Positions 1 to 42,407 of a stretch of DNA of 42,407 bases are shown one piece after another. The notes under the pieces are model-generated. The model was not told where the DNA came from and ran no database searches. It saw only the letters and a program-made list of their open reading frames with translations. Location: IMG/VR virus record IMGVR_UViG_2565956608_000007, positions 1-42,407 of that record; one strand, 5' to 3'. How positions within the stretch are numbered: the first letter of the stretch is position 1; every line of letters begins with the position of its first letter. Source of the stretch: a virus. Taxonomy: Duplodnaviria; Heunggongvirae; Uroviricota; Caudoviricetes. The translations under genes were made by a program, and so were the position numbers.

Positions 1-1506
<1,506 letters not shown>

Positions 1507-1530
1507 ATAAAAAAGCCCGCATCAGCGGGC
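1507..1530 (-). terminator. Rho-independent terminator (minus-strand orientation) between attL and csiD
   Basis: GCCCGC-ATCA-GCGGGC hairpin at 1515-1530 preceded on the plus strand by AAAAAAAA, i.e. followed by a T-run on the minus strand. Confidence 0.5.
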
Positions 1531-1662
1531 TTTAATGTCATAGGGAGTCGCGACTCCGTTGCGTATCCTTTTTTGTCTCCTCACCGTCTGGTCGGTGTCC
1601 TGCTGAGACTTATAACTTCCTGTTTTTGTTGGTGTAGTCCTTACACCGTCCAATCATGATTG

Positions 1663-1692
1663 GCTGGCGGGAGTTGAACTCGCGTCCGAAAT
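1663..1692. repeat. attL core: 30-bp copy of the ssrA 3'-region sequence (GCTGGCGGGAGTTGAACTCGCGTCCGAAAT)
   Basis: 29/30 identical to 41355-41384, which lies inside the intact ssrA gene; about 120 bp beyond the integrase stop. Confidence 0.65.
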
Positions 1693-1742
1693 GTATTTAA
1701 CTCATTGAAAATAAACATTTCTATTGCTGTTATATACCTCAA

Positions 1743-1759
1743 GTGCATTTTACGTGCAT
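1743..1759. repeat. 17-bp direct repeat GTGCATTTTACGTGCAT (left arm), candidate integrase arm-type or accessory site
   Basis: Identical 17-mer at 41239-41255, both on the prophage side of the att cores. Confidence 0.45.
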
Positions 1760-1814
1760 ATTGAGGTCTGTCTAACGTCCTGATTCTGTCCAACATTTTG
1801 AAATATTTCCCCCG

Positions 1815-2987
1815 CTACAGCGCGGCTGAAATCGCGGTTTTACCGTCATATTCAGCCAGGTATTTACCGTAGTTGCGGAATATCATTTCCGGCCCTTTGT
1901 GGCCCATCTGTCCGGCAAGCCAGAATAGGTTAACGCCCTGGCTAATATGCTTGGTGGCGAATGTGTGCCGCGTCTGGTACGGGTTACGATAGCGCACGCC
2001 AGCTTTTTTCAGGGTCGGCACCCATGCTTTTTTACGGATAGCGTCGGCGTTCGCCCAGGGGTCTCCCGTTTTCGGGTCGCTGAATATGAACTCACTTTTC
2101 ATGAAGGTGTATTGCTTCTGCGCCTGCAGGGCCGCCAGCGCCTCACTGTTCAGCTCCACCTTTCGGGTACCGGCTTTTGTCTTGGTGCCTTTAAGTACCC
2201 CTACGACACTGGCCGCCTGAACGTGGGCTGTGTTCGCGATGGTGTCGAGATCAGGCCAGCGCAGCGCGCACAGTTCGGAGCTCCGCAGACCGGTATTGAA
2301 AGCAAAGCGGAACAGGTTTTCCCATTCCGGGTACCTGCAGCTCTGGTAAATGGCGAGGGTCTCCGCTGGCGTGAACGGGTCAACCTCGTAATCGTCGGCG
2401 CTCGGGCTGCTGTCGATCACGTGGTACCGGCTGGCGCTGACGAGGGTTACCGGGTTAATGGTCAGCAGGCCATCCGTAACAGCTTCATCGATGGCGCTGC
2501 GCAGAAATGAAAGGTTATTCCTGGTCGTTTTCAGTTTTGTTTTCCGGCTGGCTATCCAGTTTTTAAGGACCGCTGGCGTCAGTTCTGACACGTGGAGTTT
2601 ATGCAGGGCTGACAGCGCCGACAGGCATTTTTCATAACCGTTGATAGTCGACGGGGACAGGTTGCGGTTCTGGCAGATTTTCAGGTACTCGTCCAGGTAA
2701 GACTTTATGTTTTTGGTTTTCTTCACCACCCCGAACAGCTCCAGTTTTTTGGAGTTGGGGAAATATTTCGCATATTCAAAGGTGCCACTGACGATCTGGT
2801 TTTGTATCTCCCCGAGCAGGCGCTCGGCGTACTTAACACCGCGCGCGTTTGCTTCCATTTTGGAGAGGGGCTCCCGGCACAGAACCCCTTTGTATGTGAA
2901 AGTGATAACCAGAGTGTCGCCAGTTTTATGCTGGCGGATGGTTACTCCTCTTGGGAGAGATAATGATCCTTGTTCTTTCTTGCCCAC
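1815..2987 (-). CDS. int: tyrosine integrase (lambda-type site-specific recombinase)
   Basis: 390-aa ORF with C-terminal R..HxxR..Y catalytic signature (RHTFATKHI ... RNYGKY); 3' end abuts attL. Confidence 0.9.
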   Translation of the reverse strand: MGKKEQGSLSLPRGVTIRQHKTGDTLVITFTYKGVLCREPLSKMEANARGVKYAERLLGEIQNQIVSGTFEYAKYFPNSKKLELFGVVKKTKNIKSYLDEYLKICQNRNLSPSTINGYEKCLSALSALHKLHVSELTPAVLKNWIASRKTKLKTTRNNLSFLRSAIDEAVTDGLLTINPVTLVSASRYHVIDSSPSADDYEVDPFTPAETLAIYQSCRYPEWENLFRFAFNTGLRSSELCALRWPDLDTIANTAHVQAASVVGVLKGTKTKAGTRKVELNSEALAALQAQKQYTFMKSEFIFSDPKTGDPWANADAIRKKAWVPTLKKAGVRYRNPYQTRHTFATKHISQGVNLFWLAGQMGHKGPEMIFRNYGKYLAEYDGKTAISAAL

Positions 2988-3151
2988 TTCGAAACCTCCG
3001 TTAAGTCAATCCAGCGTTCTTTAACGCCATCGACTTTTAATACATGTACTCCCTCCTTCCATAACCCCCTTTGTATCCGTTTGTTAACGGCTTCTACCGT
3101 TTCCCCCGCGTCCCTGCAGTATGTAGAAAGGGGTACACAGTCAAGACTCAT
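2942..3151 (-). CDS. xis: excisionase-like DNA-binding protein (start chosen at internal ATG)
   Basis: Small ORF overlapping the int start by 46 nt; lambda Xis-like pattern (ETVEAVNKRIQRGLWKEGVHVLKVDG); upstream in-frame start at 3202 also possible. Confidence 0.55.
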   Translation of the reverse strand: MSLDCVPLSTYCRDAGETVEAVNKRIQRGLWKEGVHVLKVDGVKERWIDLTEVSKWARKNKDHYLSQEE

Positions 3152-3440
3152 GGCTGACCTCCTGCCCGAAAGCCTGGGCATTTTCCAGTTCATTAGCGGC
3201 ATAAATCAGGGCGTTGTGATGCGCGCGAAAACCACCATCAAGTTCGCGAGCAGCTCTGTCGCGCAAGATGTCGATCGCAGCCTGATAGTCATTCTGGTAA
3301 TCGGCCGAACTGGCCGGCAGCTCCGCCAGCACCATCAACATGTTTTCCGGGTCGATGGGAATGGTGGCGAGCCCAAGCTCTTTGGCCTCCGCCGCTAAAC
3401 GGGTCCAGCGTTCAATAATTTCAGTGGTACCTTTTTTCAT
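3141..3440 (-). CDS. hypothetical protein (early left operon)
   Basis: 99-aa ORF with GAGG ribosome-binding site upstream of the ATG at 3438-3440. Confidence 0.5.
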   Translation of the reverse strand: MKKGTTEIIERWTRLAAEAKELGLATIPIDPENMLMVLAELPASSADYQNDYQAAIDILRDRAARELDGGFRAHHNALIYAANELENAQAFGQEVSHES

Positions 3441-3448
3441 GGCATGCC

Positions 3449-3544
3449 TCAGAAACCTATCAAAAATTTATACTCAATCAGCGCGCCGAACACGACGGCC
3501 ACCAGCAACAGGCCAAACAGCAGAGAAAGGAAGAATGCTTTCAT
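3449..3544 (-). CDS. small hydrophobic peptide, 31 aa (MKAFFLSLLFGLLLVAVVFGALIEYKFLIGF)
   Basis: ATG overlaps the stop of the upstream gene as ATGA; AAGGA ribosome-binding site; single predicted transmembrane helix; below the size cut-off of the ORF track. Confidence 0.35.
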   Translation of the reverse strand: MKAFFLSLLFGLLLVAVVFGALIEYKFLIGF

Positions 3545-3762
3545 TTTCTGTCCTTCAGTTTGCTGTATCGTTCATGGCTCATTACTTCCCAGTTCTGGCC
3601 GCCGTCTCGGGACAGCAGCCGCCAGCGGCGATTAACCCTCAGGCTCAGGTTTCCGGAGCGGTGCATACGGCAGGGATGAATTCGCCTGGCTCTGAACTGG
3701 CGGAGCACATGGACCGCCTGCAGGTGCACCCACTCAGGAATTCGTATCGCTGTCAGGGCCAT
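3541..3762 (-). CDS. hypothetical basic (Arg-rich) protein
   Basis: ORF from internal ATG at 3760-3762 with AGGAGA ribosome-binding site; tight packing with neighbours. Confidence 0.4.
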   Translation of the reverse strand: MALTAIRIPEWVHLQAVHVLRQFRARRIHPCRMHRSGNLSLRVNRRWRLLSRDGGQNWEVMSHERYSKLKDRK

Positions 3763-3946
3763 TGTCCTTCTCTCCTGCTGGTGGGGTGATCGTGTAACCG
3801 GCGCGTTCAGCCATCCATAAAAAAGTCTCCAGCGATGCTGTAACCTCTCCGTTCTGAACCGGGCGCGCGTGGATAACTTTCCCATTCTCGATTGTCAGCA
3901 CGATATTTACTGGTTCGTGCGTGATAATTGGTGTCTGATCACTCAT
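3734..3946 (-). CDS. hypothetical protein
   Basis: 70-aa ORF from ATG at 3944-3946 with GGAG ribosome-binding site; overlaps the upstream gene end by 8 nt. Confidence 0.45.
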   Translation of the reverse strand: MSDQTPIITHEPVNIVLTIENGKVIHARPVQNGEVTASLETFLWMAERAGYTITPPAGEKDNGPDSDTNS

Positions 3947-4304
3947 GGCTTGTCTCCGCTGTGACTGATTTTTTTTTCTTGGCAAACTCGACCACCTCAG
4001 CAATGAGATCGTCGATTAATGCCTTTCCGCTTTCTGTCAGGAATTCACCGCTGCCATTAACATCAACAGCGCTGCTGTAAATTCCCTTGATAGCTTTTAC
4101 GCCTTCGACATTCCCGTACTCACTGATCGCAAGCCTTTCGAATTTTCTCAATAATCCATCAAGAAGAATCTCTGTTAACTCGACCGTGTTAATGCCGCCT
4201 TTATTGAGCTTAATAACAAGGCAGTTACTGCCTGTTTTACGCTGGTGGCGTAATAACGCTGCCTTTAAAATTCTGCGTCGGTAGGTGTTGATTAAATTAT
4301 CCAT
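3939..4304 (-). CDS. hypothetical protein
   Basis: 121-aa ORF with strong GAGGAGG ribosome-binding site upstream of ATG at 4302-4304. Confidence 0.6.
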   Translation of the reverse strand: MDNLINTYRRRILKAALLRHQRKTGSNCLVIKLNKGGINTVELTEILLDGLLRKFERLAISEYGNVEGVKAIKGIYSSAVDVNGSGEFLTESGKALIDDLIAEVVEFAKKKKSVTAETSHE

Positions 4305-4338
4305 TGCGCTGCTCCTCCTCCAAACTAATAACTATTTC

Positions 4339-4518
4339 CTATTCTTTTTCGGTCCAGTCATGAATATCAGAGGCTAGGTCATAAACAAGAGCGCAAATCG
4401 TTTTAAGTTGGAAGTGGTCGAGCTTGTCGTGATATTCAAATAAAGTTTGCGACAGACCCGCTAGTTGCTCATCTTTGATATTCACGCCCTGAATATCCTG
4501 CCTTGTTAAAATGCTCAT
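4339..4518 (-). CDS. hypothetical small protein
   Basis: ORF in early left operon; start chosen at internal ATG (MSILTRQ...); weak ribosome-binding site. Confidence 0.3.
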   Translation of the reverse strand: MSILTRQDIQGVNIKDEQLAGLSQTLFEYHDKLDHFQLKTICALVYDLASDIHDWTEKE

Positions 4519-4624
4519 AATTAACGTCCGTATGCTTTTTTTAGGTAAAGACGAGCGATTACCTCGTAACCGCAAGCCGCATAAAGGCATGCTGTTCTAT
4601 ATGCCGATTTATTAATGATGAAAG

Positions 4625-5017
4625 TCATACGAAGCGCCTCACAGCCAAAGAAGCGACCACCCGACCGTGAATTTTGATTTCTTTCTGTTCATCAGCATTA
4701 AGGGTGAAAGTTTCGTAATGATGGTTATCAGAGATGATTTTTAATGAGCCATCAGCTAATGGCTCAATTCTCTTAATGAAAAGGCATGGGCGACCAAAAG
4801 CATCCATTGTGTAAACATAAATTCCAGAGGTAAGCGCACTTCCACCGCAATCAACGAAAGCCACAACCTCACATGGTTCGATGGTCGGCTGCATTGAATC
4901 ACCTTCCATCCGGCAGCTTTGAACGCGGTTGCCAAAGTCATTAATGTTGTCAGATCCGAACAGCATCTGAGGCGTTTTAATTGGCTTATTAATTGCGACG
5001 GAATTTTGCATTCTCAT
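4625..5017 (-). CDS. stand-alone S24 (LexA/UmuD-like) peptidase-domain protein
   Basis: 130-aa ORF with GDSMQP serine motif and downstream FIKRI lysine motif typical of S24 peptidases; no HTH domain; GAGG ribosome-binding site. Confidence 0.7.
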   Translation of the reverse strand: MRMQNSVAINKPIKTPQMLFGSDNINDFGNRVQSCRMEGDSMQPTIEPCEVVAFVDCGGSALTSGIYVYTMDAFGRPCLFIKRIEPLADGSLKIISDNHHYETFTLNADEQKEIKIHGRVVASLAVRRFV

Positions 5018-5077
5018 TTCCTCAGGGTGAGTTTGGCCCCACCAAGAAAGGTGTTAATTGAATAATGTTAATTAATT

Positions 5078-5509
5078 TTAAATCTTGTCGGCTTGCTTGC
5101 AGATGGTTTCTTGCAAGTCGTCTAATTTTTCATAAACGATAGTTAGCGTACCGATAGCCGACAATTCCGGAGGCATACAATCCATAGCGTTGGATAAAGC
5201 CATTCTGCAATTGCCAATATCCGCAGACCATGAATTAAGTTGATTGGAAGTTATAATGCTTGTTGGCTCTGTAAAATCACCACACTGCTCGTTTCCTGAA
5301 ATGAGCCACAGAACATCAGAATGAAGAATGTTAGCCAATTGGATTAACTGGTCAGCAAACGGAACAGTTTTTTCCGTTTCCCAGTTGTTAATGGTTTCGG
5401 TTGTTAAACCAAGATGATCAGCCAAAAAATCCTGAGACAGTCGAAGCGAAGATCTTTGATTTAATATTCTTTTGCCGATGGTTTTGGCTACGGTGATTTG
5501 AGTATTCAT
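5078..5509 (-). CDS. HTH (XRE-family) DNA-binding protein, first gene of leftward early operon
   Basis: 143-aa ORF with N-terminal helix-turn-helix (LRLSQDFLADHLGLTTETINNWE); preceded by operator-like palindromes. Confidence 0.7.
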   Translation of the reverse strand: MNTQITVAKTIGKRILNQRSSLRLSQDFLADHLGLTTETINNWETEKTVPFADQLIQLANILHSDVLWLISGNEQCGDFTEPTSIITSNQLNSWSADIGNCRMALSNAMDCMPPELSAIGTLTIVYEKLDDLQETICKQADKI

Positions 5510-5552
5510 TTCATTGGCTCCGTTGTTTGCCGATGAATGAACTTTAAGTCAT

Positions 5553-5572
5553 GCAATAACTTATTGCAATAA
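5553..5572. promoter_or_regulatory. OL-like operator: overlapping palindromes GCAATAAcTTATTGC and TTATTGCAATAA
   Basis: Perfect 12-bp palindrome at 5561-5572 and 15-bp near-palindrome at 5553-5567 upstream of the leftward operon; the TTATTGCA motif recurs once in the cI-cro intergenic region (6457-6464). Confidence 0.5.
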
Positions 5573-5669
5573 CAAAACTTATTTTTCTTTTGCGATTTAG
5601 TTTAATGCATTGATTTTTTTGATTAAATTTTGTTATTAAACTGCATACTTACAGCTACAGACAAAGAAA

Positions 5670-5689
5670 AAGCCGCTTAAAAGCGGCTT
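5670..5689 (-). terminator. Rho-independent terminator downstream of the repressor gene
   Basis: AAGCCGCTT/AAGCGGCTT inverted repeat, followed on the minus strand by a T-rich tract. Confidence 0.5.
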
Positions 5690-5710
5690 CAAAAGGTGGG
5701 GTGTTGAAGG

Positions 5711-6409
5711 TTAGAGCCTATTGTAATTGATTGATTCATGCATTATGGCTTTACCCATCACGTAAAGGTCATCTTGGTTTTCTTCCGTGATATACCATTT
5801 CTCATATGCCGGATTATCCGATAAGACTGCCAGCCTGTTTCCCTGCATCTGGAGACGTTTTAGGTGAAATGTTTTACCAAAAACAAAAACATACACACCA
5901 TCCGTTAGAAAGTGTCGGACGGAAATGTCTACGAAGACACGATCACCGGAATTGAACGTGCTGGCCATGCTGTCGCCATTGACGGTCATTACTTTTACGA
6001 CATCTTCACTACGATTCCCGAAGAGGGATTTTGCATGTTGAGTCGTGAACTCAATAGCGTGTAAAACCTCCACATATTCTGAAAGCATGAACGTGCCAGG
6101 CCCTGCACTCACTGAAAGGTCAAGAACCTCGACCCTGAATATGCCAGCGTTATCCTTTACCTCCCTTTCGGGCATGGTCTCTATCACATAGCCCTGTCTA
6201 TGAGGCACATGATTTTTTCCAGTTGATAGCCATTCAGGGCTCACACCCAGCGCATTAGCAATCTCAACCAACTTACGTGTTGTGTTGGTTTTGCCTGCAA
6301 CAAGACGCCAGATAGCTGGTTGCGAAACCCCAACTTTCATCGCTAATTCTGCCTGTGTAAGGCCTGCGTCAACCATCGCTTTTTGAAGACGATCTGAGAA
6401 TGTGTTCAT
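5711..6409 (-). CDS. cI: CI-like prophage repressor (HTH + S24 autopeptidase domain)
   Basis: N-terminal HTH (LTQAELAMKVGVSQPAIWRL) and C-terminal S24 motifs (GDSMAS ... FHLKRL); divergent from Cro-like gene. Confidence 0.85.
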   Translation of the reverse strand: MNTFSDRLQKAMVDAGLTQAELAMKVGVSQPAIWRLVAGKTNTTRKLVEIANALGVSPEWLSTGKNHVPHRQGYVIETMPEREVKDNAGIFRVEVLDLSVSAGPGTFMLSEYVEVLHAIEFTTQHAKSLFGNRSEDVVKVMTVNGDSMASTFNSGDRVFVDISVRHFLTDGVYVFVFGKTFHLKRLQMQGNRLAVLSDNPAYEKWYITEENQDDLYVMGKAIMHESINYNRL

Positions 6410-6518
6410 ACCAATAAGCCTATACAAAAAGTTATTAAGTGGCAAATACGATAAGTTATTGCATAAAGTTATTCAAGGCTATACTCTTTCCCTATGTTCA
6501 ATAACTTTTGGTATTTTT
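6410..6518. promoter_or_regulatory. cI-cro intergenic operator/promoter region (OR-like)
   Basis: Four copies of AGTTATT/AATAACT (6430-6436, 6454-6460, 6467-6473, inverted at 6500-6506) between divergent repressor genes. Confidence 0.55.
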
Positions 6519-6746
6519 ATGATCAATCAACATGTCAAGAGAGCTATCGATATTCTCGGCGGCCAAGCTGCATTAGCAAGGGCGTGCGGGGTTACTCAAC
6601 CGGCTGTATTTCGCTGGCTTAATGGTAGCCGGGTTAAGGCTGATCATGTCATGTCCATTGTTAAAGCTACTGGTGGTGAAGTTAAAGCCTACCAGATCCG
6701 CCCAGACCTTCCAGATACATTCCCTCACCCGGGCAATGAGGTGTGA
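6519..6746 (+). CDS. cro: Cro-like / YdaS-like HTH protein
   Basis: 75-aa product MINQHVKRAIDILGGQAALARACGVTQPAVFRWLNG; divergent from cI; start taken at internal ATG to avoid overlapping the cI start. Confidence 0.65.
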   Translation: MINQHVKRAIDILGGQAALARACGVTQPAVFRWLNGSRVKADHVMSIVKATGGEVKAYQIRPDLPDTFPHPGNEV

Positions 6747-6747
6747 T

Positions 6748-6957
6748 ATGTCGCACTCAATCACTACCGAAAACCAAATTAAGCCATTGGATATCGATTA
6801 TCGCGATCCGCGCGGTGTGATTGTGCATGTCACCGGCTGGAATCGGGATAAGCAGCAGGTGTATTTCACCAGGCAGAATTATCCGCATGAATGCATGCAG
6901 CCTGTCTGGAAGTTCCAACAATATTTTACAAAGGTCTCGGAGGCGCAAAATGCGTGA
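6748..6957 (+). CDS. hypothetical protein
   Basis: 69-aa ORF with GAGG ribosome-binding site directly after the cro stop. Confidence 0.5.
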   Translation: MSHSITTENQIKPLDIDYRDPRGVIVHVTGWNRDKQQVYFTRQNYPHECMQPVWKFQQYFTKVSEAQNA

Positions 6958-7315
6958 TTACGGAAAGGTGTCGTCTGAGTTTTGGTTAGACCAGAACGGC
7001 AACAAATGGAAAGTGCCCACGATCAAAGGTCGCCTGAAAATGCGCGTACCCTGCCATCGCGCACTACGCGAATTTGTTCTTTGGCGCGACGGTTTCAAAT
7101 GCCGTCATTGTGGTAGTCAAGACCGCATTAAATTGGTCGCAGATCACATTGTATCGCGACGTAACGGTGGGGCTCACCACCCAGACAACATGCAGTGTTT
7201 GTGTGATTCCTGCAATGCGCGCAAGGCATCCCTGGTTGATGCCAAATTCCAGCCAAGGCCTGATGTAAGTGAGGTTATTTGTTCTGATGGAGGGGTGATT
7301 GATGGCACGCATTAG
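6950..7315 (+). CDS. HNH endonuclease
   Basis: Cys/His motif CRHCG ... DHIVSRRNGGAHHPDNMQCLCDSCNARK; GGAGG ribosome-binding site. Confidence 0.75.
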   Translation: MRDYGKVSSEFWLDQNGNKWKVPTIKGRLKMRVPCHRALREFVLWRDGFKCRHCGSQDRIKLVADHIVSRRNGGAHHPDNMQCLCDSCNARKASLVDAKFQPRPDVSEVICSDGGVIDGTH

Positions 7316-8312
7316 AACAATTAAACCTGAGTTCTGGACTGATGAGAAGATTGTCGAATGCTCATTTGAGGCGCGCCTGATGTTTATCGGAATGTTCAAT
7401 TTTGCCGACGACAAAGGCAATCTGGTGCGCTCCCCGAAGCGTATCAAGATGCAGATTTTCCCTGCGGACATGATCGACTGCGAGCCGTTAATTAAAGAAC
7501 TTAGCCTGGCTGGGTTAATCAGTGAGTATTCAGTGAATGGTGTTGAATATATTCACATTGATGGTTTTTCTAAACACCAGAAAATTAACCGACCATCCGC
7601 AACAACAATACCTACTCCAGAAGAAGTCGCTGATAGCTCACGGAAACCAGCACCTAATTACATGGATGGTTCAGTGAATGATGATGAAAAACAAACATAT
7701 GATTCACATGCAAGCAATGGAGTTAACACTGAGGACTCACTGAGTGCTCACGGCGAACTCACTGACGGAAGGGAAAGGAAGGGAAGGGAAGAGGAAAGGA
7801 ATAAAACTAATTTGTCCGATTCGAATCGGACTGATGGCGATAAACCTGACGAGTCGAAAGGGAAACCTTCACAGGAAAAACCTGATTCAGAATCAGATGA
7901 TGCTGAAGGCCAAGATCCAGTCGATGTCGCTTTCGAAAATATTTTTTGGGGGGCAGGTCTGAGAAAGGATGCCAAGGTCAAGGCTAAGTCAGCGTTCAGG
8001 ACCAAATATCGCGACTGGAAAAAAGCGAACCGAGGTACGCCTGAGAACTTCGCCGTTATGCTGGCTGAAGATATCAGCCTCCGGGTGAAAACACAGCAAA
8101 TGGGGTTCGACAAACTCCTGCCAGCGTCATACCTGAACGGAGAGCGCTGGAACGATGAAAAACCAAATGGAGCTCCTCAGATATCCGCAAGCGCAAACGC
8201 CATCGGTGGGACAGGGGCTTCCTGGTTCGCAAAACCAAGTGACGGTTCGGCTGAGGTATTTATCAGCCAGGCAGCCATTGACCGCATGAAGCGCGGAGCT
8301 AACCGCCCATGA
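7302..8312 (+). CDS. putative replication initiation / replisome organizer protein
   Basis: N-terminus ARIRTIKPEFWTDE resembles conserved phage replication-protein N-domains (recalled, not searched); position upstream of the primase-helicase; acidic low-complexity linker. Confidence 0.5.
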   Translation: MARIRTIKPEFWTDEKIVECSFEARLMFIGMFNFADDKGNLVRSPKRIKMQIFPADMIDCEPLIKELSLAGLISEYSVNGVEYIHIDGFSKHQKINRPSATTIPTPEEVADSSRKPAPNYMDGSVNDDEKQTYDSHASNGVNTEDSLSAHGELTDGRERKGREEERNKTNLSDSNRTDGDKPDESKGKPSQEKPDSESDDAEGQDPVDVAFENIFWGAGLRKDAKVKAKSAFRTKYRDWKKANRGTPENFAVMLAEDISLRVKTQQMGFDKLLPASYLNGERWNDEKPNGAPQISASANAIGGTGASWFAKPSDGSAEVFISQAAIDRMKRGANRP

Positions 8313-8415
8313 AAAGAATCCTCAAACGTCTACTGGTTGCTGGCTATAACCGCGGCTTTTTGCGTGAGGAATTCGTGACTATGTGCTTTATAAAATTCGA
8401 TTTACGGAGTGTGTG

Positions 8416-10287
8416 ATGACCCCTGCTGAGTTATCTGAAAAATTGTGGGACAACGCCGAAAGAGTTGCGAAATACCTGCTTCCACGAGGACACCTCGAGG
8501 GCAAGGAGTGGTGCGCTGGTAATACCAATGGTGATGCCGGTAAGAGCCTGAAAATCAATCTCGGGGGTAAGAAGACTTGGGCGGATTTTGCAAGCGGCGA
8601 CAGCGGAGACCTGCTGGATCTTTGGGTGTTGGTGCGTAACTGCCAACTGCACGACGCTATGCGAGAAGCGAAAGAGTTCCTTGGGCTGAAGGACGACGAT
8701 AACCACTTTGAGGCAAAGAAGAAGACCTTCTCTCGCCCAACCAAAAAAGGCGTTAAAAAGGCGAGTCATTGCTACGACTACCTGGCTTCCCGTGGTATCA
8801 CCCGGGAGACAGCCGATCAATTCCGTGTTTCGGATGCAGTTGTCTGGTACCACGATGAAAACCGCGAAATTCCGGCAGTAGCGTTTCCGTATCTTCGCAA
8901 TGGCGAGCTGTTGCAGGTAAAGCGAATCGGCACTGAACGACCAAATGGCAAAAAGTTGATCATGGCTGAGGCGGATTGCGAACCATGTCTGTTTGGCTGG
9001 CAGGCTATGGACGCGAAAGCCCGAGCTGTTGTGCTTTGCGAAGGAGAGATTGACTGTATGACCTACTCGCAATTCGGTATCAGTGCTCTATCGGTACCGT
9101 TCGGCGGGGGAAAAGGTGCCAAACAGCAGTGGATCGAATACGAGTATCACAACCTCGACCGATTCGAAGAAATTTGGTTAAGCCTCGATAACGATGATGT
9201 TGGGCGGGAAGCCGCAAAAGAAATTGCTCGCCGTCTGGGTGAGCATCGTTGCCGCCTGGTAGAGCTGCCGCACAAAGATATCAACGAATGCCTAACTGCC
9301 GGGGTGAGCGAGGATGAAATCTGGCAATACTTAGGGACCGCTAAATTCTTTGACCCTGATGAACTCTGTTCTGCGGGTGATCTCCTTCAGGAAACACTGG
9401 ATGCATTCGAACATCGAGATGTTGGGTTATTTTCCAGCCCGTGGGATTCGCTGAACAATAATTTTAAATTCCGAGCCGGTGAACTGACGCTGGTTAACGG
9501 AGTGAACGGCCACGGTAAAACCGAGCTGGTGGGGCATATCGCAGTCAATGCCATGAGCCAAGGAGTTCGCGTATGCATTGCATCGCTGGAACTTAAGCCT
9601 GGGAAAATGTTGGCTCGTCTTACCCGGCAAACCATTTGCAGAAAAAACCCAGAACGTACTGAAATTATCATGACTAACGAGTGGTTTTCTGATCGTCTTT
9701 GGGTGTTCAAGCTCACCGGAACAGCAAAGGCCGGTCGTCTGTTGGAAATATTTGCCTATGCCAGACGCCGTTATGGAATCGATCTTTTCGTAATCGATAA
9801 CTTGGCAAAATGTGGGCTCGATGAAGAGGACTACGGTGGTCAGAAAGAATTTATCGATACCCTCTGCGACTTCAAAAATGAGCACAACTGCCATGTTCTG
9901 CTGGTAACGCATGCCAGAAAAACAAACGAAGCTGCACCAACAGGGAAAATGGATGTTAAAGGCACTGGCGCTTTAACCGACATGCCCGACAACGTTATGG
10001 CCGTCTGGCGTAATATCCCGCGAGAACTGGCGCAGCGCAAGGCTGAAAGAATGGGGTATGAGAGCCTTGATAAGGACGAGCAGACTGCTATCCAAATGCC
10101 CGCCTCAATGATTCGCCTGTTGAAACAACGTGAAGGGGAAGGCTGGATCGGAGACATAGGAGCCAATTTTGATTCCAGATCACATCAGTTTATCGAGGGT
10201 GATAAAGGGCCCTTCAATTACTTGGCTGGCAAACAGCAAAGTGAACTTGATATTGAGTGGGAAGCCACCAACGCAACGAGGTATTAA
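8416..10287 (+). CDS. bifunctional primase-helicase (Toprim domain + DnaB-like P-loop helicase)
   Basis: Toprim motif VVLCEGEIDCMTY; Walker A GVNGHGKTE and Walker B DLFVIDNL; GGAG ribosome-binding site before ATG at 8416. Confidence 0.8.
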   Translation: MTPAELSEKLWDNAERVAKYLLPRGHLEGKEWCAGNTNGDAGKSLKINLGGKKTWADFASGDSGDLLDLWVLVRNCQLHDAMREAKEFLGLKDDDNHFEAKKKTFSRPTKKGVKKASHCYDYLASRGITRETADQFRVSDAVVWYHDENREIPAVAFPYLRNGELLQVKRIGTERPNGKKLIMAEADCEPCLFGWQAMDAKARAVVLCEGEIDCMTYSQFGISALSVPFGGGKGAKQQWIEYEYHNLDRFEEIWLSLDNDDVGREAAKEIARRLGEHRCRLVELPHKDINECLTAGVSEDEIWQYLGTAKFFDPDELCSAGDLLQETLDAFEHRDVGLFSSPWDSLNNNFKFRAGELTLVNGVNGHGKTELVGHIAVNAMSQGVRVCIASLELKPGKMLARLTRQTICRKNPERTEIIMTNEWFSDRLWVFKLTGTAKAGRLLEIFAYARRRYGIDLFVIDNLAKCGLDEEDYGGQKEFIDTLCDFKNEHNCHVLLVTHARKTNEAAPTGKMDVKGTGALTDMPDNVMAVWRNIPRELAQRKAERMGYESLDKDEQTAIQMPASMIRLLKQREGEGWIGDIGANFDSRSHQFIEGDKGPFNYLAGKQQSELDIEWEATNATRY

Positions 10288-10289
10288 AA

Positions 10290-10601
10290 ATGGATCGCCT
10301 AATTAGAGAAATGTCGTACCTCTTTACCAAGCAGCGTTTTTTGGAGCTTCAGGAAGCGGCCAAAGACATCGCAATCGGTCATAGTGACTTTCCTGAGTGT
10401 TTCGGTCTTATTGCTGACGCCATCGCTGAATTTGTTGAAGACACTCCTGATGATGAGTGGCGAGAGTATGAAAAAATCCTCATGCACTACGTTGCTATGC
10501 GTACTCTGACGCTGTGGGGTAACGGGGATAAAGTTACTGATGTCCAGTGGGCACACCCTGGCTGGTTTGGCACTGCTGAAAAGGGAGAAACCATTCAATG
10601 A
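10290..10601 (+). CDS. hypothetical protein
   Basis: 103-aa ORF, stop overlaps the next start (ATGA). Confidence 0.5.
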   Translation: MDRLIREMSYLFTKQRFLELQEAAKDIAIGHSDFPECFGLIADAIAEFVEDTPDDEWREYEKILMHYVAMRTLTLWGNGDKVTDVQWAHPGWFGTAEKGETIQ

Positions 10602-11380
10602 AACTGGAAGCAGCACTCAAACATTTTAGTCCTCAGGGAATGCATATCAGCGACGATGTAAAGGGAACCTCTCCGGATCGTCTCACCGGCACTGATGTTA
10701 TGGCAGCGATTGGTACCACCAGCAGCCGTGCGCGGTTCGGCCTGGCGGCGTTCTTCGGTAAAGCGGGAATCAGCAAAACGGATGAACAGCTCGCAGTTCA
10801 GGCGCTGGCGCGATATGCGATGGATGTCGCACCGAAGAATGTTCGCAAAGCAGCTGGTGGCCAGTTCGGATGGTGTATGCAGATGTTGGCACAATTTGCC
10901 TTTGCTGATTACTCACGTTCAGCGGCTACCAGCGTGACGTGTCACAGTTGCAGTGGTACCGGGTTTATCTCCAGGAATGAGGATGTGGTTAAACATCCTG
11001 GTATTTTCGACGCCGACGGTGCTGAAGTAGTTGCCCCGAAGATTAAAAATGAGCTGGTGAATAGGGTTTGCGGAACATGCGGAGGAAAGAAAGTGATCCT
11101 TGCCCGGTGCAGGTGTGGCGGTAAAGGCGAAGTGTTGGACCGCAAAGCGACCAAAGACCGCGGCGCACCGGTTTTCAAAACGTGTGAACGTTGCTCTGGT
11201 AATGGCTTCTCTGCTATCTCCTCGGCTACAGTACACCGCGCCATTCTGAAGCGTCTCCCTGACCTCCATCAATCCTCATGGTCACGCAACTGGAAACCCT
11301 TCTATGAAATGCTGGTGGATACTCTGCGCCAGGGGGAGCGTCACGCAGCAGTGGAATTTGAGAAGGCGACAACTTATTAA
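10598..11380 (+). CDS. zinc-finger protein, putative late-gene antiterminator (Q-like)
   Basis: Four CxxCxGxG motifs; located between replication and lysis modules and followed by a promoter plus terminator pair. Confidence 0.4.
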   Translation: MKLEAALKHFSPQGMHISDDVKGTSPDRLTGTDVMAAIGTTSSRARFGLAAFFGKAGISKTDEQLAVQALARYAMDVAPKNVRKAAGGQFGWCMQMLAQFAFADYSRSAATSVTCHSCSGTGFISRNEDVVKHPGIFDADGAEVVAPKIKNELVNRVCGTCGGKKVILARCRCGGKGEVLDRKATKDRGAPVFKTCERCSGNGFSAISSATVHRAILKRLPDLHQSSWSRNWKPFYEMLVDTLRQGERHAAVEFEKATTY

Positions 11381-11442
11381 TATGATCGGAGCAAATGTCG
11401 ACACTTTTTTGCGCGTTAGTGTTGACTTTGCATAAGGTTGTC

Positions 11443-11470
11443 TTGTAAGCTTCTGATTATGGAGTATAAC
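11443..11470 (+). promoter_or_regulatory. candidate late promoter (PR'-like): -35 TTGTAA, 16-bp spacer, -10 TATAAC
   Basis: Sigma70-like hexamers read by eye directly downstream of the Q-like gene and about 25 bp upstream of a terminator. Confidence 0.3.
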
Positions 11471-11494
11471 GCCTGTAGATAATTAACCTCGAAA

Positions 11495-11519
11495 AGCCCG
11501 CCACGTTGCGGGTTTTTTT
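11495..11519 (+). terminator. Rho-independent terminator (tR'-like)
   Basis: CCCGC-loop-GCGGG hairpin followed by TTTTTTT. Confidence 0.55.
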
Positions 11520-11674
11520 GTACCCGCATTTCCCGCGCACCGCCCGCGCATTCAATACGTCGAACCAATCCATTTGAAATGAGCCTTTGAGGAAGTCAGT
11601 TAGCGCTGGCGAGCCTCGACGGGCTGGTTTCCTGTGCGGCAAAGGTTCATTTCAAAGTAAGGCATACGCATATC

Positions 11675-12160
11675 ATGAGCATCACGCAAGAACGGCTGAA
11701 AGAGGTTCTGAAGTACGACCCTTTGACTGGTTTATTTGTTTGGATCAAGCGAACAAACTCTCGGTCTACGCCAGGCAATATAGCCGGGAACGCAGATACG
11801 TACGGCTATATCCAGATAATGATCGATAAGAAATTAATCTTCGCTCATCGGTTGGCTTTTTTATACATGGATGGTGCGCTGCCGCCAGCTGATAAGTGTG
11901 TCGATCATATCAATGGCAATCCCAAAGATAACCGATGGGACAACTTACGTATCGTTACCCAGTTTGTTAATCAGCAGAACAGGCATAAGGCCAGAAAAGG
12001 TGCGAAATCTGGGCTAATTGGAGCAAACTGGTGCAAGGATCGTGGCCTGTGGCGTTCTGCGATTAGCGTCAACGGGAAACGCAAAGATCTCGGTAGTTTC
12101 CAAACTGCGGAGTTGGCTCACGAGGCTTACATGAAAGCTAAAGCTGAAATGTGTCGTTAA
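11675..12160 (+). CDS. HNH homing-type endonuclease
   Basis: DHINGNPKDNRWDNLR HNH motif. Confidence 0.7.
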   Translation: MSITQERLKEVLKYDPLTGLFVWIKRTNSRSTPGNIAGNADTYGYIQIMIDKKLIFAHRLAFLYMDGALPPADKCVDHINGNPKDNRWDNLRIVTQFVNQQNRHKARKGAKSGLIGANWCKDRGLWRSAISVNGKRKDLGSFQTAELAHEAYMKAKAEMCR

Positions 12161-12441
12161 CGCCTACACGAATAAAATAAATTAAGCCCTGCCTGTATTA
12201 GTGGGGCTATTTATTTTCTACACAACGGAAATCGCTTTGAGTATGTGACGACATCCCGGTGAGACCAGGCACACTTCCCTGGCGCGGCAAAGCGATACCC
12301 ATTGTGATGAAGCTCAGCGGCGAGCTAGGGAATAGTTTTGCGGTGAATATTCTGGATAAGTAGCCACAAGGCGCGCGTAACCCAATCGGCAGCGCACCGA
12401 TGGAAGCTGGTTCGACTCCAGCCTTCACAATCATTACTACG

Positions 12442-12465
12442 GGCTACCTTCGGGTGGCCTTTTTT
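12442..12465 (+). terminator. Rho-independent terminator with UUCG tetraloop
   Basis: GGCTACC-TTCG-GGTGGCC followed by TTTTTT. Confidence 0.55.
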
Positions 12466-12682
12466 GTTTCCCCTCCTTCTGAGAGAACTCACGGCAATGA
12501 AGTATTGACCGGCGGAATGATTTCGGCGTAATTTGTTTGTGTGGTGAATCCTTTCTAAGCGAAAGGGCGTTCCAGTCAACTGCTATCTGCAGGTATGCGC
12601 GCGGCTTTGCTGACTGGGGTAGAGTCACCGGGAGGCACCCGGCACCATGACAACAACAATACAAGTTTCAAATTCCTTGAGA

Positions 12683-12710
12683 GCCTGCCATAAAACGCAG
12701 GCCTTTTTTT
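12683..12710 (+). terminator. Rho-independent terminator
   Basis: GCCTGC-loop-GCAGGC followed by TTTTTTT. Confidence 0.55.
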
Positions 12711-12860
12711 ATGGTTTTGCAAACTGCTGCTACGCTTTGAGTTGTGGGAAGTAACTGAATGCCCGGTGGTTCTCCTGGACCGATAGTGAATCAGCCGATA
12801 CAGCTTCACCTCTGAGCATAAGTCTTACTCACACCTACCTTACAAATAGTCAACTCATTA

Positions 12861-12887
12861 GCCCGCCATCAACAGCGGGCTTTTATT
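12861..12887 (+). terminator. Rho-independent terminator
   Basis: GCCCGC-loop-GCGGGC followed by TTTTATT. Confidence 0.5.
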
Positions 12888-12939
12888 ATTTCCCCTCAAA
12901 CTTACTGAGAGGATTCATAGCAATTACAGAGGGGGCGTA

Positions 12940-13329
12940 ATGTCCGATCCATTAACCGGCACTGGTGCAGTTCTCGGCGGAGGCCTGCTGGGTTCAGTCC
13001 TGTATGGTGTCTTTACTCATACAGATTTCGGCGTGGTGTTTGGAGCGTTTGGTGGTGCGGTGTTTTACGTCGCGACAGCTGCAAACCTTACGCGTGCTCG
13101 CCTGGCTGCATATTTCCTTACATCATTCATTGTTGGAGTGCTTGGCGCCGGGTTTGTTGGTTCATGGCTAAATGCTGCCTCGAGTTATGAAAAACCACTG
13201 GATGCACTCGGTGCAGTGATTTTGTCTGCACTGTGTATAAAAATCCTAACTTTTCTTAATAACCAGGACCTGAACACCCTGTTCGGTTTTTTCTCACGGT
13301 TACGCGGAGGAGGGGGAAATGGTAATTGA
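12940..13329 (+). CDS. holin
   Basis: 129-aa hydrophobic protein with multiple predicted transmembrane segments at the head of the lysis cassette; GAGGGGG ribosome-binding site. Confidence 0.65.
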   Translation: MSDPLTGTGAVLGGGLLGSVLYGVFTHTDFGVVFGAFGGAVFYVATAANLTRARLAAYFLTSFIVGVLGAGFVGSWLNAASSYEKPLDALGAVILSALCIKILTFLNNQDLNTLFGFFSRLRGGGGNGN

Positions 13330-13597
13330 CCCGTCAGCTGTCTTTAACGCGTTTATCTGCTCGGTGATCGTCGTCGTTCTGATGTTCTACCAGCGCCATG
13401 GTGCCCGGCACCGTCCTTTTATCTCAATCCTGGCGTATATAACCATCCTGGTTTACGCAGTAATCCCATGGCAATTCATCTTCGGCCTCTATCGTGACTC
13501 CAGTTGGCTGGTGGTGATGTCGAACCTCCTGATATGCGCAGCTGTTATGAAGGTCCGGGGAAATCTGGCACGTCTGGTTGATCTTCTGAGGCACTAA
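13319..13597 (+). CDS. second holin-like membrane protein
   Basis: 92-aa hydrophobic protein between holin and endolysin. Confidence 0.5.
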   Translation: MVIDPSAVFNAFICSVIVVVLMFYQRHGARHRPFISILAYITILVYAVIPWQFIFGLYRDSSWLVVMSNLLICAAVMKVRGNLARLVDLLRH

Positions 13598-14139
13598 TGA
13601 CAAAAGACGAAATTTTTGACGCCATTCTTGGCAAAGAGGGCGGGTACGTTAATCACCCCGACGACAAAGGCGGCCCAACAAACTGGGGGATCACGCAAGC
13701 GGTAGCTCGCGCCCACGGTTATAACGGTGATATGCGCAACCTTACCCGCCAGCAGGCGCTGGATATCCTGACTGCTGACTACTGGACAGGGCCACGCTTC
13801 GACCTTGTTTCTGAGGTATCACCAGCCATCGCTGCCGAACTCTGCGACACAGGCGTAAACATGGGCCCATCAGTTCAGACCAAATGGTTTCAGCGCTGGC
13901 TGAATGTGTTCAACATTCAAGGCACGCTCTATCCCGATCTGATTGCTGATGGTTTTATCGGTCCGCGAACTATCAGCGCGTTAAAAAGCTATCTTTCCCG
14001 GCGCGGAAAAGAGGGTGAGTTGGTTATGCTTCGGGCCCTGAATTGTAGCCAGGGTCAGCGTTATCTTGAGCTGGCAGAACAGCGCAGCGCGAACGAGACG
14101 TTTGTTTATGGCTGGGTAAAGGAGCGGGTGGTTATATGA
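13597..14139 (+). CDS. endolysin, GH108-type muramidase with peptidoglycan-binding domain
   Basis: N-terminal motif EGGYVNHPDDKGGPTNWGIT characteristic of GH108 lysins; start overlaps upstream stop (TAATG). Confidence 0.85.
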   Translation: MTKDEIFDAILGKEGGYVNHPDDKGGPTNWGITQAVARAHGYNGDMRNLTRQQALDILTADYWTGPRFDLVSEVSPAIAAELCDTGVNMGPSVQTKWFQRWLNVFNIQGTLYPDLIADGFIGPRTISALKSYLSRRGKEGELVMLRALNCSQGQRYLELAEQRSANETFVYGWVKERVVI

Positions 14140-14405
14140 CGCTTGAGTTGATTACCGGATTCGTTATCGCGGTGTTTGCTGCTATTGCCGCCGCGTTTGG
14201 CCTGGGTCATTCACGCGGAACCAGCAAAGCGGAAGCGAAATCAGAACTGCAGCGCACCGAAGATAATGCAGCGGCCACGGTCGCAGCAGCAGATCGCCGG
14301 GTAGAGACAACGAAAGAGGCCAGCAATGTACAGCAGACCGTTAACCATATGCCTGGCGATGATGTTGATCGTGAGCTGCGCACAAACTGGACCCGTAAAG
14401 GTTGA
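14136..14405 (+). CDS. i-spanin (Rz-like)
   Basis: N-terminal transmembrane helix then charged periplasmic region; ATGA overlap with endolysin stop. Confidence 0.65.
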   Translation: MTLELITGFVIAVFAAIAAAFGLGHSRGTSKAEAKSELQRTEDNAAATVAAADRRVETTKEASNVQQTVNHMPGDDVDRELRTNWTRKG

Positions 14406-14556
14406 GGTTGTAGACACGGCTTGCGACTGGGTTAAACCCATCTACGGAACGGATCACGACTGGGATGTGCTGGACCGCCAGACGAAGAAAGACATCCTGG
14501 CGCATAACAAAACGTGGCAGGTGAACTGCCAAAAGGAGAAAGTCGATTTGAAGTAG
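14326..14556 (+). CDS. o-spanin (Rz1-like lipoprotein)
   Basis: Signal peptide with lipobox-like IVSC; begins inside the i-spanin gene in another frame and extends past it. Confidence 0.6.
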   Translation: MYSRPLTICLAMMLIVSCAQTGPVKVEVVDTACDWVKPIYGTDHDWDVLDRQTKKDILAHNKTWQVNCQKEKVDLK

Positions 14557-15234
14557 TAAAGCGGATAGACCGCCGCCGAAAGGTAATGCAGCAGTCATGA
14601 TGCTGCCCCGAGTCGCGTAATGGCGAGCAGGTATAGCAGACAGTTGTGAGGGTAAGTAAGGGAACATGCTCCGGTAAAGCAGCACGAACGCCATACGCGC
14701 ACCGGTTATCAGCGGCTAATAAGCGACAGAGACTCAAGGGCATGAGCGTGGCCACTTCGGGTAGTGGCAGCCATTACAAAGCTCACCTGCTGGTGGGCTT
14801 GATAATGGTTATAAACATAAGCAGTTTAATCAATCATATGATCATCTTACGCAATTGGATTTCTTCCTGCCCGTTGAGTTGGGCGTACTCCACTAATTGC
14901 TTAATAAGCGATTCTTTGTCATTAGACATCAAGGAAGAAACGTAAAGACCAGTTGTCCATTCAAAAACGCTCACTAAGGATAAGGGCGATTTTCTTGAGT
15001 ACTGATAATTTATTGAGAAGTTATTGCAGATTCTTTTCTTTTCCATGGGGTAAATTTGTACTTAATGCAAATTATCGGCATTTATAATGCTGTAATGGTT
15101 TGAGATAAATGAGTACTTCACTTTGGGTAAAAGATACTTTAGCACCGCTAAAAATAGTAGGATTAATCTTAGATTGTTGTTGTTTTTAGCAAAATATGAA
15201 TAATAAATTCAACTAAACACAACGATAACAACCG

Positions 15235-15684
15235 ATGAAAATTCAATCTATTACAATCGCTTTTCTGGTGGCGATATCGTCACCCTCATACTCAGCCTTT
15301 CAGGAAAGGGAATACAATACCTGGTATCAGAAAGATGCAGTGCTTTACGACATTACGCAGACCTCAGAGGGATTGCCTGTCATGATAAGCATCTCTCAAC
15401 CCGGGAGGGGAGCAGCAAATATGCTGGTGTCCTATATGTCCGATGGCAGTTGTGGAGATAAGAAGGAGTTGCTTAATGTGAATGGGAAGGATGTTCCTGC
15501 AACTTACAGGTGTGTATCGGTCGGGGCAAACAGGATTGAGCACTTTGCAGTTAATGATGCCGAAAAGGTCAATGAGATGGTTAACCACCTCAAGTCAGAT
15601 TTCACTTTGCTGCTTCAGAACGATATCAAAGTCTGGGCTGCGAACATAAAGACGCCGAAGTATGGCATAGCACCAAGATTTTAA
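15235..15684 (+). CDS. secreted protein of unknown function (cargo)
   Basis: 149-aa ORF with N-terminal signal peptide MKIQSITIAFLVAISSPSYSA; sits in a visibly AT-rich segment and is followed by a terminator. Confidence 0.6.
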   Translation: MKIQSITIAFLVAISSPSYSAFQEREYNTWYQKDAVLYDITQTSEGLPVMISISQPGRGAANMLVSYMSDGSCGDKKELLNVNGKDVPATYRCVSVGANRIEHFAVNDAEKVNEMVNHLKSDFTLLLQNDIKVWAANIKTPKYGIAPRF

Positions 15685-15698
15685 ATCGCTATATCTAA

Positions 15699-15718
15699 CC
15701 GCCTGAAGGCGGTTTTTT
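15699..15718 (+). terminator. Rho-independent terminator
   Basis: CCGCC-TGAA-GGCGG followed by TTTTTT. Confidence 0.6.
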
Positions 15719-15736
15719 AATGGCAATAACATTGGT

Positions 15737-15782
15737 TATCCCCTGAAAGGGATAAAGCACTGAATATCCCTTTCAGGGGATA
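15737..15782. repeat. perfect 18-bp inverted repeat (TATCCCCTGAAAGGGATA ... TATCCCTTTCAGGGGATA) with 10-bp spacer
   Basis: Second arm is the exact reverse complement of the first; each arm is itself a near-palindrome. Confidence 0.7.
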
Positions 15783-15787
15783 AATCG

Positions 15788-15811
15788 GCCTCGCAATAGC
15801 GGGGCTTTTTT
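15788..15811 (+). terminator. Rho-independent terminator
   Basis: GCCTCGC-AATA-GCGGGGC followed by TTTTTT. Confidence 0.55.
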
Positions 15812-15849
15812 CTGCGCCTCGTACGCGCATTTCAGAGAGTCTTTCAGTA

Positions 15850-15917
15850 GTGAGCCTGAGGAGCATCGTTAAAGGTGGCGACCTCTCTCGGGCGGTGCTC
15901 CTGTACGACAGGCTCAC
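15850..15917 (+). promoter_or_regulatory. long interrupted inverted repeat in the 5' leader of the cargo operon
   Basis: GTGAGCCTG/AGGAGCA pairs with TGCTCCT/CAGGCTCAC around a ~28-nt loop; ends 5 nt before the AAGGAAA ribosome-binding site. Confidence 0.45.
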
Positions 15918-15934
15918 ACCTTAAAGGAAACGCA

Positions 15935-16363
15935 ATGAAGAAATTTTTCACTGATGCGATAGCAAAAATAACTTTTTACGCGCTGCTCGCCGCTTTGCTA
16001 TTTGCTGTTACTACAGGGGCCGGTTCTTTATTGAGAGTAGTTGCCGCCGCCTACTGGGTGATCGTATTGCTTGGCGCGGTAGTTGGTTTGTTAGCTCTCA
16101 TTATTACGTTTGGTGTCGAGTATTCAAAGGATGATAAGTCCAGGCGGGAGGGTATTGAATACCTTGAACGCTTTGCTAAGCGCAAGAACGCAATAGCAAG
16201 AGTATGGGGATGGTTCTGCCTGGTGCTGGGTGCTTCCATGCTTGCATACGGTGGGTGGGTGTTTACAGCGGTAGCCTACGTAATAGCGTCATTGTTTGTG
16301 CGCCTGTGCTGTTCGCTTGCTCGTGATAAGGTCGAGAAACTAACCAAAAAAGAGGTGGCTTGA
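15935..16363 (+). CDS. integral membrane protein of unknown function
   Basis: 142-aa ORF from ATG 15935, about four hydrophobic segments. Confidence 0.6.
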   Translation: MKKFFTDAIAKITFYALLAALLFAVTTGAGSLLRVVAAAYWVIVLLGAVVGLLALIITFGVEYSKDDKSRREGIEYLERFAKRKNAIARVWGWFCLVLGASMLAYGGWVFTAVAYVIASLFVRLCCSLARDKVEKLTKKEVA

Positions 16364-16548
16364 TGGCTCGCTTAAATGTCGAAGTAATCCCGCCGAGTAA
16401 TGAGCAAATAAACCAGGTGATTGAAGAAATAAGCCGGAAATACGCACGTAAGCCACTTACTCCGCAGATCGAAGGCGAGCTCCAGCGTGAAGCTGCTCGA
16501 CTGGTGCGCCGGTTTACAAAAACGAAAGTTACTTTAGTGAGAGATTAA
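16360..16548 (+). CDS. small hypothetical protein
   Basis: 62-aa ORF, start overlaps upstream stop. Confidence 0.5.
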   Translation: MMARLNVEVIPPSNEQINQVIEEISRKYARKPLTPQIEGELQREAARLVRRFTKTKVTLVRD

Positions 16549-16552
16549 CTCG

Positions 16553-16957
16553 ATGAAAAAAATAACTGTCACGGTATCGGGTATTTCTCCATTTGTAATG
16601 GAAGTGGACTATCGCCCGGAAAAAAGTGAATTAGGTAATATTCTTCGAGCTCTTTCATGCGCAGCTGAAATTGTTTCAAGAGAGGCGGTGAAAATCGGCG
16701 AGGAAATACCCGTGGATATACTTCGTGAAACTGAATCATCCTTTCATTTAACAGATTGTGAACCTGCCGACACCGGGAAAACCGTTTATGAGGCAGTTTT
16801 TGAACTGAATGATGGTAAAAAAATCCTCGGCTATTCGGATCAAGACCAACCGAAGGCGAACGGAGAATATTACCACTGTGCAGCTACCAAAGACATGAAA
16901 GGGCGAGTTATCGTAGTGGCTAAATATGTCACTAATTTCCGTTTTACTCCGCTTTAA
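16553..16957 (+). CDS. hypothetical protein
   Basis: 134-aa ORF 5 nt after the previous stop; same operon. Confidence 0.6.
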   Translation: MKKITVTVSGISPFVMEVDYRPEKSELGNILRALSCAAEIVSREAVKIGEEIPVDILRETESSFHLTDCEPADTGKTVYEAVFELNDGKKILGYSDQDQPKANGEYYHCAATKDMKGRVIVVAKYVTNFRFTPL

Positions 16958-17024
16958 AGCTGATATTACAGGAGCCCTTCACTGAGGGGCTTCGATAATG
17001 TTTTTTGAGTGAGGATTGTTCAGA

Positions 17025-18029
17025 ATGGCTTCGATAAAAGAATCCACTGATGCCAATGGACAATCAAAATATTACGTCCACTGGAAGGATGAAAAATCCG
17101 GTCATGGACGCCGCCGCATTTTTAAGAATATTGATGATGCCGCACATCTTTTCTGGCAAAAACAGAATATCGAGCTGGATTGTCGAACTGCCAGCTGGAC
17201 CGGAATAGACCATTCCTGGACTTTCCGAAAGTTAATTCTGTTTTATCTGGGGTATCAGGCCGGCAAGCTGGAAAAAAATATCATACGGCTGTCGTCATAT
17301 ACGAAATGCCGTCACGATCTTCTCGCGGTAGACGGGCCGATACTGGAAAAAAATATTCTCCATATCAGCCATCGTGATATCGGTGATTCGGTTCGCACCG
17401 GCTGCCATCGCTGGATTCGTTCGGCTTTCTTCCTGCTGGTGGAAAAACGACTCATCGCTTTTAACCCTGTTGACCGTCCCGCGCGCCGGAAGCGTCGACC
17501 CATCACCATACCGCCATCATCATCGGTCAGGGAGCTACTGAATAACGCGCCAGTTCGTGAGCGTATCGCGTGCTGGCTCGGGATTTGTGGCCTGCGAATC
17601 GGTGAGGCTCTGGCGGTTACGTATAACGACGTGTCAGCCGACTGGATCGACATCCGGGGGCATGTTGTTGACGGCGTTATACATGAGGGGCTGAAAAGAG
17701 GAGTGGAGCGCCGGGTACGGATGCCGCGTGAGCTTTTCGCGTTGCTGGATAAAAGTAAACTCGGTACCTCTGAGCCTCTTATCTGCAACCAGTTTACCGG
17801 CACATGCCTCGCTACCAGCTACGGCACTCAGGGCGTTCTCGTCAGAACCCTGAACGACTATGGCATTAAGCGATTCCATCATCTTCGCCACTTTGCTGTA
17901 TCTCGCCTGGCAAACAAAGGCGTCGATATCCTGAAGGTTTCCCGACTTATTGGGCATTCGAACATCAAAACCACAATGGACGTTTACGGTCACCTGTTCG
18001 GTGAAGTGGTGGAGATGGATTTGGACTGA
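17025..18029 (+). CDS. second tyrosine recombinase / integrase embedded in the prophage
   Basis: C-terminal HHLRHFAVSRLANKGVDILKVSRLIGHSNIKTTMDVYGHL (HxxR ... Y signature); GAGGA ribosome-binding site. Confidence 0.85.
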   Translation: MASIKESTDANGQSKYYVHWKDEKSGHGRRRIFKNIDDAAHLFWQKQNIELDCRTASWTGIDHSWTFRKLILFYLGYQAGKLEKNIIRLSSYTKCRHDLLAVDGPILEKNILHISHRDIGDSVRTGCHRWIRSAFFLLVEKRLIAFNPVDRPARRKRRPITIPPSSSVRELLNNAPVRERIACWLGICGLRIGEALAVTYNDVSADWIDIRGHVVDGVIHEGLKRGVERRVRMPRELFALLDKSKLGTSEPLICNQFTGTCLATSYGTQGVLVRTLNDYGIKRFHHLRHFAVSRLANKGVDILKVSRLIGHSNIKTTMDVYGHLFGEVVEMDLD

Positions 18030-18033
18030 GTTA

Positions 18034-18067
18034 TCCACATAGTGGAAATATTAGGGCGATCCACTAT
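18034..18067. repeat. TCCAC-containing near-palindrome (TCCACataGTGGA) and extra TCCAC half-site just 3' of the second recombinase
   Basis: Read directly; starts 5 bp after the recombinase stop. Confidence 0.4.
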
Positions 18068-18121
18068 CTCCCCATTCTGCGCGGCCTCCGGTCATTAAAT
18101 CGCAGTTTTCCCGAAAAAAAG

Positions 18122-18215
18122 GATATGCCGCATTTTTACCCCCTCTGATATGCCGCACTTGGCACCAGAGAGGACGCGGCCTGCACGCCAGAATTTACCG
18201 CGTGATACGCCGCAC
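18122..18215. repeat. three direct repeats of GATAYGCCGCA upstream of terS
   Basis: Copies at 18122, 18147 and 18204, spaced 25 and 57 bp. Confidence 0.6.
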
Positions 18216-18273
18216 CCGGATCGGAGAAATTGGATTTTGAACAAAAAATAATCACATTGACTTAGGCGGAAGT

Positions 18274-18876
18274 ATGGCTCCTAAAAAAAGCTTCAGAAAA
18301 GCCTACGTCGGTATCGTTATGGACATGGCATTAGCCCGTAGCAAAATCAGCAATCGGATGGTTGCTCAGCGCTTAGGTGTGGACGAGACGACGATCCGTC
18401 GCTGGCGTAAAGAGAATATCGAGTTTGAGCGCGCTTTCACTGAGGCTCGCGAAGCTCTCAGAGAGAAAATAAACCGCGTCGCCGGTAAGAGCCTGGACGT
18501 TCGTAAACGGAAGGTTGTCACCACATCGCCGGATGGTGTGAAAACCACGATTGAAGATGTGCTGCCCACGCACAACGATATTGCTGTTTTCTCAAAGGTG
18601 CTCGGTCTTGGTACCAGCGTCTATAGCGAGGAAGAACGTCAGCGTGATGTGCTTCGCGAGGTGATGAAACATAAGGTAGCCGGGAAATACTCCGCGCTGG
18701 AGGCGGCGCAGCTGCTTGAGGCTGAGGGAGTAAAAGTTCCGGCAACCCTGCTTATGGAGCTGGGAGCACCGAAAATTTTCGAACCGTTCAACAATATGGA
18801 CGAGGCAGCCAAAGCCGACGCGGCGAACCTGACCCCGCAGGAAGCAGCCGATATCTACAAAAAAATCCTGGGCTGA
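18274..18876 (+). CDS. terminase small subunit (HTH-containing)
   Basis: 200-aa ORF immediately upstream of terL with N-terminal HTH (RMVAQRLGVDETTIRRWRKEN). Confidence 0.55.
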   Translation: MAPKKSFRKAYVGIVMDMALARSKISNRMVAQRLGVDETTIRRWRKENIEFERAFTEAREALREKINRVAGKSLDVRKRKVVTTSPDGVKTTIEDVLPTHNDIAVFSKVLGLGTSVYSEEERQRDVLREVMKHKVAGKYSALEAAQLLEAEGVKVPATLLMELGAPKIFEPFNNMDEAAKADAANLTPQEAADIYKKILG

Positions 18877-19022
18877 AAATTGCAAAAACAGGCGTTTCGA
18901 ACCGTAAAAACGCTATGCACTTTTTGACCCGTTTTATGCACGTTTTATTCATCCCGATTTGACCACTTTTCTGTTCAAAACAGAGGCTTCACGCCGTTTG
19001 CGTGATGGGTGCTGTTGCGCCA

Positions 19023-19073
19023 GTGCGGGTAACGACCATTATGTTAAATCGGGGCGTTTTTGAGGAATTTTTC
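19023..19073 (+). promoter_or_regulatory. conserved ~50-bp element, copy 1 (GTGCGGGTAA-N6-TTATGTTAAAT ...) upstream of terL
   Basis: Near-identical to 22918-22968; contains ATG of a short MLN... uORF. Confidence 0.5.
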
Positions 19074-20691
19074 TGTGCCGATCCCGTTCCCCTTTGACTT
19101 CCGCAAACCGGACTATACCGCCGTGTTTGAGTGGAGAATGGAGAGGCTGGAGCGGATCAGGAAAGCGCCTGAAATGCTTCCGGCACTCCGTGAGTTTTAC
19201 CGCACTAACCCGGCTCAGTTCATCATCGACTGGGGTATGACGACGGACCCGCGTAACCTCGATTATGGCCTGCCTGCCACCATCCCGTTTTTGCTGTTCC
19301 CCCGCCAGGAGGAATGGATTAACTGGATCATGGACAGGCGCGCAAGTCTTGAGCATGGACTGACAGAAAAAAGCCGCGAAATGGGGCTGAGCTGGACCTC
19401 TATCGGTCTGGCCTGTTCGCTTTGCCTGTTCAACAAAGAAATGGTGATCGGGTTCGGTTCCCGTAAAGAGGAATATGTCGATAGCACCGGCGACCCGAAA
19501 GCGCTGTTCTGGAAGGCACGGAAGTTTGTCGAGCTGCTGCCGGTTGAGTTTCGCGGTTCATGGAGTGACAAAAAACATGCCCCTTACATGCGCGTGGAGT
19601 TCCCGGAAACGGGCGCGGTCATTAAGGGAGAGGCTGGCGATAACATTGGCCGTGGTGACCGTACCACGCTTTATTTCGTGGATGAGTCGGCATTTCTCAA
19701 ACGGCCATTACTCATCGATGCTGCGCTCTCTCAGACGACCCGCTGCCGTATAGACCTCTCATCCGTCAACGGCATGAATAACCCGTTTGCCCGTAAGCGC
19801 CACAGCGGAAATATCCCGGTGTTTACGTTCCACTGGCGCAGCGACCCGCGCAAGGATGATGAGTGGTACCGCAACGAATGTCTGAAAATTGATGATCCGA
19901 TTATCGTTGCTCAGGAACTGGACCTGAACTACAGCGCATCCACAGAGGGGATCCTCATTCCTTCTGAATGGGTGCAGGCTGCCGTCGATGCGCATATCAA
20001 ACTGGGTATTCAGCCCAGTGGCCAGCGCCTCGGCGCAATGGATATCGCAGACGAAGGGAAAGACAAAAACGGCTTTTCTTGCCGCTATGGCTTCCTTCTG
20101 CAGAACGTTCACGAATGGTCTGGCATTGGCAGCGACATCTACGCTTCTGTCGTTAAATCGTTTGGGTACTGTGACGATTACGGTCTGGATGAGTTCCGTT
20201 TCGATGAGGACGGTCTGGGTGCTGGTGCGCGTGGCGATGCTCGCGTGATAAACGAGCTCAGGCAGGCTGAAGGCCGGGGAACAATCACAGCTACGCCTTT
20301 CCGTGGTAGCGGTAGCGTATTCGATCCGGAAGATGAAGCCGTCCCTGGTGATAACGGTAAAGCGGCGCGCCTGAATAAAGACTTCTTCGCGAACGCGAAA
20401 GCACAGAGCTGGTGGCATCTTCGCAAGCTGTTTCGAAACACCTTCCGCGCGCTGAACGGGATGGACTACAACCCCGACGAAATCATTTCGATAAGCAGCG
20501 AGATAGAAAATATTGACCGCCTGCTGATGGAGCTTTCACAGCCTACATGGTCGAAAAACGCCGTCGGTAAAATCCTCGTGGATAAACAGCCGGAAGGTAC
20601 AAAATCGCCGAACCTCGCCGACGCCGTGATGATTAACTACGCGCCGATGGATTCCTCTCTTGATAATTGGGCCAAACTGGCCGGAGCGTGA
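19060..20691 (+). CDS. terminase large subunit
   Basis: 543-aa ORF with ATPase Walker B-like YFVDE and nuclease region; TTG start from the ORF track, true start uncertain. Confidence 0.85.
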
Positions 20692-20692
20692 C

Positions 20693-22162
20693 ATGTCCCG
20701 TAAGAAACGCCAGAACGGCGCACAAAAGCCCGTTGCGACAGCTGACGGGTACAACAATTTCACGGCCAAACTTGGCAGCGACACCAGAAACATACAGACG
20801 GGCGGAATGTACATGCCCGGGTACATCAGCCGTAACAGGGTGATGCTGGAGTTTGCGTATCGTTCATCGTTCCTCGTTGGTGCCGGTGTGGACGCGATGG
20901 CTGATGATATGACCCGCAAGGGGATTAACATCAGCTCAAAGCTGAAACCTGGACAAAAGGGCAAGCTCGAAACCTTCTGGGATGAGCTCGCTATATGGGA
21001 TGGTCTTAACGATAACCTCAAATGGTCACGATTATACGGTGGCGCGGTGCTGGTGGTCCTGCTTGAAGGGCAGGATATGTCCTCTCCCCTGAAACTGGAT
21101 CGCATCAAAGAGGGGCAGTTTAAGGGAGTGATGAGCCTTGACCGCTGGATGGTTAACCCGAGTTATTACGATCTCGTTACCGATTACGGTCCCGATTTTG
21201 GGAAACCGAAATATTACAAGGTAATCACGAACCAGCAGGGGATTCCCCCCTGGAAGATCCACCATAGCCGCGTTATCCGCATGGAGGGCGATACGCTTCC
21301 TTTCCAGCAGGCCCAGACGGAAAACGGCTGGGGGATGTCTGTTGTGGAGCGTATTTTCGAGCGTATCGAGGCGTTTGATACTGCGACCGTCGGCACCACA
21401 CAGCTGATCCACAAAGCGCATCTGCGAACCTACAGCATTGAAGACCTGCGCAAGATTCTTGCTACCGGAGGCGACCTTGAAAAGGCGCTGATGAAGCACC
21501 TGGACATGATACGTCAGTTCCAGACCATCGAAGGCATGACCATCATGGATGGTAAGGATAAGTTCGAAACCCACAGCTATACGTTTGCGGGTATCGCTGA
21601 TGTCCTTCTGCGCTTTGCTGAGCAGGTTTCCGGCGCGACGGGAATTCCTCTCGTCCGTTTGTTCGGGCAGTCCCCTGCAGGTTTCAACACCGGCGACGGC
21701 GATCTGGAAAACTACTACAGCCGGGTTAACTCGCTGCAGGAGAGACGCTTACGCCGCCATATCCGCTGGTTGCTCGATATCTCCTGGCGTTCTCTGTTCG
21801 GTGAGCCACTGCCTGATGATTTTACTTTCGAGTTTAACAAGCTCTGGGAGATGTCAGACGTGGACCGTGCAACGATGGCGAACAATGTGGTTACTGCACT
21901 CGGTACCGCCGTTCGTGACCTCGGAATGCCTCCGGCAGCCGCGCTTAACGACCTCAGGAACATTTCTGATGTGATTGGGATCGGTGGTTCTATCACTGAC
22001 GAGGACATAGAAGATGCGAAGGCCCAGTGGGAGGAGGATGAACCTGAAACCATCCCTCCGCCGCCGTTCGGAGATCCAGTATCGAAAAAGCCTGTTGGCG
22101 ATAGCAAACCAGATAGGGCAGATCGTCGATGGTACCTACGATGGTTCACAGGCCAGCGCTGA
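20693..22162 (+). CDS. portal protein
   Basis: About 490-aa ORF directly after terL; portal-like size and position; start set at ATG 20693. Confidence 0.7.
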   Translation: MSRKKRQNGAQKPVATADGYNNFTAKLGSDTRNIQTGGMYMPGYISRNRVMLEFAYRSSFLVGAGVDAMADDMTRKGINISSKLKPGQKGKLETFWDELAIWDGLNDNLKWSRLYGGAVLVVLLEGQDMSSPLKLDRIKEGQFKGVMSLDRWMVNPSYYDLVTDYGPDFGKPKYYKVITNQQGIPPWKIHHSRVIRMEGDTLPFQQAQTENGWGMSVVERIFERIEAFDTATVGTTQLIHKAHLRTYSIEDLRKILATGGDLEKALMKHLDMIRQFQTIEGMTIMDGKDKFETHSYTFAGIADVLLRFAEQVSGATGIPLVRLFGQSPAGFNTGDGDLENYYSRVNSLQERRLRRHIRWLLDISWRSLFGEPLPDDFTFEFNKLWEMSDVDRATMANNVVTALGTAVRDLGMPPAAALNDLRNISDVIGIGGSITDEDIEDAKAQWEEDEPETIPPPPFGDPVSKKPVGDSKPDRADRRWYLRWFTGQR

Positions 22163-22766
22163 CAGCATTTCGAAAACGCTGGTGGACTATTCCGAGGTAA
22201 TCAGCGACTGGGCAGAGCAGGTCGGGCGAAGGATGTTTGCCCAGGTCGAGCAGGAGGAATGGAACCTGTGGAAATCGGTATCAGAGGAAATCGGCGCTGG
22301 CCTGCGCGATGTGGTGGGTAATACCCCCGTCGGTCAGGTGGCGCAGGATATCGTGTATCGCCAGATTCAGCTGATGAAGTCCCTGCCGCTGGAAGCAGCC
22401 GATCGCGTGATGGACATACAACAGCGCGCAATGCAGGCGGTTATCAGTGGCGAACGTCCGGACGAGCTCTACGAGATGATCATGGCCTCCGGTGACGTGG
22501 CCGCCAGCAGGGCGCAGCTGATTGCCCGTACAGAGATTGGACGTGCTACCGGCGCGCTGACGCAGGCCAGAGCCCTTTCGGTTGGCTCAGAGGGCTACTG
22601 GTGGCGTATTGAGGGGGCCGGAACGCGGGATTCTCACCGCAAGATGAAAGATAAATTTGTGCGCTGGGATAACCCGCCGACGCTGGACGGTATGATCGGA
22701 CACGCCGGATGTTTGCCGAACTGCAAATGCTGGCCTGAAGTACAGATTCCAGCACCGAGAAAATGA
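22014..22766 (+). CDS. Mu F-like head morphogenesis protein
   Basis: C-terminal motif GMIGHAGCLPNCKCW typical of MuF/SPP1 gp7 proteins; 5' end overlaps the portal ORF by 149 nt, start uncertain. Confidence 0.65.
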   Translation: MRRPSGRRMNLKPSLRRRSEIQYRKSLLAIANQIGQIVDGTYDGSQASADSISKTLVDYSEVISDWAEQVGRRMFAQVEQEEWNLWKSVSEEIGAGLRDVVGNTPVGQVAQDIVYRQIQLMKSLPLEAADRVMDIQQRAMQAVISGERPDELYEMIMASGDVAASRAQLIARTEIGRATGALTQARALSVGSEGYWWRIEGAGTRDSHRKMKDKFVRWDNPPTLDGMIGHAGCLPNCKCWPEVQIPAPRK

Positions 22767-22917
22767 AAAATACGGCTTTGAGCATTCATTTCATGCGAAC
22801 TGCAATACCCGCGAAATGTTATGAAAATGTTGTATTCGAAAAGGCCGATTTTCAGCCCAGTTAATCGCTACTTTTACGGCTTTAAGGGGACATTTTAATC
22901 GAGTTCATTTTCGTCGG

Positions 22918-22968
22918 TGCGGGTAAGAACCCTTATGTTAAATAGCCCGTTATTTCGAACATTTTTCC
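22918..22968 (+). promoter_or_regulatory. conserved ~50-bp element, copy 2, upstream of the protease/scaffold gene
   Basis: Matches 19023-19073: identical 10-mer and 11-mer blocks plus a similar downstream tract. Confidence 0.5.
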
Positions 22969-22979
22969 CATCTCACAAG

Positions 22980-23002
22980 GTCGCCTCCGGGCGGCCTTTT
23001 TG
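22980..23002 (+). terminator. Rho-independent terminator
   Basis: GGTCGCC-TCCG-GGCGGCC followed by TTTTT. Confidence 0.5.
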
Positions 23003-23027
23003 TTGCCCGTAATCGAGCAGGTAACCC

Positions 23028-24299
23028 ATGAAATATTTCTTCACTACACGCCTGGGCGAAACGCGCTATCTGACGGCGGACGGTTCGCTGCTGTGTAAAG
23101 ACGTGCCGATCGCACGCACAGGGACGCAGGTCTATTTGCCTGAGGAAATCGACCTCGAACCGGACGGCACCGGCACGGTGACAGTCTGGCGAACAGAAGA
23201 CGAGGTGTTTTCCCCGGAGACGATGGCGAGCTTTGAGGGCGTAGCCGTCACGCTGGGGCATCCAGAGGACAGCCTGGGCAACATCGTTTTCGTGAACCCT
23301 TCTAACTTCGCTGAGTTGGCACACGGACACATTCAGAACGTCCGGCGCGGCACCGGCGATAAATCGGATCTGCTCATTGCTGACGTGCTGATTAAACGGC
23401 AGGAAGCAATCGACGCGGTGAATTCTGGCCTGACGGATGTCAGCTGTGGCTATGACGCGCAGTACAAGCAGCTGGCACCCGGCAAAGGCAAGCAATACCA
23501 AATCACAGGTAACCACCTCGCTGTCGGCATCGACCGGGGGCGTGCTGGTGGCCGCTGTGCAATCGGGGATTCCATCCCATCAACAACAAAGGAGAAGCCT
23601 GTAATGTCATGGCTTAAAAAACTGGCTCAGGCCATTAAGACGAAAGATGAGGATGCACTGGCAAAACTCATCGACGAAGCGCCGGATATGCCGTCTGATG
23701 GCATGCCTTCAATCCCCGGTTCCTCTATCACCATCAACATTCCTTCACAGGCCACAGCCTTACCTGAGGGAAATCGCACCACTACGGACGAAGGCGATCC
23801 GAACAAAGGCAAAACCGGCACCGGCGATGAAGAAATTCCGGAGTGGGCGAAAGCGCTGCTGGTTCGTCTGGAAAAGCTGGAGGGTAAAACCACCGACGGC
23901 GATCCGGACCCGGGCAACATGACCACCGACGAAGACGAAGAAGAAAACCGCAAAGTGACGGGCGACGCAGCCTTTAAGCGCAACCTGATCGCCGATGCGG
24001 AAATTATTTGCCCTGGCTTCCAGCCTGCTGGCGATAAGAGCCTGAAACGTCAGGTGCTGAATCACGCAATGCGCACCGGTGACAGCCTGAAATCGTTCGG
24101 TGTGGATGATTTCTACAAAGCGCCTAAGGCAACTGTCGACGCGGTGTTTACTGCCGCCGTGGCGCTGCATAAGGCGAAAAATCAGCTGACCCCGCTGAAT
24201 AACATTACCCGCACCACGGACAGCGGAATCAGCACTAAACACCTTTCCCCGGCAGAACTGAACAAGGTCAACGCCGAATTCTGGGCAAAAAACAAATAA
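23028..24299 (+). CDS. putative prohead protease / scaffold protein
   Basis: 423-aa ORF between MuF-like and capsid genes; charged, repeat-rich C-terminal half typical of scaffolds. Confidence 0.5.
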   Translation: MKYFFTTRLGETRYLTADGSLLCKDVPIARTGTQVYLPEEIDLEPDGTGTVTVWRTEDEVFSPETMASFEGVAVTLGHPEDSLGNIVFVNPSNFAELAHGHIQNVRRGTGDKSDLLIADVLIKRQEAIDAVNSGLTDVSCGYDAQYKQLAPGKGKQYQITGNHLAVGIDRGRAGGRCAIGDSIPSTTKEKPVMSWLKKLAQAIKTKDEDALAKLIDEAPDMPSDGMPSIPGSSITINIPSQATALPEGNRTTTDEGDPNKGKTGTGDEEIPEWAKALLVRLEKLEGKTTDGDPDPGNMTTDEDEEENRKVTGDAAFKRNLIADAEIICPGFQPAGDKSLKRQVLNHAMRTGDSLKSFGVDDFYKAPKATVDAVFTAAVALHKAKNQLTPLNNITRTTDSGISTKHLSPAELNKVNAEFWAKNK

Positions 24300-24310
24300 G
24301 GTAAATCATC

Positions 24311-24814
24311 ATGGCAGGTACTGCATATTTAACGCGCATGCCCCTGGGCATTGCCGGGGGCGTTACCCGTCCTCGTGATCTCACCATCGAGCCGGTTAGC
24401 CTGGACCACACGAAGCAGTTCGCGTCCTACGGGCTGGTTGGTAAATACGTGAACGATAAATTCGTTCCGCTGGAATCTGGCGACACCATCAGCAAAGTGA
24501 AAGGGATTCTGGTTCGTCCGTTCCCGATCACTTCTGCTCTGGACCTTGCTTACATCGGTGTGACGGCTAATCAGGTTGGTGACAACCTGAAACGCGGTTA
24601 CACCTGCGTAATTGCTACCGCAGGCAACGCGGCGACCGCGAAAAAAGGAGATCCGGTTTACGTTCGCGTAGCTGGTGGCACCACTCAAAGCCCGGTTGGC
24701 TCCTTCGTGCTGTCTCCGGACTCTACCGCATCAAATACACCTCAGCTGCCAAATGCAGAGGTCATGGGGCCGGGTGAAGCCGACGGCCGTATTGAAATCG
24801 CTTATAACATCTGA
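24311..24814 (+). CDS. putative capsid decoration / structural protein
   Basis: 167-aa ORF immediately upstream of the major capsid gene. Confidence 0.4.
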   Translation: MAGTAYLTRMPLGIAGGVTRPRDLTIEPVSLDHTKQFASYGLVGKYVNDKFVPLESGDTISKVKGILVRPFPITSALDLAYIGVTANQVGDNLKRGYTCVIATAGNAATAKKGDPVYVRVAGGTTQSPVGSFVLSPDSTASNTPQLPNAEVMGPGEADGRIEIAYNI

Positions 24815-24825
24815 GGGAATAAGTA

Positions 24826-25773
24826 ATGTTTACAATTGACAGAGCGACCATCGACTCCACCGGCGCGTTTCTCGTCGGCGAACTGGAGCGCATGGATCAG
24901 ACGCTGAACATGCCTTTAGTGTCCTACAAATGGTCACGCGACATGCCGCTGCGCAGCGACATTTCTATCGCTGATGAAGTGTCATCCTTCACTAATACCG
25001 ATTTCGTGGGCGTTGGTGGTCCAAACCCTAACGGTAAAAACTGGATCGGCAAAAAAGCTACTGCCATTCCTGGTATCGAACTCGATATTCAGCCTACCCG
25101 TAACAACCTCACCTTGTGGGGGCAGGAAATCAGCTGGACGGTGCCGGAACTGGCTTCTGCCCAGAAACTGGGCCGTCCGGTTGATGCCCAGAAATACGAA
25201 GGCATGAAACTGAAGTGGAACATGGACACCGACGAACAGGTTTATATCGGTGATAACGAGCTCGGCGTTGCTGGCCTGCTGAACCTGCCGGATGTTACTC
25301 CTGTTGCTGCAGCTGCAGCGTGGACCGCAACCACCGATCCGGATGTGATTGTTCAGGATATCAACCTGGTACTGTCTGATGGCTGGGTTCGTTCTGGTTA
25401 TGCGGTCTGCCCGGCGAAAATCGGTCTGGCGCCGGAGCTGTTCGGCCTGCTGGCGAGCAAAAAGGTTTCCTCTGCAGGGAATATCTCTGTGCTGGAATAC
25501 GTGAAGATTAACACCATCGCGTTTCAGGAAAACGGTACACCACTGGAGATCGTCTCCATGAAGTGGGCCTCCAAGCGTGGCGCTGGTGGCGCGCATCGTA
25601 TCGTTGCTTACACCCAGGACGAAAAATACGTTCGCTTCCCTATGGTTCCTCTGCTGAACACGCCGCTGGAGTATCGCGGCCTGCAGCAGCTGACCACTTA
25701 CTACGGCAAGCTGGGCCAGGTGGAAACCCCGTATTCCAATACGATCTCTTACCTGGACGTTCCGGCGTCTTAA
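24826..25773 (+). CDS. major capsid protein
   Basis: 315-aa ORF in the capsid position, followed by a strong terminator. Confidence 0.6.
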   Translation: MFTIDRATIDSTGAFLVGELERMDQTLNMPLVSYKWSRDMPLRSDISIADEVSSFTNTDFVGVGGPNPNGKNWIGKKATAIPGIELDIQPTRNNLTLWGQEISWTVPELASAQKLGRPVDAQKYEGMKLKWNMDTDEQVYIGDNELGVAGLLNLPDVTPVAAAAAWTATTDPDVIVQDINLVLSDGWVRSGYAVCPAKIGLAPELFGLLASKKVSSAGNISVLEYVKINTIAFQENGTPLEIVSMKWASKRGAGGAHRIVAYTQDEKYVRFPMVPLLNTPLEYRGLQQLTTYYGKLGQVETPYSNTISYLDVPAS

Positions 25774-25782
25774 CCTGAAACA

Positions 25783-25805
25783 GGCGGGGAAACCCGCCTT
25801 TTTTT
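25783..25805 (+). terminator. Rho-independent terminator after the capsid gene
   Basis: GGCGGG-GAAA-CCCGCC followed by TTTTTTT. Confidence 0.65.
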
Positions 25806-25819
25806 ATGGAGCAAAAAAC

Positions 25820-26230
25820 ATGAAATACGTTGTTTCCGGTGGCGCTACTCTCAGCTTTGCCGACGGTTCTAAATTTGAGTTGTCTCAGGGCATCCACGAC
25901 AGTTCCTCTTTCCCGAAAGAAGTGAAGGACCACTGGGCCTTTAAAGCCTATGCGCGCCCGATTGACGAAGCCGACCTGGCGAACGAGCAGAGCAATGAAG
26001 ACCTTTCCGCGAGCCTTGTTCTCCTGGCAGAAGAAAATAACACCCTGAAAGCGCAGCTGGCTGAGCATGAAAAAACCATCACCGCGCTGGGGAATGAAAA
26101 CACAGACCTGAAAGCGCAGCTGGCAGCTGCTCAGGCACCTGCAGGCGGTAAACCTGCCGACAGCACGGACAAAACTGATAACACCGGCGGGGACGCGAAA
26201 AATGCCAAAAAACAGCAGGCTTCCGACTAA
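25820..26230 (+). CDS. hypothetical protein with coiled-coil segment
   Basis: 136-aa ORF with TGGAG ribosome-binding site. Confidence 0.5.
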   Translation: MKYVVSGGATLSFADGSKFELSQGIHDSSSFPKEVKDHWAFKAYARPIDEADLANEQSNEDLSASLVLLAEENNTLKAQLAEHEKTITALGNENTDLKAQLAAAQAPAGGKPADSTDKTDNTGGDAKNAKKQQASD

Positions 26231-26612
26231 CGAGCAGTTCCGCACCGACTTTCCCGAGTTCGCCGATAAAACCCGCTACCCTGACCCCTCAGTGAATTTC
26301 TATCTGGGGCAGGCCGATTCACTCCTGAATCAGGACGTACAGGGCGATCAGTTCGTCTACCTTGCTGAACTATTCACGGCTCACTATACGGAGCTGCGCG
26401 GCCGCACGCTGGCCGCCGCTGCCGCTGGCGGTGTGAACAGCAACGGCGCAGCAGGTGTCGTGTCCTCTAAGTCCGTGGATAAGGTTTCAGTGAGCTATGA
26501 CGTGTCCGGGGTAATCAATCCGGATGCCGGTTTCTGGAACAGCACCGCCTACGGGCGCGAGTTCTACTGGTGGTGGTCGATGTTCGGCGCTGGTGGCAGG
26601 CAGCTGCTATGA
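26202..26612 (+). CDS. putative head-tail connector protein
   Basis: 136-aa ORF in head-tail joining position. Confidence 0.45.
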   Translation: MPKNSRLPTNEQFRTDFPEFADKTRYPDPSVNFYLGQADSLLNQDVQGDQFVYLAELFTAHYTELRGRTLAAAAAGGVNSNGAAGVVSSKSVDKVSVSYDVSGVINPDAGFWNSTAYGREFYWWWSMFGAGGRQLL

Positions 26613-27115
26613 AAAGCGGGTTAACGGTTCGTGCTGATAACGCCGTGGCTGTTCTGGAATCCCTCCGCCAGCTATCCGGAATGGATGTGCTGGTGGGAAT
26701 ACCTGAGGACAAGGCAGGACGTGAGGATGGCTCTCCGATTAATAACGCGGAACTGGGCTATCTCCACTCGACGGGTGCAACGGTGGAAATCGACGGTACA
26801 ACGGTCACGCTTCCCCCGCGTCCTTTTCTGGATATGGGGATCGAGGATTCAAAACCCCGAACCACTGCGCACCTGAAGGCAGCGGCAACCGCCGCGCTGG
26901 AGGGGCAGACTGAAGCAGCAGTGCGTGAGCTGGAGAGCGCCGGACAGATTGCCCGTGACGCTGCAAAAGCCGTTATCGGTGCTGGCGACCGGTTGCACCC
27001 GCTTTCTGAGAAAACCCTAGAACGCAGAAGGGCCGAAGGCATTCCCGGTGACAAGCCGCTGTATGCCCACGGATACCTGCTGCGCTCAATTAACTACGTC
27101 GTGAGGAAAAAATAA
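26609..27115 (+). CDS. phage structural protein (head-tail joining region)
   Basis: ATGA overlap with upstream stop. Confidence 0.5.
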   Translation: MKSGLTVRADNAVAVLESLRQLSGMDVLVGIPEDKAGREDGSPINNAELGYLHSTGATVEIDGTTVTLPPRPFLDMGIEDSKPRTTAHLKAAATAALEGQTEAAVRELESAGQIARDAAKAVIGAGDRLHPLSEKTLERRRAEGIPGDKPLYAHGYLLRSINYVVRKK

Positions 27116-27519
27116 TGCCTCTTCTCGATGTGAGCGATGTTCTTCTCGATCCCGACTTCATGGACACCAGCCTGGTGTGTCACCGGCAGGTTCAGACGAT
27201 GGATGAGGACAATTTCACGAAAAACACAGCTCAGGATATCCCGTTCTCTGGCGTGGTGACGGTTGACCGTTCTCTGGAAGCCAGACGAATGGCGGCAGGC
27301 CAGAACATTAACGGCGCGATCCTCATCGTGACGCAGTTCAGATTAACCCAGGGCCAGCCCGGTACAGACAGCGCCCCGCGACTCGATGCCGATATCGTGA
27401 GCTATAACGGGCGTGCTTACCGGGTGACATTTGTCGATCCGTACACCAGTTACGGCGCCGGATTCGTCCAGGCGCATTGTGAGCTGGTGGACTTTAACGG
27501 AGGGACGCCAGTTGAGTAA
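27115..27519 (+). CDS. phage structural protein (head-tail joining region)
   Basis: 134-aa ORF, start overlaps upstream stop. Confidence 0.5.
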   Translation: MPLLDVSDVLLDPDFMDTSLVCHRQVQTMDEDNFTKNTAQDIPFSGVVTVDRSLEARRMAAGQNINGAILIVTQFRLTQGQPGTDSAPRLDADIVSYNGRAYRVTFVDPYTSYGAGFVQAHCELVDFNGGTPVE

Positions 27520-28057
27520 TGACAGCACCGCGCGCGGTTATCTGACGCCTGTCGGGGATAGTCCCCAGTATGACGAGGCGCTGGAGCGTGAAATCAGCCG
27601 GTGGATTCGTGGCGTTTCTGGCTTGCCGGCCGCGCTTGTTTTCCCCCGATGGACTGACCCGCAGCCGCAGATCCCAAACAACGGGGTGACGTGGTGCGCC
27701 TTCGGTATCACTACCGTTCCCCAGCCGTTAAGCCAGTCCGATGTTCAGGTTTCGGAAGAACAGTCCGAGCAATGGACATGGGAACAGGTAACGGTGATTT
27801 GCTGCTTCTATGGCCCTCTGGGGGCCAACACTGCATCAACTTTCCGCGCGGGAATATTCGTCGAGCAAAACAACGCTGAGCTGAATCGCTCGGGGCTTTC
27901 GCTGGTGGAGGCCGGAACTATCTACAACCTGCCAGAGCTCATTAATAACCAGTGGGTGAGGCGCTACGACCTCACCATCACGCTGTCCCGCAAAAACATT
28001 CGTACCTACAACGTCCGGACGCTGCAAGATGCGCCCGTCTCATTTTTCGGAGACTAA
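27512..28057 (+). CDS. phage structural protein (possible TTG start)
   Basis: ORF continues the structural operon; GGAGGG ribosome-binding site before TTG at 27512; upstream ATG at 27431 would overlap by 89 nt. Confidence 0.4.
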   Translation: MSNDSTARGYLTPVGDSPQYDEALEREISRWIRGVSGLPAALVFPRWTDPQPQIPNNGVTWCAFGITTVPQPLSQSDVQVSEEQSEQWTWEQVTVICCFYGPLGANTASTFRAGIFVEQNNAELNRSGLSLVEAGTIYNLPELINNQWVRRYDLTITLSRKNIRTYNVRTLQDAPVSFFGD

Positions 28058-28060
28058 ATT

Positions 28061-29206
28061 ATGCCGCAGGGATTACCTGTATCTAACGTTGTTAATGTCG
28101 ACGTGATCATTGGGCCGCGTGCGGCTACTGGTCGAAACTTTGGTTCGCTGCTCATTCTCGGGAGCTCAACGGTTATCCCGGTTTCTGAGCGCATTCGCCT
28201 CTACTCATCCCCTGAAGATATCGGCACTGATTTCGGCGTGGATAGCCCGGAATATGAAGCCGCGACCGTGTATTTCTCACAGTCACCAAAACCGCAGCAG
28301 GTGTATGTCGGTCGCTGGGCTAAAACGCTGGTATCGGCTGAAAGCGGTTCGACGGAAACGCTGCTGCAGGCGGTGAACGCCGTTCTGAATTACACGAATT
28401 GGTACGGTCTGGCCGTGGCTGACGATGAAGATATCGACGATGCCGACTGGCTGAGCGTGGCCGCTGCGATCGAGGCCTCAAGTCTCAGCCGAATTCTGGC
28501 GATTACCACTGCAGAGCCTGAGACGGTAAACGCGACCTCCACTACCGACCTGGCTTATAAGCTGAAGGCGGCAAAATACGCTCGCACGTTTGTGCAGTAT
28601 TCCACCAGCAGCAAGTACGCCGCGCTGTCTGCGTTTGGCCGCGCGTTTACTGTGAATTTCAACGGCAGCAACACCACCATTACCCTGAAATTCAAGCAGG
28701 AGCCGGGGATCACCTATGAAACCCTGACTACCAATCAGGCGGCGGCGCTGGATGCCAAAAACTGCAACGTATTTGTGTACTACCAGAACGATACGGCCAT
28801 TCTGCAGCAGGGCGTCATGTCCAGCGGTGATTTCTTCGATGAACGCCACGGGCTCGACTGGCTGCAGAACTACGTTCAGACCAACCTGTATAACCTGCTC
28901 TACACCAGCACAACCAAAGTCCCACAGACCGATGCGGGTGTTACGCGCCTCCTTTCCAATGTTGAGCAGTCTATGGATCAGTCCGTCACGAACGGGCTGG
29001 TGGCTTCTGGCGTATGGAACGGTGGCCCGATTGGGCAGCTGGATTCCGGCGACACACTGACAAAAGGCTATTACGTCTACGCGCAGCCGATTTCCGAGCA
29101 GGCGCAGGCAGACCGTGAAGCACGTAAGGCACCGGTTATTCAGGTGGCCTGTAAGCTGGCGGGTGCGGTCCATTTCGCTGATGTGCAGATCAACGTCGTT
29201 CGCTAA
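28061..29206 (+). CDS. putative tail sheath protein
   Basis: 381-aa ORF directly upstream of a small tube-like protein, chaperone and tape measure. Confidence 0.55.
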
Positions 29207-29217
29207 GGAGAACATGA

Positions 29218-29658
29218 ATGGCTACTTATTCTTTTATGGACGTCACGGCGTCCCTCTCCGGCCCGACCGGCGAGATTGATCTGGGCTACGGTTCCGCCAG
29301 TTCAGAGGAGGGGATCACTGTTGCAATGGGCGGCCCCAAAAATACCATGACCATCGGCGCTGACGGCGAAGTGATGCACAGCCTGCACGCGGATAAAAGC
29401 GGCACGGTAACCGTCAACCTGCTGAAGACCTCGCCGACAAACAAAAAGCTGTCGCTGGCGTACAACGCGCAGAGTCAGTCCTCAGGTACCTGGGGAAACA
29501 ACGTCATTGTGATCCGAAACAAGGTGAGCGGAGACATCATCACGGCGCGCAGCGTGGCGTTCCAGAAACAGCCGGATAACGCCAACGCTAAAGCCGGTAA
29601 TACGATGCCCTGGGTGTTTGACTGCGGCAAAATCGACCAGGTTCTCGGAGAGTTTTAA
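29218..29658 (+). CDS. putative tail tube protein
   Basis: 146-aa ORF between sheath and chaperone. Confidence 0.55.
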   Translation: MATYSFMDVTASLSGPTGEIDLGYGSASSEEGITVAMGGPKNTMTIGADGEVMHSLHADKSGTVTVNLLKTSPTNKKLSLAYNAQSQSSGTWGNNVIVIRNKVSGDIITARSVAFQKQPDNANAKAGNTMPWVFDCGKIDQVLGEF

Positions 29659-29661
29659 CAG

Positions 29662-30114
29662 ATGGAATGCTCAATCAAAGGCCACGATTACCGCGTGGCA
29701 AAACTCAGCGTTTTTGACCAGCTGAAAGTGACCCGCAAACTGCTGCCGGTGCTGGCGGGCATGATGTCAGATTTCGGGAGCATTCGCTCCCTTCTGCCTG
29801 CTGATGGCAAAATCGACACCGTGAAATTCGATCAGCTGAAACCGGTGTTTGAAACCCTGCTCCCGCGTATCGCTGAGGAACTGTCTTCCCTGACCGAAGA
29901 AGACACCAACGCGATTATTCATCCTTGCCTGGCCGTGGTATCACGCAAGCACATGGACGGATGGACGCCGGTATTCAACAGCGGTCAGCTGATGTTCGAT
30001 GATATCGACCTGCTGACGATGCTGCAGCTGGTGGCGCGGGTGGTCGCCGATTCACTGGGAAATTTTTTGCCCGTGAGCCCTACCAGCGCGACGCCGGGCC
30101 AGCCTCAGGGTTAA
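29662..30114 (+). CDS. tail assembly chaperone (short, in-frame product)
   Basis: 150-aa ORF between tube and tape measure genes. Confidence 0.55.
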   Translation: MECSIKGHDYRVAKLSVFDQLKVTRKLLPVLAGMMSDFGSIRSLLPADGKIDTVKFDQLKPVFETLLPRIAEELSSLTEEDTNAIIHPCLAVVSRKHMDGWTPVFNSGQLMFDDIDLLTMLQLVARVVADSLGNFLPVSPTSATPGQPQG

Positions 30115-30302
30115 CCCTCAACAGCCTGCCTGACGGGCTGTCTTATCTCCTTGACCCGGTTGACGCCGGGTTAATCCCTTATTACGCGCTGAAGGATGGA
30201 TCTGTCGATCTGTGCGATATCGCGCTGATGAATGACCACCTGGCCGTTAAAGCTGACAACCAGCGCCGTATAGAGAAATGGAGAGAGGATAATGAACGCT
30301 GA
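29662..30302 (+). CDS. tail assembly chaperone, putative -1 frameshift-extended isoform
   Basis: The -1 frame is open from 30003 to the stop at 30300-30302; slippery A_AAT_TTT / T_TTT_TTG at 30060-30069; extension ends 11 nt into the tape measure gene. Confidence 0.4.
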
Positions 30303-32301
30303 GACTATTAAAGATTTCCTCGTCTCGCTCGGTTTCGATATCGACGAAGCAGGCGCGGAAAAGTTCGATTCAGTCCTCGCCGGTACGACCGCAAACGCTA
30401 TCAAAATGGGGCTGGCCGTCGAAGGCGCCGCGCTTACCGTGGTGGCCTTTACGGCTAAGATCGCCTCCGGTCTGGATAATCTCTACTGGGCGTCACAGCG
30501 CACCGGCGCGACGGTTCAGGGGATTCAGTCTATTGGCTATGCGGTTTCGCAGGTGGGCGGCAGCGTTGACGCGGCGCGCACCTCTCTGGAAAGCCTCTCC
30601 CGGTTTGTTCGTAACAATCCCGGCGCGGAAGGCTTCCTGAATCGCCTGGGCGTACAGACCCGTGACGCCAGCGGCAACATGCGCGACATGGCCGCTATCT
30701 TTACGGGCGTCGGCCAGAAGCTCAGCAGCATGCCGTATTACCGGGCTAACCAGTATGCGCAGATGCTGGGCATTGACGAAAATACCCTCATGGCGATGCG
30801 CCGGGGTGTGGGCGGTTTCTCCGGGCAGTACAGCGCAATGGCGAAAGCTATCGGCTTCAATGCTGACGAGGCGGCCAGAAGCTCAAACAAATTCATGACC
30901 TCCCTGCGCGAGTTCGGCGCGATGGCAGGCATGGCCCGTGACAAAATCGGTTCTAATCTTGCTGGTGGTCTGGCGGGTTCGCTGGACACGCTGCGCCGCC
31001 ACATCCTAGATAACTTCCCGCGCATCGAGCAGACCCTGACGAAAGCCATAAAGGGCATTCTGGCGCTCGGGGACATTATAGGGCGGCTGTTCTTCCGGCT
31101 TATTGAGGGGACATCCAGCCTTATCACCTGGTGGCAATCGCTGGATAAGCAAACGCGGGAGCTAATCTCGTTGTTCGGCGCGCTGACGATTGCGCTGCGC
31201 ATTCTGAACAGTACGTTCTGGATGTCGCCGATTGGCCTCATTACCGCGCTGGCGGCGGGGATTGCCCTTCTGTGGGAGGACTATCAGACCTGGAAGGAAG
31301 GCGGGGACAGCCTGATTGACTGGGGCAAGTGGAAGCCGGAAGTCGACGCCGCGCTGAAGATGGTTCGTGACCTTAAAACGACCGTTAACGAACTGGCGAA
31401 AGCGCTGGCGAAACTGCTCAACATTGACCCTAAATCATGGTCCCTGAAGTGGGATTTCAGCAACTTCATCGACCAGATGGGCGAGTTCAGCAAAATGCTG
31501 AATATGATTGCCGACCTGCTCAACGCCATTAAAGATGGCCGCTGGGCTGATGCCGCCAGCATTGGCAAACAGATGCTTAATCAGGGTAGCGAAAATCCGT
31601 CAGCGATGCCGATGGTAACAGACAGCGCTAACAGTGCCGCTGACTGGATTCAAGATAAGTTTGGTGTCGATCCTCGTAATGTTGGTCGGTGGATAAAAGG
31701 GAGATTTGGCGATGATGAGCCTGAACAGCTCGGCCAGTCAGTCAAGCGGCCACAGCCAACTAAAGCAGGCTCTGAACTGCTGGGATGGATGCAACCGATG
31801 CTTACCAACCTGGAACAGCTCTACCGACTTCCGGAAGGTTTGCTGCGCAGTGTGGCCATCACGGAATCGGGCGGTAATCAGTTCGCCGTTTCAGGCGCTG
31901 GCGCTAAAGGTCTGTTTCAGTTTATGGATGGTACAGCGCGTGACATGGGGCTGCGCGGGAATGATGTTTTCGACCCGGAGAAGGCCGCGCAGGCAGCCGC
32001 AAAGTATCTTTCACAGCTGCTGCAGGCGAACGGCGGTGACCTGAGCAAAGCGCTGGCCTCTTATAACTGGGGGATCGGGAACGTGCAGAAGCACGGGATG
32101 GCCCTTATGCCTCAGGAAACCCGAAACTACATTCCGAAAGTGTTAAGCAATATGCCTGCGCCCGGGGCTCAGGTACAGCAACAGAACACCTATCACATCT
32201 ACGGTGGTGGTGATCCGCGTTCTGTTGGTACCGAGGTCGAGCGCCGCCAGCAGTCGGCAAACGCTCAGGTTATGCGCGGCAATCAAACGAAGGTGGGCTA
32301 A
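30292..32301 (+). CDS. tail tape measure protein with C-terminal lytic transglycosylase (SLT) domain
   Basis: 669-aa ORF; SLT motifs ITESGGNQFAVSGAGAKGLFQFM ... YNWG. Confidence 0.8.
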   Translation: MNAETIKDFLVSLGFDIDEAGAEKFDSVLAGTTANAIKMGLAVEGAALTVVAFTAKIASGLDNLYWASQRTGATVQGIQSIGYAVSQVGGSVDAARTSLESLSRFVRNNPGAEGFLNRLGVQTRDASGNMRDMAAIFTGVGQKLSSMPYYRANQYAQMLGIDENTLMAMRRGVGGFSGQYSAMAKAIGFNADEAARSSNKFMTSLREFGAMAGMARDKIGSNLAGGLAGSLDTLRRHILDNFPRIEQTLTKAIKGILALGDIIGRLFFRLIEGTSSLITWWQSLDKQTRELISLFGALTIALRILNSTFWMSPIGLITALAAGIALLWEDYQTWKEGGDSLIDWGKWKPEVDAALKMVRDLKTTVNELAKALAKLLNIDPKSWSLKWDFSNFIDQMGEFSKMLNMIADLLNAIKDGRWADAASIGKQMLNQGSENPSAMPMVTDSANSAADWIQDKFGVDPRNVGRWIKGRFGDDEPEQLGQSVKRPQPTKAGSELLGWMQPMLTNLEQLYRLPEGLLRSVAITESGGNQFAVSGAGAKGLFQFMDGTARDMGLRGNDVFDPEKAAQAAAKYLSQLLQANGGDLSKALASYNWGIGNVQKHGMALMPQETRNYIPKVLSNMPAPGAQVQQQNTYHIYGGGDPRSVGTEVERRQQSANAQVMRGNQTKVG

Positions 32302-32888
32302 TGGATATTCTCTCTACGCTCTTTCAGCAGCAGAGCCGGAAAATAGGGATGATTGTCCCCAGTGTGGTTGTTTCTGAAAAGCATACCGACACGCTGGAGA
32401 TAACAGAGCACCCTGTCGAGGTCGGGGCTGCCATTGCCGATCATGCCTACAAAAAACCGTCTGAAGTGGTGATGGAGGTCGGTTTCGCTGGTGGTGGATC
32501 GTTGCTGGATTTTGCCAGTAACCTGACGGCTACCAGCCTGCTCGGTCTGAGTCCCCAGCAGACGTATCAGGAGATACTCGACCTGCAGGCGAGCCGTATT
32601 CCTTTCGATGTGGTTACGGGCAAACGGCTGTACAGCAACATGCTGATCCGCGCGCTGGAAGTGACGACAGACAAGACAACCGAAAACGTCCTGTCTGCCG
32701 TCCTCACCCTGAGGGAGGTTCTTATCTCGCAGACGCAGCAGATCACCGTCGCGGATAAAACCAACATGAAGGACGGGGCCAGCACGTCGTCGGTACTGAA
32801 TACCGGCAACAAAACCACAAAGCCGCCAAATACCTCGCTGTTGAAAAGCATTACGGGTAATGGGGCATCATTACTGGGGCTCGGCTAA
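32301..32888 (+). CDS. tail / baseplate protein, function unassigned
   Basis: Start overlaps the tape measure stop; operon position. Confidence 0.5.
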   Translation: MDILSTLFQQQSRKIGMIVPSVVVSEKHTDTLEITEHPVEVGAAIADHAYKKPSEVVMEVGFAGGGSLLDFASNLTATSLLGLSPQQTYQEILDLQASRIPFDVVTGKRLYSNMLIRALEVTTDKTTENVLSAVLTLREVLISQTQQITVADKTNMKDGASTSSVLNTGNKTTKPPNTSLLKSITGNGASLLGLG

Positions 32889-33190
32889 TGGCAATTCAGG
32901 AAATCCCACTGACAGCGGATAACCAGCAATTCAGCATCATCCTGGCGGGGACCACCTGGCGGATTAGCATCATATGGCGCGATCTGTACTGGATTATGGA
33001 CCTGCAGAACGACAGAGGGGAGCCGGTAATCTCCGGTATTCCTCTCGTCACCGGCGCTGACCTGCTGGCGCAGTACGCCTATATGGGCCTCGGATTTAAG
33101 CTGGTGGTGGTCTGTGACGACAGTACACAGGATTATCCGACGAAAACCGACCTGGGCGGCCGCAGTCATTTACTGGTATCAACGGAGTAA
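32888..33190 (+). CDS. tail / baseplate protein, function unassigned
   Basis: 100-aa ORF, overlapping start/stop. Confidence 0.5.
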   Translation: MAIQEIPLTADNQQFSIILAGTTWRISIIWRDLYWIMDLQNDRGEPVISGIPLVTGADLLAQYAYMGLGFKLVVVCDDSTQDYPTKTDLGGRSHLLVSTE

Positions 33191-33192
33191 GC

Positions 33193-34254
33193 ATGTCACA
33201 GAACTGGATGAGACATTTCGAGTTGCAGCTCCTGGACGAGAACGGGCAGGGGATTGAACTCAGCGATTTTAAAGTAACCTTTACGATCGACTGGTTCAAC
33301 ATCAGCAGCGCGTCACGGGTGGGGACGTTCAAAATTTACAACCTGTCTGCAGATACCTCCAACCGTATAACCGGCAAAGAGTTTTCGAAAGTTCGGCTGA
33401 TTGCCGGTTACGACGGTATCGCGCCGGAGGTATCGGCAAGCGACGTCGGGACCGTTCGCGAAGTCGACGCGGCGGACGTGGGACAGAGTGATGGCCGCAA
33501 CTATGGACTTATTTACAGCGGTGAAATTCGCTACTCGGTCACCGGTAAAGACAGTCCTATTGATTCCTACGTCCTGATTCAGGCAGCCGATACGGATCTG
33601 GCTTTTGCCACCAGCATAACCTCGCAGACGCTGGCGGCCGGTTACACAGTCGCAGACGTGAACCGCGCGCTGATGAAAGACTTCGAGGCCAAAGGCGCGA
33701 CCGAAGGCCTTACCCCTGAAATGCCTGCTACCGTATTCCCCCGTGGCCGGGTGCTGTTCGGCATGACACGGCACCTTATGGATAACGTGGCCGGACAATG
33801 TGGCGCAACATGGCAATTCGTGGATGGCCAGCGGCAGATGGTGGCGAATAACGAATATGTTCACGATGCGATTGTGCTCAACAGCGCCACCGGGCTTATC
33901 GGCATGCCGCAGCAGACCATCGGCAACGGCGTAAACGTCCGCGCGCTGATTAACCCGAACATCCGGGTTAACGGGCTCATTCAGCTGGATCAGGCTTCCG
34001 TGTATCGTACCGCGCTGTCGAACAACGATATCGCTATGGCTGGTGGGCAGATCACCGACCAGAACACGGACGGAAATATCACGCTAAGCGGCACCACGGC
34101 GCAACCTGCCAGTATCGCAACGGATGGCGTTTATATTGTGCGCGGGATTATGTACACTGGCGATACAAGGGGCCAGGCGTGGTACATGGATATGATGTGC
34201 GAAGCGCGTGGCGCGGCGGATCTCCGCACTCAGGACTCGCTTAATCGGGGGTAA
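33193..34254 (+). CDS. putative baseplate hub / tail protein
   Basis: 353-aa ORF before the spike gene, in the position of the Mu-type hub gene. Confidence 0.45.
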   Translation: MSQNWMRHFELQLLDENGQGIELSDFKVTFTIDWFNISSASRVGTFKIYNLSADTSNRITGKEFSKVRLIAGYDGIAPEVSASDVGTVREVDAADVGQSDGRNYGLIYSGEIRYSVTGKDSPIDSYVLIQAADTDLAFATSITSQTLAAGYTVADVNRALMKDFEAKGATEGLTPEMPATVFPRGRVLFGMTRHLMDNVAGQCGATWQFVDGQRQMVANNEYVHDAIVLNSATGLIGMPQQTIGNGVNVRALINPNIRVNGLIQLDQASVYRTALSNNDIAMAGGQITDQNTDGNITLSGTTAQPASIATDGVYIVRGIMYTGDTRGQAWYMDMMCEARGAADLRTQDSLNRG

Positions 34255-34256
34255 AT

Positions 34257-34598
34257 TTGAAAGCCTTAGCCATTTTAATTGTTGCCTTTATGTCATTTGG
34301 GGCATCAGCAAGCGGGTACACCGCTTATTGTGGGCCTTACACCATCACTGCAAGGTTGGGTGAAATGGACATAATTAACGGTGAACGCGTCACATCGCAG
34401 AAAATTACAAATCTTGGTGCTGATGGCATTAAGATTGATATGGGGCTTATGCCTGCTAAAGATGGCAACAATTATGGCTTTGAATACATTCGCCGTCCGG
34501 GTACCGAAACGCGATTCCTGAATGTCCAACTGCTGCAGAATAGCATGGACGCGCCGAAAGTTATCGGCTCTTTCCCATGCAAAAAAGTTTCTGATTAA
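34257..34598 (+). CDS. secreted protein of unknown function (moron inside tail cluster)
   Basis: Signal peptide MKALAILIVAFMSFGASA; visibly AT-rich relative to flanking tail genes. Confidence 0.55.
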   Translation: MKALAILIVAFMSFGASASGYTAYCGPYTITARLGEMDIINGERVTSQKITNLGADGIKIDMGLMPAKDGNNYGFEYIRRPGTETRFLNVQLLQNSMDAPKVIGSFPCKKVSD

Positions 34599-34613
34599 AG
34601 TAATTAATGGACT

Positions 34614-35036
34614 TTGTTTATGGCGGTCAGCAGGTCAAAGAAAATAGTTTTATTAGTTGTCATTGTTGTAGGTTATTTAATTGGAAACCATAAAAACAAT
34701 GAAACTGACAAAGTGTCTGGTAATACCGAAGCCCCTGAAAAGGCTGCAGCGCAACAATCAAGTAATACTCCTACTTTGTCAGAGGATGTTCTTTTAAAGA
34801 ATGAAGTGATATTTACCTGTAAGGATATCGCCCGATCTTCTTTATCGTTGCCGGACACATTCGAAACCGAACAGACTGAAAGCGGGATCGACGAGAAAAA
34901 TGGAAAGCAAGTTTATTACTTTACCCTGCATTTTTCTGGAATGAACGCCTTCAATAGTCGAATCACTCATACAATAGAGTGTTACGGGACGGTAGGAGAC
35001 AAAAACCGAACTGTTACCTATAAAACATTCAACTAA
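34614..35036 (+). CDS. membrane-anchored protein of unknown function (moron inside tail cluster)
   Basis: N-terminal transmembrane helix (KKIVLLVVIVVGYLIG); AT-rich; followed by its own terminator. Confidence 0.55.
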   Translation: MFMAVSRSKKIVLLVVIVVGYLIGNHKNNETDKVSGNTEAPEKAAAQQSSNTPTLSEDVLLKNEVIFTCKDIARSSLSLPDTFETEQTESGIDEKNGKQVYYFTLHFSGMNAFNSRITHTIECYGTVGDKNRTVTYKTFN

Positions 35037-35057
35037 CCCGCCACCCGGCGGGTTTTT
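35037..35057 (+). terminator. Rho-independent terminator after the moron pair
   Basis: CCCGCC-ACCC-GGCGGG followed by TTTTT. Confidence 0.6.
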
Positions 35058-35076
35058 GCTTTCTGGAGCCTACCAA

Positions 35077-35829
35077 ATGGCAGTATCTGACCAGACCCGC
35101 AGCGGCGACCTTGCCGAAACATTCAAATCTGAGCGGGACACGACAAAAAACCAGATCCGCGTCGCTTTGCCTGGTATCGTTCAGTCATTCGACCCTGACG
35201 CGGTGACGGCGGTTGTGCAGCCTGCTATCCGCTCTGTTGAAACCGATAACGACGGCAACCGCGTTACCAAAAATTACCCGCTGCTGGTGGATGTGCCGGT
35301 GGTATTTCCGCGCGGCGGCGGCTGCACGTTAACTTTCCCGGTAAAAGCCGGCGATGAATGCCTGGTGATTTTTGCCGATCGCTGCATCGATTTCTGGTGG
35401 CAGAACGGCGGGGTGCAGGAGCCTGTCGACGACCGGGTGCATGATTTATCGGATGCGTTCTGTATCGTCGGGCCCCAGTCACAGGCGCAGAAAATCAGCG
35501 GAATCAGCACGGGGGCCGCTCAACTGCGCAGCGACGATGGAAGCACGTTCTTTGAGCTCGACCCCACTACGCAGAAAATTAAAATCGTAGCGCCTGGCGG
35601 TCTGGATGTAGTTACTCCACTGGCCGACTTCTCGGCGAAAGTTACAATTCACGGGCTCCTGTCCTGGCTGGGTGGAATGGTGGGTTCAGTTGCTTCTGGC
35701 GTTGCATCCAAAATCACTGGCGCTGTCGAGTTTATCGGTACCGTTAAAGCTAACGGCAAGTCAATTGATGATACGCACACTCACGGCGGCGTACAGCACG
35801 GCACCAGCAACACAGACGGGGTGAACTGA
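35077..35829 (+). CDS. baseplate central spike protein (Mu gp45-like)
   Basis: Motif PLLVDVPVVFPRGGGCTLTFPVKAGDECLVIFADRCID typical of baseplate spike N-domains; ATG at 35077. Confidence 0.65.
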   Translation: MAVSDQTRSGDLAETFKSERDTTKNQIRVALPGIVQSFDPDAVTAVVQPAIRSVETDNDGNRVTKNYPLLVDVPVVFPRGGGCTLTFPVKAGDECLVIFADRCIDFWWQNGGVQEPVDDRVHDLSDAFCIVGPQSQAQKISGISTGAAQLRSDDGSTFFELDPTTQKIKIVAPGGLDVVTPLADFSAKVTIHGLLSWLGGMVGSVASGVASKITGAVEFIGTVKANGKSIDDTHTHGGVQHGTSNTDGVN

Positions 35830-36182
35830 TGCGATACAGACGTGAAGACGCCGACGGTGATTACACCTTTGGCAGCGGCGATGATACCTGGCTGATTAAC
35901 TCACCGGAGGCCGTGGCGCAGGCGGTAAAAACGCGATTCGAATTGTGGTATGGGCAATGGTTTCTCGACACCACCGAGGGGACACCGTGGATTCAGTCCG
36001 TACTCGGTAAGCAGAAGCCGGAAACCTACAACCTGGCGATCCGTAAGCGCATCCTCGAAACGCGGGGCGTTAAATCCATTCTCTCTTTCAATACGACAGT
36101 GAACACTACGACGCGCCGCGTCCAGTTCTTCGCTGAAATCGACACCATCTACGGAATAACGACAGTAACCAGCGAGGCATAA
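35829..36182 (+). CDS. baseplate protein (GpW-like)
   Basis: 117-aa ORF between spike and J-like genes. Confidence 0.5.
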   Translation: MRYRREDADGDYTFGSGDDTWLINSPEAVAQAVKTRFELWYGQWFLDTTEGTPWIQSVLGKQKPETYNLAIRKRILETRGVKSILSFNTTVNTTTRRVQFFAEIDTIYGITTVTSEA

Positions 36183-37382
36183 ATGGCCCTCAATTTGGAC
36201 ACACTCGGCTTATCGGCAACGGTAACCGCTGAGGGGATCAGTGCGCCTGATTACCAGACGATACTCGATACCCTGACGAGCTATTTTCAGCAGATTTATG
36301 GCAGTGACGCTTATCTGGAGCCAGACAGCAAAGACGGCCAGATGGTGGCGCTGGTGGCGCTGGCTATTCACGATGCCAACAACACGGCCATCTCCGTTTA
36401 TAACTGCTTCTCACCTGCTACGGGTTACGGTGCAGCGCTGACGAGTAACGTAAAAATTAACGGTATCGCGCGCCGGGGGGCGACGAATTCTACCGTGGAT
36501 CTGGTTCTGACAGGTACTGCCGGGACGTCCATTACAAACGGTACTGTGAAGGACACGAATAACGTGATCTGGCGACTTCCTGCCTCGGTGACGATCGGTG
36601 TCGGCGGTACCGTGACGGTAACTGCAACCTGTTCAAACAGCGGAGCGGTTGCGGCGCTGGCTGGGACGATTACCACTATCAACACGCCGACCCGTGGCTG
36701 GGCTTCAGTAACCAACCCGGCGGCGGCCACCGTAGGCGCACCGGCGGAAACCGACGCAGAGTTGCGCATCAGGCAGGGGCAAAGCGTCGCTCTGCCCTCA
36801 CTCACACCGTTTGAAGGTGTCGACGGTGCGATCGCCAACGTTGCAGGCGTGACACGTCACAAGCTCTACGAGAATGATACTGGTGCAACCGACAGCAACG
36901 GTCTGCCTCCTCATTCCATTTCCGCCATCGTCGATGGGGGGGATGTTACCGAGATAGCCCAGACAATCAGGGGAAACAAAGGGCAGGGAACAGCCACTTA
37001 TGGGACGACATCTGTCACGGTACCGGACACCTACGGCAACCCACACGTGATCAGCTTTTCGCGGTCTACTGATGTGCCAATTTATGGACATATCACCCTG
37101 AAGGCATTCACCGGCTACACGTCGCAAATTGGCGTACAGATTCAGCAGGCCGTCGCGGATTACATCAACGGGCTGACCATCGGCGACGATGTGCTGCTTA
37201 GCAGGATTTATTCTCCGGCGAACCTCGGCGTAGTGAGTGGCGGCAATGCGCGCTACTACGACATACAGGAGCTGCTGATTGGCAAATCAGCCGGTAGCGT
37301 AGCGGCGGCAAACATCATCATCGCCTATAACGAATCCGCGTCGTGTAAACCCGAAAACATTGTTCTAACGGTGACGTCATGA
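36183..37382 (+). CDS. baseplate J-like protein
   Basis: 399-aa ORF, size and position typical of baseplate J. Confidence 0.7.
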   Translation: MALNLDTLGLSATVTAEGISAPDYQTILDTLTSYFQQIYGSDAYLEPDSKDGQMVALVALAIHDANNTAISVYNCFSPATGYGAALTSNVKINGIARRGATNSTVDLVLTGTAGTSITNGTVKDTNNVIWRLPASVTIGVGGTVTVTATCSNSGAVAALAGTITTINTPTRGWASVTNPAAATVGAPAETDAELRIRQGQSVALPSLTPFEGVDGAIANVAGVTRHKLYENDTGATDSNGLPPHSISAIVDGGDVTEIAQTIRGNKGQGTATYGTTSVTVPDTYGNPHVISFSRSTDVPIYGHITLKAFTGYTSQIGVQIQQAVADYINGLTIGDDVLLSRIYSPANLGVVSGGNARYYDIQELLIGKSAGSVAAANIIIAYNESASCKPENIVLTVTS

Positions 37383-38059
37383 GCAAGTACACGGACTTAA
37401 TCACCAACTATCACGCCACGAAGCCGAAATTTTTTGATCACGTCGACCTGAGCACGCGGCCACTGATTGATATCACTACCGCAACCCGGGGGCTGGTAAG
37501 CGCTTTCGATATTGATACCGCTGTCGGCGTCCAGCTCGATACGCTCGGCCTCTGGATTGGTCGCAGTCGCATTGTCAGCCAGCCGATAAGCGGCGTGTAT
37601 TTCAGTTGGGATACTGACGGGCTCGGATATGACCAGGGCGTATGGCAAGGCCCATATGATCCAGATGCAGGCTATACCACGCTGAGCGATACAACCTATC
37701 GCATCGTTCTTAAGGCAAAAATCGCCATCAACAACTGGGACGGCCGCAATGATTCGCTGCCTCCCATCCTTGACGCTGCAACTGCAGGCTCTGGCCTGAA
37801 GATGCAGATCGTCGACAACCAGGACATGACGATCTCGGTCTGGGTATTTCCCGAGACAGATATATCAAATGTGTCTCTCGAACTAATCGCCGCTATCAAA
37901 CAGGGCTATCTCACCGTTAAAGCAGCTGGCGTATGGGCCGGTGACGTGGAAACGCCTTCGGTAGAAACACCGTCAGAAGGCTCTAAATTCTTTGGCTTCG
38001 ACATGGACAACGAATATATCGCCGGATTTGATGATGGCGCATGGGGGAAATTACTGTAA
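37379..38059 (+). CDS. baseplate / tail protein adjacent to fiber
   Basis: 226-aa ORF overlapping the J-like stop. Confidence 0.5.
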   Translation: MSKYTDLITNYHATKPKFFDHVDLSTRPLIDITTATRGLVSAFDIDTAVGVQLDTLGLWIGRSRIVSQPISGVYFSWDTDGLGYDQGVWQGPYDPDAGYTTLSDTTYRIVLKAKIAINNWDGRNDSLPPILDAATAGSGLKMQIVDNQDMTISVWVFPETDISNVSLELIAAIKQGYLTVKAAGVWAGDVETPSVETPSEGSKFFGFDMDNEYIAGFDDGAWGKLL

Positions 38060-39177
38060 TGGCAATAAATAACTTTAAACCATTCGCGACAGCAGCGAAT
38101 GCTAACGTGATGTCCCAGGCTGACTGGGAAGGGCTTCCGGCTCTGCTCTCTGGTTTTACTTCAGGCAAGGCGGCCAGCGCAGAGGTAAATAAGGCAATCC
38201 GGCAGGCCAGCTTTATCGCGGCAGCGCTGGCGCAGTACACCGCCAACAAAAGTGGGCTGGATGTGCTTGATGATGCTGATTTGAACGGGTTCATTACCAA
38301 AATGACCACTGCATTTGGTAAGGATTTCCAGGCGCTGGACGCCACGCTAACAGCACTTGCCGGCCTCGCTACTGGAGCAAACAAGCTTCCGTATTTCACC
38401 GGGACAGATACCGCGGCACAAACTGACCTTACGCAGATCGGTCGGGACGTTATCGGTCAGACAACCGTGGCGAACCTTCTCACATACCTCGGTTTGGGAG
38501 ATGGCACAGGAAGGCTTATTAATGTCCAGACTTTTACGGCTAGCGGAACATATACCCCAACCGCCGGAACAAAATTTGTTATCGCTGAGGTTCTTGGAGG
38601 TGGCGGCGGTGGCGGCAGTAACGCGGCTACGCCAAGTTCAGGGGCGGCGGCAGGTGCTGGCGGAGCTTCAGGTGCCTATGCAGTTTGCAAGCATACACCG
38701 ACAGGGCCGGTAAGTGTTGTTATTGGTGCTGGTGGGGCTGGCGGAGTATCTACGGCAGCTGGTGCTGATGGTAGCACAGGCGGGACATCATCTTACGGCG
38801 CAGTATCAGCACCTGGTGGGCGTGGAGGCCCCAGAGGCGTGGCGTTTAATAACTTCCCTACGGGTGGAAACGTTGCGACTGGTTCATCTGGTGTTACTGG
38901 TTCAGTTATTGTTGGTACACCTGGTACCGGCGGATCATATGGCATTCTTTATTCAGATTCGAATGCTACAGGCGGCGGTGGAGCAAACAGTATTTATGGC
39001 GCAGGCGGAATTGCCATAACAATCAACAGCGGTGGATCAGGTACTTCACAAGGGGCTGATGCCAATGGTTATGGTTCTGGTGGCGGTGGTGCTGTTTCTG
39101 TGCATACGGCGACAGCATCCAGTTCACGTGGAGGCAATGGCACGCCAGGGATTGTAATTATCTGGGAGTACGCATAA
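38059..39177 (+). CDS. tail fiber protein with glycine-rich C-terminal region
   Basis: Conserved fiber-like N-terminus (MAINNFKPFATAANANVMSQADWEGL); C-terminal half dominated by GG/GxG repeats; TAATG overlap with upstream gene. Confidence 0.75.
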   Translation: MAINNFKPFATAANANVMSQADWEGLPALLSGFTSGKAASAEVNKAIRQASFIAAALAQYTANKSGLDVLDDADLNGFITKMTTAFGKDFQALDATLTALAGLATGANKLPYFTGTDTAAQTDLTQIGRDVIGQTTVANLLTYLGLGDGTGRLINVQTFTASGTYTPTAGTKFVIAEVLGGGGGGGSNAATPSSGAAAGAGGASGAYAVCKHTPTGPVSVVIGAGGAGGVSTAAGADGSTGGTSSYGAVSAPGGRGGPRGVAFNNFPTGGNVATGSSGVTGSVIVGTPGTGGSYGILYSDSNATGGGGANSIYGAGGIAITINSGGSGTSQGADANGYGSGGGGAVSVHTATASSSRGGNGTPGIVIIWEYA

Positions 39178-39584
39178 TGAAAGAATTTGCAGTAGTTAAA
39201 GATGGTATGGTGGTTAATATTATTTTGTGGGGTGGCGAAGATAACGGCTTTGCGAAAGATATTGATGGTGAACTTATCGCAATTCCAGAAGAGATTCAGG
39301 TCGGTATTGGCTGGAGTTATGAAGGTGAGAAATTTGCATCCCCTCCTGAACCGGATAAAACTAAAGAGCAGCTAATTCAGGAAGCAAACCTTGAAAAAGA
39401 GGGGCGCATAAATTCAGCCAATGATTACATGAACAGCAAGCAGTGGCCTGGCAAAGCTGCGATTGGTCGTCTAAAGGGTGACGAATTGGCCCAGTACAAC
39501 CTTTGGCTTGATTACCTGGATGCACTGGAAGCGGTTAATACATCTACTGCACCAGATATCACCTGGCCTCAGCAACCAGAATAA
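39177..39584 (+). CDS. tail fiber assembly protein (Tfa-like chaperone)
   Basis: C-terminus AAIGRLKGDELAQYNLWLDYLDALEAV typical of Tfa chaperones. Confidence 0.7.
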   Translation: MKEFAVVKDGMVVNIILWGGEDNGFAKDIDGELIAIPEEIQVGIGWSYEGEKFASPPEPDKTKEQLIQEANLEKEGRINSANDYMNSKQWPGKAAIGRLKGDELAQYNLWLDYLDALEAVNTSTAPDITWPQQPE

Positions 39585-39590
39585 AAACAT

Positions 39591-39615
39591 GGGGCGCAAG
39601 CGCCCCTATTTTTCT
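39591..39615. terminator. bidirectional terminator between convergent tfa and acyltransferase genes
   Basis: GGGGCGC/GCGCCCC inverted repeat flanked by A-run on one side and T-run on the other. Confidence 0.6.
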
Positions 39616-39624
39616 CGTTGGTTG

Positions 39625-40668
39625 TCATATTAAAGCTTTTCGTAAAAGCGTCTTCCCAATTAAAACACCTTTTCGCTCTACAGTTTTATGCGCAAAATAA
39701 CAAACTATAAATAACAATGTTAATATTTGAATGTTGCTGTTGATATATGGGATTTGTAATTTTGAAACCACTAGTGACAAAGTATACCAAATCCAGTTAT
39801 GGAACAAGTATACAGCATAAGTCATTTCAGACAGTAAATTGCATGCTTTGGATTCAATGAATTTATCTCTAAACAACCACGAAACAAGGAAAATAATAAC
39901 TCCTGTAAATGCGTAGTTGTACTGGCCCCAGAATGGATTTATTTTCTCAATGAGAGATAAATGCAGATAGAACATAATTACGATGGATGCTAAAGCAATA
40001 ACCCGATTAACTAACTTATGCTCTACAAGATACACTACTACACCGATAAACAAAAATGGCGTATACAATGTAAAGTAAGCATTATGAAAATCATTAGCCA
40101 CAGGGAAAGGGTTAATGCTGGATATAAAAAACGATACAACAAGAAGGAGAACAGTCAAAACGTTTCCTTTGTTTATTATACCAGCTTTTTTAACTAATCC
40201 CATAAACACGTAGAACATCATTTCTATTCTTAGTGTCCATTCTACGCCAGCTAATGAAAGTGGAGTGTTAAAGAAATCACCTATGAGCAAAAGTCTTGGG
40301 ATTAGTATAGTTAGAGGTGGAACACCAGCACCGTTATAATACTGAACTAACATTTCTGCAATAACTGCAAAAATGTATAAAGGATATATTCTAAAAATCC
40401 TTTTTAAATAAAATTCAAAAGTTGCTTCTTTTTGTAAAACGTGGGTTATGATATATCCTGAAACAAGAAAGAAGATTACAACCCCCATAGCCCCACCGAA
40501 ACTGGCATCGGCAAGTAGACCGTAAAATGATCTAAGTGTTACGTGGTTACTTGGATCGCTCGCCCACGAAGCTAAATCTTTGTTGAACTTGTGGCCTAAC
40601 ACCACAAGAGAGAATGCAAAGATACGCATGTAATCTAAAAAAAGAATTCTACGATTGTTCATTTTCAT
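39625..40668 (-). CDS. acyltransferase family 3 membrane protein (OafA/Oac-like O-antigen acetyltransferase)
   Basis: About 347-aa polytopic membrane protein with acyltransferase-3-type N-terminus (RILFLDYMRIFAFSLVVLGH); markedly AT-rich; located between tail genes and attR. Confidence 0.75.
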   Translation of the reverse strand: MKMNNRRILFLDYMRIFAFSLVVLGHKFNKDLASWASDPSNHVTLRSFYGLLADASFGGAMGVVIFFLVSGYIITHVLQKEATFEFYLKRIFRIYPLYIFAVIAEMLVQYYNGAGVPPLTILIPRLLLIGDFFNTPLSLAGVEWTLRIEMMFYVFMGLVKKAGIINKGNVLTVLLLVVSFFISSINPFPVANDFHNAYFTLYTPFLFIGVVVYLVEHKLVNRVIALASIVIMFYLHLSLIEKINPFWGQYNYAFTGVIIFLVSWLFRDKFIESKACNLLSEMTYAVYLFHNWIWYTLSLVVSKLQIPYINSNIQILTLLFIVCYFAHKTVERKGVLIGKTLLRKALI

Positions 40669-40809
40669 CAAAATCTTATTGTTGATGAGGCTATTTTATA
40701 GCATGAACAGCGAAATTCATAACAGGTTGGTGGTTGGGGTGGTGAAAAATCTCATCATGGAAGAAAAATCTGGCTGTCAGCGTTTATTAATGCTGGCAGC
40801 CAGCACATT

Positions 40810-41076
40810 TTACAGCCCAACCTGGCGAACTGTCGGGAACTCAGAAACCAGCCACATATCGGCCTCTTCAAACATATCCTCCAGCATGCGGTTGAGTTTT
40901 TCCCGATCGTTTTTGCTGGCATCGCTATTCAAGCCGTTCGCCTGCATCGGCTTCACCCTCACTTCGGCATCAGGGAAGATCTGGTGCACTCGCTTCGTCA
41001 GCTCAGCCAGGATAATCTCTCTGGCCCCTTCAAGTCCCTCTACATTTCGCTTGTCATAAACCAGTTCAACGAACAT
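40810..41076 (-). CDS. dinI: DinI-family protein
   Basis: 88-aa ORF resembling DinI (acidic C-terminus EEADMWLVSE); GGAGG ribosome-binding site; two LexA boxes upstream. Confidence 0.7.
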   Translation of the reverse strand: MFVELVYDKRNVEGLEGAREIILAELTKRVHQIFPDAEVRVKPMQANGLNSDASKNDREKLNRMLEDMFEEADMWLVSEFPTVRQVGL

Positions 41077-41095
41077 AAAAGCCTCCGGAAAACCA

Positions 41096-41135
41096 CTGTG
41101 GTTGTATACAGTATTTTTACTGTAAAAATAAACAG
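41096..41135. promoter_or_regulatory. two tandem LexA (SOS) boxes
   Basis: aCTGTggttgtatACAGta at 41096-41111 and taCTGTaaaaataaACAGtg at 41120-41135, both fitting CTGT-N8-ACAG; 20-60 bp upstream of the dinI-like start. Confidence 0.7.
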
Positions 41136-41195
41136 TGTCAAGGCATGGGCTGCGCGAGGAAGGGAAGTATTTTTGTTACCCTTAGTTACAAATAG

Positions 41196-41230
41196 AAAAA
41201 CCCCAGACCGTGAGATCTGGGGTTCTTTTA
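41196..41230. terminator. bidirectional Rho-independent terminator downstream of ssrA
   Basis: CCCCAGA-loop-TCTGGGG hairpin with A-run 5' and T-rich tract 3'. Confidence 0.55.
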
Positions 41231-41238
41231 AAGTGCAC

Positions 41239-41255
41239 GTGCATTTTACGTGCAT
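41239..41255. repeat. 17-bp direct repeat GTGCATTTTACGTGCAT (right arm)
   Basis: Identical to 1743-1759. Confidence 0.45.
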
Positions 41256-41347
41256 TTTTTTGTCTTTTCTCGGTCTGCGCTCTGTCTGGTCAGAGTCCGT
41301 AAGTAGCTGTTTTTATTGCCGCTGTCCGGTTGTAGTCCTATCAAAAG

Positions 41348-41710
41348 TGGTGGAGCTGGCGGGAGTTGAACCCGCGTCCGAAATTCCTACATCCTCGGTA
41401 CTACATGCTTAGTCAGTCTTTACATTCGCTTGCCAGCTGCGGACGGACACGCCACTAACAAACTAGCCTGATTAAGTTTTAACGCTTCAACCCCAGGCAG
41501 GGCTTCCACGCGATCTCTTTTGGGTTTGACCTCTCTTGATCCCCGTCCTAAGAGCGGAGGCTAGGGAGAGAGGGCTCTAAGCAGGTTATTAAGCTGCTAA
41601 AGCGTAGTTTTCGTCGTTTGCGACTATTTTTTGCGGCTTTTTACGAGGCCAACCGCCCCTCGGCATGCACCTTGGGTTTCGCAAATCCCGTCGAATCCAG
41701 AATCAGCCCC
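41348..41710 (-). ncRNA. ssrA: tmRNA (transfer-messenger RNA, SsrA)
   Basis: Minus-strand sequence begins GGGGCTGATTCTGGATTCGACGGG and ends ...GGTTCAACTCCCGCCAGCTCCACCA; 363 nt; directly downstream of smpB. Confidence 0.95.
41355..41384. repeat. attR core inside ssrA (GCTGGCGGGAGTTGAACCCGCGTCCGAAAT)
   Basis: 29/30 identical to 1663-1692. Confidence 0.65.
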
Positions 41711-41924
41711 AATGTGTAACGGTAAGTATACCAGATTTATGAGCAGCATGACTAGCCCAAAAGGCGTTATCATCCTGGAATTAGCGCCTGCATAGTATGA
41801 TTTTTTTTCGATTAAGCAATGGGATGGCTACATCTGTGTCAGATTTGACAGTCGATAAGATGTTCATTCGCGCCACCGGATAGGGAGGCGCGGTGAGGAT
41901 TTGATTAGTATCGCTTATATAGGT

Positions 41925-42407
41925 TTAACGGTGGGCATTTTTCATGATACGCGCTTTATCCACCTGCCATTCGCGTTCTTTGATATCTGAACGTTTATCG
42001 TGCTGTTTCTTACCTTTGGCGACGCCGATTTTCACTTTGCACCAGGCATTTTTCCAGTACAGGGAGAGCGCCACTACGGTATAGCCTTCTCGATTGACGC
42101 GACCGTACAATGAGTCCAGTTCGCGCTGGTTGAGAAGTAACTTGCGGGTACGGGTAGGATCGCACACCACATGCGTGGAGGCCACAGCCATTGGCGTGAT
42201 GTTAGCGCCAAACAGAAATGCCTCTCCGTCGCGCAGAAGGACATAGCTGTCGCTGATATTGGCTTTTCCTGCGCGCAGGGATTTAACCTCCCAGCCTTGC
42301 AGGGCAAGTCCCGCTTCGAACTCTTCTTCGATAAAGTATTCGTGACGGGCGCGCTTGTTAAGCGCGATGGTCGCTGAACCAGGTTTATGTGCTTTTTTCT
42401 TCGTCAT
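41925..42407 (-). CDS. smpB: SsrA-binding protein SmpB, complete
   Basis: 160-aa translation [58 protein letters not shown]... recognised as enterobacterial SmpB. Confidence 0.95.

Follow-up and report, generated by a model that had tools for sequence, protein, structure and literature searches.

A lambda-family Q gene and its predicted late promoter, pause element and terminator in a lambda-like temperate prophage

The stretch of DNA analysed here (42,407 nt of IMG/VR virus record IMGVR_UViG_2565956608_000007; hereafter the window) very probably carries the switch, consisting of a Q gene, PR′, a pause element and a terminator, by which a lambda-like temperate prophage integrated at ssrA turns on its late genes. 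These four elements define such a cassette (PMC9388147), and the one in the window is of a known kind, an ordinary lambda-like late switch. A sequence-only reading of the window had proposed a PR′-tR′-like leader behind a gene for a Q-type antiterminator, and this arrangement is backed by protein family, conserved elements, position and the 59-nt leader of P22.

The ORF expected at 10598 is present and encodes a protein of the expected 260 aa (Table 1). This protein matches PF03589, the Q-lambda family (PMC9388147), with 178 bits (E = 3.9e-53; cut-off 26.7), phrog_127 (‘anti-termination protein Q-like’) over its full length (E = 1.5e-101) and the lambda Q chain 7UBM_Q (E = 1.2e-35), with matches to lambda Q structures 7UBM, 4MO1 and 7UBJ ranging from E = 1e-35 to 5e-19. 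The homology search that the sequence-only reading had suggested as a check thus places the protein in the lambda Q family and gives it no unrelated function, while the accompanying remark that it does not resemble classical lambda Q is contradicted by the PF03589 and 7UBM_Q scores. PF06530 (Q21) and PF06323 (Q82) gave no match in the profile search of the 260-aa protein; phages with these proteins follow the same logic of Q gene, PR′, sigma-dependent pause and terminator, and the proteins are unrelated in sequence and fold (PMC9388147). Homologues were found in 250 phage records, among them lambda, P22 (gp23), SfV (Q) and HK225 (Q, annotated as similar to the Q homologue of the Qin prophage), and those in phages CharmingMan, Fraca, LMessi and others are annotated as Q.

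Table 1 Features of the Q gene, late leader and lysis region in the window.
Feature	Position	Strand	Basis or remarks
Q gene, 260 aa, long-arm form	10598..11380	+	lambda-family antitermination protein by PF03589, phrog_127 and 7UBM_Q
Insertion absent from lambda Q and P22 gp23	10934..11101	+	codons ~113-168, ~50 residues
Equivalent of lambda zinc ribbon	11108..11206	+	codons 171-203; HMMER alignment to 7UBM and 4MO1, plus MAFFT
-35 hexamer TTGACT of predicted late promoter (PR′ equivalent)	11422..11427	+	invariant, 54/54
Q-binding-element (QBE)-like 13-mer TTGCATAAGGTTG	11428..11440	+	inside promoter spacer
TTGTAA-16-TATAAC	11443..11470	+	probably no promoter; conservation table, promoter scan
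-10 hexamer TAAGCT of predicted late promoter	11446..11451	+	preceded by 18-nt spacer; TATGCT in most relatives
Putative sigma-dependent pause element, -10-like GATTAT + GG	11455..11462	+	conservation, lambda homology
Predicted pause site C-G	11470..11471	+	16/17 nt from first base of pause hexamer, as in lambda
Intrinsic terminator (tR′ equivalent)	11491..11519	+	A-tract, CCCGC/GCGGG stem, 6-nt loop, T7
HNH endonuclease gene in late leader	11675..12160	+	PF13392 HNH_3, E = 5e-14; phrog_99, E = 4e-59
Four further terminator-like hairpins	12185-12208, 12441-12460, 12683-12702, 12860-12881	+	terminator scan
STnc100-like sRNA	12512-12714	+	Rfam RF02076, 55.7 bits (gathering score 47)
Lysis cassette: holin, holin, endolysin, spanin	12940..14405	+	phrog_198, phrog_217, phrog_315, phrog_1026

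Predicted late promoter and pause element

Conservation was counted over 54 distinct Q-downstream sequences from 84 related loci. The predicted late promoter starts ~40 nt beyond the Q stop codon with a -35 hexamer identical to that of PR′ in lambda and P22 (annotated as such in the P22 record), and its -10 hexamer is conserved at T1 (53/54), A2 (54/54) and T6 (54/54), although the relatives are close (Q 92–99% identical), which explains much of the invariance upstream of the -10. With the majority -10 (TTGACT-18-TATGCT) the promoter was listed by the promoter scan in one relative (L036); the window’s TTGACT-18-TAAGCT is missing from the scan list because its -10 matches the consensus at only 3/6 positions and its spacer is 18 nt. 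The pattern TTGACT-N18-TANNNT occurs once in the window, a count that proves nothing by itself, as 22 of 100 shuffles also held at least one match. Conservation and homology to lambda and P22, where the annotated P late is the homologous promoter, are what argue for TTGACT-18-TAAGCT as the PR′ equivalent.

The spacer contains a QBE-like 13-mer, with TTGCATAAAACTG as the family consensus, in which TTGCATAA and the last TG are invariant or nearly so and the middle varies. In a comparison made against lambda’s promoter spacer as a whole, the window 13-mer matched lambda TTGAATAAAATTG at 10/13 positions and the consensus matched it at 11/13, only in the register that holds lambda’s 27-nt distance to the pause element; the next best register reached 6–7/13. 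This similarity suggests that Q may bind here.

Downstream of the -10, conservation resumes in a second -10-like hexamer followed by GG: A11456 (54/54), T11457 (53/54), T11460 (54/54), G11461 (52/54) and G11462 (54/54) are retained, whereas at positions 1, 4 and 5 the hexamer changes freely among the 54 relatives. In lambda, the pause element AACGAT lies at +1 to +6, followed by GGG, with the pause at +16 (PMC4005639), and nATnnT-GG appears to be its equivalent. The predicted pause site retains its C in 53/54 and its G in 52/54, flanked by variable positions, and CG is found at the same register in lambda, YeP3, KPP5665-2 and ST512. Transcription probably starts at A11459, where a purine is present in 54/54.

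The pause hexamer follows the -10 by 3 nt here, compared with 6 nt in lambda, P22 and SfV, and for this reason overlaps the predicted start (-4 to +2). Together with the 18-nt spacer (17 in lambda), this moves the predicted pause to +12/13 rather than +16/17, with an RNA of about 12–13 nt. No -35-like sequence was found directly upstream of the pause hexamer, unlike in lambda, where TTGACT occupies this place. In Klebsiella phage KPP5665-2 and in ST512-KPC3phi13.5, promoter and pause element are arranged exactly as in the window. In contrast, P22 has lambda’s promoter register, and in SfV and HK225, whose Q proteins are 37–39% identical to that of the window, the -10 is followed by 6 nt and then AACGAT-GGG, with other spacer sequences.

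The sequence-only reading had placed the promoter elsewhere, at TTGTAA (11443–48) and TATAAC (11465–70), with a start near 11477 and a leader of just ~43 nt. Both hexamers exist with the 16-nt spacing, the TAT of TATAAC is fairly conserved (45–53 of 54), and the window variant has a strong -10-like GATAAT (11478–83) downstream that could act as a pause element. However, TTGTAA reads CTGTAT in 52/54 relatives, the last base of TATAAC is C in 53/54 and in no relative the critical T, the pair is absent from the promoter-scan list, and GATAAT is replaced by CGACAC or CGAAAT in other modules. Alignment to lambda puts TATAAC at +10 to +15, in the AT-rich segment ahead of the pause site, and this choice of promoter would leave the invariant TTGACT, the lambda-like 13-mer and nATnnT-GG without explanation. 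We consider it very unlikely: the hexamers are real, but as a promoter the pair is probably 21 nt out of place, spanning the 3′ end of the spacer, the -10 of the PR′ equivalent, the pause element, the predicted start and the initial ~12 bases of the transcript, as far as the pause site. Its ‘-10’ is most likely the AT-rich, initially transcribed stretch between pause element and predicted pause site.

An upstream alternative, TTGAGA (11358)-17-TATGAT (11386), lies across the Q stop codon and would make the leader ~126 nt long, with TTGACT...TAAGCT itself transcribed. It is the only plus-strand site listed here by the scan, higher-scoring with 10/12 matches, and is listed in L036 too. Against this, the 54 relatives have G for the essential A2 of TATGAT in eight cases, G for T3 in four and A for T6 in two; TTGAGA lies inside coding sequence, which accounts for its conservation; and the pair is missing in KPP5665-2 (68% identical), which keeps TTGATT-18-TAATCT-TCA-AATCGT-GGG. 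It is also not homologous to the mapped PR′ of lambda and P22. The chance that this pair is the late promoter is smaller still than for TTGTAA-16-TATAAC, although it could serve as a minor additional promoter.

Terminator, leader and late-leader cargo

From A11459, transcription would give a leader of ~61 nt ending at the intrinsic terminator, whose CCCGC/GCGGG core is extended by A/U to 11 pairs (fold of the 63-nt leader, -15.9 kcal/mol). An intrinsic terminator soon after the promoter had been proposed, and the hairpin with its T7 tract holds up: 84/84 related loci have a hairpin plus T-tract at the equivalent place, and in nearly all of them the T-tract begins 45–59 nt past the predicted start. 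The loop differs among these loci, and the stem too comes in several forms. Across 20 distinct terminator segments, RNAalifold detected 0 compensatory pairs; the core stem hardly changes among them and alternative stems misalign, so that support for the terminator comes from its presence and position and not from covariation. Rfam (E ≤ 1; positions 10000–14000) gave no match in the leader, the STnc100 hit further downstream being the only one, and ARAGORN predicted no tRNA there.

A leader of this length differs from that of lambda (193–194 nt) and resembles that of P22, in whose record the late start (37887) and terminator end (37945) define a 59-nt leader. Measured from the pause element to the end of the T-tract, the distance is 65 nt in the window, 59 in P22, 65 in SfV, 55 in HK225, 58 in YeP3, 56 in Kp4866-6 and 193 in lambda; a short leader is thus usual for phages with a lambda-family Q, and lambda is the outlier. 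SfV, HK225 and KPP5665-2 all have a short terminated leader after the Q gene, and in P22 (gene 23, P late, t late) the lambda-family Q gene is likewise followed by a terminator right after the pause region and then by the lysis cassette.

The plus-strand order in the window is CI-like repressor, replication genes, Q, holins, endolysin, spanin and terminase, which agrees with the earlier assignment of the 260-aa protein to the Q position, between the replication genes and the lysis cassette. The genes for the replication initiator, primase/helicase, phrog_33270 and Q are arranged as a single run in which stop and start codons overlap; the Q ATG overlaps the stop codon of the preceding ORF. The lysis cassette presumably comprises the first late genes, the target of antitermination.

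Between the terminator and the lysis genes lie the HNH endonuclease gene, the four further hairpins and the STnc100-like sRNA. P22 has no such HNH, sRNA and extra-terminator cargo ahead of its holin gene, and Fraca, like many other loci, lacks the HNH gene at the equivalent place; it would be cargo that Q-modified polymerase has to cross. The region from tR′ to the lysis genes is a mosaic cargo slot, in which expression would be Q-dependent.

The cysteine-rich arm of Q

Homology to lambda Q extends over the disordered N-terminal segment that forms the nozzle, the four-helix HTH body and the zinc-ribbon arm, with residues 1–123 of the window protein aligned to lambda 1–126 and residues 169–245 to lambda 116–193 (7UBM_Q). 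Among the lambda Q residues whose roles, like that of the arm, have been described (PMC9388147), G39, A50 and T206 are kept and V6, C53 and H56 are not.

The protein had been credited with four CxxCxGxG motifs. Two are exact (C115HSCSGTG and C196ERCSGNG), while the other two deviate (C158GTCGGKK, CxxCxGxK; C171RCGGKG, CxCxGxG). All eight cysteines are invariant in 32/32 homologues. The third and fourth knuckles align with the zinc ribbon of lambda Q (C171 and C173 with lambda C118 and C121; C196 and C199 with lambda C144 and C147), pointing to a predicted Cys4 zinc ribbon of the lambda Q type whose first knuckle is CxC where that of lambda is CxxC; SfV has CxxC at this third knuckle. K186 aligns with lambda E134.

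The other two knuckles (C115xxC118 and C158xxC161) are carried, together with a predicted long beta-hairpin, by an insertion at which lambda Q and P22 gp23 (a short form of 207 aa, 34% identical) have a gap in the MAFFT alignment. The insertion is shared by the Q proteins of SfV and KPP5665-2 in this alignment, and SfV, HK225 and KPP5665-2 Q are all about 250–270 aa with the same insertion. By alignment, the window protein is a lambda Q with an insertion in its zinc-ribbon arm, and the second pair of knuckles may form a second zinc ribbon. An AF2 model built on a shallow alignment of 32 sequences (79–96% identity) was poor overall (mean pLDDT 54.7, pTM 0.26), with strands at 123–133 and 148–157 (pLDDT 77–83 in these blocks), and did not distinguish nested (1+4, 2+3) from tandem (1+2, 3+4) zinc sites.

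The four CxxCxGxG-type knuckles in a row recall the DnaJ cysteine-rich domain, and some database records label homologues ‘molecular chaperone’ or ‘putative chaperone’, but that the protein is a DnaJ-like zinc-finger chaperone, with the terminator merely closing the early operon, is the least credible of the alternatives and can practically be dismissed: the PF00684 (DnaJ_CXXCXGXG) match (E = 5.7e-4) is weak, its 20.5 bits lying below the cut-off of 32.7, no J domain was found in the profile search, and the DnaJ likeness is limited to the Cys knuckles, whereas homology to lambda Q is full-length, including the N-terminal segment and HTH body.

Proposed operation of the switch and implications

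In the scheme that we infer, Q would be expressed as the last gene of the early (replication) operon, while RNA polymerase would start at about 11459 from TTGACT-18-TAAGCT acting as a constitutive sigma-70 promoter. Sigma region 2 would re-bind the -10-like GATTAT-GG, and polymerase would pause, scrunched, at C11470/G11471 with an RNA of 12–13 nt. Lacking Q, it would terminate at the hairpin and T7 tract, releasing an RNA of ~61 nt. Q bound to the spacer element would load onto the paused complex, as in the lambda Q structures, and the modified polymerase would then pass the terminator and four or more hairpins beyond it, with readthrough transcribing the HNH gene, the lysis cassette and a ~25-kb structural operon.

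We regard it as possible, though doubtful, that the long-arm Q, with its two knuckle pairs, loads on RNA polymerase in a geometry unlike that of lambda Q and captures it at the 12–13-nt pause. In this subfamily the pause hexamer, 3 nt past the -10, is preceded by no -35-like site to which a repositioned sigma region 4 could bind. On this reading, Q would capture polymerase essentially at promoter escape, and the extra ribbon might stand in for the contact between sigma region 4 and DNA, or add a contact to DNA or RNA polymerase.

The value of these assignments lies mainly in annotation, placing a predicted PR′, Q-binding element, pause element and tR′ for a very common prophage lineage of Enterobacteriaceae. 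The arm with two knuckle pairs and the pause element 3 nt nearer the promoter may also be of interest to specialists in transcription.

Family and form of the Q protein

The ORF at 10,598–11,380 (+), with a start ATG that shares bases with the stop codon of the ORF before it, encodes the 260-aa protein that a sequence-only reading had placed in the Q position. In a profile search the product matches Pfam PF03589 (‘Antitermination protein Q’; 178 bits, cut-off 26.7); phrog_127 (‘anti-termination protein Q-like’) matches over its whole length (E=1.5e-101), and chains from lambda Q structures (7UBM, 4MO1 and 7UBJ; E=1.2e-35 to 5e-19) are matched as well. PF03589 is the Q-lambda family, Q21 and Q82 belonging to PF06530 and PF06323, respectively (PMC9388147, PMC7171158), so the remark setting the protein apart from the classical lambda Q family was wrong. 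This long form of Q is common: homologues from Enterobacter, Klebsiella, Salmonella, Citrobacter and E. coli form 621 database clusters, most of them 260 aa long and called ‘antitermination protein (Q)’, and 250 phage records have a Q homologue, SfV, HK225 and Stx2c phages among them. Occasional ‘chaperone’ names reflect a sub-threshold match to DnaJ_CXXCXGXG (20.5 bits vs 32.7).

HMMER aligns Q in two pieces (residues 1–123 with lambda 1–126; 169–245 with lambda 116–193), and when lambda Q, P22 gp23, SfV Q and KPP5665-2 Q are aligned with it by MAFFT, residues ~113–168, bearing two extra Cys knuckles, prove to be missing from lambda Q and P22 gp23. This insertion is located within the region equivalent to the Q-lambda ‘arm’, a zinc ribbon (residues 114–152; PMC9388147). 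C171, C173, C196 and C199 correspond in alignment to the lambda zinc ligands, and none of the eight Cys varies among 32 homologues. Four CxxCxGxG motifs had been proposed; two are exact (C115, C196), the others being CxxCxGxK (C158) and CxCxGxG (C171). The arm with two knuckle pairs, a minor variant feature, is common to SfV-type Q proteins; the AF2 model (pLDDT 54.7) was too poor to resolve it.

Probable promoter, pause element and terminator downstream of Q

The sequence 3′ of the Q stop codon was collected at 80 IMG/VR loci and in three phage records (Q 81–99% identical), giving 84 sequences with the window and, after gapless anchoring on TTGACT, 54 distinct sequences. These are near-identical between the Q stop codon and the -10, beyond which they fall into about seven unrelated modules. 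The -10 is TATGCT in most relatives and TAAGCT in the window, and TTGACT-18-TATGCT was picked up by a promoter scan in one relative (L036). Within the variable part, the putative pause element (A11456, 54/54; T11457, 53/54; T11460, 54/54; G11461, 52/54; G11462, 54/54) and predicted pause-site pair (C11470, 53/54; G11471, 52/54) are retained, the hexamer (nATnnT) keeping A2 and T6, the bases read by sigma region 2. With the pause hexamer as anchor, the family consensus reads TTGACT-TTGCATAAAACTG-TCCTG-TATGCT-TTC-CATCGT-GGG-ATATTA-CG.

A different promoter, TTGTAA-16-TATAAC, had been proposed. Both hexamers exist (11,443–11,448 and 11,465–11,470; 16-nt spacer), and a promoter probably does lie 3′ of Q, but this one is probably mis-registered by 21 nt with respect to the conserved TTGACT promoter: its ‘-35’ is CTGTAT in 52/54 distinct relatives, the last base of its ‘-10’ is C in 53/54, and TATAAC is equivalent to lambda +10 to +15. 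A consensus promoter scan of the window did not list it. Between 11,436 and 11,448 the window carries a cluster of five substitutions in the promoter spacer and -10 relative to the family majority (AAAACTGTCCTGTAT to AAGGTTGTCTTGTAA), in common with L010, L034, L043, L044 and L065, which weaken the -10 to TAAGCT and create TTGTAA by coincidence.

The conserved TTGACT promoter resembles that of lambda (TTGACT-TA-TTGAATAAAATTG-GG-TAAATT-TGACTC-AACGAT-GGG-TTAATT-CG), where AACGAT (+1 to +6) is pause-inducing, GGG is discriminator-like and the pause is at +16 (PMC4005639). A 13-mer spacer element (11,428–11,440), a candidate Q-binding element, matches the lambda promoter spacer at 11/13 positions in the family and 10/13 in the window. 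It does so at exactly the distance from the pause hexamer seen in lambda (27 nt); in all other registers the match is at most 7/13. C-G at register 16/17 is alike in the family, lambda, YeP3, KPP5665-2 and ST512. The sole real difference is that the family -10 ends 3 nt before the pause hexamer, rather than 6 nt as in lambda. In the P22 record, the annotated features are P late (TTGACT-17-TAAATT), a start site, a qut site like that of lambda, and t late. Were transcription to start at the invariant purine 11,459, the pause hexamer would cover -4 to +2 and the pause RNA would be 12–13 nt, a length in keeping with the 11-nt RNA of the lambda Q-loading structures (PMC9388147).

The intrinsic terminator expected soon after the promoter is present (11,491–11,519; AAAAGCCCGC-CACGTT-GCGGGTTTTTTT): the 63-nt leader folds (MFE -15.9 kcal/mol) with a hairpin of 11 pairs here, then U residues. 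A consensus scan of the window does not list it, probably because stem extension consumes part of the T-run. A GC hairpin and T-tract are found in 84/84 loci, starting 45–59 nt past the inferred start in nearly all, with variable loops and at least four stem types; RNAalifold found no compensatory pairs, the commonest stem being invariant. From pause hexamer to T-tract end, the distance is 65 nt in the window and SfV, 64 in KPP5665-2, 63 in ST512, 59 in P22 (also the leader length in its record), 58 in YeP3, 56 in Kp4866-6 and 55 in HK225, vs 193 in lambda. An ‘immediate’ terminator is thus normal for the Q family, lambda being the exception. With a 5′ A-tract and 3′ T-tract, 11,492–11,519 would also read as a minus-strand terminator; no convergent gene is evident, and small minus-strand ORFs annotated here in CharmingMan look spurious.

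Prophage context and late-leader cargo

The window contains a whole prophage (~39.7 kb) integrated at ssrA, as indicated by the integrase, flanking 30-nt direct repeats (29/30 identical), and the neighbouring genes csiD (left) and smpB (right). The acyltransferase-3 gene may be an O-antigen-modifying lysogenic-conversion gene. Upstream of Q are, in order, phrog_33270, a primase/helicase, a replication initiator and a CI-like repressor (opposite strand).

Features of the Q cassette and prophage
Feature	Position	Strand	Remarks
-35 TTGACT	11422–11427	+	54/54 distinct sequences
TTGCATAA	11428–11435	+	invariant among 54 distinct sequences
-10 hexamer	11446–11451	+	T 53/54, A 54/54, final T 54/54
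HNH endonuclease gene, AP2-like domain	11675–12160	+	late leader, between tR′ (terminator) and lysis genes
STnc100-like sRNA	12512–12714	+	Rfam RF02076, 55.7 bits vs gathering score 47
Four further terminator-like hairpins	between tR′ and lysis genes	+	terminator scan
Integrase	1815–2987	-	within prophage
Acyltransferase-3 family gene (PF01757)	39625–40671	-	right end of prophage
Direct repeat copies	1663–1692 and 41355–41384	n/a	ssrA 3′ end
tmRNA gene	41348–41710	-	ssrA

Homology among relatives breaks at 11,452, 11,471–11,475 and 11,519, making the leader a mosaic joint. Some relatives pass from terminator to holin in ~60 nt; in the window, cargo sits 5′ of the holins, endolysin, spanin and terminase. 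The HNH gene also occurs in CharmingMan and a subset of IMG/VR loci but is missing at this place from Fraca and many other loci; it has the look of a mobile or homing insertion. The STnc100 match, a family tied to prophage PasD sRNAs by a 2026 preprint, terminates at a terminator-like hairpin (12,683–12,702), and 12,504–12,900 is similar to an HK639 stretch annotated with two terminators. At 12,340–12,460 (+), which may be a tRNA remnant, a T-arm-like GGTTCGACTCCAGCC is followed by a hairpin and T-run (12,441–12,460); neither ARAGORN nor Rfam called a tRNA here, and tRNA genes occupy the corresponding place in the YeP3 relative. All cargo and late genes share the + strand, in line with processive Q antitermination.

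At the sequence level, a Q-type antiterminator acting on a short terminated leader had been recognised correctly: the PF03589 protein and conserved promoter, pause element and terminator make this a textbook example of a lambda/P22-type Q-PR′-tR′ cassette. The kind of cassette is already known, the arm and a pause element apparently shifted towards the promoter being minor variant features.

Follow-up and report, generated by a model that had tools for sequence, protein, structure and literature searches.

A predicted five-arm RNA derived from a phage tRNA gene lies between the late promoter and the lysis genes of a tailed phage

The tailed-phage record IMGVR_UViG_2565956608_000007 (Caudoviricetes; positions 1 to 42,407, the whole 42,407-nt stretch being referred to here as the window) contains a gap of 780 bp between an HNH gene and the lysis cassette. 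A preliminary description, made from the letters alone, had taken this gap as non-coding. No ORF was indeed supported: the longest (75 to 84 aa) lie on the minus strand, and no PHROG match fell below E = 0.02. Close to 200 nt of the gap, however, belong to a known sRNA family, STnc100. The following features were assigned to the gap and its surroundings.

10598-11380: Q gene (PF03589, E = 4e-53), directly upstream of the putative late promoter pR'.
11422-11522, plus strand: putative late promoter pR' and first terminator tR', outside the finding itself; the promoter is proposed from its hexamers.
11675-12160: HNH gene (HNH_3, E = 5e-14).
12185-12218, plus strand: putative terminator T1, which ends the HNH gene; hairpin 12185-12208 and U-rich tail, -12.4 kcal/mol, z = -2.1.
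12221-12304, plus strand: long hairpin H0, in which CACAACGGAAATCGCTTTG (12221-12239) pairs with CAAAGCGATACCCATTG (12288-12304) around a 48-nt variable insert.
12301-12431, plus strand: the whole five-arm tRNA-derived RNA, 131 nt, from covariance model, covariation and RNAalifold.
12441-12466, plus strand: putative terminator T2; hairpin 12441-12460, -13.8 kcal/mol, z = -4.3.
12505-12534, plus strand: promoter-like site for the STnc100-like sRNA (TTGACC, 18 nt, TAATTT), a candidate read from the sequence.
12512-12714, plus strand: STnc100-family sRNA (Rfam RF02076), including terminator T3 (12683-12702 and U-run).
12860-12890, plus strand: putative terminator T4, just upstream of holin; hairpin 12860-12881, -13.4 kcal/mol, z = -5.1.
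12940-13329: holin gene (PF16931).

The pR'/tR' block (-35 hexamer TTGACT at 11422-11427; tR' hairpin and U-run at 11494-11520, -11.4 kcal/mol, z = -2.6) has a nearly identical counterpart in phage Fraca, which extends to about 11520. The genomes diverge thereafter, and homology resumes at T2, which leaves a variable slot between the block and T2. A terminator scan gave 9 terminator-like sites in 2 kb compared to 2.2 expected. Instead of the three terminators that had been counted in the gap, four plus-strand hairpins were found (12185-12208, 12441-12460, 12683-12702 and 12860-12881), all GC-rich, followed by a U-run and predicted to fold with -12.4 to -13.8 kcal/mol (z of -2.1 to -5.1); the HK639 hairpin homologous to the T4 terminator carries a terminator annotation. 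A consensus-based scan of 11500-13500, a type of scan that may miss own promoters, returned no promoter-like site. A promoter belonging to the tRNA-like element itself was considered and rejected, as the scan gave none and reading of the sequence gave no convincing hexamers. The TTGACC/TAATTT site before the STnc100-like sRNA was not reported by this strict scan either. The STnc100 match itself scored 55.7 bits against a gathering score of 47 (E = 2e-9, model positions 1-206), and from about 12504 onward phage HK639 is 85% identical to the window. According to its family description, RF02076 comprises prophage sRNAs adjoining lysis and stx genes; the match has the same late-region setting and occupies a separate part of the gap, unrelated to the tRNA-like element. 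The region between the Q-dependent late promoter/terminator and the lysis genes can thus be read as a non-coding array of T1, H0 with the tRNA-like RNA, T2, the STnc100-family sRNA with T3, and T4.

The tRNA-like part of this array was originally described as a 3' half. Its anticodon-arm-like hairpin, T-arm and 7-nt 3' strand were found exactly as described (12385-12401, 12406-12422 and 12423-12429). The statement that no 5' acceptor strand or D-arm lies at tRNA distance is literally true; both are nevertheless present, about 57 nt farther upstream than in a tRNA, because a 56-nt extra arm intervenes between the D-arm and the anticodon-like arm. The half is therefore replaced by a complete element of 131 nt, 5' acceptor strand and D-arm included, with the following parts.

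12301-12309 with 12423-12431, plus strand: terminal (acceptor) stem, 9 bp; 5' strand ATTGTGATG.
12312-12325, plus strand: D-arm GCTC-AGCGGC-GAGC, with GG in the loop; 99% paired, hardly varies.
12328-12383, plus strand: inserted extra arm, 56 nt, made of an outer stem GGG/CCC, an internal loop, an inner stem and a 20-nt apical loop.
12351-12356, plus strand: UCUGGA, the self-complementary hexamer that tips the extra arm; candidate site of kissing-loop dimerisation.
12385-12401, plus strand: anticodon-arm homologue ATCGG-CAGCGCA-CCGAT, aligned to the anticodon arm of HK639 tRNA-Asn.
12406-12422, plus strand: T-arm GCTGG-TTCGACT-CCAGC; compensatory change in 3 of 5 pairs.
12423-12429, plus strand: 3' acceptor strand CTTCACA, read in the sequence.

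The element carries canonical tRNA marks: its TTCRANY T-loop is closed by G-C, its D-loop contains GG, and its two ends form an acceptor stem. It is not a canonical tRNA, having 131 nt and five arms compared to the four-arm cloverleaf of 70-95 nt. Where the phage contexts are unrelated, homology stops at the ends of the terminal stem. In the window copy this stem contains a U.U mismatch, and the next three nucleotides are CAT instead of CCA; in some relatives, C-CCA or A-CCA is encoded right after a stem of 8 or 9 bp.

Relatives of the element form a family of 66 distinct copies in phages and prophages of Salmonella, Escherichia, Klebsiella and Enterobacter. None of the 66 is annotated, and none matches Rfam 15. 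The same architecture recurs in temperate and virulent phages, in several genera and in at least four genomic contexts. For the covariation analysis, 33 non-redundant copies were used, with slid pairing partners and 500 shuffles as controls. Paired cells amounted to 94.7% (30-45% with slid partners), compensatory changes occurred at 18 of 39 pairs, and the observed covariation was reached by none of the 500 shuffles. Compensatory base changes were found in all six helices, the inserted arm included, and RNAalifold independently recovered the same five helices. Metagenomic copies added further compensatory variants in the terminal stem and in the anticodon-like arm (stems ATTGG/CCAAT, ATCAG/CTGAT and ATAGG/CCTAT). 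Since the family is tight (every copy at 127 bits or above and about 73% identity or more), this covariation comes from a limited number of independent events. Folding of the window copy as a single sequence misses the structure (z = -0.4), for which the support is therefore comparative. A covariance model built from the relatives (R1) matched the window copy over model positions 1-131 with 147.2 bits (E = 7e-30), in the middle of the family range of 127-158 bits; the next-best matches, real tRNAs and the tmRNA, scored 25 bits or less.

These data bear on the proposal that the locus holds a tRNA remnant, i.e., a late-region tRNA that was disrupted by an insertion and is now neutral. Such decay would explain the failure of ARAGORN and Rfam to recognise the element as well as the U.U and C.A mismatches of the window copy, which fails a tRNA call even after removal of the arm, and a degenerate tRNA-Gly-like relic is present in the same slot of HK639. 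A neutral sequence, in contrast, should not show compensatory changes in every helix across 66 variants, inserted arm too, nor an architecture shared across genera, lifestyles and contexts, and the window copy has not drifted from its family, scoring 147 bits within 127-158. We consider a decaying pseudogene improbable. The comparative data show that 12301-12431 encodes a structured, selectively maintained RNA that is derived from a phage tRNA gene, so that the tRNA-like RNA proposed earlier is supported as a tRNA-derived RNA comprising the whole element and not a 3' half.

The tRNA ancestry is indicated by the alignment of the family model to HK639 tRNA-Asn, in which the extra arm appears as a single insertion between the D-arm and the anticodon-arm homologue. 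Standard searches did not reveal this relationship. ARAGORN found no tRNA in the window copy, Rfam scans of the window stretch (gathering and E-value thresholds) listed no tRNA-family match, and better-paired relatives likewise gave no match. ARAGORN and the Rfam families miss the element only because of the inserted arm. When the arm was deleted in silico, ARAGORN called a tRNA-Arg(GCG) of 72-73 nt in 10 of 12 members; the window copy gave no call even then. The preliminary description had suggested covariance-model scans as a check and the absence of hits as a refutation. The generic scans were indeed empty and, read in this way, would wrongly dismiss an element to which the relatives-based model assigns 147 bits. 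Against the Rfam tmRNA model, only the 17-nt T-arm of the element matched (7.8 bits); the true tmRNA of the window lies at 41348-41710.

In functional tRNAs, the anticodon loop comprises 7 nt, with U at position 33 and a purine at 37. The anticodon-like loop of the family is nearly invariant (CAGCGCA in 55 of 66 copies) and has A33 and C37; thus, it cannot decode. The same residues speak against the idea that the extra arm is an intron-like insert, removed to yield a decoding tRNA-Arg(GCG) or another tRNA. This idea draws on the calls obtained after arm deletion and on the tRNAs that ARAGORN reports in intron mode at low thresholds. The intron-mode calls, however, contradict each other (Thr and Ala), and the intron-containing reading was rejected on this ground. 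The insert, moreover, sits at position 26/27, outside the anticodon loop, no Rfam intron family matches, and we know of no bacterial enzyme that excises such an arm. We regard removal of the arm to give a decoding tRNA as very improbable.

The third proposal, a relic attachment site, is considered here together with a secondary one; in either, a host tRNA gene would have supplied the 3' part. A copied tRNA 3' half is common in phage att sites, for example in that of phage L (PMC8022706). The element, in contrast, contains both halves of the tRNA-like fold with both acceptor strands, and it is present in virulent phages. A 136-nt query matched 175 of 5426 E. coli genomes, and there was no annotated tRNA among the matches listed, which argues that no host tRNA shares the 3' half there. 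The tmRNA gene, in addition, directly adjoins the prophage at the opposite end of the window. An attachment-site origin consequently has next to no credibility for us.

The outer stem of the inserted arm changes at 2 pairs from GC to CG or AU on both sides. The internal loop has AAUA on the 5' side and GCGCGUAA on the 3' side, and the inner stem has 9 bp (12335-12343 with 12364-12372), 6 of them with compensatory changes; in the window copy this stem contains one C.A mismatch (12341/12366). A tertiary pairing of the GCGC in the anticodon-like loop with the GCGC in the internal loop was considered, and the few variants (CAUCGCA, UGCGCG) gave no clean covariation. At the tip, every one of the 66 distinct copies has a self-complementary hexamer at this alignment column, compared to 0-6 of 66 in shifted frames, although its identity differs: seven types occur (ACUAGU, UCUAGA, UCGCGA, UCUGGA, GCUAGC, ACCGGU and UCCGGA). 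The window hexamer is self-complementary only via G.U pairs, which points to RNA and not to DNA. In kissing-loop sites of the HIV-1 DIS type, the 6-nt self-complementary apical sequence may vary in identity while its symmetry is kept. The symmetry seen in all 66 copies suggests that the apical hexamers may pair two copies of the RNA as kissing-loop dimers. The symmetry could partly reflect a closing pair and a tetraloop, and only the central dinucleotide of the hexamer (four types) argues specifically for intermolecular pairing.

The genomic contexts of the family indicate how the element might be expressed. In phages 611R6 and PhiR5_2 it follows Q/tR', as in the window, and in lambda-like phages it lies between nutL and the start codon of N. 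The family extends over lambda-like, P22-like and Skate-like phages, and a Klebsiella pneumoniae ATCC 13883 prophage has the element as well. In virulent phages of the Skate type it belongs to a small tRNA operon, encoded on the other strand from the structural genes; in Salmonella phage Skate itself, promoter-like hexamers lie upstream of it, and a real tRNA-Ile and one terminator follow. Further copies have real tRNAs no more than about 130 nt away.

In relatives, the terminal stem is flanked or lengthened by long helices. In the window, this is H0, which shares its last 4 nt with the start of the tRNA-like stem. Its window copy is weak on its own (-24.4 kcal/mol, z = -1.75). The helix covaries among relatives (GGTAAGAGCA/TGCTCTTATC, GGAGAGAGTA/TACTCTCTTC and GGTAATGGCA/TGCCATTACC; CAAC/GTTG versus CAAT/ATTG), and every relative of the GTTG or ATTG type has a duplex energy between -16 and -33 kcal/mol. 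A nut-like boxA in the H0 strand TGCTCTTAT was considered and dropped; its sequence is not conserved and covaries as a helix, and the window strand, GCGATACCC, has no boxA.

From this arrangement, a pathway can be proposed. Since no promoter is detectable between T1 and the element, transcription of the RNA would require Q-modified RNA polymerase to pass tR' and T1 and would thus be confined to late lytic growth. Its release from the long transcript would follow the route of tRNAs, by RNase P at the 5' side and trimming at the 3' side, with RNase III on the adjoining long helix as a possible additional processing step. The excised RNA, some 130 nt long, would be stable and accumulate, and a second copy could pair with it through the apical hexamer. 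Excision from the late transcript as a stable, non-decoding tRNA mimic is probable; action in trans, as a decoy or adaptor for a tRNA-binding host or defence factor, is speculative.

The position in a leader RNA is equally compatible with a purely cis-acting role. The element might serve as an RNase P/RNase III cleavage signal that severs the leader from the downstream message, the excised RNA having no job of its own. It occurs in leaders of antiterminated operons (after Q/tR', or from nutL to N in lambda-like phages), in the lambda-like phages it replaces the top of lambda's hairpin at the same place with the basal stem kept, and its flanking long helices would suit RNase III. Such a signal needs the acceptor/T-arm stack only, however, and leaves unexplained the nearly invariant anticodon-like loop, the conserved internal loop and the 56-nt arm with its always self-complementary hexamer, and the Skate-type copies in a tRNA operon have no message to process. 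We judge an exclusively cis-acting signal to be unlikely. The reading that we prefer, to which we give a probability of roughly 60%, is a tRNA-derived five-arm RNA that depends on Q for its transcription, is excised like a tRNA and is stable and possibly dimeric, with any role as a mimic in trans left speculative. A bolder version is tentative and to us rather doubtful: an undescribed phage RNA family of dimerising, five-armed, non-decoding mimics that are made from antiterminated leaders or tRNA operons and act in trans during lytic growth. Its targets would, speculatively, be a host tRNA-binding enzyme or a tRNA-targeting defence nuclease that is occupied or misdirected.

The Q-to-lysis gap of such prophages appears to consist of stacked RNA genes and not of empty spacer. 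One of them belongs to an unannotated family that is widespread in well-studied enterobacterial phages and was missed by tRNA finders, Rfam and genome annotation. Its architecture is clear and testable, and tractable systems are at hand in the K. pneumoniae ATCC 13883 prophage, the E. coli phages and Skate. A mimic or decoy function, if borne out, would link the RNA to current research on antiphage defences that target tRNAs. A processing signal alone would show how the tRNA fold is reused by phages for cutting leader RNAs, also at the classic lambda N-leader hairpin.

Literature searches on tRNA-like RNAs in lambdoid or P22-like late or N leaders, on tRNA-like phage decoys and on T4 species 1 RNA gave no description of the element. 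It can be compared with several known systems. Bacterial Y RNAs of the YrlA type, also found in phages, are non-decoding and mimic the tRNA elbow with D-like and T-like arms; their ends lie in a Ro-binding stem that replaces the anticodon stem. In our element the ends form the acceptor stem instead, its inner stem covaries freely and is thus not a conserved Ro site, and the Rfam scans, which reached E = 10, listed no Y RNA family. The mascRNA at the 3' end of MALAT1/NEAT1 is a tRNA-shaped fold within a longer transcript that is recognised by RNase P and released as a small RNA, and C4 of P1/P7 and CI of P4 are RNase P-processed phage RNAs. These are eukaryotic or much smaller antisense RNAs with no sequence or Rfam relationship to the element, and the likeness is one of analogy only.

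A closer setting is provided by the tRNA genes of related phages. As had been remarked in the preliminary description, lambdoid phages carry tRNAs at this position: HK639 carries tRNA-Asn(GUU) in this slot, which follows directly on Q, pR' and the first terminator, and phage L has tRNA-Asn and tRNA-Leu in this late-region slot (PMC8022706). The HK639 tRNA-Asn shares with the family the AA after the acceptor stem, the D-loop AGCGG and the anticodon stem xUCGG/CCGAx. The late tRNAs of lambdoid and P22-like phages are 75-nt, decoding molecules, whereas the element has a 56-nt arm at 26/27, a non-decoding loop and a 9-bp terminal stem. In lambda, the N-leader hairpin (the RNase III site between nutL and N) has an upper part of about 93 nt that is unrelated to the element. 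In the lambda-like phages L003 and L009, the element caps exactly the basal stem GCTTTGGGGTGTG/CACACCACCAAAGC of this hairpin; the window copy lies in a late leader and not in an N leader.

tRNA-like phage RNAs have been known since the species 1 and 2 RNAs of phage T4 and are still unexplained. The closest analogue of the element is species 1 RNA (rnaC), a stable, non-decoding phage RNA of 139 nt within the tRNA cluster of T4, whose function, to our knowledge, has never been established. Model R1 scored T4 rnaC with 13.3 bits (E = 0.37), i.e., there is no detectable sequence homology and only the general architecture is alike; T4 rnaD and the top of the lambda N leader gave no significant match to R1 either. 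Unlike the element, T4 rnaC has no D-arm in its predicted fold, and it belongs to a different phage group. Like the element, it has a canonical T-arm (CCGGG-TTCGAAT-CCCGG), a terminal stem formed from its 5' and 3' ends and, ahead of the T-arm, both a long extra hairpin and one further arm.

The interval between the HNH endonuclease and holin genes had been described as a non-coding gap with three terminators and a tRNA-like 3′ half. Its non-coding character was borne out, as family support was sought for the ORFs inside it and none was found. The features of the interval and its upstream flank, all on the plus strand, are as follows.

Features of the interval and its upstream flank
10598-11380, +, Q antiterminator gene (PF03589, E = 4e-53), upstream of the HNH gene
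11422, +, promoter-like TTGACT after the Q gene (putative late promoter, pR′)
11494-11520, +, hairpin with U-run following this promoter-like site (putative first terminator, tR′)
11675-12160, +, HNH endonuclease gene (HNH_3, E = 5e-14), left border
12185-12208, +, terminator hairpin T1
12221-12239 and 12288-12304, +, the two strands of a long hairpin (H0) directly upstream of the tRNA-like element
12301-12309, +, 5′ strand of the terminal stem of the element, ATTGTGATG
12312-12325, +, D-arm GCTC-AGCGGC-GAGC, just inside the 5′ strand
12328-12383, +, extra arm of 56 nt
12385-12401, +, hairpin ATCGG-CAGCGCA-CCGAT
12406-12422, +, T-arm GCTGG-TTCGACT-CCAGC
12423-12431, +, 3′ strand of the terminal stem, CTTCACAAT, complementary to 12301-12309
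12441-12460, +, terminator hairpin T2
12505-12534, +, promoter-like TTGACC-18-TAATTT in front of an STnc100-like sRNA
12512-12714, +, STnc100-family sRNA
12683-12702, +, terminator hairpin T3
12860-12881, +, terminator hairpin T4
12940-13329, +, holin gene (PF16931), right border

The strong terminator hairpins are present, but they number four on the plus strand and not three, with fold energies of -12.4 to -13.8 kcal/mol; a terminator scan of 2 kb returned 9 terminator-like sites versus 2.2 expected. In the Rfam scan, STnc100 (RF02076) matched at 55.7 bits, above its gathering score of 47. This sRNA has its own terminator and, unlike the tRNA-like RNA, could be made without Q because of the promoter-like sequence in front of it. 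STnc100 has been described as a prophage-borne family adjoining lysis or stx genes, and the STnc100 part and last terminator are common to the window and phage HK639. The gap is a stack of RNA modules parted by terminators in the late leader, through which Q-modified polymerase has to pass on its way to the lysis genes.

The anticodon-arm-like hairpin, the T-arm, and the 3′ strand CTTCACA (12423-12429) were all found where the preliminary description had placed them. That description reported no matching 5′ acceptor strand or D-arm; both exist, pushed upstream by the 56-nt extra arm. In BLAST of the region, 12302-12433 behaved as a separate module, which recurs in 90 phage records (full-length matches, 73-92% identity) and in 175 of 5426 complete E. 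coli genomes; each copy either lacks annotation or lies under a spurious ORF. In unrelated contexts, homology starts and stops at the two complementary strands. An identical copy with matching flanks was found in Enterobacter intestinihominis. The proposal that the sequence is an attachment-site relic is contradicted by the E. coli genome search, where no match among those listed fell under a tRNA annotation. The right end of the window holds a complete tmRNA gene (41348-41710, minus strand, 296 bits) and, after it, an ORF (41925-42407, minus strand) that runs off the end where smpB is expected; the window resembles an almost complete prophage adjoining ssrA.

Viral, genomic, and metagenomic contigs were scanned by pattern, which gave 66 distinct sequences; 33 non-redundant copies were aligned. 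Under the derived structure 94.7% of cells were paired, compared to 30-45% when the partners were slid. Compensatory changes occurred in 18 of 39 pairs, and none of 500 column shuffles reached the observed covariation. The number of independent events behind this covariation is limited, since the family is closely knit. RNAalifold, which was not given the structure, yielded the same five helices: a 9-bp terminal stem, the D-arm, the long arm (outer stem, internal loop, and 9-bp inner stem), the ATCGG/CCGAT arm, and the T-arm. In the first copy set, the ATCGG/CCGAT arm did not vary, because the search pattern demanded it; copies collected without this requirement displayed the compensatory variants ATTGG/CCAAT, ATCAG/CTGAT, and ATAGG/CCTAT. 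The window copy carries one U.U and one C.A mismatch and scored 147 bits with the family covariance model R1, compared to 127-158 bits for the other members searched; by this score it is an ordinary member and not a decayed one. A dead pseudogene is contradicted by both this ordinary score and the compensatory changes.

The best non-family matches of R1 were genuine tRNAs and tmRNA (at most 25 bits), headed by an unannotated tRNA-Asn(GUU) that HK639 carries at the corresponding position downstream of Q. In this alignment, the ATCGG-CAGCGCA-CCGAT hairpin falls on the anticodon arm and the long arm forms a single insertion that separates the D-arm from the anticodon arm. ARAGORN found no tRNA in the intact interval, and the Rfam scans listed no tRNA-family match there; the Rfam tmRNA model matched the 17-nt T-arm alone (7.8 bits). 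When the long arm was removed in silico, ARAGORN (default) called 10 of 12 members as tRNAs of 72-73 nt, nominally Arg(GCG). The designation of the hairpin as anticodon-arm-like stands. We put the probability that the structure and tRNA ancestry are correct at about 0.9. Decoding tRNAs have U at position 33 and a purine at position 37. The loop CAGCGCA has A33 and C37, and ARAGORN in intron mode gave contradictory anticodons; we therefore take the element to be a five-armed RNA of tRNA origin that does not decode. The contradictory anticodons also contradict an intron-containing tRNA. The HK639 tRNA-Asn (2588-2662) lies just after Q and the first terminator and is absent from the GenBank annotation; after it, at ~2668-2745, comes a degenerate tRNA-Gly-like sequence whose T-arm is good but which lacks a 5′ acceptor strand to match.

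The 20-nt loop of the extra arm holds a self-complementary hexamer at a fixed position in 66/66 variants (ACUAGU, UCUAGA, UCGCGA, UCUGGA, GCUAGC, ACCGGU, or UCCGGA), while frames moved by 1 to 8 nt were self-complementary in 0 to 6 of 66. The window hexamer, UCUGGA (12351-12356), is symmetric only via G.U pairs, which favors a constraint on RNA rather than DNA. A six-base palindrome is unable to self-pair within one hairpin, and loop-loop pairing of two molecules would thus be the simplest reading. Such pairing joins two molecules at the HIV-1 dimerization site, which the proposed contact through the palindrome resembles. The outer hexamer pair could instead close a tetraloop. The central dinucleotide occurs in four types, all self-complementary, and this dinucleotide alone, not the whole hexamer, argues specifically for an intermolecular contact. 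We regard dimerization through the hexamer as a well-founded hypothesis, not a result. The palindrome flanks (12344-12350 and 12357-12363) keep UGAA on the 5′ side and (A/U)GUA(G/A) on the 3′ side and resemble a loop E/bulged-G motif; the hexamer would then sit in a smaller loop.

The promoter/terminator block downstream of Q is nearly identical in phage Fraca. Divergence follows this block and homology returns exactly at T2 (12441); 11521-12440 (HNH, T1, H0, and the tRNA-like RNA) therefore occupies a late-leader slot that is variable and mosaic. In Fraca this slot holds ~290 nt of unrelated sequence with a small ORF (L184 in our set, ~3522-3810). Phage CharmingMan carries the HNH gene but lacks the element; the two are therefore separate modules. 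Between T1 and the element, the promoter scan gave no hits, and Q-modified polymerase would read through tR′ and T1 to transcribe it. Relatives form the H0 helix from other sequences. The first four bases of the tRNA-like stem take part in its last base pairs, a position that covaries with both partners. In one locus (L024), a variable insert within H0 holds a perfect T-arm, GCAGA-GTTCGATTC-TCTGC, which suggests embedded remnants of other tRNAs. A further small hairpin was seen ~20-45 nt upstream of H0 in L081, L093, and L078 (also L002, L032, and L036); its stems covary (GCCC/GGGC versus CCCTGA/TCAGGG), with GGTGTGA(TTAATAA) in the loop or nearby.

In another subfamily, the terminal stem is lengthened to ~20 bp and the element lies in the stretch from nutL to the start codon of N; it shares its basal stem with lambda at this site, and lambda's upper part is unrelated. 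In two such lambda-like phages (L009, 7720-8110; L003, 3900-4160; compared with lambda L131, 430-700, minus strand), the element sits on the basal stem GCTTTGGGGTGTG / CACACCACCAAAGC of the lambda N-leader hairpin, in place of the ~93-nt upper part. Salmonella phage Skate has promoter-like hexamers upstream of the element and tRNA-Ile and a single terminator downstream. Some members encode CCA or ACCA straight after the stem. These contexts, together with the long helices (H0 and the extended stem), suggest that the element may be excised by the tRNA-processing machinery, and RNase III may assist at these helices. Synthesis that depends on Q and processing of the tRNA type are plausible, at about even odds. 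In many members C-CCA follows an 8-bp stem, or A-CCA the 9-bp stem (e.g., L006, 2629-2635; L003, 4129-4136); neither the window copy (CAT) nor that of Skate (ACT) has CCA.

In the best account, the element would be a stable, processed, non-decoding tRNA mimic made in lytic growth, able to dimerize and to act in trans on some tRNA-binding factor; a role as decoy or adaptor is a guess with low odds. As the main rival, a purely cis-acting processing signal would fit the leader positions of the element. It does not account for the conserved loop and conserved internal loop and leaves the palindromic tip and the Skate context without explanation, and we consider it unlikely.

The element belongs to neither the tRNA, tmRNA, and Y RNA families nor any other family of Rfam 15, and full-text searches, with incomplete coverage of papers, found no description of it. 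The closest analogue of the tRNA mimic is T4 species 1 RNA (rnaC), a 139-nt stable RNA in a tRNA cluster, which likewise combines a terminal stem and T-arm with a long extra hairpin but is not homologous by R1 (13 bits). We rate the element as a phage tRNA-derived stable RNA, a kind already known, in a form that is new.

Follow-up and report, generated by a model that had tools for sequence, protein, structure and literature searches.

Cis-acting 5' leaders include the preQ1-II/III and SAM-II riboswitches, the T4 gene 32 pseudoknot, the hairpins at the ribosome-binding sites of T4 homing endonuclease genes, and the RNase III hairpin of the lambda N leader. In such leaders, the pseudoknot or hairpin includes or abuts the ribosome-binding site, and some of them control phage nuclease genes. 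The IsrK/orf45-anrP leader of Salmonella Gifsy-1 follows a Q-type antiterminator gene and an intrinsic terminator; its readthrough transcript is kept translationally inactive by its structure, and the leader controls an antirepressor-like gene via a trans-acting short isoform and translational coupling through orf45 (PMC4825925). P22F, an 89-nt RNA accumulating during P22 infection (AF217253, 21301-21389), was recently reported as a read-coverage RNA only, with no structure, pseudoknot, family, or distribution given (PMC13397905, 2026). At the DNA level, the HipB operator consensus is TATCCN8GGATA (PMC3376134, PMC3920265), and operator DNA was reported to protect HipB from Lon (PMC3376134).

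Here, the window is the whole stretch of 42,407 nucleotides of viral DNA that was analyzed, and our study concerns its positions 15699 to 15934. We propose, with a probability of about 0.6, that this 236-nt stretch is a mosaic joint bringing together three unrelated functional units in the Q-dependent late operon of a lambdoid prophage, with a leader RNA that would restrain accessory genes. A preliminary description had presented the stretch as a single densely structured leader of a cargo operon. The high density of structure is indeed beyond chance, the RNA fold of 15690-15945 reaching -110.5 kcal/mol versus -72.8 ± 4.5 for dinucleotide shuffles (n = 200; z = -8.3; none of the 200 as good), and all four structures named there were located in the sequence. 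The single leader, in turn, resolves into three independent modules with separate histories and distributions, namely the moron terminator T1, a pair of HipB-type boxes, and the terminator T2 with the leader RNA, and the cargo operon is instead a set of accessory genes within a lambdoid late operon. The features are as follows.

15235-15684, + strand: moron ORF encoding 149 aa, the N-terminus resembling a signal peptide (phrog_30865)
15697-15718, + strand: T1, predicted intrinsic terminator of the moron ORF (stem 15697-15714, T-run 15713-15718)
15737-15754, no strand: candidate HipB-operator-type box 1, TATCC-CCTGAAAG-GGATA, exact match to TATCCN8GGATA
15765-15782, no strand: candidate HipB-operator-type box 2, TATCC-CTTTCAGG-GGATA, exact match to TATCCN8GGATA
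15787-15811, + strand: T2, conserved predicted intrinsic terminator preceding the leader RNA, GGCCTCGC-AATA-GCGGGGCT and T-run
15813-15829, + strand: H0, small hairpin TGCGC-CTCGTAC-GCGCA at the 5' end of the leader (arms 15813-15817/15825-15829)
15835-15839, + strand: 5' strand of the pseudoknot, GAGAG, pairing with 15885-15889
15841-15868, + strand: 5' arm of the long interrupted hairpin (lower and upper stems)
15869-15892, + strand: apical region, with a mini-hairpin (15873-15876/15881-15884, loop GGCG), CTCTC (15885-15889), and a conserved GGG
15893-15926, + strand: 3' arm of the long hairpin, with a conserved 6-nt bulge GTACGA (15903-15908) and last bases AAAG (15923-15926)
15924-15937, + strand: Shine-Dalgarno (SD) sequence AAGGA (15924-15928) and ATG (15935-15937) of the downstream ORF
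15935-16363, + strand: ORF142, a 142-aa membrane protein of the phrog_162 family
11533-11678, + strand: second leader copy in the window, of the P22-like type (covariance model 102.7 bits, E = 5e-24)

The leader RNA and its possible functions

By comparison with homologous sequences, the segment 15787-15934, which comprises T2, H0, and the long interrupted hairpin, is one copy of a cis-acting leader RNA that is widespread. The T2 stem (15787-15806) has eight pairs, six of them G-C, followed by a T-run to 15811, and the record of phi80 marks its equivalent as a putative terminator. The 16-bp interrupted stem described earlier as ending 5 nt before the SD is present; it proved larger than claimed, comprising 15841-15868 and 15893-15926 with the 6-nt bulge, and it includes the first SD bases, as its terminal AAAG pairs with CTTT at 15841-15844 and overlaps the first three SD bases AAG (15924-15926). 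A 19-mer of the apical region, GGTGGCGACCTCTCTCGGG, is found exactly in at least 120 viral contigs. At the internal loop CUGAGGA/GUACGA, K-turn and hammerhead consensuses did not fit on inspection.

The structure was assessed on an alignment of 82 leader copies, with 500 shuffles as a control. The stems pair in 90% of aligned cells, compared with 30 to 47% with slid partners, and 29 of the 38 base pairs change on both sides, none of the 500 shuffles reaching any of these measures. Helix 1 of the alignment, H0, is paired in 100% of cells, with one pair changing from C-G to U-A in 13 sequences, and in the mini-hairpin the middle pair is divided almost evenly between G-C (38 sequences) and C-G (37). 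H0 had been overlooked in the preliminary description. Conservation of the pairing in homologues, which the latter had itself suggested as a check, is therefore strong, and the structured regulatory RNA that it had envisaged finds its counterpart in the long stem before the ribosome-binding site, which belongs to a conserved structured RNA. Covariation across homologues is the main evidence for the leader structure rather than fold energy, the last 131 nt alone being modestly unusual versus shuffles (z = -2.25). Since G-U cells in the stems (155) show no clear excess over A-C cells (129), the strand was assigned from the direction of the operon, the involvement of the SD, the wobble intermediates of the pseudoknot, and the reads of P22F.

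The pseudoknot joins the 5' flank of the hairpin to the last part of the apical loop, and its two strands are complementary in all sequence classes. It occurs in 17 flank/loop versions, about nine of which are clearly distinct in sequence, such as CGAGAG/CTCTCG, CACCGA/TCGGTG, CGTCGA/TCGACG, GAAAGT/ACTTTC, CTCAGAA/TTCTGAG, CCAAAGA/TCTTTGG, and CCACAGAG/CTCTGTGG. A G-U wobble intermediate, CGTCGA/TCGGTG, occurs in locus L254, and the fully compensated version is that of the second copy in the window. In the leader before ORF142, GAGAG (15835-15839) pairs with CTCTC (15885-15889), or AGAGAG with CTCTCT in a shifted register. The 5' strands of the two main types are not alignable in common columns, and the pseudoknot was tested with a custom script whose cross-class control is moderately clean, as the classes share sequence and 20% of cross pairings reach the usual score.

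We define the family, a pseudoknotted leader RNA of lambdoid late operons, by the covariance model R1, to which 15812-15942 of the window matches over the full model with all helices present (113.5 bits, E = 1e-26). In this family, the small GCGC hairpin is followed by a long hairpin comprising a lower stem, a 3' bulge of 6 to 7 nt, an upper stem of ~10 bp, and the apical region. The leader was found in phi80 (near 43.6 kb), P22 (near 39.5 kb), Stx, and Klebsiella phages. Copies occur in 152 phage records, among them those of phi80, HK639, epsilon34, and Stx phages, and 641 of 5426 complete E. coli genomes carry the leader. Two leader sequence types occur in at least 120 viral contigs each, and the phi80 leader upstream of rha is 100% identical to the type-1 consensus. 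An intrinsic terminator lies at most 90 nt upstream in 73 of the 82 copies. The second copy in the window consists of H0 (11535-11550), the pseudoknot CGTCGA (11558-11563)/TCGACG (11616-11621), and a hairpin (11572-11599/11624-11657); it follows a terminator (11494-11520) and precedes an HNH_3/AP2 endonuclease ORF (11675-12160), with which it forms a cassette of ~920 bp starting exactly after the terminator T-run, as seen by comparison with phage Fraca. Two copies are likewise carried by phi80, RothC, and several contigs.

No Rfam match at gathering score was obtained in the region or in eight homologous loci, and permissive searches (E <= 1-10) returned nothing on the element in the window, P22, and phi80. 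Our literature search turned up neither a description of the leader structure nor one of HipB boxes carried by phages, and this widespread leader RNA is apparently previously undescribed. A cos or pac site was considered and rejected, as such a site would lie at or beside the genome terminus or the terminase recognition region and be specific to one terminase type, whereas the phi80 leader lies ~2.4 kb before cosQ/cosN and the element is present twice per genome and is shared by phages whose packaging genes differ. Coding explanations were also rejected, since both an upstream in-frame GTG ORF (15875) and a minus-strand ORF (15717-15917) lose their frame in relatives through 1- to 2-nt indels. 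In the P22 and phi80 records, rha is annotated from a GTG inside the leader RNA.

The genes following the leader are diverse accessory genes, with Rha, KilA-N, antirepressor-like proteins, and HNH endonucleases in other phages. As a family criterion, the SD of the next ORF is paired at or beside the hairpin base, with the ATG within about 10 to 25 nt, and the window copy has the same arrangement. The AGG(T) of the SD pairs over 3 to 7 bp with TCT or (A/G)CCT just upstream of or at the hairpin base in most members, this pairing being weakest (3 to 4 bp) in some P22-type copies and in the window copy (TCT/AGG).

These features point to translational restraint of accessory late genes as the most likely function of the leader. 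We propose a model in which T2 would be passed only by Q-modified polymerase, so that the leader would be made within a very abundant late transcript. The leader is a bulged hairpin of ~28 bp whose apical loop forms a pseudoknot with the 5 to 8 nt that directly precede the hairpin, and the hairpin base or the adjacent linker pairs with the SD of the next gene. The leader would restrain, and possibly gate, the start of translation of late genes that are accessory and potentially harmful, ORF142 in this case. Throttling translation would require no more than a plain hairpin. The conservation of the pseudoknot and the 6-nt bulge, together with the invariant bases in the loop, would hint at a switch or a specific partner.

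Among the alternatives to translational restraint, a processing or stability element deserves consideration, although we regard it as unlikely. RNase E or RNase III would cut the late RNA nearby, and the structure would protect the message or yield a trans-acting RNA such as P22F. Mapping P22F onto the P22 leader homologue, we found that this stable 89-nt RNA, which builds up in infected cells and in vesicles, covers the P22 hairpin almost exactly; moreover, the leader occupies untranslated space between blocks of genes. RNase III acts on mostly continuous duplexes of ~20 bp or more, and its cuts show a 3' stagger of 2 nt. In length, the bulged hairpin is adequate and would be a plausible substrate, but P22F begins 6 nt inside the basal stem and stops 9 nt beyond it, which in our reading misfits a staggered RNase III cut, and the conserved SD pairing would be needless for a pure stability element. 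We know of no trans target for a P22F-like RNA.

A bolder possibility, which we hold only tentatively and consider equally unlikely, is that the leader represents a new class of sensor RNA with a double-pseudoknotted compact fold gating late genes, the adjoining orphan HipB operators tying the phage to host hipBA. The lower stem would be folded back at the GURYGR bulge beside the coaxial upper stem and pseudoknot. In the late operons of P22, phi80, Stx, and many other enterobacterial phages, a ligand, a protein, or an RNA would decide whether antirepressor-like, KilA-N/Rha, and homing-endonuclease genes are translated, and the orphan boxes could be decoys holding HipB or HipB-HipA on phage DNA.

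Finally, the leader might be a true switch, riboswitch-like or responding to a protein or small RNA, in which the pseudoknot with the upper stem would alternate with the full hairpin burying the SD, as in IsrK/anrP of Gifsy-1. We consider this improbable. The loop and bulge bases are invariant beyond pairing needs, the 5' strand of the pseudoknot lies 1 to 2 nt from the base of the ~28-bp hairpin, which would impose either a sharp fold-back or mutually exclusive pairings, and IsrK/anrP offers a precedent, its readthrough leader being translationally inactive and preceding an antirepressor-like gene that follows Q (PMC4825925). However, no alternative pairing is conserved across types, the window candidate I8, an alternative SD pairing of 15866-15877 with 15917-15928, being lost in relatives; the downstream genes share no pathway suggesting a ligand; and neither Rfam nor isrK similarity was found.

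A pair of HipB-operator-type boxes

The inverted repeat consists of arms of 19 nt, rather than the 18 initially given, at 15736-15754 and 15765-15783, which are 100% complementary and separated by 10 nt; it is otherwise perfect as described. Its 18-mer occurs twice in the window versus 0.02 expected. The arms had been called near-palindromic, and each is a palindrome TATCC-N8-GGATA. Boxes 1 and 2 are 28 bp apart start to start, as are O1 and O2 of E. coli hip, a helical phasing that would permit cooperative binding, and in the window box 2 is the exact reverse complement of box 1, resulting in the 19-bp perfect inverted repeat. In other loci, the box centers are non-complementary and the orientation is sometimes direct rather than inverted, so that the long hairpin itself is not the conserved feature.

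At least 120 viral contigs carry a box pair in 104 distinct versions, the search having demanded exact TATCC/GGATA half-sites, so that only center and spacer variation is informative. In loci not chosen for the motif, the exact site occurs in 115 of 240, compared with ~2 expected. Phages often carry orphan pairs between their lysis and packaging genes, HK022 (near 39.9 kb) and Stx phages among them, and one common version matches ~47% of complete E. coli genomes, only 1001 genomes covering at least 80% of the query. The same 18-mer is found in the chromosomes of Serratia, Photorhabdus, and Rahnella, in arrays of three to four sites directly upstream of hipB-hipA. By tblastn, no hipA or hipB homologue was found in the window or the phage loci, and no promoter-like site was found beside the box pair in the window.

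The best reading of the inverted repeat from these comparisons is a pair of candidate protein-binding DNA sites of the HipB-bound type. The protein-binding palindrome contemplated earlier would accordingly survive in another form, the conserved thing being two HipB-operator-type sites instead of an 18-bp hairpin. The putative binder would most likely be host HipB or a HipB-like helix-turn-helix dimer; it could also be another helix-turn-helix protein sharing the box motif. Products of the downstream small ORFs were rejected as binders, as they matched only DUF2560 or nothing.

It is very unlikely that the repeat acts instead as an RNA hairpin or a DNA cruciform (stability element, RNase III site, or recombination site). 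Its arms are perfectly complementary over 19 nt in the window and dominate the predicted RNA fold, yet arm-to-arm pairing is not conserved in relatives while TATCC and GGATA are, one-mismatch variants of the half-sites are uncompensated, and the copy in the Enterobacter soli plasmid is decayed. The 19-bp RNA hairpin that the boxes can form in this phage would be a by-product. Several other explanations were discarded: a REP or high-copy repeat (23 matches of the 18-mer in 596 Gb versus ~17 expected by our own estimate, with at most one exact match per stretch), a CRISPR repeat or repeat mimic (CRISPR-DR63, 17.8 bits versus a 37-bit cutoff, with a spacing of 10 nt), and lambda-type ori iterons for the palindromes.

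Modules of the joint

T1 begins 13 nt past the stop codon of the moron ORF (15682-15684), with a stem of seven pairs (five G-C), a loop of 4 nt, and a T-run to 15718. It is kept along with this ORF in three other loci (L118, L125, and L131), one of which, L118, has the same ORF end, T1, and box pair. T1 is the predicted terminator of an inserted moron encoding a secreted protein. The 149-aa ORF, T1, and the palindrome pair are listed together as module A, and 15211-15810 is 84.9% identical to the E. soli plasmid pENTAS01. The block 15779-15948, for its part, is common to Klebsiella and E. coli phages with differing flanking genes. No sigma-70-like site was found on the + strand of the region; by inspection, a weak TTTCAC-N17-TATTAA reading around H0 exists in some relatives and is absent from the window type.

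Both Rho-independent terminators proposed in the preliminary description are listed on the + strand, with a G+C-rich stem, a short loop, and a T-run predicting termination. They do not bracket the palindrome as one unit, as T1 ends the moron and T2 is free-standing, the same 23 nt occurring on their own without the leader in phage Fraca. The attenuation then envisaged, in which the two terminators and the intervening and following hairpins would control transcription of the downstream operon, now appears highly unlikely. Two good intrinsic terminators do lie inside 115 nt, and a likeness to Phe_leader exists below threshold (27.5 bits versus a 55-bit cutoff). Nevertheless, a leader peptide and a conserved terminator/antiterminator alternative were looked for in this region and neither was found; T1, the boxes, and T2 with the leader differ in distribution; other phages have one terminator, a tRNA gene, or nothing before the leader; and Q-modified polymerase reads the operon in related phages. 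The comparative data largely refute attenuation. It is just as improbable that the leader owes its conservation purely to a role as a DNA linker, with no RNA function, at which phage modules would undergo homologous recombination. Its position at mosaic joints, beside gene cassettes that are exchangeable, would fit this idea, but recombination homology yields no compensatory changes, wobble intermediates, or covarying pseudoknot.

Significance and comparison with known systems

Our study brings to light an RNA of ~110 to 130 nt, with strong covariation and a pseudoknot, that is unannotated in the late operons of the much-studied phages P22, phi80, and HK022 and of Stx phages. If it controls the translation of Rha, KilA-N, antirepressor-like proteins, and homing endonucleases, it could represent a general device for carrying potentially harmful accessory genes in a very strongly transcribed operon. 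In an old observation, rha was reported to harm phage growth only in IHF-deficient hosts, and the leader could bear on this phenotype. The leader is also a ready marker of cassette boundaries for prophage annotation and merits an RNA family entry. Moreover, the orphan HipB-type pair in E. coli genomes raises the question of a link between temperate phages and a persistence toxin-antitoxin system.

With the hipBA operators O1 to O4, the box pair shares the exact TATCCN8GGATA, a 28-bp O1-O2 phasing identical to that of the E. coli O1O2 oligonucleotide, and similar flanks (TTATCC...GGATAA), and genuine hipBA arrays hold the very same 18-mer. It differs in having two sites instead of four, with no hipB or hipA nearby and no promoter at the pair, and in its place between phage lysis and packaging genes.

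Regarding the leader, those upstream of rha in P22 and phi80 belong to the same family, P22 carrying a diverged type with the same arm lengths, bulge, and pseudoknot position; by contrast, the window copy precedes a membrane-protein gene. The IsrK locus shares its layout of Q, terminator, leader, and accessory gene with the window copy at 11533-11678. In sequence, however, the only hit of the IsrK model (RF01394) in the window scores 11.8 bits (cutoff, 50) and lies at 15637-15719, over T1 and not the leader, and the model had no match in P22 and phi80. To our knowledge, no pseudoknot has been described for IsrK. Like the SD-sequestering riboswitches and operators, the leader is a cis-acting 5' leader at a ribosome-binding site; unlike them, it matches no Rfam model and precedes functionally heterogeneous genes. 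Its architecture also differs from theirs, being a bulged hairpin of ~28 bp whose apical loop pairs with its own 5' flank.

Setting of the region and its mosaic make-up

The window is a lambdoid prophage with an adjoining tmRNA gene, the position of which is consistent with prophage integration at ssrA, and its closest phage modules come from Yersinia, Escherichia, and Klebsiella phages. Its relevant features are the following:

8383-10287, +: primase/helicase
10598-11380, +: Q-like antiterminator
11533-11678, +: P22-like leader RNA (copy 1), directly after the Q gene and a terminator (11494-11520)
11675-12160, +: HNH_3/AP2 homing-endonuclease-like ORF, directly behind copy 1
12512-12714, +: STnc100 match (Rfam, 55.7 bits), between the HNH cassette and the holin gene
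12940-14556, +: two holins, endolysin, Rz/Rz1
15235-15684, +: ORF149, secreted protein, 149 aa
15697-15718, +: T1, listed as terminator-like site, AACCGCCT-GA-AGGCGGTT then T6
15736-15754/15765-15783: arms of a perfect 19-nt inverted repeat
15787-15811, +: T2, listed as terminator-like site, GGCCTCGC-AATA-GCGGGGCT then T5
15813-15829, +: small hairpin, absent from the preliminary description
15841-15868/15893-15926, +: 5' and 3' arms of a long interrupted hairpin
15935-16363, +: ORF142, membrane protein, 142 aa, followed by two small ORFs
17016-18029, +: tyrosine-recombinase-like (Phage_integrase) ORF, TTG start
Downstream of 17016-18029, +: terminase small and large subunits
41348-41710, -: full-length tmRNA gene (295.8 bits), near the window end

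This gene order makes the region (~15697-15934) an untranslated gap between the lysis and packaging blocks of the late operon; the genes behind it are not the separate "cargo operon" of the preliminary description. The + strand from 14500 to 17000 showed no sigma-70-like site. The integrase-like ORF, between the lysis and terminase genes, occupies an unusual location. The STnc100 family also occurs upstream of the leader copy of another locus (L015), and the STnc100 stretch may be an ancestral late-leader RNA region.

The two terminators, which are ordinary, the inverted repeat, and the long interrupted stem described earlier are all present. The repeat, perfect as claimed, measures 19 nt and not 18 bp; the stem, given as 16 bp ending 5 nt before the Shine-Dalgarno sequence (SD), is larger and its 3' arm extends into the SD (AAGGA, 15924-15928; ATG, 15935). 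The 18-mer of the repeat occurs twice in the window versus 0.02 expected. The RNA fold of the whole region reaches -110.5 kcal/mol versus -72.8 +/- 4.5 for shuffles (z = -8.3), and the final 131 nt folded alone only z = -2.25.

As judged from its relatives, the region is three modules rather than one leader. By BLAST, 15211-15810 (ORF149, T1, the palindromes, and a T2-like sequence) shares 85% identity with an Enterobacter soli plasmid, in which palindromes and terminators have decayed, and 15779-15948 (T2, small hairpin, long hairpin, and SD) shares ~86% identity with Klebsiella phages and E. coli prophages, where the homologue lies directly 3' of Rz/Rz1 and 5' of unrelated ORFs. Moreover, the exact 23-nt T2 sequence stands alone in phage Fraca (L395, 5252-5274), after a small ORF and with no leader right behind it. 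The terminators thus seem to act as mosaic joints between cassettes. The preliminary interpretation is partly right: a structured regulatory RNA, as suggested there, holds for the long hairpin, with covariation over 82 hits, and one single leader does not.

Paired HipB-type boxes

A protein-binding palindrome, as suggested earlier, is the likeliest reading of the repeat: in relatives, the centres of the two arms are not complementary and their orientation is sometimes direct, while each arm's own palindrome is kept. Both window arms are exact TATCC-N8-GGATA boxes, 28 bp apart; this is the published HipB operator consensus (PMC3376134, PMC3920265), and E. coli hip O1-O2 (TTATCCGCTTAAGGGGATA-N10-TATCCTTTAGTGAGGATAA) shares both consensus and spacing. 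In 596 Gb of genomes, matches to the 18-mer were at chance level in number; they include Serratia, Photorhabdus, and Rahnella arrays of 3-4 boxes, spaced mostly 27-28 bp, directly 5' of hipB-hipA. No hipA or hipB homologue was found in the window or the phage loci.

A degenerate box-pair pattern matched at least 120 viral contigs, with a chance expectation well under one by our own estimate (collection assumed to be ~1e11 bases). Those listed held 104 distinct versions, variable in centres and spacers; as the pattern demanded exact half-sites, half-site constancy in this sample is no independent evidence. Among 240 leader-RNA loci chosen without regard to the motif, 115 carry an exact site (~2 expected), usually 650-1300 nt 3' of the leader. 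The phage pairs lie downstream of endolysin and Rz/Rz1 genes and upstream of HNH, TerS, and TerL genes, ending in the cases examined 9-13 nt 5' of a small-ORF ATG (e.g., DUF2560/P22 Orf80 family). Loci with orphan pairs include L014, L057, L118, L160, HK022 (39904-40054), and E. coli genomes. One version, common to HK022, mEp phages, g341c, and Stx phages, has a match in 2533 of the 5426 complete E. coli genomes, 1001 of these with coverage of 80% or more (query length, 80 nt), at up to 5 places per genome. A single near-consensus box with one mismatch (AATCC-N8-GGATA) lies in the early region of the window (5179-5196, +).

Single mismatches in the boxes are uncompensated (TATAC...GGATA), which points to a site in double-stranded DNA and not to an RNA hairpin. 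We propose that the window palindromes are orphan HipB-type operators; such pairs are widespread in lambdoid phage late regions. DNA-bound HipB is reportedly protected from Lon (PMC3376134), making a decoy or sensor role of the boxes testable.

A pseudoknotted leader RNA family

The covariance model R1 was built from 68 sequences of both main types, window/phi80-like (type 1) and P22-like. In 82 aligned hits, standard pairs fill 90% of cells versus 30-47% with partners slid 1-3 columns, 29 of 38 pairs show changes on both sides, and none of 500 shuffles reaches any of five measures; this alignment was fitted to R1 and is hence biased towards structure. Plain MAFFT alignments show the same compensatory changes, e.g., GGAGCATCG/CGGTGCTCC versus GGAACGCCG/CGGCGTTCC, GGATACCAG/CTGGTTTCC versus GGATGTCAG/CTGACTTCC, and GCCTTTG/CAAAGG versus GCCGTTG/CAACGG.

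In every sequence class, the 3' end of the apical loop is complementary to 5-8 nt just 5' of the hairpin (15835-15839 with 15885-15889 in the window). This 5' strand precedes the hairpin by 1-3 nt in window-type and by 7-9 nt in P22-type copies, and the loop strand always ends directly before a conserved GGG.

Pseudoknot strands (5' flank / loop strand; L-numbers are homologous loci)
Type-1 consensus: CGAGAG / CTCTCG
Window-like copies: AGAGAG / CTCTCT
P22: CACCGA / TCGGTG
L195: TACCGA / TCGGTG
L254: CGTCGA / TCGGTG, two G-U wobbles
Window copy 1 and RothC: CGTCGA / TCGACG, fully compensated
phi80 copy 2: GAAAGT / ACTTTC
L201: TCCTAGAG / CTCTGGGG
L148: CTCAGAA / TTCTGAG
L226: CCAAAGA / TCTTTGG
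L129: CCACAGAG / CTCTGTGG

The pseudoknot score is reached by 95% of sequences versus 12% of shuffled flanks, and the series with wobble intermediates speaks for base pairing in + strand RNA. The 5' strand adjoins the base of the same ~28-bp hairpin whose tip pairs with it; either the lower stem (~18 bp) would bend back at the conserved bulge to lie beside the pseudoknot and upper stem stacked on each other (~16-17 bp), or pseudoknot and lower stem would be mutually exclusive.

With R1, the window copy reaches 113.5 bits and copy 1 reaches 102.7 bits; the model also detects a second copy each in phi80, RothC, and several contigs, as well as more distant members whose apical regions are shorter or altered. 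The apical 19-mer GGTGGCGACCTCTCTCGGG has exact matches in at least 120 IMG/VR contigs, as does the P22-type 19-mer in viral contigs, and a consensus search returned 152 phage records. In phi80, the element matches the consensus at 100% identity and lies immediately 5' of rha; P22 carries a diverged version 5' of rha, in which the arms (28 and 34 nt) are equally long, the 6-nt bulge is retained, and the apical region measures 24 nt. Further carriers are HK639, HK106, epsilon34, SE1-like P22 relatives, and many Stx1/Stx2 phages, with hosts including Klebsiella, Enterobacter, Hafnia, Citrobacter, and Pantoea, and 641 of the 5426 complete E. coli genomes contain the window type. No Rfam match fell on the element in the window, eight homologous loci, P22, or phi80. 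Altogether, support for the leader as a structured RNA family is good, and neither Rfam nor the searchable literature describes this family.

Proposed role of the leader RNA and related systems

An intrinsic terminator lies within 90 nt upstream of 73 of the 82 copies. The ORFs beginning ~10-25 nt after the leader are diverse: Rha (Phage_pRha + ORF11CD3), KilA-N, P22_AR_N antirepressor-like and TerB-like proteins, HNH_3/AP2 endonucleases (including window ORF 11675-12160), membrane proteins (including ORF142), and proteins without assigned function. Homology between the window and Fraca stops precisely with the final T of the post-Q terminator (11519) and resumes at 12442, which defines copy 1 and its HNH gene as a ~920-bp cassette. 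In most members, SD AGG(T) is paired with TCT or (A/G)CCT at the hairpin base or linker, by only 3-4 bp in some, including the window copy.

The rha start in the P22 (L136:1576) and phi80 (L134:2593) records is a GTG within the leader hairpin; a conserved SD and ATG lie 69 nt (P22) and 36 nt (phi80) farther downstream, which makes errors in the annotated N-termini likely. The small RNAs sequenced during P22 infection in a 2026 study (PMC13397905) include one, "P22F," that corresponds after coordinate offset to L136:1551-1639, almost exactly the P22 hairpin, indicating that the P22 leader RNA is produced and yields a stable, structured fragment.

The evidence best fits an element that restrains translation in cis. 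The leader would be transcribed solely by terminator-resistant (Q-modified) polymerase, within very abundant late RNA, and its hairpin, clamped by the pseudoknot, would occlude the SD of accessory genes encoding DNA-binding proteins or nucleases, plausibly harmful in excess. A regulated switch and a processing or stability element are live alternatives, since pseudoknot, bulge, and invariant loop bases exceed the needs of a throttle. Attenuation and a pure recombination linker are poorly supported, and a packaging site was rejected, the phi80 element lying ~2.4 kb from cos.

The phi80 pR' leader (L134, 870-948) gave a sub-threshold isrJ match (25.1 bits, cut-off 37) on the short pR'-to-terminator transcript, a hint that IsrJ of Gifsy-1 is the leader RNA of a late promoter. 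For translational restraint, the closest functional precedent is the IsrK/orf45-anrP leader of Gifsy-1, a translationally inactive readthrough RNA (PMC4825925), which likewise follows Q and a terminator but has no homology to the leader RNA. The leader would be a fresh case within the known class of SD-occluding cis-regulatory leaders.

Follow-up and report, generated by a model that had tools for sequence, protein, structure and literature searches.

The Question Raised by the Slot between Lysis and Packaging Genes

Do three small genes lying between the lysis and packaging genes of a tailed phage form a dedicated system, or do they share no more than a position? The question is raised by a block in a caudoviricete genome (IMG/VR record IMGVR_UViG_2565956608_000007), the whole 42,407-nucleotide stretch of which is the window analyzed here. 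An initial annotation read the block as an uncharacterized three-gene operon and as a candidate superinfection exclusion or abortive infection system. The explanation favored here for the locus as a whole, and thought fairly probable, is that the block occupies a post-lysis, pre-packaging slot in the late operon of a Q-dependent lambdoid prophage and is not a dedicated three-component system. The prophage sequence matches a contig of assembly GCA_000488755.1 at 100% identity. The block consists mostly of ordinary lysis-accessory genes, and the RNA elements that flank it are the more interesting feature of the locus.

On the + strand, three close-packed ORFs indeed lie past the lysis cassette and ahead of a tyrosine recombinase gene. 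ORF1 (15935-16363) encodes a 142-aa protein with about four transmembrane segments that is assigned to the LysA family, ORF2 (16363-16548) encodes a basic soluble protein (phrog_12811), and ORF3 (16553-16957) encodes an acidic soluble orphan of 134 aa with two modules (N, residues 1-58; C, residues 72-134). An AAGGA Shine-Dalgarno sequence lies 6 nt upstream of ORF1, the ORF2 ATG overlaps the ORF1 stop codon (TGATG), and ORF3 starts 4 nt past the ORF2 stop. ORF2 had been listed as 62 aa; the gene stands, but from its ATG at 16363 the product is 61 aa long, and the homologs do not use the upstream TTG. Compared with close homologs, dN/dS is 0.16-0.28 for ORF1, 0-0.09 for ORF2 and 0.23-0.38 for ORF3, demonstrating purifying selection, and all three are therefore real genes. 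Their GC3 values differ, with 0.34 in ORF3, intermediate values of 0.44-0.48 in ORF1 and ORF2, and 0.55-0.63 in the neighboring genes.

The block likewise lies where first described, after the lysis genes and before the packaging genes. Upstream lie the lysis genes (12940-14139), encoding holins (PF16931 and PF05449) and a GH108 endolysin, and two ORFs (14136-14405 and 14326-14556) that match no family and are read as putative spanin genes from their position and a lipobox. The Q gene is found at 10598-11380. Downstream, a gap of 67 nt, again in agreement with the initial annotation, separates the ORF3 stop from the ATG of the recombinase gene (17025..18029, + strand), which lies outside the three-gene block, encodes 334 aa from the same start as in related loci, and matches PF00589 (E = 2e-15). 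It is followed by genes for a 200-aa, HTH-containing TerS-like protein and for TerL. The length of another ORF (7299-8312) equals that of the TTG-start reading of the recombinase gene, yet this ORF does not encode a recombinase. A DNA search of 50,697 phage records, distant mode included, returned no match to the three genes, and 5,426 complete E. coli genomes yielded matches to the flanks only.

ORF1 and the LysA Family

Judged by its sequence, ORF1 is a full-length homolog of P2 LysA, a routine family of lysis-cassette accessory proteins. It matches phrog_162 over its full length (E = 1.2e-11, residues 1-135 of 141), the family to which P2 LysA itself belongs (E = 1.8e-67), and a profile-sequence comparison with hhalign aligned residues 1-137 of both proteins (96.4%, E = 1.4e-9). 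Two other loci (L138 and L139) carry the identical gene, there annotated with the LysA model PF28015; the Pfam set searched here did not contain this model, and P2 LysA itself gave no match in that set. ORF1 combines full-length similarity and linkage to a lysis cassette with the polytopic architecture typical of the family, approximately 140 aa with four transmembrane segments, as hydropathy places hydrophobic stretches at about residues 8-33, 30-64, 86-104, and 103-130, and a charged loop at 60-88. The initial statement that none of the ORFs carries a motif of a known family thus has to be revised for ORF1, but it stands for ORF2 and ORF3, which match no functionally described family. A longer ORF1 of 162 aa, starting from a GTG at 15875, was rejected because the in-frame upstream stretch is conserved as RNA structure and not as a start codon; the homologs share an MKKF start and a conserved Shine-Dalgarno sequence.

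P2 LysA has been described as a separate-gene antiholin with four transmembrane domains (PMC3091744), and the P2 record characterizes it as "nonessential; affects timing of lysis". Its assignment as an antiholin is based on this timing phenotype and not on a demonstrated interaction. Homology to P2 LysA suggests that ORF1 is an inner-membrane protein that most likely modulates the time of holin triggering and thereby delays lysis. The holins that accompany LysA homologs belong to at least four unrelated families (PF05106, PF04971, PF16931 together with PF05449, and P2 Y) and not to the single co-inherited type that is predicted for an antiholin, which is hard to reconcile with a holin-specific antiholin. 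The LysA gene is dispensable, being missing from Yersinia phage YP3 and many relatives. In related phages it starts 70-135 nt past the spanin genes; here, ORF1 lies about 1.4 kb from the lysis cassette, with an inserted gene for a secreted protein in between. Genes of this type are labeled "hypothetical" in genome records and "endolysin" in PHROGs, and they should instead be read as LysA-type lysis-timing proteins. A search of the literature found no description of LysA outside P2-like phages, nor of the leader or tail elements discussed below. Some of the literature matches for LysA were spurious, referring to "lysate" or to the mycobacteriophage endolysin LysA.

ORF2 and ORF3

ORF2 matches phrog_12811 with an E value of 2e-29, has a pI of 10.1, and has relatives encoded in 88 viral loci. 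Its AF2 model is confident (pLDDT 95.3) and has a beta-alpha-alpha-beta layout; fold searches with this model gave no informative match, and the fold is neither ribbon-helix-helix nor HTH, placing ORF2 outside the Arc/MetJ/CopG type. In most phages ORF2 directly follows the o-spanin gene, it overlaps the end of this lipobox-encoding gene in about 60 loci, and it is always the last gene ahead of the packaging module. ORF2 would be a small conserved cytoplasmic protein at the 3' end of lysis cassettes, presumably coupled translationally to LysA in some phages and to the o-spanin gene in others, and its position points to a late-expressed factor accessory to lysis or to the late operon. Perhaps it is a cytoplasmic co-regulator, by analogy with T4, in which RIII assists RI. 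The strong conservation of ORF2 (dN/dS ≤ 0.09), its confident but unmatched fold, and its presence on the lysis cassettes of many enterobacterial phages make it a protein of interest in its own right.

ORF3 is considerably rarer. A profile search of 1.84 billion proteins recovered 15 representative clusters, and a scan of species-representative genomes recovered Kosakonia oryziphila only. No match was found in Pfam, PHROG, PADLOC, NCBIfam, or the PDB, and PHROG and Pfam scans of distant homologs were uninformative. The AF2 model, built from 10 sequences, reached a pLDDT of 48.7 and was unusable. The two modules of ORF3 are also found apart, shuffled among other slot proteins. Because of its GC3, its rarity, and its shuffled modules, ORF3 is best viewed as a compositionally foreign two-module protein that may have been inserted later into the same slot. 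Solely its position suggests a function in lysis or in the late phase. The coupling of ORF2 and ORF3 is seen again in a divergent phage (L146), and this recurrence may indicate some functional link between the two.

Independent Assortment and Probable Late Expression

Accessory genes had been expected in the region between lysis and packaging genes, and its gene content is indeed hypervariable. Among 79 distinct slots, all seven presence/absence combinations of the three genes occur: ORF2 alone in about 33 slots, ORF1 alone in 26, ORF1 with ORF2 in 9, ORF3 alone in 6, ORF1 with ORF3 in 1, ORF2 with ORF3 in 1, and all three in 2 in addition to the window. The isolated Yersinia phage YP3, which is of the same lineage, has a spanin gene followed by the recombinase gene and none of the three genes, and the tyrosine recombinase is found with or without each of them. 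Given all seven combinations, the genes do not constitute an obligate system, and the idea of a fixed three-gene operon has to be abandoned.

A terminator scan identified two intrinsic terminators upstream of the block (15697-15714 and 15787-15806). A simple consensus scan of 14400-18300, which could miss a weak or non-sigma-70 promoter, found no sigma-70-like promoter on the + strand. With two terminators upstream, expression of the block probably requires the Q antiterminator and hence lytic growth. ORF1 to ORF3 are probably expressed solely from the Q-dependent late transcript, as far as the sequence allows this to be read; their transcription would occur only when Q-modified RNA polymerase passes both terminators.

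RNA Elements That Bracket the Slot

The 5' edge of the conserved slot is marked by an intrinsic terminator, a hairpin with a T-run at 15787..15811 (+ strand). DNA conservation with other phages begins at 15788, and in a phage with a different lysis cassette (L137) the similarity also begins at 15788, marking a recombination joint at the terminator. Immediately downstream, folding and covariation identify a structured leader RNA (15812..15937, + strand), in line with the highly structured leader noted at the outset: the fold of 15685-15950 has a z score of -7.8 against shuffles, and covariation is seen in 23 homologous leaders. Within the leader, a small hairpin, P1 (15813-15828), precedes a long one (15840-15927) that has an outer helix, GUGAGCCUG/CAGGCUCAC, and a covarying inner helix. 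In the predicted basal helix of the long hairpin, UCUUU (15840-15844) pairs with AAAGG of the ORF1 Shine-Dalgarno sequence (15923-15927). In the leader alignment (A4), 97.7% of cells are paired, and 30 cells are compensatory, compared with 8.5 ± 2.8 after shuffling (0/500) and 1-4 in slid controls. With a covariance model (R1), the leader scores 144.8 bits on the + strand, compared with 18.8 bits on the - strand. Rfam 15 gave only chance-level matches across leader and tail (15600-17100; best 28 bits, with the gathering score at 82), and across the whole window only tmRNA and STnc100 matched.

At least 120 viral contigs carry the core motif of the leader, and the genes behind it belong to at least 11 unrelated families; leader DNA is 87% identical ahead of LysA genes whose proteins are 36% identical and whose dS is saturated. 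A second, divergent copy (11533..11668, + strand) matches R1 over the full model length (38.2 bits, E = 2e-7) and is followed by a gene for an HNH/AP2 endonuclease (11675-12160, with HNH_3 and AP2 matches). It appears that the leader RNA could sequester the Shine-Dalgarno sequence of whichever gene stands first in the slot.

The slot is closed by a tail hairpin (16964..17000, + strand) that is supported by covariation and by its ubiquity. The hairpin comprises a basal helix (UAUUA/UAAUG) and, beyond an internal loop, an upper helix that covaries, and in more than 100 loci it directly follows the last slot gene, whichever gene this is. Similarly to the leader, 97.4% of cells in the tail alignment (A6) are paired, with 29 compensatory cells compared with 9.6 ± 2.2 after shuffling (0/500), and a U.G wobble is conserved in 26 of 28 sequences. 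A second hairpin of the tail type lies downstream of the spanin genes (14773..14807, + strand), and the window contains two occurrences of the pattern ATTACAR-N15-30-GATAATG, compared with 0.03 expected. The conserved parts of the slot are the leader and the closing hairpin and not the genes, and both elements may additionally act as joints for the exchange of cargo genes by homologous recombination.

A more far-reaching interpretation, possible but doubtful, is that leader and tail are two undescribed classes of cis-acting RNA that define an exchangeable lambdoid "late-expression cassette". The leader would gate translation of the cargo by pairing with the Shine-Dalgarno sequence, or direct processing, the tail would end or stabilize the cargo message, and both would serve as recombination joints. 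ORF2 would then be a new cytoplasmic cofactor of lysis timing and ORF3 a new late-acting effector directed against the host or competitors. Whatever their roles, the two RNAs are widespread, supported by covariation, absent from Rfam, and bracket a slot in which genes of at least 11 unrelated families have been accepted. An understanding of the two RNAs would account for the way in which late accessory genes are expressed and exchanged in lambdoid phages, and it would provide a sequence handle for finding cargo systematically.

Alternative Explanations

The variable slot also bears on the idea that the three genes are an undescribed defense, superinfection-exclusion, or abortive-infection system, expressed in the lysogen and with the membrane protein at its core. 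Accessory cargo accumulates in the slot, where the same leader precedes at least 11 unrelated families; for ORF2 and ORF3, no family of known function was matched; the composition of ORF3 is foreign; and small membrane proteins are frequent exclusion factors. Such a system is nevertheless unlikely. PADLOC-DB 2.0 returned no family at E ≤ 1 for ORF1, ORF2, ORF3, the recombinase, or a 149-aa protein, the membrane protein is by sequence a LysA homolog, and the genes assort independently in all seven combinations. Moreover, no promoter-like site was found, two terminators precede the block, and elsewhere the genes sit in the late operon directly after the spanin genes. The proposal of superinfection exclusion or abortive infection is not sustained by these results, and the block should not count as a candidate defense system.

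Proximity to the recombinase and packaging genes could alternatively indicate that ORF2 and/or ORF3 is a directionality or DNA-binding cofactor of the recombinase, or a helper of the small terminase, since ORF3 lies 58-67 nt upstream of the recombinase gene in at least 8 distinct loci, and ORF2 is basic and always the last gene before the packaging module. The distribution of the genes makes this quite improbable: the recombinase occurs without ORF3 in several loci (L010-L013 and L018-L025) and without any of the three genes in YP3, while L146 has an ORF3 homolog ahead of a Terminase_2 TerS and no recombinase. On the strength of these loci, ORF3 was rejected as a partner of the recombinase. 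ORF2, whose model is not that of a ribbon-helix-helix or HTH protein, precedes at least four different pre-TerL modules: the recombinase with the 200-aa protein, PhageMetallopep with DUF2280, Terminase_2, and those of phages with TerL proteins only 34% identical. Least credible, and very improbable, is an integron-like arrangement, in which leader and tail would be folded recombination sites and the adjacent tyrosine recombinase would capture cargo. Variable cargo is indeed bracketed by two imperfect hairpins, each with conserved bases and a covarying upper stem, and a tyrosine recombinase with weak similarity to integron integrases adjoins the tail. However, this recombinase scores 35.9 bits on TIGR02249, for which the cutoff is 265, leader and tail share no sequence with attC, and a role as RNA is consistent with both the base pairing between leader and Shine-Dalgarno sequence and the conserved U.G wobbles. 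Most loci with leader or tail, including GZ7, E. coli TC24, L007, L050, and L146, are without the recombinase, and this distribution argues strongly against membership among integrons. A variable slot in the late operon remains the preferred explanation.

Comparison with Known Systems

The closest counterpart of ORF1 is P2 LysA. The two proteins are of nearly equal length (142 and 141 aa), align end to end as profiles, and share four hydrophobic segments with a charged central loop as well as a C-terminal GW(V/I)FTA...SLF.R motif; both are encoded in a late operon downstream of holin and endolysin genes. Their identity is, however, just about 26%. ORF1 follows the spanin genes, whereas P2 LysA lies between the endolysin and spanin genes, and ORF1 belongs to a lambdoid Q-dependent genome and to a family whose members accompany holins of at least four unrelated families. 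A conserved structured leader precedes ORF1, and P2 is without one.

For ORF2, the comparison is with T4 RI/RIII and P1 LydB, small non-essential proteins that are encoded with lysis genes and tune holin triggering. ORF2 resembles T4 RIII and P1 LydB in being soluble and cytoplasmic, a functional analogy only, and no similarity in sequence or fold was found to these proteins. The relationship of leader and tail to the T7 R sites, the lambda N leader, and sib, the RNase III processing hairpins of polycistronic phage mRNAs, is similarly one of functional analogy only. All are strand-specific hairpins, about 40-90 nt long, that lie between genes, are conserved in structure, and consist of a lower and an upper stem separated by an internal loop. 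Leader and tail bear no sequence relationship to the RNase III hairpins and have no Rfam match, and the leader additionally is predicted to pair with a Shine-Dalgarno sequence.

The block as a whole resembles the lambdoid morons in the sense of Hendrix and Casjens. Its genes are present or absent at a fixed position between syntenic genes of close relatives, ORF3 has a deviant composition, and the slot accepts many unrelated genes. A classic moron, in contrast, has a promoter and a terminator of its own and is often expressed by the prophage, whereas nothing promoter-like was found here by the simple consensus scan and the terminators lie upstream and not after the genes. In place of these signals, the block has a terminator and a putatively Shine-Dalgarno-sequestering leader on its 5' side and a non-terminator hairpin on its 3' side.

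Gene Content and Genomic Setting

A lambdoid prophage makes up the window, whose left end carries the host gene csiD (1-978) beside the integrase gene (1815-2987). Further along lie the Q antiterminator (10598-11380, PF03589), the holins (12940-13597, PF16931 and PF05449), a GH108 endolysin (13597-14139) and spanin-like ORFs (14136-14556), the last recognized by position and lipobox without a family match. An STnc100 sRNA (Rfam, 55.7 bits; 12512-12714, + strand) is situated just upstream of the holin genes, and a complete tmRNA gene (41348-41710, − strand) is located near the right end, beside an acyltransferase gene (39625-40671, PF01757). Over 13553-19957, the window matches a contig of assembly GCA_000488755.1 with 100% identity.

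Probably a true moron occupies 14750-15784, between the lysis genes and the leader RNA. It consists of an AT-rich stretch (about 14750-15350, GC 0.32-0.40), the gene for a 149-aa signal-peptide protein (15235-15684, phrog_30865), an intrinsic terminator of its own (15697-15714) and perfect 19-bp inverted repeats (15736-15754/15765-15783). A second intrinsic terminator follows at 15787-15806.

Three + strand genes occupy the accessory slot between the lysis and packaging genes, as the initial annotation had claimed: ORF1 (15935-16363, 142 aa), ORF2 (16363-16548) and ORF3 (16553-16957, 134 aa), the last ending 67 nt before the recombinase ATG at 17025. ORF2, proposed to encode 62 aa, is better read as 61 aa with an ATG start at 16363 that overlaps the stop codon of ORF1 (TGATG), because every homologue begins with MARLN or MPRLN. 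Comparison with close homologues (dN/dS 0.16-0.28 for ORF1, 0-0.09 for ORF2, 0.23-0.38 for ORF3) indicates that all three are real genes, each under purifying selection. The observation itself is confirmed; its interpretation is only partly supported.

Downstream, the tyrosine recombinase (17025-18029) and a 200-aa TerS-like HTH protein (18274-18876) form a single module (17025-18876), followed by TerL (19060-20691). Other phages (L007, L050, L146) have in its stead PhageMetallopep with a DUF2280 small terminase or else a small terminase of the Terminase_2 type, and the same large terminase follows (80-100% identical). It is odd to find a recombinase where a packaging accessory gene would otherwise stand.

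ORF1 Is Related to LysA of Phage P2

The initial annotation assigned none of the three proteins to a known family. This stands for ORF2 and ORF3, which match no functionally described family, but not for ORF1. ORF1 matches phrog_162 over its entire length (E 1.2e-11), P2 LysA itself matches this PHROG at E 1.8e-67, and hhalign places a profile built from 17 relatives of ORF1 end-to-end against P2 LysA (96.4%, E 1.4e-9). The precomputed Pfam family of a gene identical to ORF1, and of all close homologues, is PF28015 ("LysA"). The Pfam hmmscan of ORF1 was empty because this model is missing from the copy scanned, in which P2 LysA is likewise unmatched; NCBIfam NF038378 scored slightly below its cutoff (39.1 versus 40 bits). 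Together, these profile comparisons identify ORF1 as a homologue of P2 LysA. PHROGs labels phrog_162 "endolysin", yet the family consists of P2 LysA membrane proteins; given the strength of the P2 LysA match, the label is a naming artefact, which probably stems from a mix-up over the name LysA.

ORF2 and ORF3

ORF2 encodes a soluble, basic protein (pI 10.1) that matches phrog_12811 (E 2e-29), a PHROG of unknown function, and has relatives encoded on 88 viral contigs. Its AlphaFold model (pLDDT 95.3) consists of a strand (3-9), two helices (13-27 and 34-51) and a strand (53-59), and this layout leaves a ribbon-helix-helix fold unsupported. At ~60 loci, the gene before ORF2 is not LysA but an o-spanin gene with a lipobox (LSGC), the end of which ORF2 overlaps. 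ORF2 may be an accessory of lysis or of late function.

ORF3 encodes a soluble, acidic protein (pI 5.2) with no match in Pfam, PHROGs, NCBIfam, PADLOC or the PDB and a predicted structure of low confidence (pLDDT only 48.7). It is rare: an index of 5.8 billion proteins contains only 12 clusters, exhaustive profile searching of 1.84 billion proteins gave no more than 15 representative ones, and among species-representative genomes it was found in Kosakonia oryziphila alone. The protein has an N-terminal (1-58) and a C-terminal (72-134) module, each also found on its own or in fusion with other partners; the two are shuffled among slot proteins. In locus L095 (5800-6180), a 66-aa gene carries the N-module only, upstream of ORF2 in reversed order; P0011 joins this module to an unrelated C-terminus, and L193 and P0055 join the C-module to an unrelated N-terminus. 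The GC3 of ORF3 is 0.34, versus 0.55-0.63 in flanking genes. ORF3 would be an insert of later date.

The Three Genes Assort Independently

Among 79 distinct slot sequences with complete flanks, every possible combination of the genes is seen: ORF2 alone (about 33), ORF1 alone (26), ORF1-ORF2 (9), ORF3 alone (6), all three (2, plus the window type), ORF1-ORF3 (1) and ORF2-ORF3 (1). The exact window arrangement occurs in seven contigs, behind three different lysis cassettes. In the isolated Yersinia phage YP3, of the same lineage, the spanin gene is followed directly by the recombinase (94.6% identical), and all three genes are absent. The genes therefore assort independently and are not an obligate unit, contrary to the single operon or system first proposed. 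Nor are ORF3 and the recombinase tied to each other: the recombinase is found without ORF3, and in L146, which lacks the recombinase, homologues of ORF2 and ORF3 (the latter 55% identical) are translationally coupled ahead of a small terminase of the Terminase_2 type. In L026 (5853-6028), a natural deletion has fused the leader's 5′ half to the final LysA codons with ORF2 intact, so LysA can go while ORF2 stays.

Structured Elements Flank the Slot

Klebsiella phage GZ7 and E. coli prophages resemble the block in DNA only at its flanks. Identity across the 5′ flank (15788-15937) is 71-100%, and that of the LysA proteins encoded behind it falls to 36%, with synonymous sites saturated. The "highly structured leader" of the initial annotation is borne out: an alignment of 23 sequences shows 97.7% pairing across a small and a long hairpin, with 30 compensatory cells versus 8.5 ± 2.8 in shuffles (0/500) and 1-4 in slid controls, which marks it as a conserved structured element. 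At the base of the long hairpin, UCUUU (15840-15844) pairs with AAAGG of the Shine-Dalgarno sequence; U.G wobble is the most frequent pair at its foot. The covariance model scores far better on the + strand (144.8 versus 18.8 bits), and the leader therefore acts as RNA, putatively governing translation or processing. It has no match in Rfam. At least 120 viral contigs carry the core motif, ahead of at least 11 unrelated gene families, including LysA, a GT2-like protein, HNH endonucleases and an ORF3-C-module protein. A divergent second copy in the window (11533-11668, + strand) matches the model over its full length (38.2 bits, E 2e-7). Downstream of Q, a promoter-like site and a terminator immediately precede this copy, and a homing-endonuclease-like gene (HNH_3 + AP2, 11675-12160) follows it; thus, one RNA element heads two different accessory genes within one phage.

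The 3′ flank (16964-17000) lies directly behind the last slot gene, whichever that is, at more than 100 loci. It combines invariant pairing flanks, (C/U)AUUA...UAAUG, with an internal loop and a covarying upper helix, is 97.4% paired, and has 29 compensatory cells versus 9.6 ± 2.2 in shuffles (0/500), with a U.G wobble kept in 26 of 28 sequences. These patterns mark it as a second conserved structured element, and not a plain terminator, since many copies have no U-run. Another hairpin of this type (ATTACAAAGCTCACCTGCTGGTGGGCTTGATAATG; 14773-14807, + strand) lies ~220 nt downstream of the o-spanin-like ORF, ahead of the AT-rich insert; two occurrences of the pattern in the window compare with 0.03 expected. 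Similarity to L137, a phage with a different lysis cassette, starts exactly at 15788, and hence the flanks also serve as recombination joints.

Probable Late Expression and Relation to Known Lysis Genes

No sigma-70-like site was found on the + strand from 14400 to 18300, two terminators (15697-15714 and 15787-15806) lie upstream of the block, and relatives without the inserted 149-aa gene have a conserved terminator directly after the spanin stop. For these reasons, we infer late-only expression, in which Q-modified polymerase would transcribe ORF1-ORF3 during lytic growth. Such transcription does not fit the proposed defence or exclusion cargo expressed in the lysogen, and a PADLOC search of the block returned no defence-family match, leaving that proposal without support. 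As a candidate new system, the block holds low to moderate promise, and the flanking RNA elements are the best lead.

The block is best regarded as a lambdoid accessory slot that holds LysA-type lysis accessory genes together with uncharacterised late genes. [quoted passage not shown] The ORF1 protein is hydrophobic and basic with four hydrophobic stretches, and its homologue in a Hafnia phage bears the annotation "putative antiholin". LysA homologues co-occur with at least four unrelated holin families, a range that speaks against a strict antiholin model. By analogy with P2 LysA, ORF1 may delay holin triggering.

Follow-up and report, generated by a model that had tools for sequence, protein, structure and literature searches.

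In phage P1 the genome is cyclised by Cre/loxP recombination near the packaging origin pac, Cre being a two-domain recombinase of early or constitutive expression that has a simple 34-bp site and lies several kb from pac. The terminal repeats of P1 must recombine for circularisation, and lambda monomer circles need to be recombined to dimers or concatemers before they are packaged (bioRxiv 10.1101/2021.07.08.451572). A described association of a recombinase with a terminase was not found in our literature search, whose incomplete coverage makes it weak evidence of novelty, and the association of a recombinase with the small terminase TerS reported here appears to be undescribed.

In the present study a stretch of 42,407 nucleotides from a virus of the Caudoviricetes (IMG/VR record IMGVR_UViG_2565956608_000007), hereafter the window, was compared with its relatives. 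Its genes run in the order holin, endolysin, Rz, moron region, recombinase, HTH TerS-like gene and TerL, which confirms the gene order of an earlier note on this DNA that had placed a second recombinase between the lysis cassette and terS. A separate integrase gene (1815-2987, minus strand) is situated at the opposite prophage end, a tmRNA lies at 41348-41710, and ssrA is the integration site of the window prophage. The left boundary and the genes of the module are:

16971..16993, plus strand: terminator-like hairpin (scan hit), left edge of the conserved module
17025..18029, plus strand: tyrosine recombinase gene, product with an arm-binding-like N domain (residues ~1-52), a core-binding domain (~65-140) and a catalytic domain (~165-325)
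18274..18876, plus strand: small terminase (TerS) gene, with weak PHROG TerS and HTH matches
19060..20691, plus strand: large terminase (TerL), matching PHROG_2 TerL, probable start GTG at 19076

The recombinase and its association with one TerS family

The recombinase ORF begins with ATG and encodes 334 aa, or 337 aa from an alternative TTG start at 17016; the earlier note had described a complete tyrosine recombinase of 335 aa, which is right as to the intact gene and slightly off as to its length. The product matches Pfam Phage_integrase (PF00589) with 57.2 bits (cutoff 27.1), and R191, K224, H285, R288, H311 and Y321 are unchanged across 22 homologues of 42-100% identity. Its AF2 model (pLDDT 89) found its top Foldseek fold matches in full-length lambda Int and Tn1549 Int (E ~5e-9), the alignment with lambda Int covering ~360 columns over the full length of that protein. 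By fold and by possession of all catalytic residues it is a lambda-Int-type tyrosine recombinase. In the model the strands 3-8, 14-21 and 28-33 are followed by a helix at 36-52, and the predicted N domain thereby shows the three-stranded sheet and helix of the N-terminal arm-binding domain of lambda Int. Membership in other subfamilies was not indicated, as the NCBIfam equivalog models scored 28.3 bits for XerC (cutoff 335) and 25.4 bits for XerD (cutoff 330), the integron integrase subfamily model 35.9 bits (cutoff 265), and Cre structures ranked 29th or lower (E ~1e-5), the recombinase having an additional N domain. Identity with the integrase at the prophage end is 23%, and some prophages carry a paralogue of 45% identity away from the packaging module. 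Codon positions 1 and 2 of the gene are 80% identical versus 43% at position 3, and given this constraint and the invariant catalytic residues the enzyme looks active.

The recombinase is encoded directly upstream of one TerS family in more than 90 related loci from prophages, plasmids and viromes, including Mu-like-head myoviruses, P22-like phages, pTP33 of Y. pestis, phiSG1, plasmids of Arsenophonus, Erwinia and Providencia, and marine and other metagenome contigs. When searched from the recombinase side, terS was found downstream in 71 of 75 loci, at a distance of 248-255 bp in 67 of the 75 and of 296-614 bp in L012, L052, L059 and L068 because of spacer insertions; when searched from the terS side, a recombinase was present in all 72 informative loci, with no loss among them. 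The spacer of 244 bp between both genes is nearly fixed in length among close relatives, and in deep lineages the spacing ranges from 152 to 372 bp and is not conserved. An apparent terS deletion in Yersinia phage YP3 was unreal, the GenBank record being scrambled relative to the window and unusable.

TerS is composed of a conserved HTH N-terminal region (~160 aa) and a C-terminal tail that changes according to the TerL family, a matching tail being present for each of at least 4-5 such families; terS overlaps the start of terL in relatives, and the single-sequence AF2 model of TerS was unusable (pLDDT 52). The module is paired with these TerL families, at least 4-5 in number, and occurs in three or more types of virion. 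The TerL family of the window also occurs in E. coli prophages without the recombinase and paired with other TerS types. The recombinase is associated with TerS and not with TerL, independently of TerL, portal, tail type and lifestyle. Evidence of late expression came from phiSG1, where the recombinase gene overlaps that of Rz, and from pTP33, where it begins 35-53 bp past the spanin gene.

The earlier note had considered a nested integrative element, a cargo-capturing recombinase or an inversion or resolution system, with a palindrome downstream of the gene as core and direct repeats as arm-type sites, and had proposed that relatives be aligned to define the insertion boundaries. Such an element would agree with a position unusual for lambdoid phages, with the variable morons immediately upstream and with the presence of repeats. 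However, in 52 of 62 loci homologous sequence sets in at 16957-17020, and the variable DNA, which consists of morons (14.6-16.95 kb), gives out at ~16960, upstream of the recombinase. The recombinase therefore falls within the conserved part, at an identical position in every relative, which is the very observation that the earlier note had named as speaking against its own proposal; a presence/absence polymorphism taking in the recombinase was not seen among these loci, nor were flanking att-like repeats found around it in the window, and the direct repeats follow TerS. Inversion is unlikely, as each genome has just one copy of the site and lacks an inverted partner for it, and the resolution system is compatible with the reading preferred below. 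A nested element has accordingly become scarcely credible, and the recombinase is very probably a conserved component of the packaging module. In the EKP1 paper the gene is annotated as "integrase" and cited as evidence of lysogeny (PMC9765668); genome annotations of this kind mislead if, as we hold, the gene belongs to the packaging module.

Two independently inherited blocks in the spacer

Between the recombinase and terS the following elements were recognised:

18030..18090, plus strand: recombinase-linked non-coding block, candidate recombinase-binding region; its identity tracks the recombinase 3' end
18034..18046, no strand assigned: palindrome TCCAC-ATA-GTGGA of the earlier note, TCCACATAGTGGA, sole match in the window
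18039..18067, no strand assigned: dyad ATAGTGGA-N13-TCCACTAT with perfect 8-bp arms, candidate core-type site
18058..18076, plus strand: GATCCACTATCTCCCCATT, nearly invariant by alignment in lineages of at least 71% recombinase identity
18097..18109, plus strand: invariant 13-mer AAATCGCAGTTTT (alignment), junction of the two linkage blocks
18111..18273, plus strand: terS-linked non-coding block, putative pac-recognition region; its identity tracks the terS 5' end
18122..18132, plus strand: direct repeat 1, GATATGCCGCA, putative TerS site
18147..18157, plus strand: direct repeat 2, GATATGCCGCA, putative TerS site
18204..18214, plus strand: direct repeat 3, GATACGCCGCA, putative TerS site
18237..18245, plus strand: invariant TTGAACAAA (alignment), upstream of the terS ribosome-binding site

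The spacer of 244 bp falls into two blocks that are inherited independently and are under selective constraint, the left one belonging to the recombinase and the right one to TerS. Pairwise identity of the left block correlates with that of the recombinase 3' end (r = 0.84) with no discordant pairs, and identity of the right block correlates with that of the terS 5' end (r = 0.86) versus r = 0.15 for the recombinase. The left block is 78-92% identical where synonymous change in the recombinase is saturated, its third-codon positions being only 39-49% identical, and the right block 84-95% identical where those of terS are 62-73%. Purifying selection on the left block with its palindrome region, and inheritance of this block together with the recombinase gene, are supported by these comparisons, and the 60 bp past the stop codon, palindrome included, is, as judged from sequence, the recombinase's own cis element.

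Recombinase and terS variants reassort freely (r ~0.15-0.44), and the crossover is bounded to 18056-18119, being densest at the invariant 13-mer; finer mapping was prevented by the strong conservation of the flanking sequence. Among 239 qualifying pairs, which do not represent independent events, 75 are bounded exactly by 18097-18109, the commonest interval left for the crossover, and 172 have their maximum-likelihood breakpoint at 18110-18119, the right edge of the 13-mer. The 13-mer itself is single-copy per genome and shows 100% conservation across almost all lineages with 53-100% recombinase identity, its place being taken by AAATCACAG / AAATTACAG in lineages of 33-38% identity.

In the left block the TCCAC near-palindrome is present where the earlier note had placed it, and 5 of 100 shuffles gave a match; its left arm differs among relatives, a further ATCCAC lies at 18059, and TCCAC-N13-GTGGA is found in L068, a relative of 42% identity. 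The dyad overlapping it is stronger (equalled in 4 of 500 shuffles), and L160, with a recombinase of 33% identity, has a comparable dyad, again 8-N13-8 and perfect, but with another sequence. As a universal element this dyad was rejected, since the window and L160 have a significant one and pTP33, phiSG1, Erwinia and Providencia have none. The motif at 18058-18076 has one copy in the window and appeared in 0 of 100 shuffles. Structured RNA was not indicated in the spacer, with no Rfam match at E <= 1 and a folding z-score of -1.06. A second set of sites inside the recombinase gene, GCCGCATTTTTA at 17113 and ATGCCGCAC at 17137, was discarded as coding coincidence because relatives use different synonymous codons there. 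A second core, TTAAATCG, at 19044 before terL, which would flank a terS cassette, was discarded too, the 8-mer being unconserved and having four plus-strand copies. A mismatch-tolerant search for a second core site returned chance-level matches only.

Three exact copies of GATAYGCCGCA were found in the right block, just as the earlier note had reported, and none elsewhere in the 42 kb; in other lineages an inverted fourth copy stands just past repeat 3, and this fourth copy is degenerate in the window. The repeat type changes in step with a single residue of the TerS helix DExTIR(R/N)W (HTH), T (residue T39) corresponding to GCCGCA, A or G to TCCGCA, I to GTCGCA and S to TCCGAG. The repeats adjoin terS and agree with its helix type, as in a predicted pac- or cosB-like array, and they are in all likelihood TerS sites. 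From the core plus arm-type layout that the earlier note had seen here, the cis elements just 3' of the stop codon stand, but the repeats follow terS and are not arm-type sites. A core flanked left and right by integrase-specific arm-type sites was not found, the right-hand repeats going with terS; left-side motifs inherited with the recombinase do exist.

The site is single-copy per genome. In a scan of 100,044 species, each represented by one genome, all eight true matches were flanked by recombinase and terS, and a split, hybrid or stand-alone copy was not found among them; splitting as in attP x attB integration was not observed in any of the more than 90 prophage, plasmid and virome loci, all of which have the site intact. 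As a genome contains just this one site, two copies of it would have to be the partners in any recombination by the enzyme.

Possible functions at the packaging origin

The best explanation overall, to which we assign a chance just short of even, is a late-expressed, pac-coupled recombinase module that joins, separates or cyclises genome units. This late-operon module would comprise the recombinase, its cis site, the invariant 13-mer, the putative TerS-binding pac repeats and TerS. The recombinase, made late along with the terminase, would act on identical sites as Cre/loxP and Xer/cer do, and not in attP x attB integration; its most likely job, we suggest tentatively, may be to alter how phage DNA is connected topologically where packaging starts. 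Circles of unit length could be fused into multimers, or multimers separated, with the headful terminase receiving a substrate of more than one genome; alternatively, it could cyclise DNA with the site inside the terminal redundancy, following the logic of P1 Cre/loxP. TerS on the neighbouring repeats may serve as an architectural factor, and strand cleavage by the recombinase is predicted within 18047-18059 or 18097-18109. However, this proposal is based on sequence, and homotypic recombination leaves no novel junction in sequence data. Moreover, the late-operon position fits poorly with cyclisation straight after injection, the formation or resolution of multimers alone needs neither adjacency to pac nor strict coupling to a single TerS, and the candidate 8-N13-8 dyad is undetectable in several deep lineages. 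Phage-plasmids like pTP33 carry a serine resolvase, RecT and a nuclease besides the recombinase, which is thus not their only route of multimer resolution and, given RecT and the nuclease, no simple substitute for homologous recombination. Erf, RecT, Red and Gam were not recognisable in the window phage, and replacement of a missing homologous-recombination module was dismissed as an explanation, the association being inconsistent in view of the RecT and nuclease of pTP33.

Strict coupling to one TerS family from both sides, but not to TerL, would also be expected if the recombinase were an accessory of packaging initiation, comparable to the HNH endonucleases beside HK97-type terminases and a third partner in the complex recognising and cleaving pac, that binds beside the TerS-wrapped repeats and nicks, cleaves, swivels or organises the DNA, whereupon any of several TerL types could begin the headful series. 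Recombinase site and TerS sites within one 244-bp region of near-fixed length in close relatives, co-expression with the terminase, the conserved catalytic residues, the unseen loss of the recombinase in any informative terS locus, and the redundancy of a resolution role in phage-plasmids already provided with a serine resolvase all fit such an accessory. Yet all TerL types found possess a nuclease domain, and the same TerL functions with other TerS types where the recombinase is lacking; tyrosine-recombinase cleavage, by established enzymology, gives a 3'-phosphotyrosyl protein-DNA link and leaves no free end for translocation; the spacing varies from 152 to 372 bp among deep lineages; and free reassortment of recombinase and terS argues against tight protein-protein co-adaptation. 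We consider an accessory of this type unlikely. Equally doubtful is its extension to an obligate third part of headful packaging initiation (recombinase, pac and TerS), in which strand exchange or cleavage would be coupled to terminase loading and the TerS ring would be the architectural factor of an intasome-like complex. The almost independent assortment of the spacer halves (r ~0.15), breakpoints confined to 18056-18119 with the 13-mer as their densest point, and the occurrence alongside at least 4-5 families of TerL and in three or more types of virion could instead reflect a selfish recombinase that recombines the conserved junction between co-resident phages, swaps pac and TerS and so spreads the module. 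The same pattern would arise from ordinary homologous or short-homology recombination in the conserved 55-bp zone plus selection that keeps the recombinase-side and terS-side units intact, the analysed pairs cannot be counted as separate events, one crossover between two circles yields no more than a cointegrate, and exchange alone offers no obvious benefit for keeping the catalytic residues, so that we give this explanation a small probability.

A smaller one still falls to a secondary integrase, for which the downstream region would be an attP serving an alternative chromosomal site or transitions between phage-plasmid and chromosome. The lambda-Int-like three-domain architecture with its modelled arm-binding-like N domain, the typical order of int followed by attP and the paralogue of 45% identity that some prophages carry away from the packaging module are in line with it; the site, however, is intact in more than 90 loci with no solitary or hybrid copy among 100,044 genomes, and the window prophage has its own integrase, sits at ssrA and carries the gene in the late operon. 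RinA-type late activators are reportedly encoded upstream of terS in Gram-positive phages (PMC3152322), and the position directly upstream of terS resembles theirs; together with the conserved cis elements between both genes this might suggest a domesticated DNA-binding regulator with a recombinase fold, no longer recombining, that controls terS or late genes. Such a regulator is highly improbable, since the six catalytic residues, nucleophilic tyrosine included, are invariant down to 42% identity and the gene is itself part of the late operon.

Should the coupling of the preferred module prove functional, site-specific recombination would join the known routes to packageable or circular DNA in pac-type phages. 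The family, which includes pTP33 of Yersinia pestis and many phage-plasmids of Arsenophonus symbionts, would further offer a clean natural experiment in TerS-DNA recognition, with one helix residue set against one or two repeat bases. It defines a portable packaging-specificity cassette moving between unrelated virion types, of interest for transduction, phage-plasmid biology and phage engineering. If the obligate component were real, a new class of packaging machinery would extend across P22-like phages, Mu-like-head myoviruses and a widespread family of phage-plasmids of Enterobacterales.

Comparison with known systems

With P1 Cre/loxP the locus shares a phage tyrosine recombinase distinct from the integrase, a site present once in each genome and the location of this site near pac, and distant members of the recombinase family are, like P1, common in phage-plasmids. 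In contrast to Cre, the recombinase has an extra arm-binding-like N domain that brings it closer to lambda Int, is encoded in the late operon, and has a site that abuts the putative TerS-binding repeats. Lambda Int and other heterobivalent integrases resemble it in the three-domain fold, the catalytic hexad and the succession of gene and complex site of ~240 bp; they differ in that here an attB partner is lacking, the site is never split, the prophage uses another integrase, and the right-hand 'arm' repeats are those of TerS and not of the recombinase. By analogy, a core site with ~170 bp of one-sided accessory DNA, an oligomeric protein and possible directionality may recall XerCD at cer/psi, although the recombinase is no Xer and the accessory protein would be TerS.

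On the packaging side, the short repeats near or overlapping the terS 5' end, the A/T tracts between them and a predicted specificity matched to the TerS HTH are reminiscent of the lambda cosB R-sites with gpNu1, SPP1 pacL/pacR with G1P and the P1 pac hexamers with PacA, whereas the repeats belong to YCCGCA or GTCGCA families and the array is fused to a recombinase site. The HNH endonucleases beside HK97-type terminases offer a further parallel, as they too are DNA-cleaving enzymes for which invariant adjacency to the terminase, at the boundary of lysis and packaging as here, is the only clue to packaging; their fold and chemistry are unrelated, and they are tied to TerL and portal types, whereas the recombinase is tied to the N domain of TerS.

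Conserved position of the recombinase gene

The window prophage (~39.5 kb) shows, after its canonical integrase, the gene order CI-like repressor, replication initiator, primase-helicase, Q antiterminator, holin, endolysin, Rz, morons and a tyrosine recombinase gene (rec); head, tail and baseplate genes lie 3' of the rec module. The recombinase ORF, palindrome and three repeats described in the earlier note were all present at the places reported.

1815-2987, minus strand: canonical integrase, left prophage end
14600-16957: moron region between Rz/Rz1 and rec, differing among relatives
15235-15684: secreted 149-aa protein (phrog_30865), within the moron region
15697-15714 and 15787-15806: two terminator-like hairpins, within the moron region
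15875-16957: three-gene cluster including a membrane protein, within the moron region
17025-18029, plus strand: rec
18274-18876, plus strand: small terminase gene (terS)
18913-18892, minus strand: terminator-like hairpin in the terS-terL gap
19060-20691, plus strand: large terminase gene (terL)
41348-41710: tmRNA

The terS-terL gap (18877-19059) is unusually long (~180-200 bp), whereas both genes overlap in relatives with other TerL types.

A search of IMG/VR with rec retrieved 80 loci, 75 of these with at least 42% identity, and a terS homologue was located downstream in 71 of the 75, starting 248-255 bp after rec in 67 and, owing to spacer insertions, 296-614 bp from it in L012, L052, L059 and L068. 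Of the four exceptions, one is a GenBank entry with scrambled order and the other three are copies of a paralogue. Conversely, searching with the TerS N-terminal region revealed rec upstream in all 72 informative loci. The order lysis genes, rec, TerS, TerL is kept across genomes of widely differing kinds: P22-like phages with P22-type portals and a TerL of Terminase_6N or Terminase_3; the Yersinia pestis phage-plasmid pTP33 with Rep and ParA; Sodalis phage phiSG1, where rec is 25% identical and overlaps Rz; plasmids of Arsenophonus (20 records), Erwinia and Providencia; and further metagenomic contigs, one of them marine. In 52 of 62 loci, homology of the window to its relatives starts at 16957-17020; in E. 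coli prophages the match runs from 16958 or 17025 onward, and only the upstream morons (14.6-16.95 kb) vary. The earlier note had proposed a nested element and had named a conserved position without indel polymorphism as refuting; since the position is conserved and variability is limited to the upstream morons, this proposal is refuted on its own terms, and rec is very probably a conserved component of the packaging module.

The partner of rec is, as judged from these sequences, TerS and not TerL. The N-terminal ~160 aa of TerS are conserved in all these loci, while the C-terminal 30-70 aa switch in step with the TerL family, with at least 4-5 TerL clusters each having their own TerS tail; moreover, the TerL family of the window occurs with other TerS types and without rec in E. 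coli prophages, including one in strain B REL606.

Several records deserve separate mention. The 'complete genome' of Yersinia phage YP3 (L002/L088, GenBank PV092592.1) is scrambled relative to the window, with short intergenic pieces concatenated, some segments duplicated and terS 14 kb from rec, which is probably an artefact of its assembly or submission. Elizabethkingia phage EKP1 (L001, OM284015.1) and a contig of Chryseobacterium sp. 18061 (L178) carry a typical enterobacterial module (72-77% rec identity), which casts doubt on their attribution to Flavobacteriia; contamination is possible, as is wrong identification of the host. In the IMG/VR loci L070-L072 (L071, 4001-5026) the 45%-identity paralogue is surrounded by genes for tail and baseplate, at what looks like the join between tandem prophage remnants. 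Behind it come DNA with homology to the CCGCA-repeat spacer, a 180-aa HTH protein that is a distant relative of the TerS HTH (hhalign E = 5e-4), and then a Panacea-domain antitoxin and a regulator. This locus could represent either a small element that is truly nested or a module relic. In the pTP33 family a ~200-aa serine recombinase (Resolvase + HTH_7) recurs directly after terL (pTP33, L169, 14497-15099; also L180, L182, L183 and L184-L187), and in Providencia it is placed between terS and terL; these phage-plasmids thus hold two site-specific recombinases within the packaging gene cluster.

The recombinase and its candidate site

The 334-aa product of rec matched Pfam Phage_integrase with 57.2 bits (cutoff 27.1) and shares only 23% identity with the window's other integrase. 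Its homologues form 60 clusters (42-97% identity, nearly all ~334 aa) from Enterobacter, Citrobacter, Klebsiella, Cedecea, Yokenella, Yersinia and others. Codon positions 1+2 are ~80% identical where position 3 is ~43%, which indicates purifying selection. R191, K224, H285, R288, H311 and Y321 do not vary among 22 aligned homologues; the AlphaFold model (pLDDT 89) displays an N-terminal three-stranded sheet with a helix, a helical core-binding domain and a catalytic domain; the best structural matches were full-length lambda Int and Tn1549 Int, with Cre ranked far lower; and scores against the Xer and integron-integrase NCBIfam models fell far under their cutoffs. On these grounds the rec product is a three-domain tyrosine recombinase of lambda-Int type that looks active.

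The 244-bp spacer between rec and terS was aligned in 59 unique versions (1,711 pairs).

18030-18090: left block
18034-18046: palindrome TCCACATAGTGGA of the earlier note, inside the left block
18039-18067: dyad ATAGTGGA-N13-TCCACTAT, overlapping the palindrome and the stronger feature
18097-18109: invariant AAATCGCAGTTTT, just left of the main breakpoint zone (18110-18119)
18111-18273: right block
18122-18132, 18147-18157 and 18204-18214: three GATAYGCCGCA repeats, with no other copy in the window
18237-18245: TTGAACAAA, ~30 bp upstream of the terS start, invariant in all lineages of 53-100% rec identity

Co-variation links the left block to the 3' end of rec (r = 0.84, no discordant pairs) and the right block to the 5' end of terS (r = 0.86), while the halves themselves vary almost independently (r ~0.15). 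Among pairs with a sharp change in similarity, 172 of 239 maximum-likelihood breakpoints fell at 18110-18119, and the intervals to which the crossover could be confined lay within 18056-18119 save for a minority of pairs with breakpoints inside terS. The left block is 78-92% identical where rec third-codon positions are 39-49%, the right block 84-95% where those of terS are 62-73%; both halves are, by this comparison, under selection. The sequence around TTGAACAAA follows the TerS type, unlike TTGAACAAA itself, which could be a host-factor site or promoter element.

The rec-linked block is a candidate site of the recombinase and the dyad, equalled in 4 of 500 shuffles, a candidate core-type site. 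GATCCACTATCTCCCCATT in this block is nearly invariant; a perfect 8-N13-8 dyad of different sequence occupies the same place in L160 (33% identity), TCCAC-N13-GTGGA occurs in L068 (42% identity), and several deep lineages had no 8-N13-8-like dyad. Block and invariant 13-mer occur once each per genome. When one genome per species was scanned for the exact pattern (100,044 species), eight true matches emerged, each lying between rec and terS; neither a solitary nor a hybrid copy turned up.

The GATAYGCCGCA repeats, regarded in the earlier note as arm-type sites, did not behave as such: phages with 97-99% identical recombinases possess either GCCGCA or TCCGCA repeats, and the type corresponds to the residue at a single position in the recognition helix of TerS, DExTIR(R/N)W.

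T in the helix: GCCGCA
A or G (together with N): TCCGCA
I: GTCGCA
S: TCCGAG, in an extra TerS-like ORF

As such covariation is a signature of protein-DNA specificity co-evolution, the repeats are in all likelihood TerS sites forming a pac-recognition array. In L059 and L068 an extra short TerS-like HTH ORF (~110 aa) with its own TTCCGAG repeats lies between the invariant 13-mer and full-length terS, giving two tandem putative pac-recognition units.

Possible roles of the recombinase

Each genome has a single site, which was never found split; only two copies of the same site can then recombine, and we infer that the enzyme is not an integrase in function; a secondary integrase is accordingly very improbable. 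Partner sites might be two genome copies, successive concatemer units or the two terminal repeats of a headful. Since rec lies in the late operon, with no promoter room in pTP33 or phiSG1, its protein would appear together with the terminase. The most likely role, advanced tentatively, lies in controlling the topology of the genome at the origin of packaging: unit circles might be fused into multimers or separated, the former mirroring lambda, whose monomer circles must be recombined into dimers before packaging (bioRxiv 10.1101/2021.07.08.451572), or DNA with the site inside its terminal redundancy might be cyclised in the manner of Cre/loxP. TerS on the adjacent repeats could serve as an architectural factor.

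However, the late appearance of the protein speaks against cyclisation on entry, the strict coupling to a single TerS family is left unexplained by either variant alone, and a serine resolvase and a RecT-nuclease pair are already encoded by pTP33-like elements. These weaknesses make a more direct part in pac complex formation or cleavage a serious rival, for which HNH endonucleases adjoining HK97-type terminases offer an analogy. Exchange of modules driven by the recombinase, for all the clustering of breakpoints beside the invariant 13-mer, is unlikely, and a non-catalytic regulator, set against the invariant catalytic residues, is very improbable.

Comparison with known systems

The association of rec with TerS is very strong and unexpected, and the function proposed for it is one that we infer; no description of the association was found in the searchable literature, the only paper touching a family member citing the gene as evidence of lysogeny (PMC9765668). 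The repeat array is comparable to cosB R-sites, SPP1 pacL/pacR and P1 pac hexamers. The window spacer has only two GATC in 244 bp; phage-plasmid spacers are GATC-rich, with five in 179 bp in Erwinia pETR003-a (L182, 3518-3696), and that of pTP33 (12294-12471) carries AGATCCGATCT. These phage-plasmid versions recall P1 pac, which is controlled by Dam methylation. The recombinase belongs to the tyrosine recombinase superfamily and is of lambda-Int type by predicted architecture, yet lacks the defining functional features of integrases (no attB, site never split), and neither by sequence nor by fold ranking is it a Cre, Xer or integron integrase. Its closest functional likeness is to the logic of Cre/loxP or Xer/cer, from which it differs in being fused to a TerS recognition array.

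Follow-up and report, generated by a model that had tools for sequence, protein, structure and literature searches.

The window, by which we mean the whole 42,407-nt stretch of DNA that was analysed, holds a prophage of approximately 40 kb located between csiD (1-978) and the ssrA tmRNA gene (41348-41710) with smpB. The prophage carries its own integrase for the ssrA site and a Q-type antiterminator for late transcription. Downstream of the lysis genes (endolysin at 15875-16363), the prophage has a second, internal tyrosine recombinase gene, which is followed by a non-coding gap, a candidate small terminase gene (terS), the large terminase gene (TerL) and a portal gene (PF06381 by Pfam). The features discussed below are as follows.

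1815-2987, minus strand: the prophage's own integrase for the ssrA site, with an Arm-DNA-bind_2 domain
17025-18029, plus strand: internal tyrosine recombinase (Pfam Phage_integrase, residues 182-327)
18030-18273: gap between the recombinase and terS, 244 nt
18030-18109, plus strand: recombinase-side conserved block, between the recombinase stop codon and the repeats
18110-18670, plus strand: putative specificity cassette, comprising the repeat region and the first 100-130 terS codons
18122-18132, plus strand: repeat 1, GATATGCCGCA, with an A7 tract before it and T5 after it
18147-18157, plus strand: repeat 2, GATATGCCGCA, starting 25 nt after repeat 1
18204-18214, plus strand: repeat 3, GATACGCCGCA, starting 57 nt after repeat 2
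18237-18248, plus strand: TTGAACAAAAAA element, past repeat 3 and ahead of the ribosome-binding site of terS
18274-18876, plus strand: terS, candidate small terminase of 200 aa with an N-terminal helix-turn-helix (HTH), directly upstream of TerL
19075-20691, plus strand: TerL, large terminase with a GTG start (PHROG terminase large subunit)

An Acyl_transf_3 acyltransferase gene (39625-40671, minus strand) follows the tail-fibre genes at the end of the prophage nearest ssrA and is likely a surface-polysaccharide-modifying moron.

The three direct GATAYGCCGCA repeats that an earlier note had pointed out upstream of terS are the sole exact matches to this motif on either strand of the window, compared to 0.04 matches expected by chance per window and approximately 1e-4 per gap (composition-based estimate). 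A repeat search of the window recovered them as one three-copy family of 13 nt, (G/T)GATAYGCCGCA(T/C), and A7, T5 and A6 tracts flank the copies. The array is real and non-random. The gap length of 245 bp given previously is essentially right, but the repeats are not evenly organised as had been described, with start-to-start spacings of 25 vs 57 nt. Replication iterons were considered and rejected, as the initiator and primase-helicase genes are located approximately 8 kb away (7299-10287) and the motif is absent there.

Of the ORFs between the lysis genes and TerL, that of the 200-aa protein alone could encode a TerS. The AlphaFold2 model of the protein has a mean pLDDT of 76.6, rising above 90 over residues 11-60, and places the HTH in a helix at residues 27-34 and a recognition helix at residues 38-47 (ETTIRRWRKE, nt 18385-18414); beyond the HTH it shows a long helix, then a beta-hairpin and helical repeats. 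None of the curated TerS families in Pfam, PHROGs or NCBIfam reaches threshold on this protein: Pfam returned only HTH hits below threshold, including a weak excisionase-type HTH_17, and PHROGs placed it in a family of unknown function with weak hits to three TerS families. A sequence search of the PDB gave no significant match and fold searches gave generic HTH matches only. With 50 representative clusters at E <= 1e-3 among 1.84 billion proteins, this is a small family. The best 120 homologues come from Enterobacter, E. coli, Salmonella and Citrobacter, and are unnamed or labelled "hypothetical protein", with the exception of one JGI label of "predicted oxidoreductase".

TerL lies directly downstream of terS in nearly every locus that reaches far enough. 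The last 36 residues of the protein (..TPQEAADIYKKILG) align with the C-terminus (..SPQDVAEAYKKLMG) of a PGAP-annotated TerS from E. coli EC2001 with 39% identity, although the two proteins are otherwise unrelated. In EC2001, terS is followed by the same spacer and TerL start, 96.7% identical to the window over 245 nt. A test for a TerL-interaction segment thus found both the gene position immediately upstream of terL and a shared C-terminal tail. Because no curated family names the HTH protein as TerS, we infer this identity from its context, and on these contextual grounds we accept the 200-aa protein as the putative TerS. This assigns a function to a protein that has been left as "hypothetical" by the sources of these best 120 hits.

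To examine conservation, a TerS scan of IMG/VR yielded 56 loci, GTDB genomes (Enterobacter, Citrobacter, Pseudocitrobacter, Pantoea and Erwinia) added seven, and a metagenome scan added about 20. The metagenome scan was anchored on the conserved flanks AAATCGCAGTT...TTTGAACAAAA and was blind to the repeat letters; it returned classes 1 and 2 (described below) and unrelated chance matches only, with no new classes and no exceptions. Locus scans with P0124 and P0131 gave no viral loci. The three sites are found at -152, -127 and -70 relative to the terS ATG in nearly all of approximately 45 distinct loci, and a column count over 36 unique upstream sequences shows the repeats as near-invariant blocks, the best conserved of the gap, separated by variable DNA. 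The earlier note had held that repeats not conserved in phages with homologous terS would speak against a function; in such phages they are conserved. The Y position is C at repeat 2 in some lineages (L049-L051 and L070).

The loci fall into three classes according to the sequence of the predicted TerS recognition helix, and each helix class is paired with its own site class.

Class 1: helix DETTIRRWRKE (residues 37-47), 31 unique loci, GATAYGCCGCA-type sites
Class 2: helix DEATIRNWRKE, 13 unique loci, three WYTCCGCA sites in 13 of 13
Class 3: helix DEITIRRWRKD, one contig, GATATGTCGCA at all three sites

Class 1 shows the plain three-site array in 29 loci, and repeat 1 is at -152 in 29 of the 31 unique loci. 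The variants are L069, which has CATATGCCGCA at site 1, and L033 with its genomic twin L068 (counted as one unique entry), which has a rearranged array with two inverted copies. In this pair, from Trabulsiella odontotermitis, site 1 is degenerate (GGAAATGCCGCA) and site 3 intact, and the middle segment is 48 nt longer and contains the inverted copies (the reverse complements of CGCCGCATTT and GATATGCCGCAC); these mixed orientations resemble lambda cosB. The class-2 sites are ATAACTCCGCA, TTAATTCCGCA and ATTATTCCGCA, with a spacing of 24 and 57 nt. Class 2 and L054 have an inverted half-site 7 nt downstream of repeat 3, which the window lacks or keeps only in degenerate form. In class 3 the same C-to-T change is found in all three copies, with the remainder of each motif untouched.

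The pairing of helix class and site class has no exception in approximately 45 unique loci, and within every class all three copies change in concert. The varying residues T39, R43 and K46 occupy positions i, i+4 and i+7 of the predicted recognition helix (residues 38-47). The change T39I is paired with C to T in the sites, and R43N together with T39A is paired with GCCGCA to TCCGCA. Across the compared sequences, the sites track the predicted TerS recognition helix, as would be the case for a protein paired with its cognate sites. There have been few independent specificity switches, with class 2 probably representing one event and class 3 represented by a single contig. Because of this, some of the co-variation could reflect hitch-hiking within a diverged cassette; hitch-hiking alone is insufficient, because it would not homogenise three separate copies.

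Sliding identity comparisons revealed the extent of the unit that differs between classes. In four class-2 loci (L035, L036, L047 and L052), identity to the window is 95-100% on either side, in the recombinase gene on one side and the 3' part of terS, TerL and portal on the other. Between these flanks is a zone of 54-79% identity, which covers approximately 18105-18570 in L035 and approximately 18105-18670 in L036, L047 and L052. Because the divergence is confined to the repeats and the predicted TerS DNA-binding domain while the flanks are near-identical, the aligned sequences indicate that repeats and N-terminal domain are inherited as one unit with sharp boundaries. The unit looks like a cassette that can be swapped between phage lineages. 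It would act as a packaging-specificity cassette exchanged between related phages, with the C-terminal part of TerS staying with its TerL.

The left edge of the cassette is marked by AAATCGCAGTT (18097-18107), which is invariant among related loci. The block at 18030-18109 is unchanged in class-2 loci and stays on the recombinase side of the mosaic junction. It contains an inverted repeat, ATAGTGGA-N13-TCCACTAT, at 18039-18046 and 18060-18067. In L034 and L051, whose recombinases are divergent, a different sequence takes the place of the block's left part and again includes an inverted repeat. A search of the block for a lox-like core found just this 8-bp inverted repeat with its 13-nt spacer, and comparison of the divergent loci added nothing conclusive. 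The block could be a recombinase site or a terminase cleavage region. On the terS side, the TTGAACAAAAAA element is invariant in the 36 unique upstream sequences and is also found in class 2 and in L063. Neither an IHF consensus (18030-18273, one mismatch allowed) nor a sigma-70-like promoter was found in the gap, and the terminator-like hairpins are located elsewhere. The window has two copies of the heptamer GCGGCCT at a distance of 95 nt, one in the recombinase-side block (18081-18087) and the other between repeats 2 and 3 (18176-18182); the pair and its spacing are retained in L062 as GCGGCCTGTGAGC and GCGGCCTGCAAGC.

More distant members of the family (TerS 22-45% identical) have lineage-specific repeats in the same gap.

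Erwinia phage LS-2018a: TerS 38% and recombinase 31% identical, TCGATTYTTACGA twice
L063 and L064: recombinase 72% and 42% identical, GAAMTTCCGAG three to five times, direct and inverted
L072 and L073: TerS approximately 22% and recombinase 25-27% identical, AATTAATGTACA twice and AATTAATTAACACG three times (one inverted)

Every locus with enough flank, including L061, L063, L064, L072 and L073, has a tyrosine recombinase homologue as the immediate upstream neighbour of terS. The order recombinase-repeats-terS is therefore kept even where identity falls to 25-31% for the recombinase and 22-38% for TerS. L063 and L064 carry an extra short ORF of 109-125 aa (1603-1980 and 2010-2339, respectively) between the repeats and the full-length TerS, with a TerS-like N-terminal HTH (helix DESTIRNWRE) and a Thr/Arg-rich tail. 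Judging from its sequence, this ORF is a tandem duplication of the putative TerS DNA-binding domain. We had considered these two loci as a fourth class and dropped them as a clean point of co-variation, as the extra copy of the N-terminal domain intervenes; the binder is ambiguous there because two HTH proteins lie downstream of the repeats.

Two database records required separate treatment. Yersinia phage YP3 (PV092592.1; L002 and L059) appeared at first to be a natural experiment in which the recombinase lacked repeats, terS had four of them and a 75-bp block was duplicated. Comparison by blastn showed that the record is scrambled relative to the window and we rejected it. Though deposited as a "complete genome", it is made up of shuffled blocks, either CDS-plus-flank or intergenic, with duplicates that overlap; part of it reads, in window coordinates, 17025-18104, 19076-20691, 22764-23027, 25773-25813 and 20691-22748. 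The block order looks like an assembly or processing artefact and, because the record is scrambled, we treat its fourth repeat and its repeat-less recombinase junction as artefacts. The second record is Elizabethkingia phage EKP1 (OM284015.1; L001), which has 79% nucleotide identity over recombinase-terS and a TerL that is 84% identical to that of this prophage family. EKP1 is reported on a Flavobacteriia host, while the family is otherwise seen only in Enterobacterales, and its host assignment may deserve a second look.

The nuclease domain of TerL matches Sf6 gp2 (E 1e-23) and another large terminase (E 1e-27) in the PDB. Its relatives include those of phages SEN34, yong1, Magia and BcepB1A, and no close relative with experimentally typed ends was found. 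Because the nuclease domain resembles that of Sf6 gp2, packaging is probably of the pac (headful) type. The spacer between terS and TerL (18877-19074) is non-coding and unusually long (198 nt), and contains CGTTTTAT twice (18930 and 18941) and TTTGACC twice (18923 and 18958). The 3' part of this spacer travels with TerL, as seen in its 96.7% identity in E. coli EC2001 despite the unrelated terS. Three independent metagenomic viral contigs (L004, L031 and L037) have their ends 23, 16 and 82 nt before the ATG of terS, at or just past repeat 3. These ends could be real DNA ends, assembly breaks or the result of provirus trimming, and are a weak hint of cleavage.

The earlier note had offered three readings of the repeats, and the one that finds support is that they are pac-type TerS recognition sites, since their letters co-vary perfectly with the TerS helix and they are inherited with it as one cassette. 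From these comparisons we consider it very probable that TerS binds the repeats as such, and likely, with somewhat less confidence, that the repeats serve as TerS recognition sites for the initiation of packaging. We infer the physical binding, the initiating role, the location of the cut and the preference for pac over cos. Under this model, a TerS oligomer would bind the three-site array through its N-terminal HTH domains late in infection. Wrapping or bending of the DNA around the oligomer is suggested because the 25/57-nt spacing is fixed and A/T tracts flank the sites. Binding would mark the phage DNA as self, and the C-terminal part of TerS would recruit TerL and position it for an initiating cut nearby, with the 18030-18109 block and the terS-terL spacer as candidate regions. 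After this cut packaging would proceed, probably by the headful mechanism.

A first alternative is that the same HTH protein autoregulates transcription or translation of terS and TerL from these sites, and that the packaging signal is elsewhere, e.g. inside terS as in P22 and Sf6. The co-variation and the cassette data are equally compatible with an operator, and the sites are located 60-150 nt upstream of the start codon. However, the lack of a sigma-70-like promoter in the gap argues against it, as does the setting of these genes among co-oriented late genes behind a Q-type antiterminator, where readthrough is expected. Three sites in the same orientation over 93 nt are also unlike a typical dimer operator. 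We therefore regard an operator in place of a packaging site as unlikely, and note that the two roles are not mutually exclusive and can coexist.

A second alternative shares TerS binding with the preferred reading and gives it another purpose. Repeat-bound TerS would be an architectural or directionality factor for the recombinase, acting in the 18030-18109 block, and the repeats would belong to a combined recombination-packaging nucleoprotein complex. The conserved inverted repeat in the block, the weak HTH_17 hit of the TerS HTH and the gene order kept to such low identities are in its favour. No recombination product is seen in any locus, however, and the synteny could be plain vertical inheritance within one phage lineage, and we judge this alternative to be unlikely, slightly more so than an operator. 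A broader idea is somewhat more plausible than either, although still improbable: the late-transcribed tyrosine recombinase, the site region and terS may form a three-part module that couples site-specific recombination to packaging. This idea arises because the gene order is strict to 22-31% identity and the inverted-repeat block is conserved. The module may be a Cre/lox-like system at the packaging origin, with its site in the terminal redundancy, that circularises the injected DNA, or it may make or resolve multimers to supply headful substrates; repeat-bound TerS may then organise both reactions. The second recombinase has no specific similarity to Cre.

The repeats could also be bound by a factor from outside the cassette, either a late regulator of the phage or a host protein. 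Late-regulator sites had been another of the readings proposed previously and nothing was found in their support, with a gap that lacks a promoter-like site in a phage that has a Q-type antiterminator. The loci cover 1.5-3 kb on either side, which leaves formal room for a co-varying gene farther away. Against this, class-2 loci are 95-100% identical to the window within 3 kb on both sides, barring a variable lysis-side module, and their differences are confined to the repeats and the N-terminal domain of TerS. Lineage-specific changes made in concert would not be accounted for by a host factor, and the gap has no IHF consensus. We consider binding by such a factor very unlikely.

The remaining proposal of the earlier note, that the repeats are arm-type sites for the internal recombinase, taken here as those of an attP-like region, is the least probable of all and we reject it because the repeat class does not follow the recombinase, either overall or in its N-terminal 60 aa. 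Direct 11-mers beside a tyrosine recombinase gene are the classical picture of arm sites, the recombinase may have a small beta-sheet DNA-binding domain at its N-terminus (YYVHWKDEKSGHGRRRIF...), and the order recombinase-repeats-terS is deeply conserved. Nevertheless, class-1 repeats accompany recombinases that are 55-99% identical to that of the window overall and 38-100% identical over the N-terminal 60 aa, whereas class-2 repeats occur with recombinases of 74-99% overall identity (90-100% over the N-terminal 60 aa where measured), including some that are 97-99% identical and yet sit beside different repeats. The class-3 contig has a recombinase that is 70% identical. The mosaic junction also separates the repeats from the recombinase-linked block, Pfam detected no arm-binding domain in this recombinase, and the ssrA prophage has its own integrase. 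In the window prophage, as in E. coli and other chromosomes, the stretch from recombinase through gap to terS is uninterrupted and lies inside the prophage; it is never split, as an attP would be on integration.

Base-specific DNA recognition by pac-type small terminases is poorly understood, and SPP1/SF6 is the best-studied case. This widespread prophage family of Enterobacteriaceae offers a natural system with three conserved sites and at least three specificity variants, in which helix differences of one or two residues are paired with differences of one or two bases in all sites. For lambda and 21, such pairs have been studied by swap experiments. It also helps to predict pac sites, and hence the start points of transduction, in these prophages.

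Among known systems, the closest functional analogue of the array appears to be lambda cosB, and the closest pac-type analogue appears to be SPP1 pac. In lambda, the sites R3, R2 and R1 lie upstream of Nu1 and are bound by the winged HTH of TerS (gpNu1), and the cosB R sites of lambda, 21 and N15 vary together with the recognition helix of their TerS (PMC4669245). The window resembles this arrangement in having three short motif copies in non-coding DNA immediately upstream of terS, an N-terminal HTH of TerS as the predicted reader, and helix residues and site bases that change together. It differs from lambda in that all copies have the same orientation, whereas R2 is inverted in lambda, and in that there is no IHF consensus between the sites, whereas lambda has an IHF site between R3 and R2. 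In addition, the nuclease domain of the window TerL resembles Sf6 gp2 with no lambda-type terminase among its PDB matches, neither a cosN nor a cohesive end was identified in the window, and its TerS has no detectable homology to gpNu1 beyond a generic HTH.

In SPP1 and SF6, pac (pacL with boxA and boxB, pacC and pacR, read by G1P) includes direct repeats that span the promoter and the start of gene 1, and the TerS is an oligomer with N-terminal HTH domains for which DNA wrapping has been proposed (PMC4737164). The repeats were expected to be TerS sites, yet they are just moderately conserved between the two phages and the isolated DNA-binding domain bound weakly and non-specifically (PMC4737164). 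Because of this behaviour of the SF6 domain, repeats near terS are not in themselves proof of specific binding. The direct repeats at terS and an oligomeric HTH TerS with wrapping, the latter two being proposed here, are shared with the window. The fold match of the window TerS to SF6 TerS (3zqq) was not significant. Unlike the SPP1/SF6 repeats, those of the window are strictly conserved and co-vary with the helix, and we therefore argue for a base-specific reading.

The pac site of the headful phage P1 consists of hexamer repeats inside pacA that are bound by PacA and regulated by Dam methylation of the hexamers, and cre/loxP is located a few kb away. The window is similar to P1 in having repeated short motifs near a predicted small terminase gene with a tyrosine recombinase gene close by; unlike P1 pac, its repeats are upstream of terS and have no GATC, and a search of the 18030-18109 block gave no lox-like core beyond the 8-bp inverted repeat. 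Packaging-site repeats beside terS are a known kind of signal, and what is new here is an unannotated TerS family with clear natural specificity variants.
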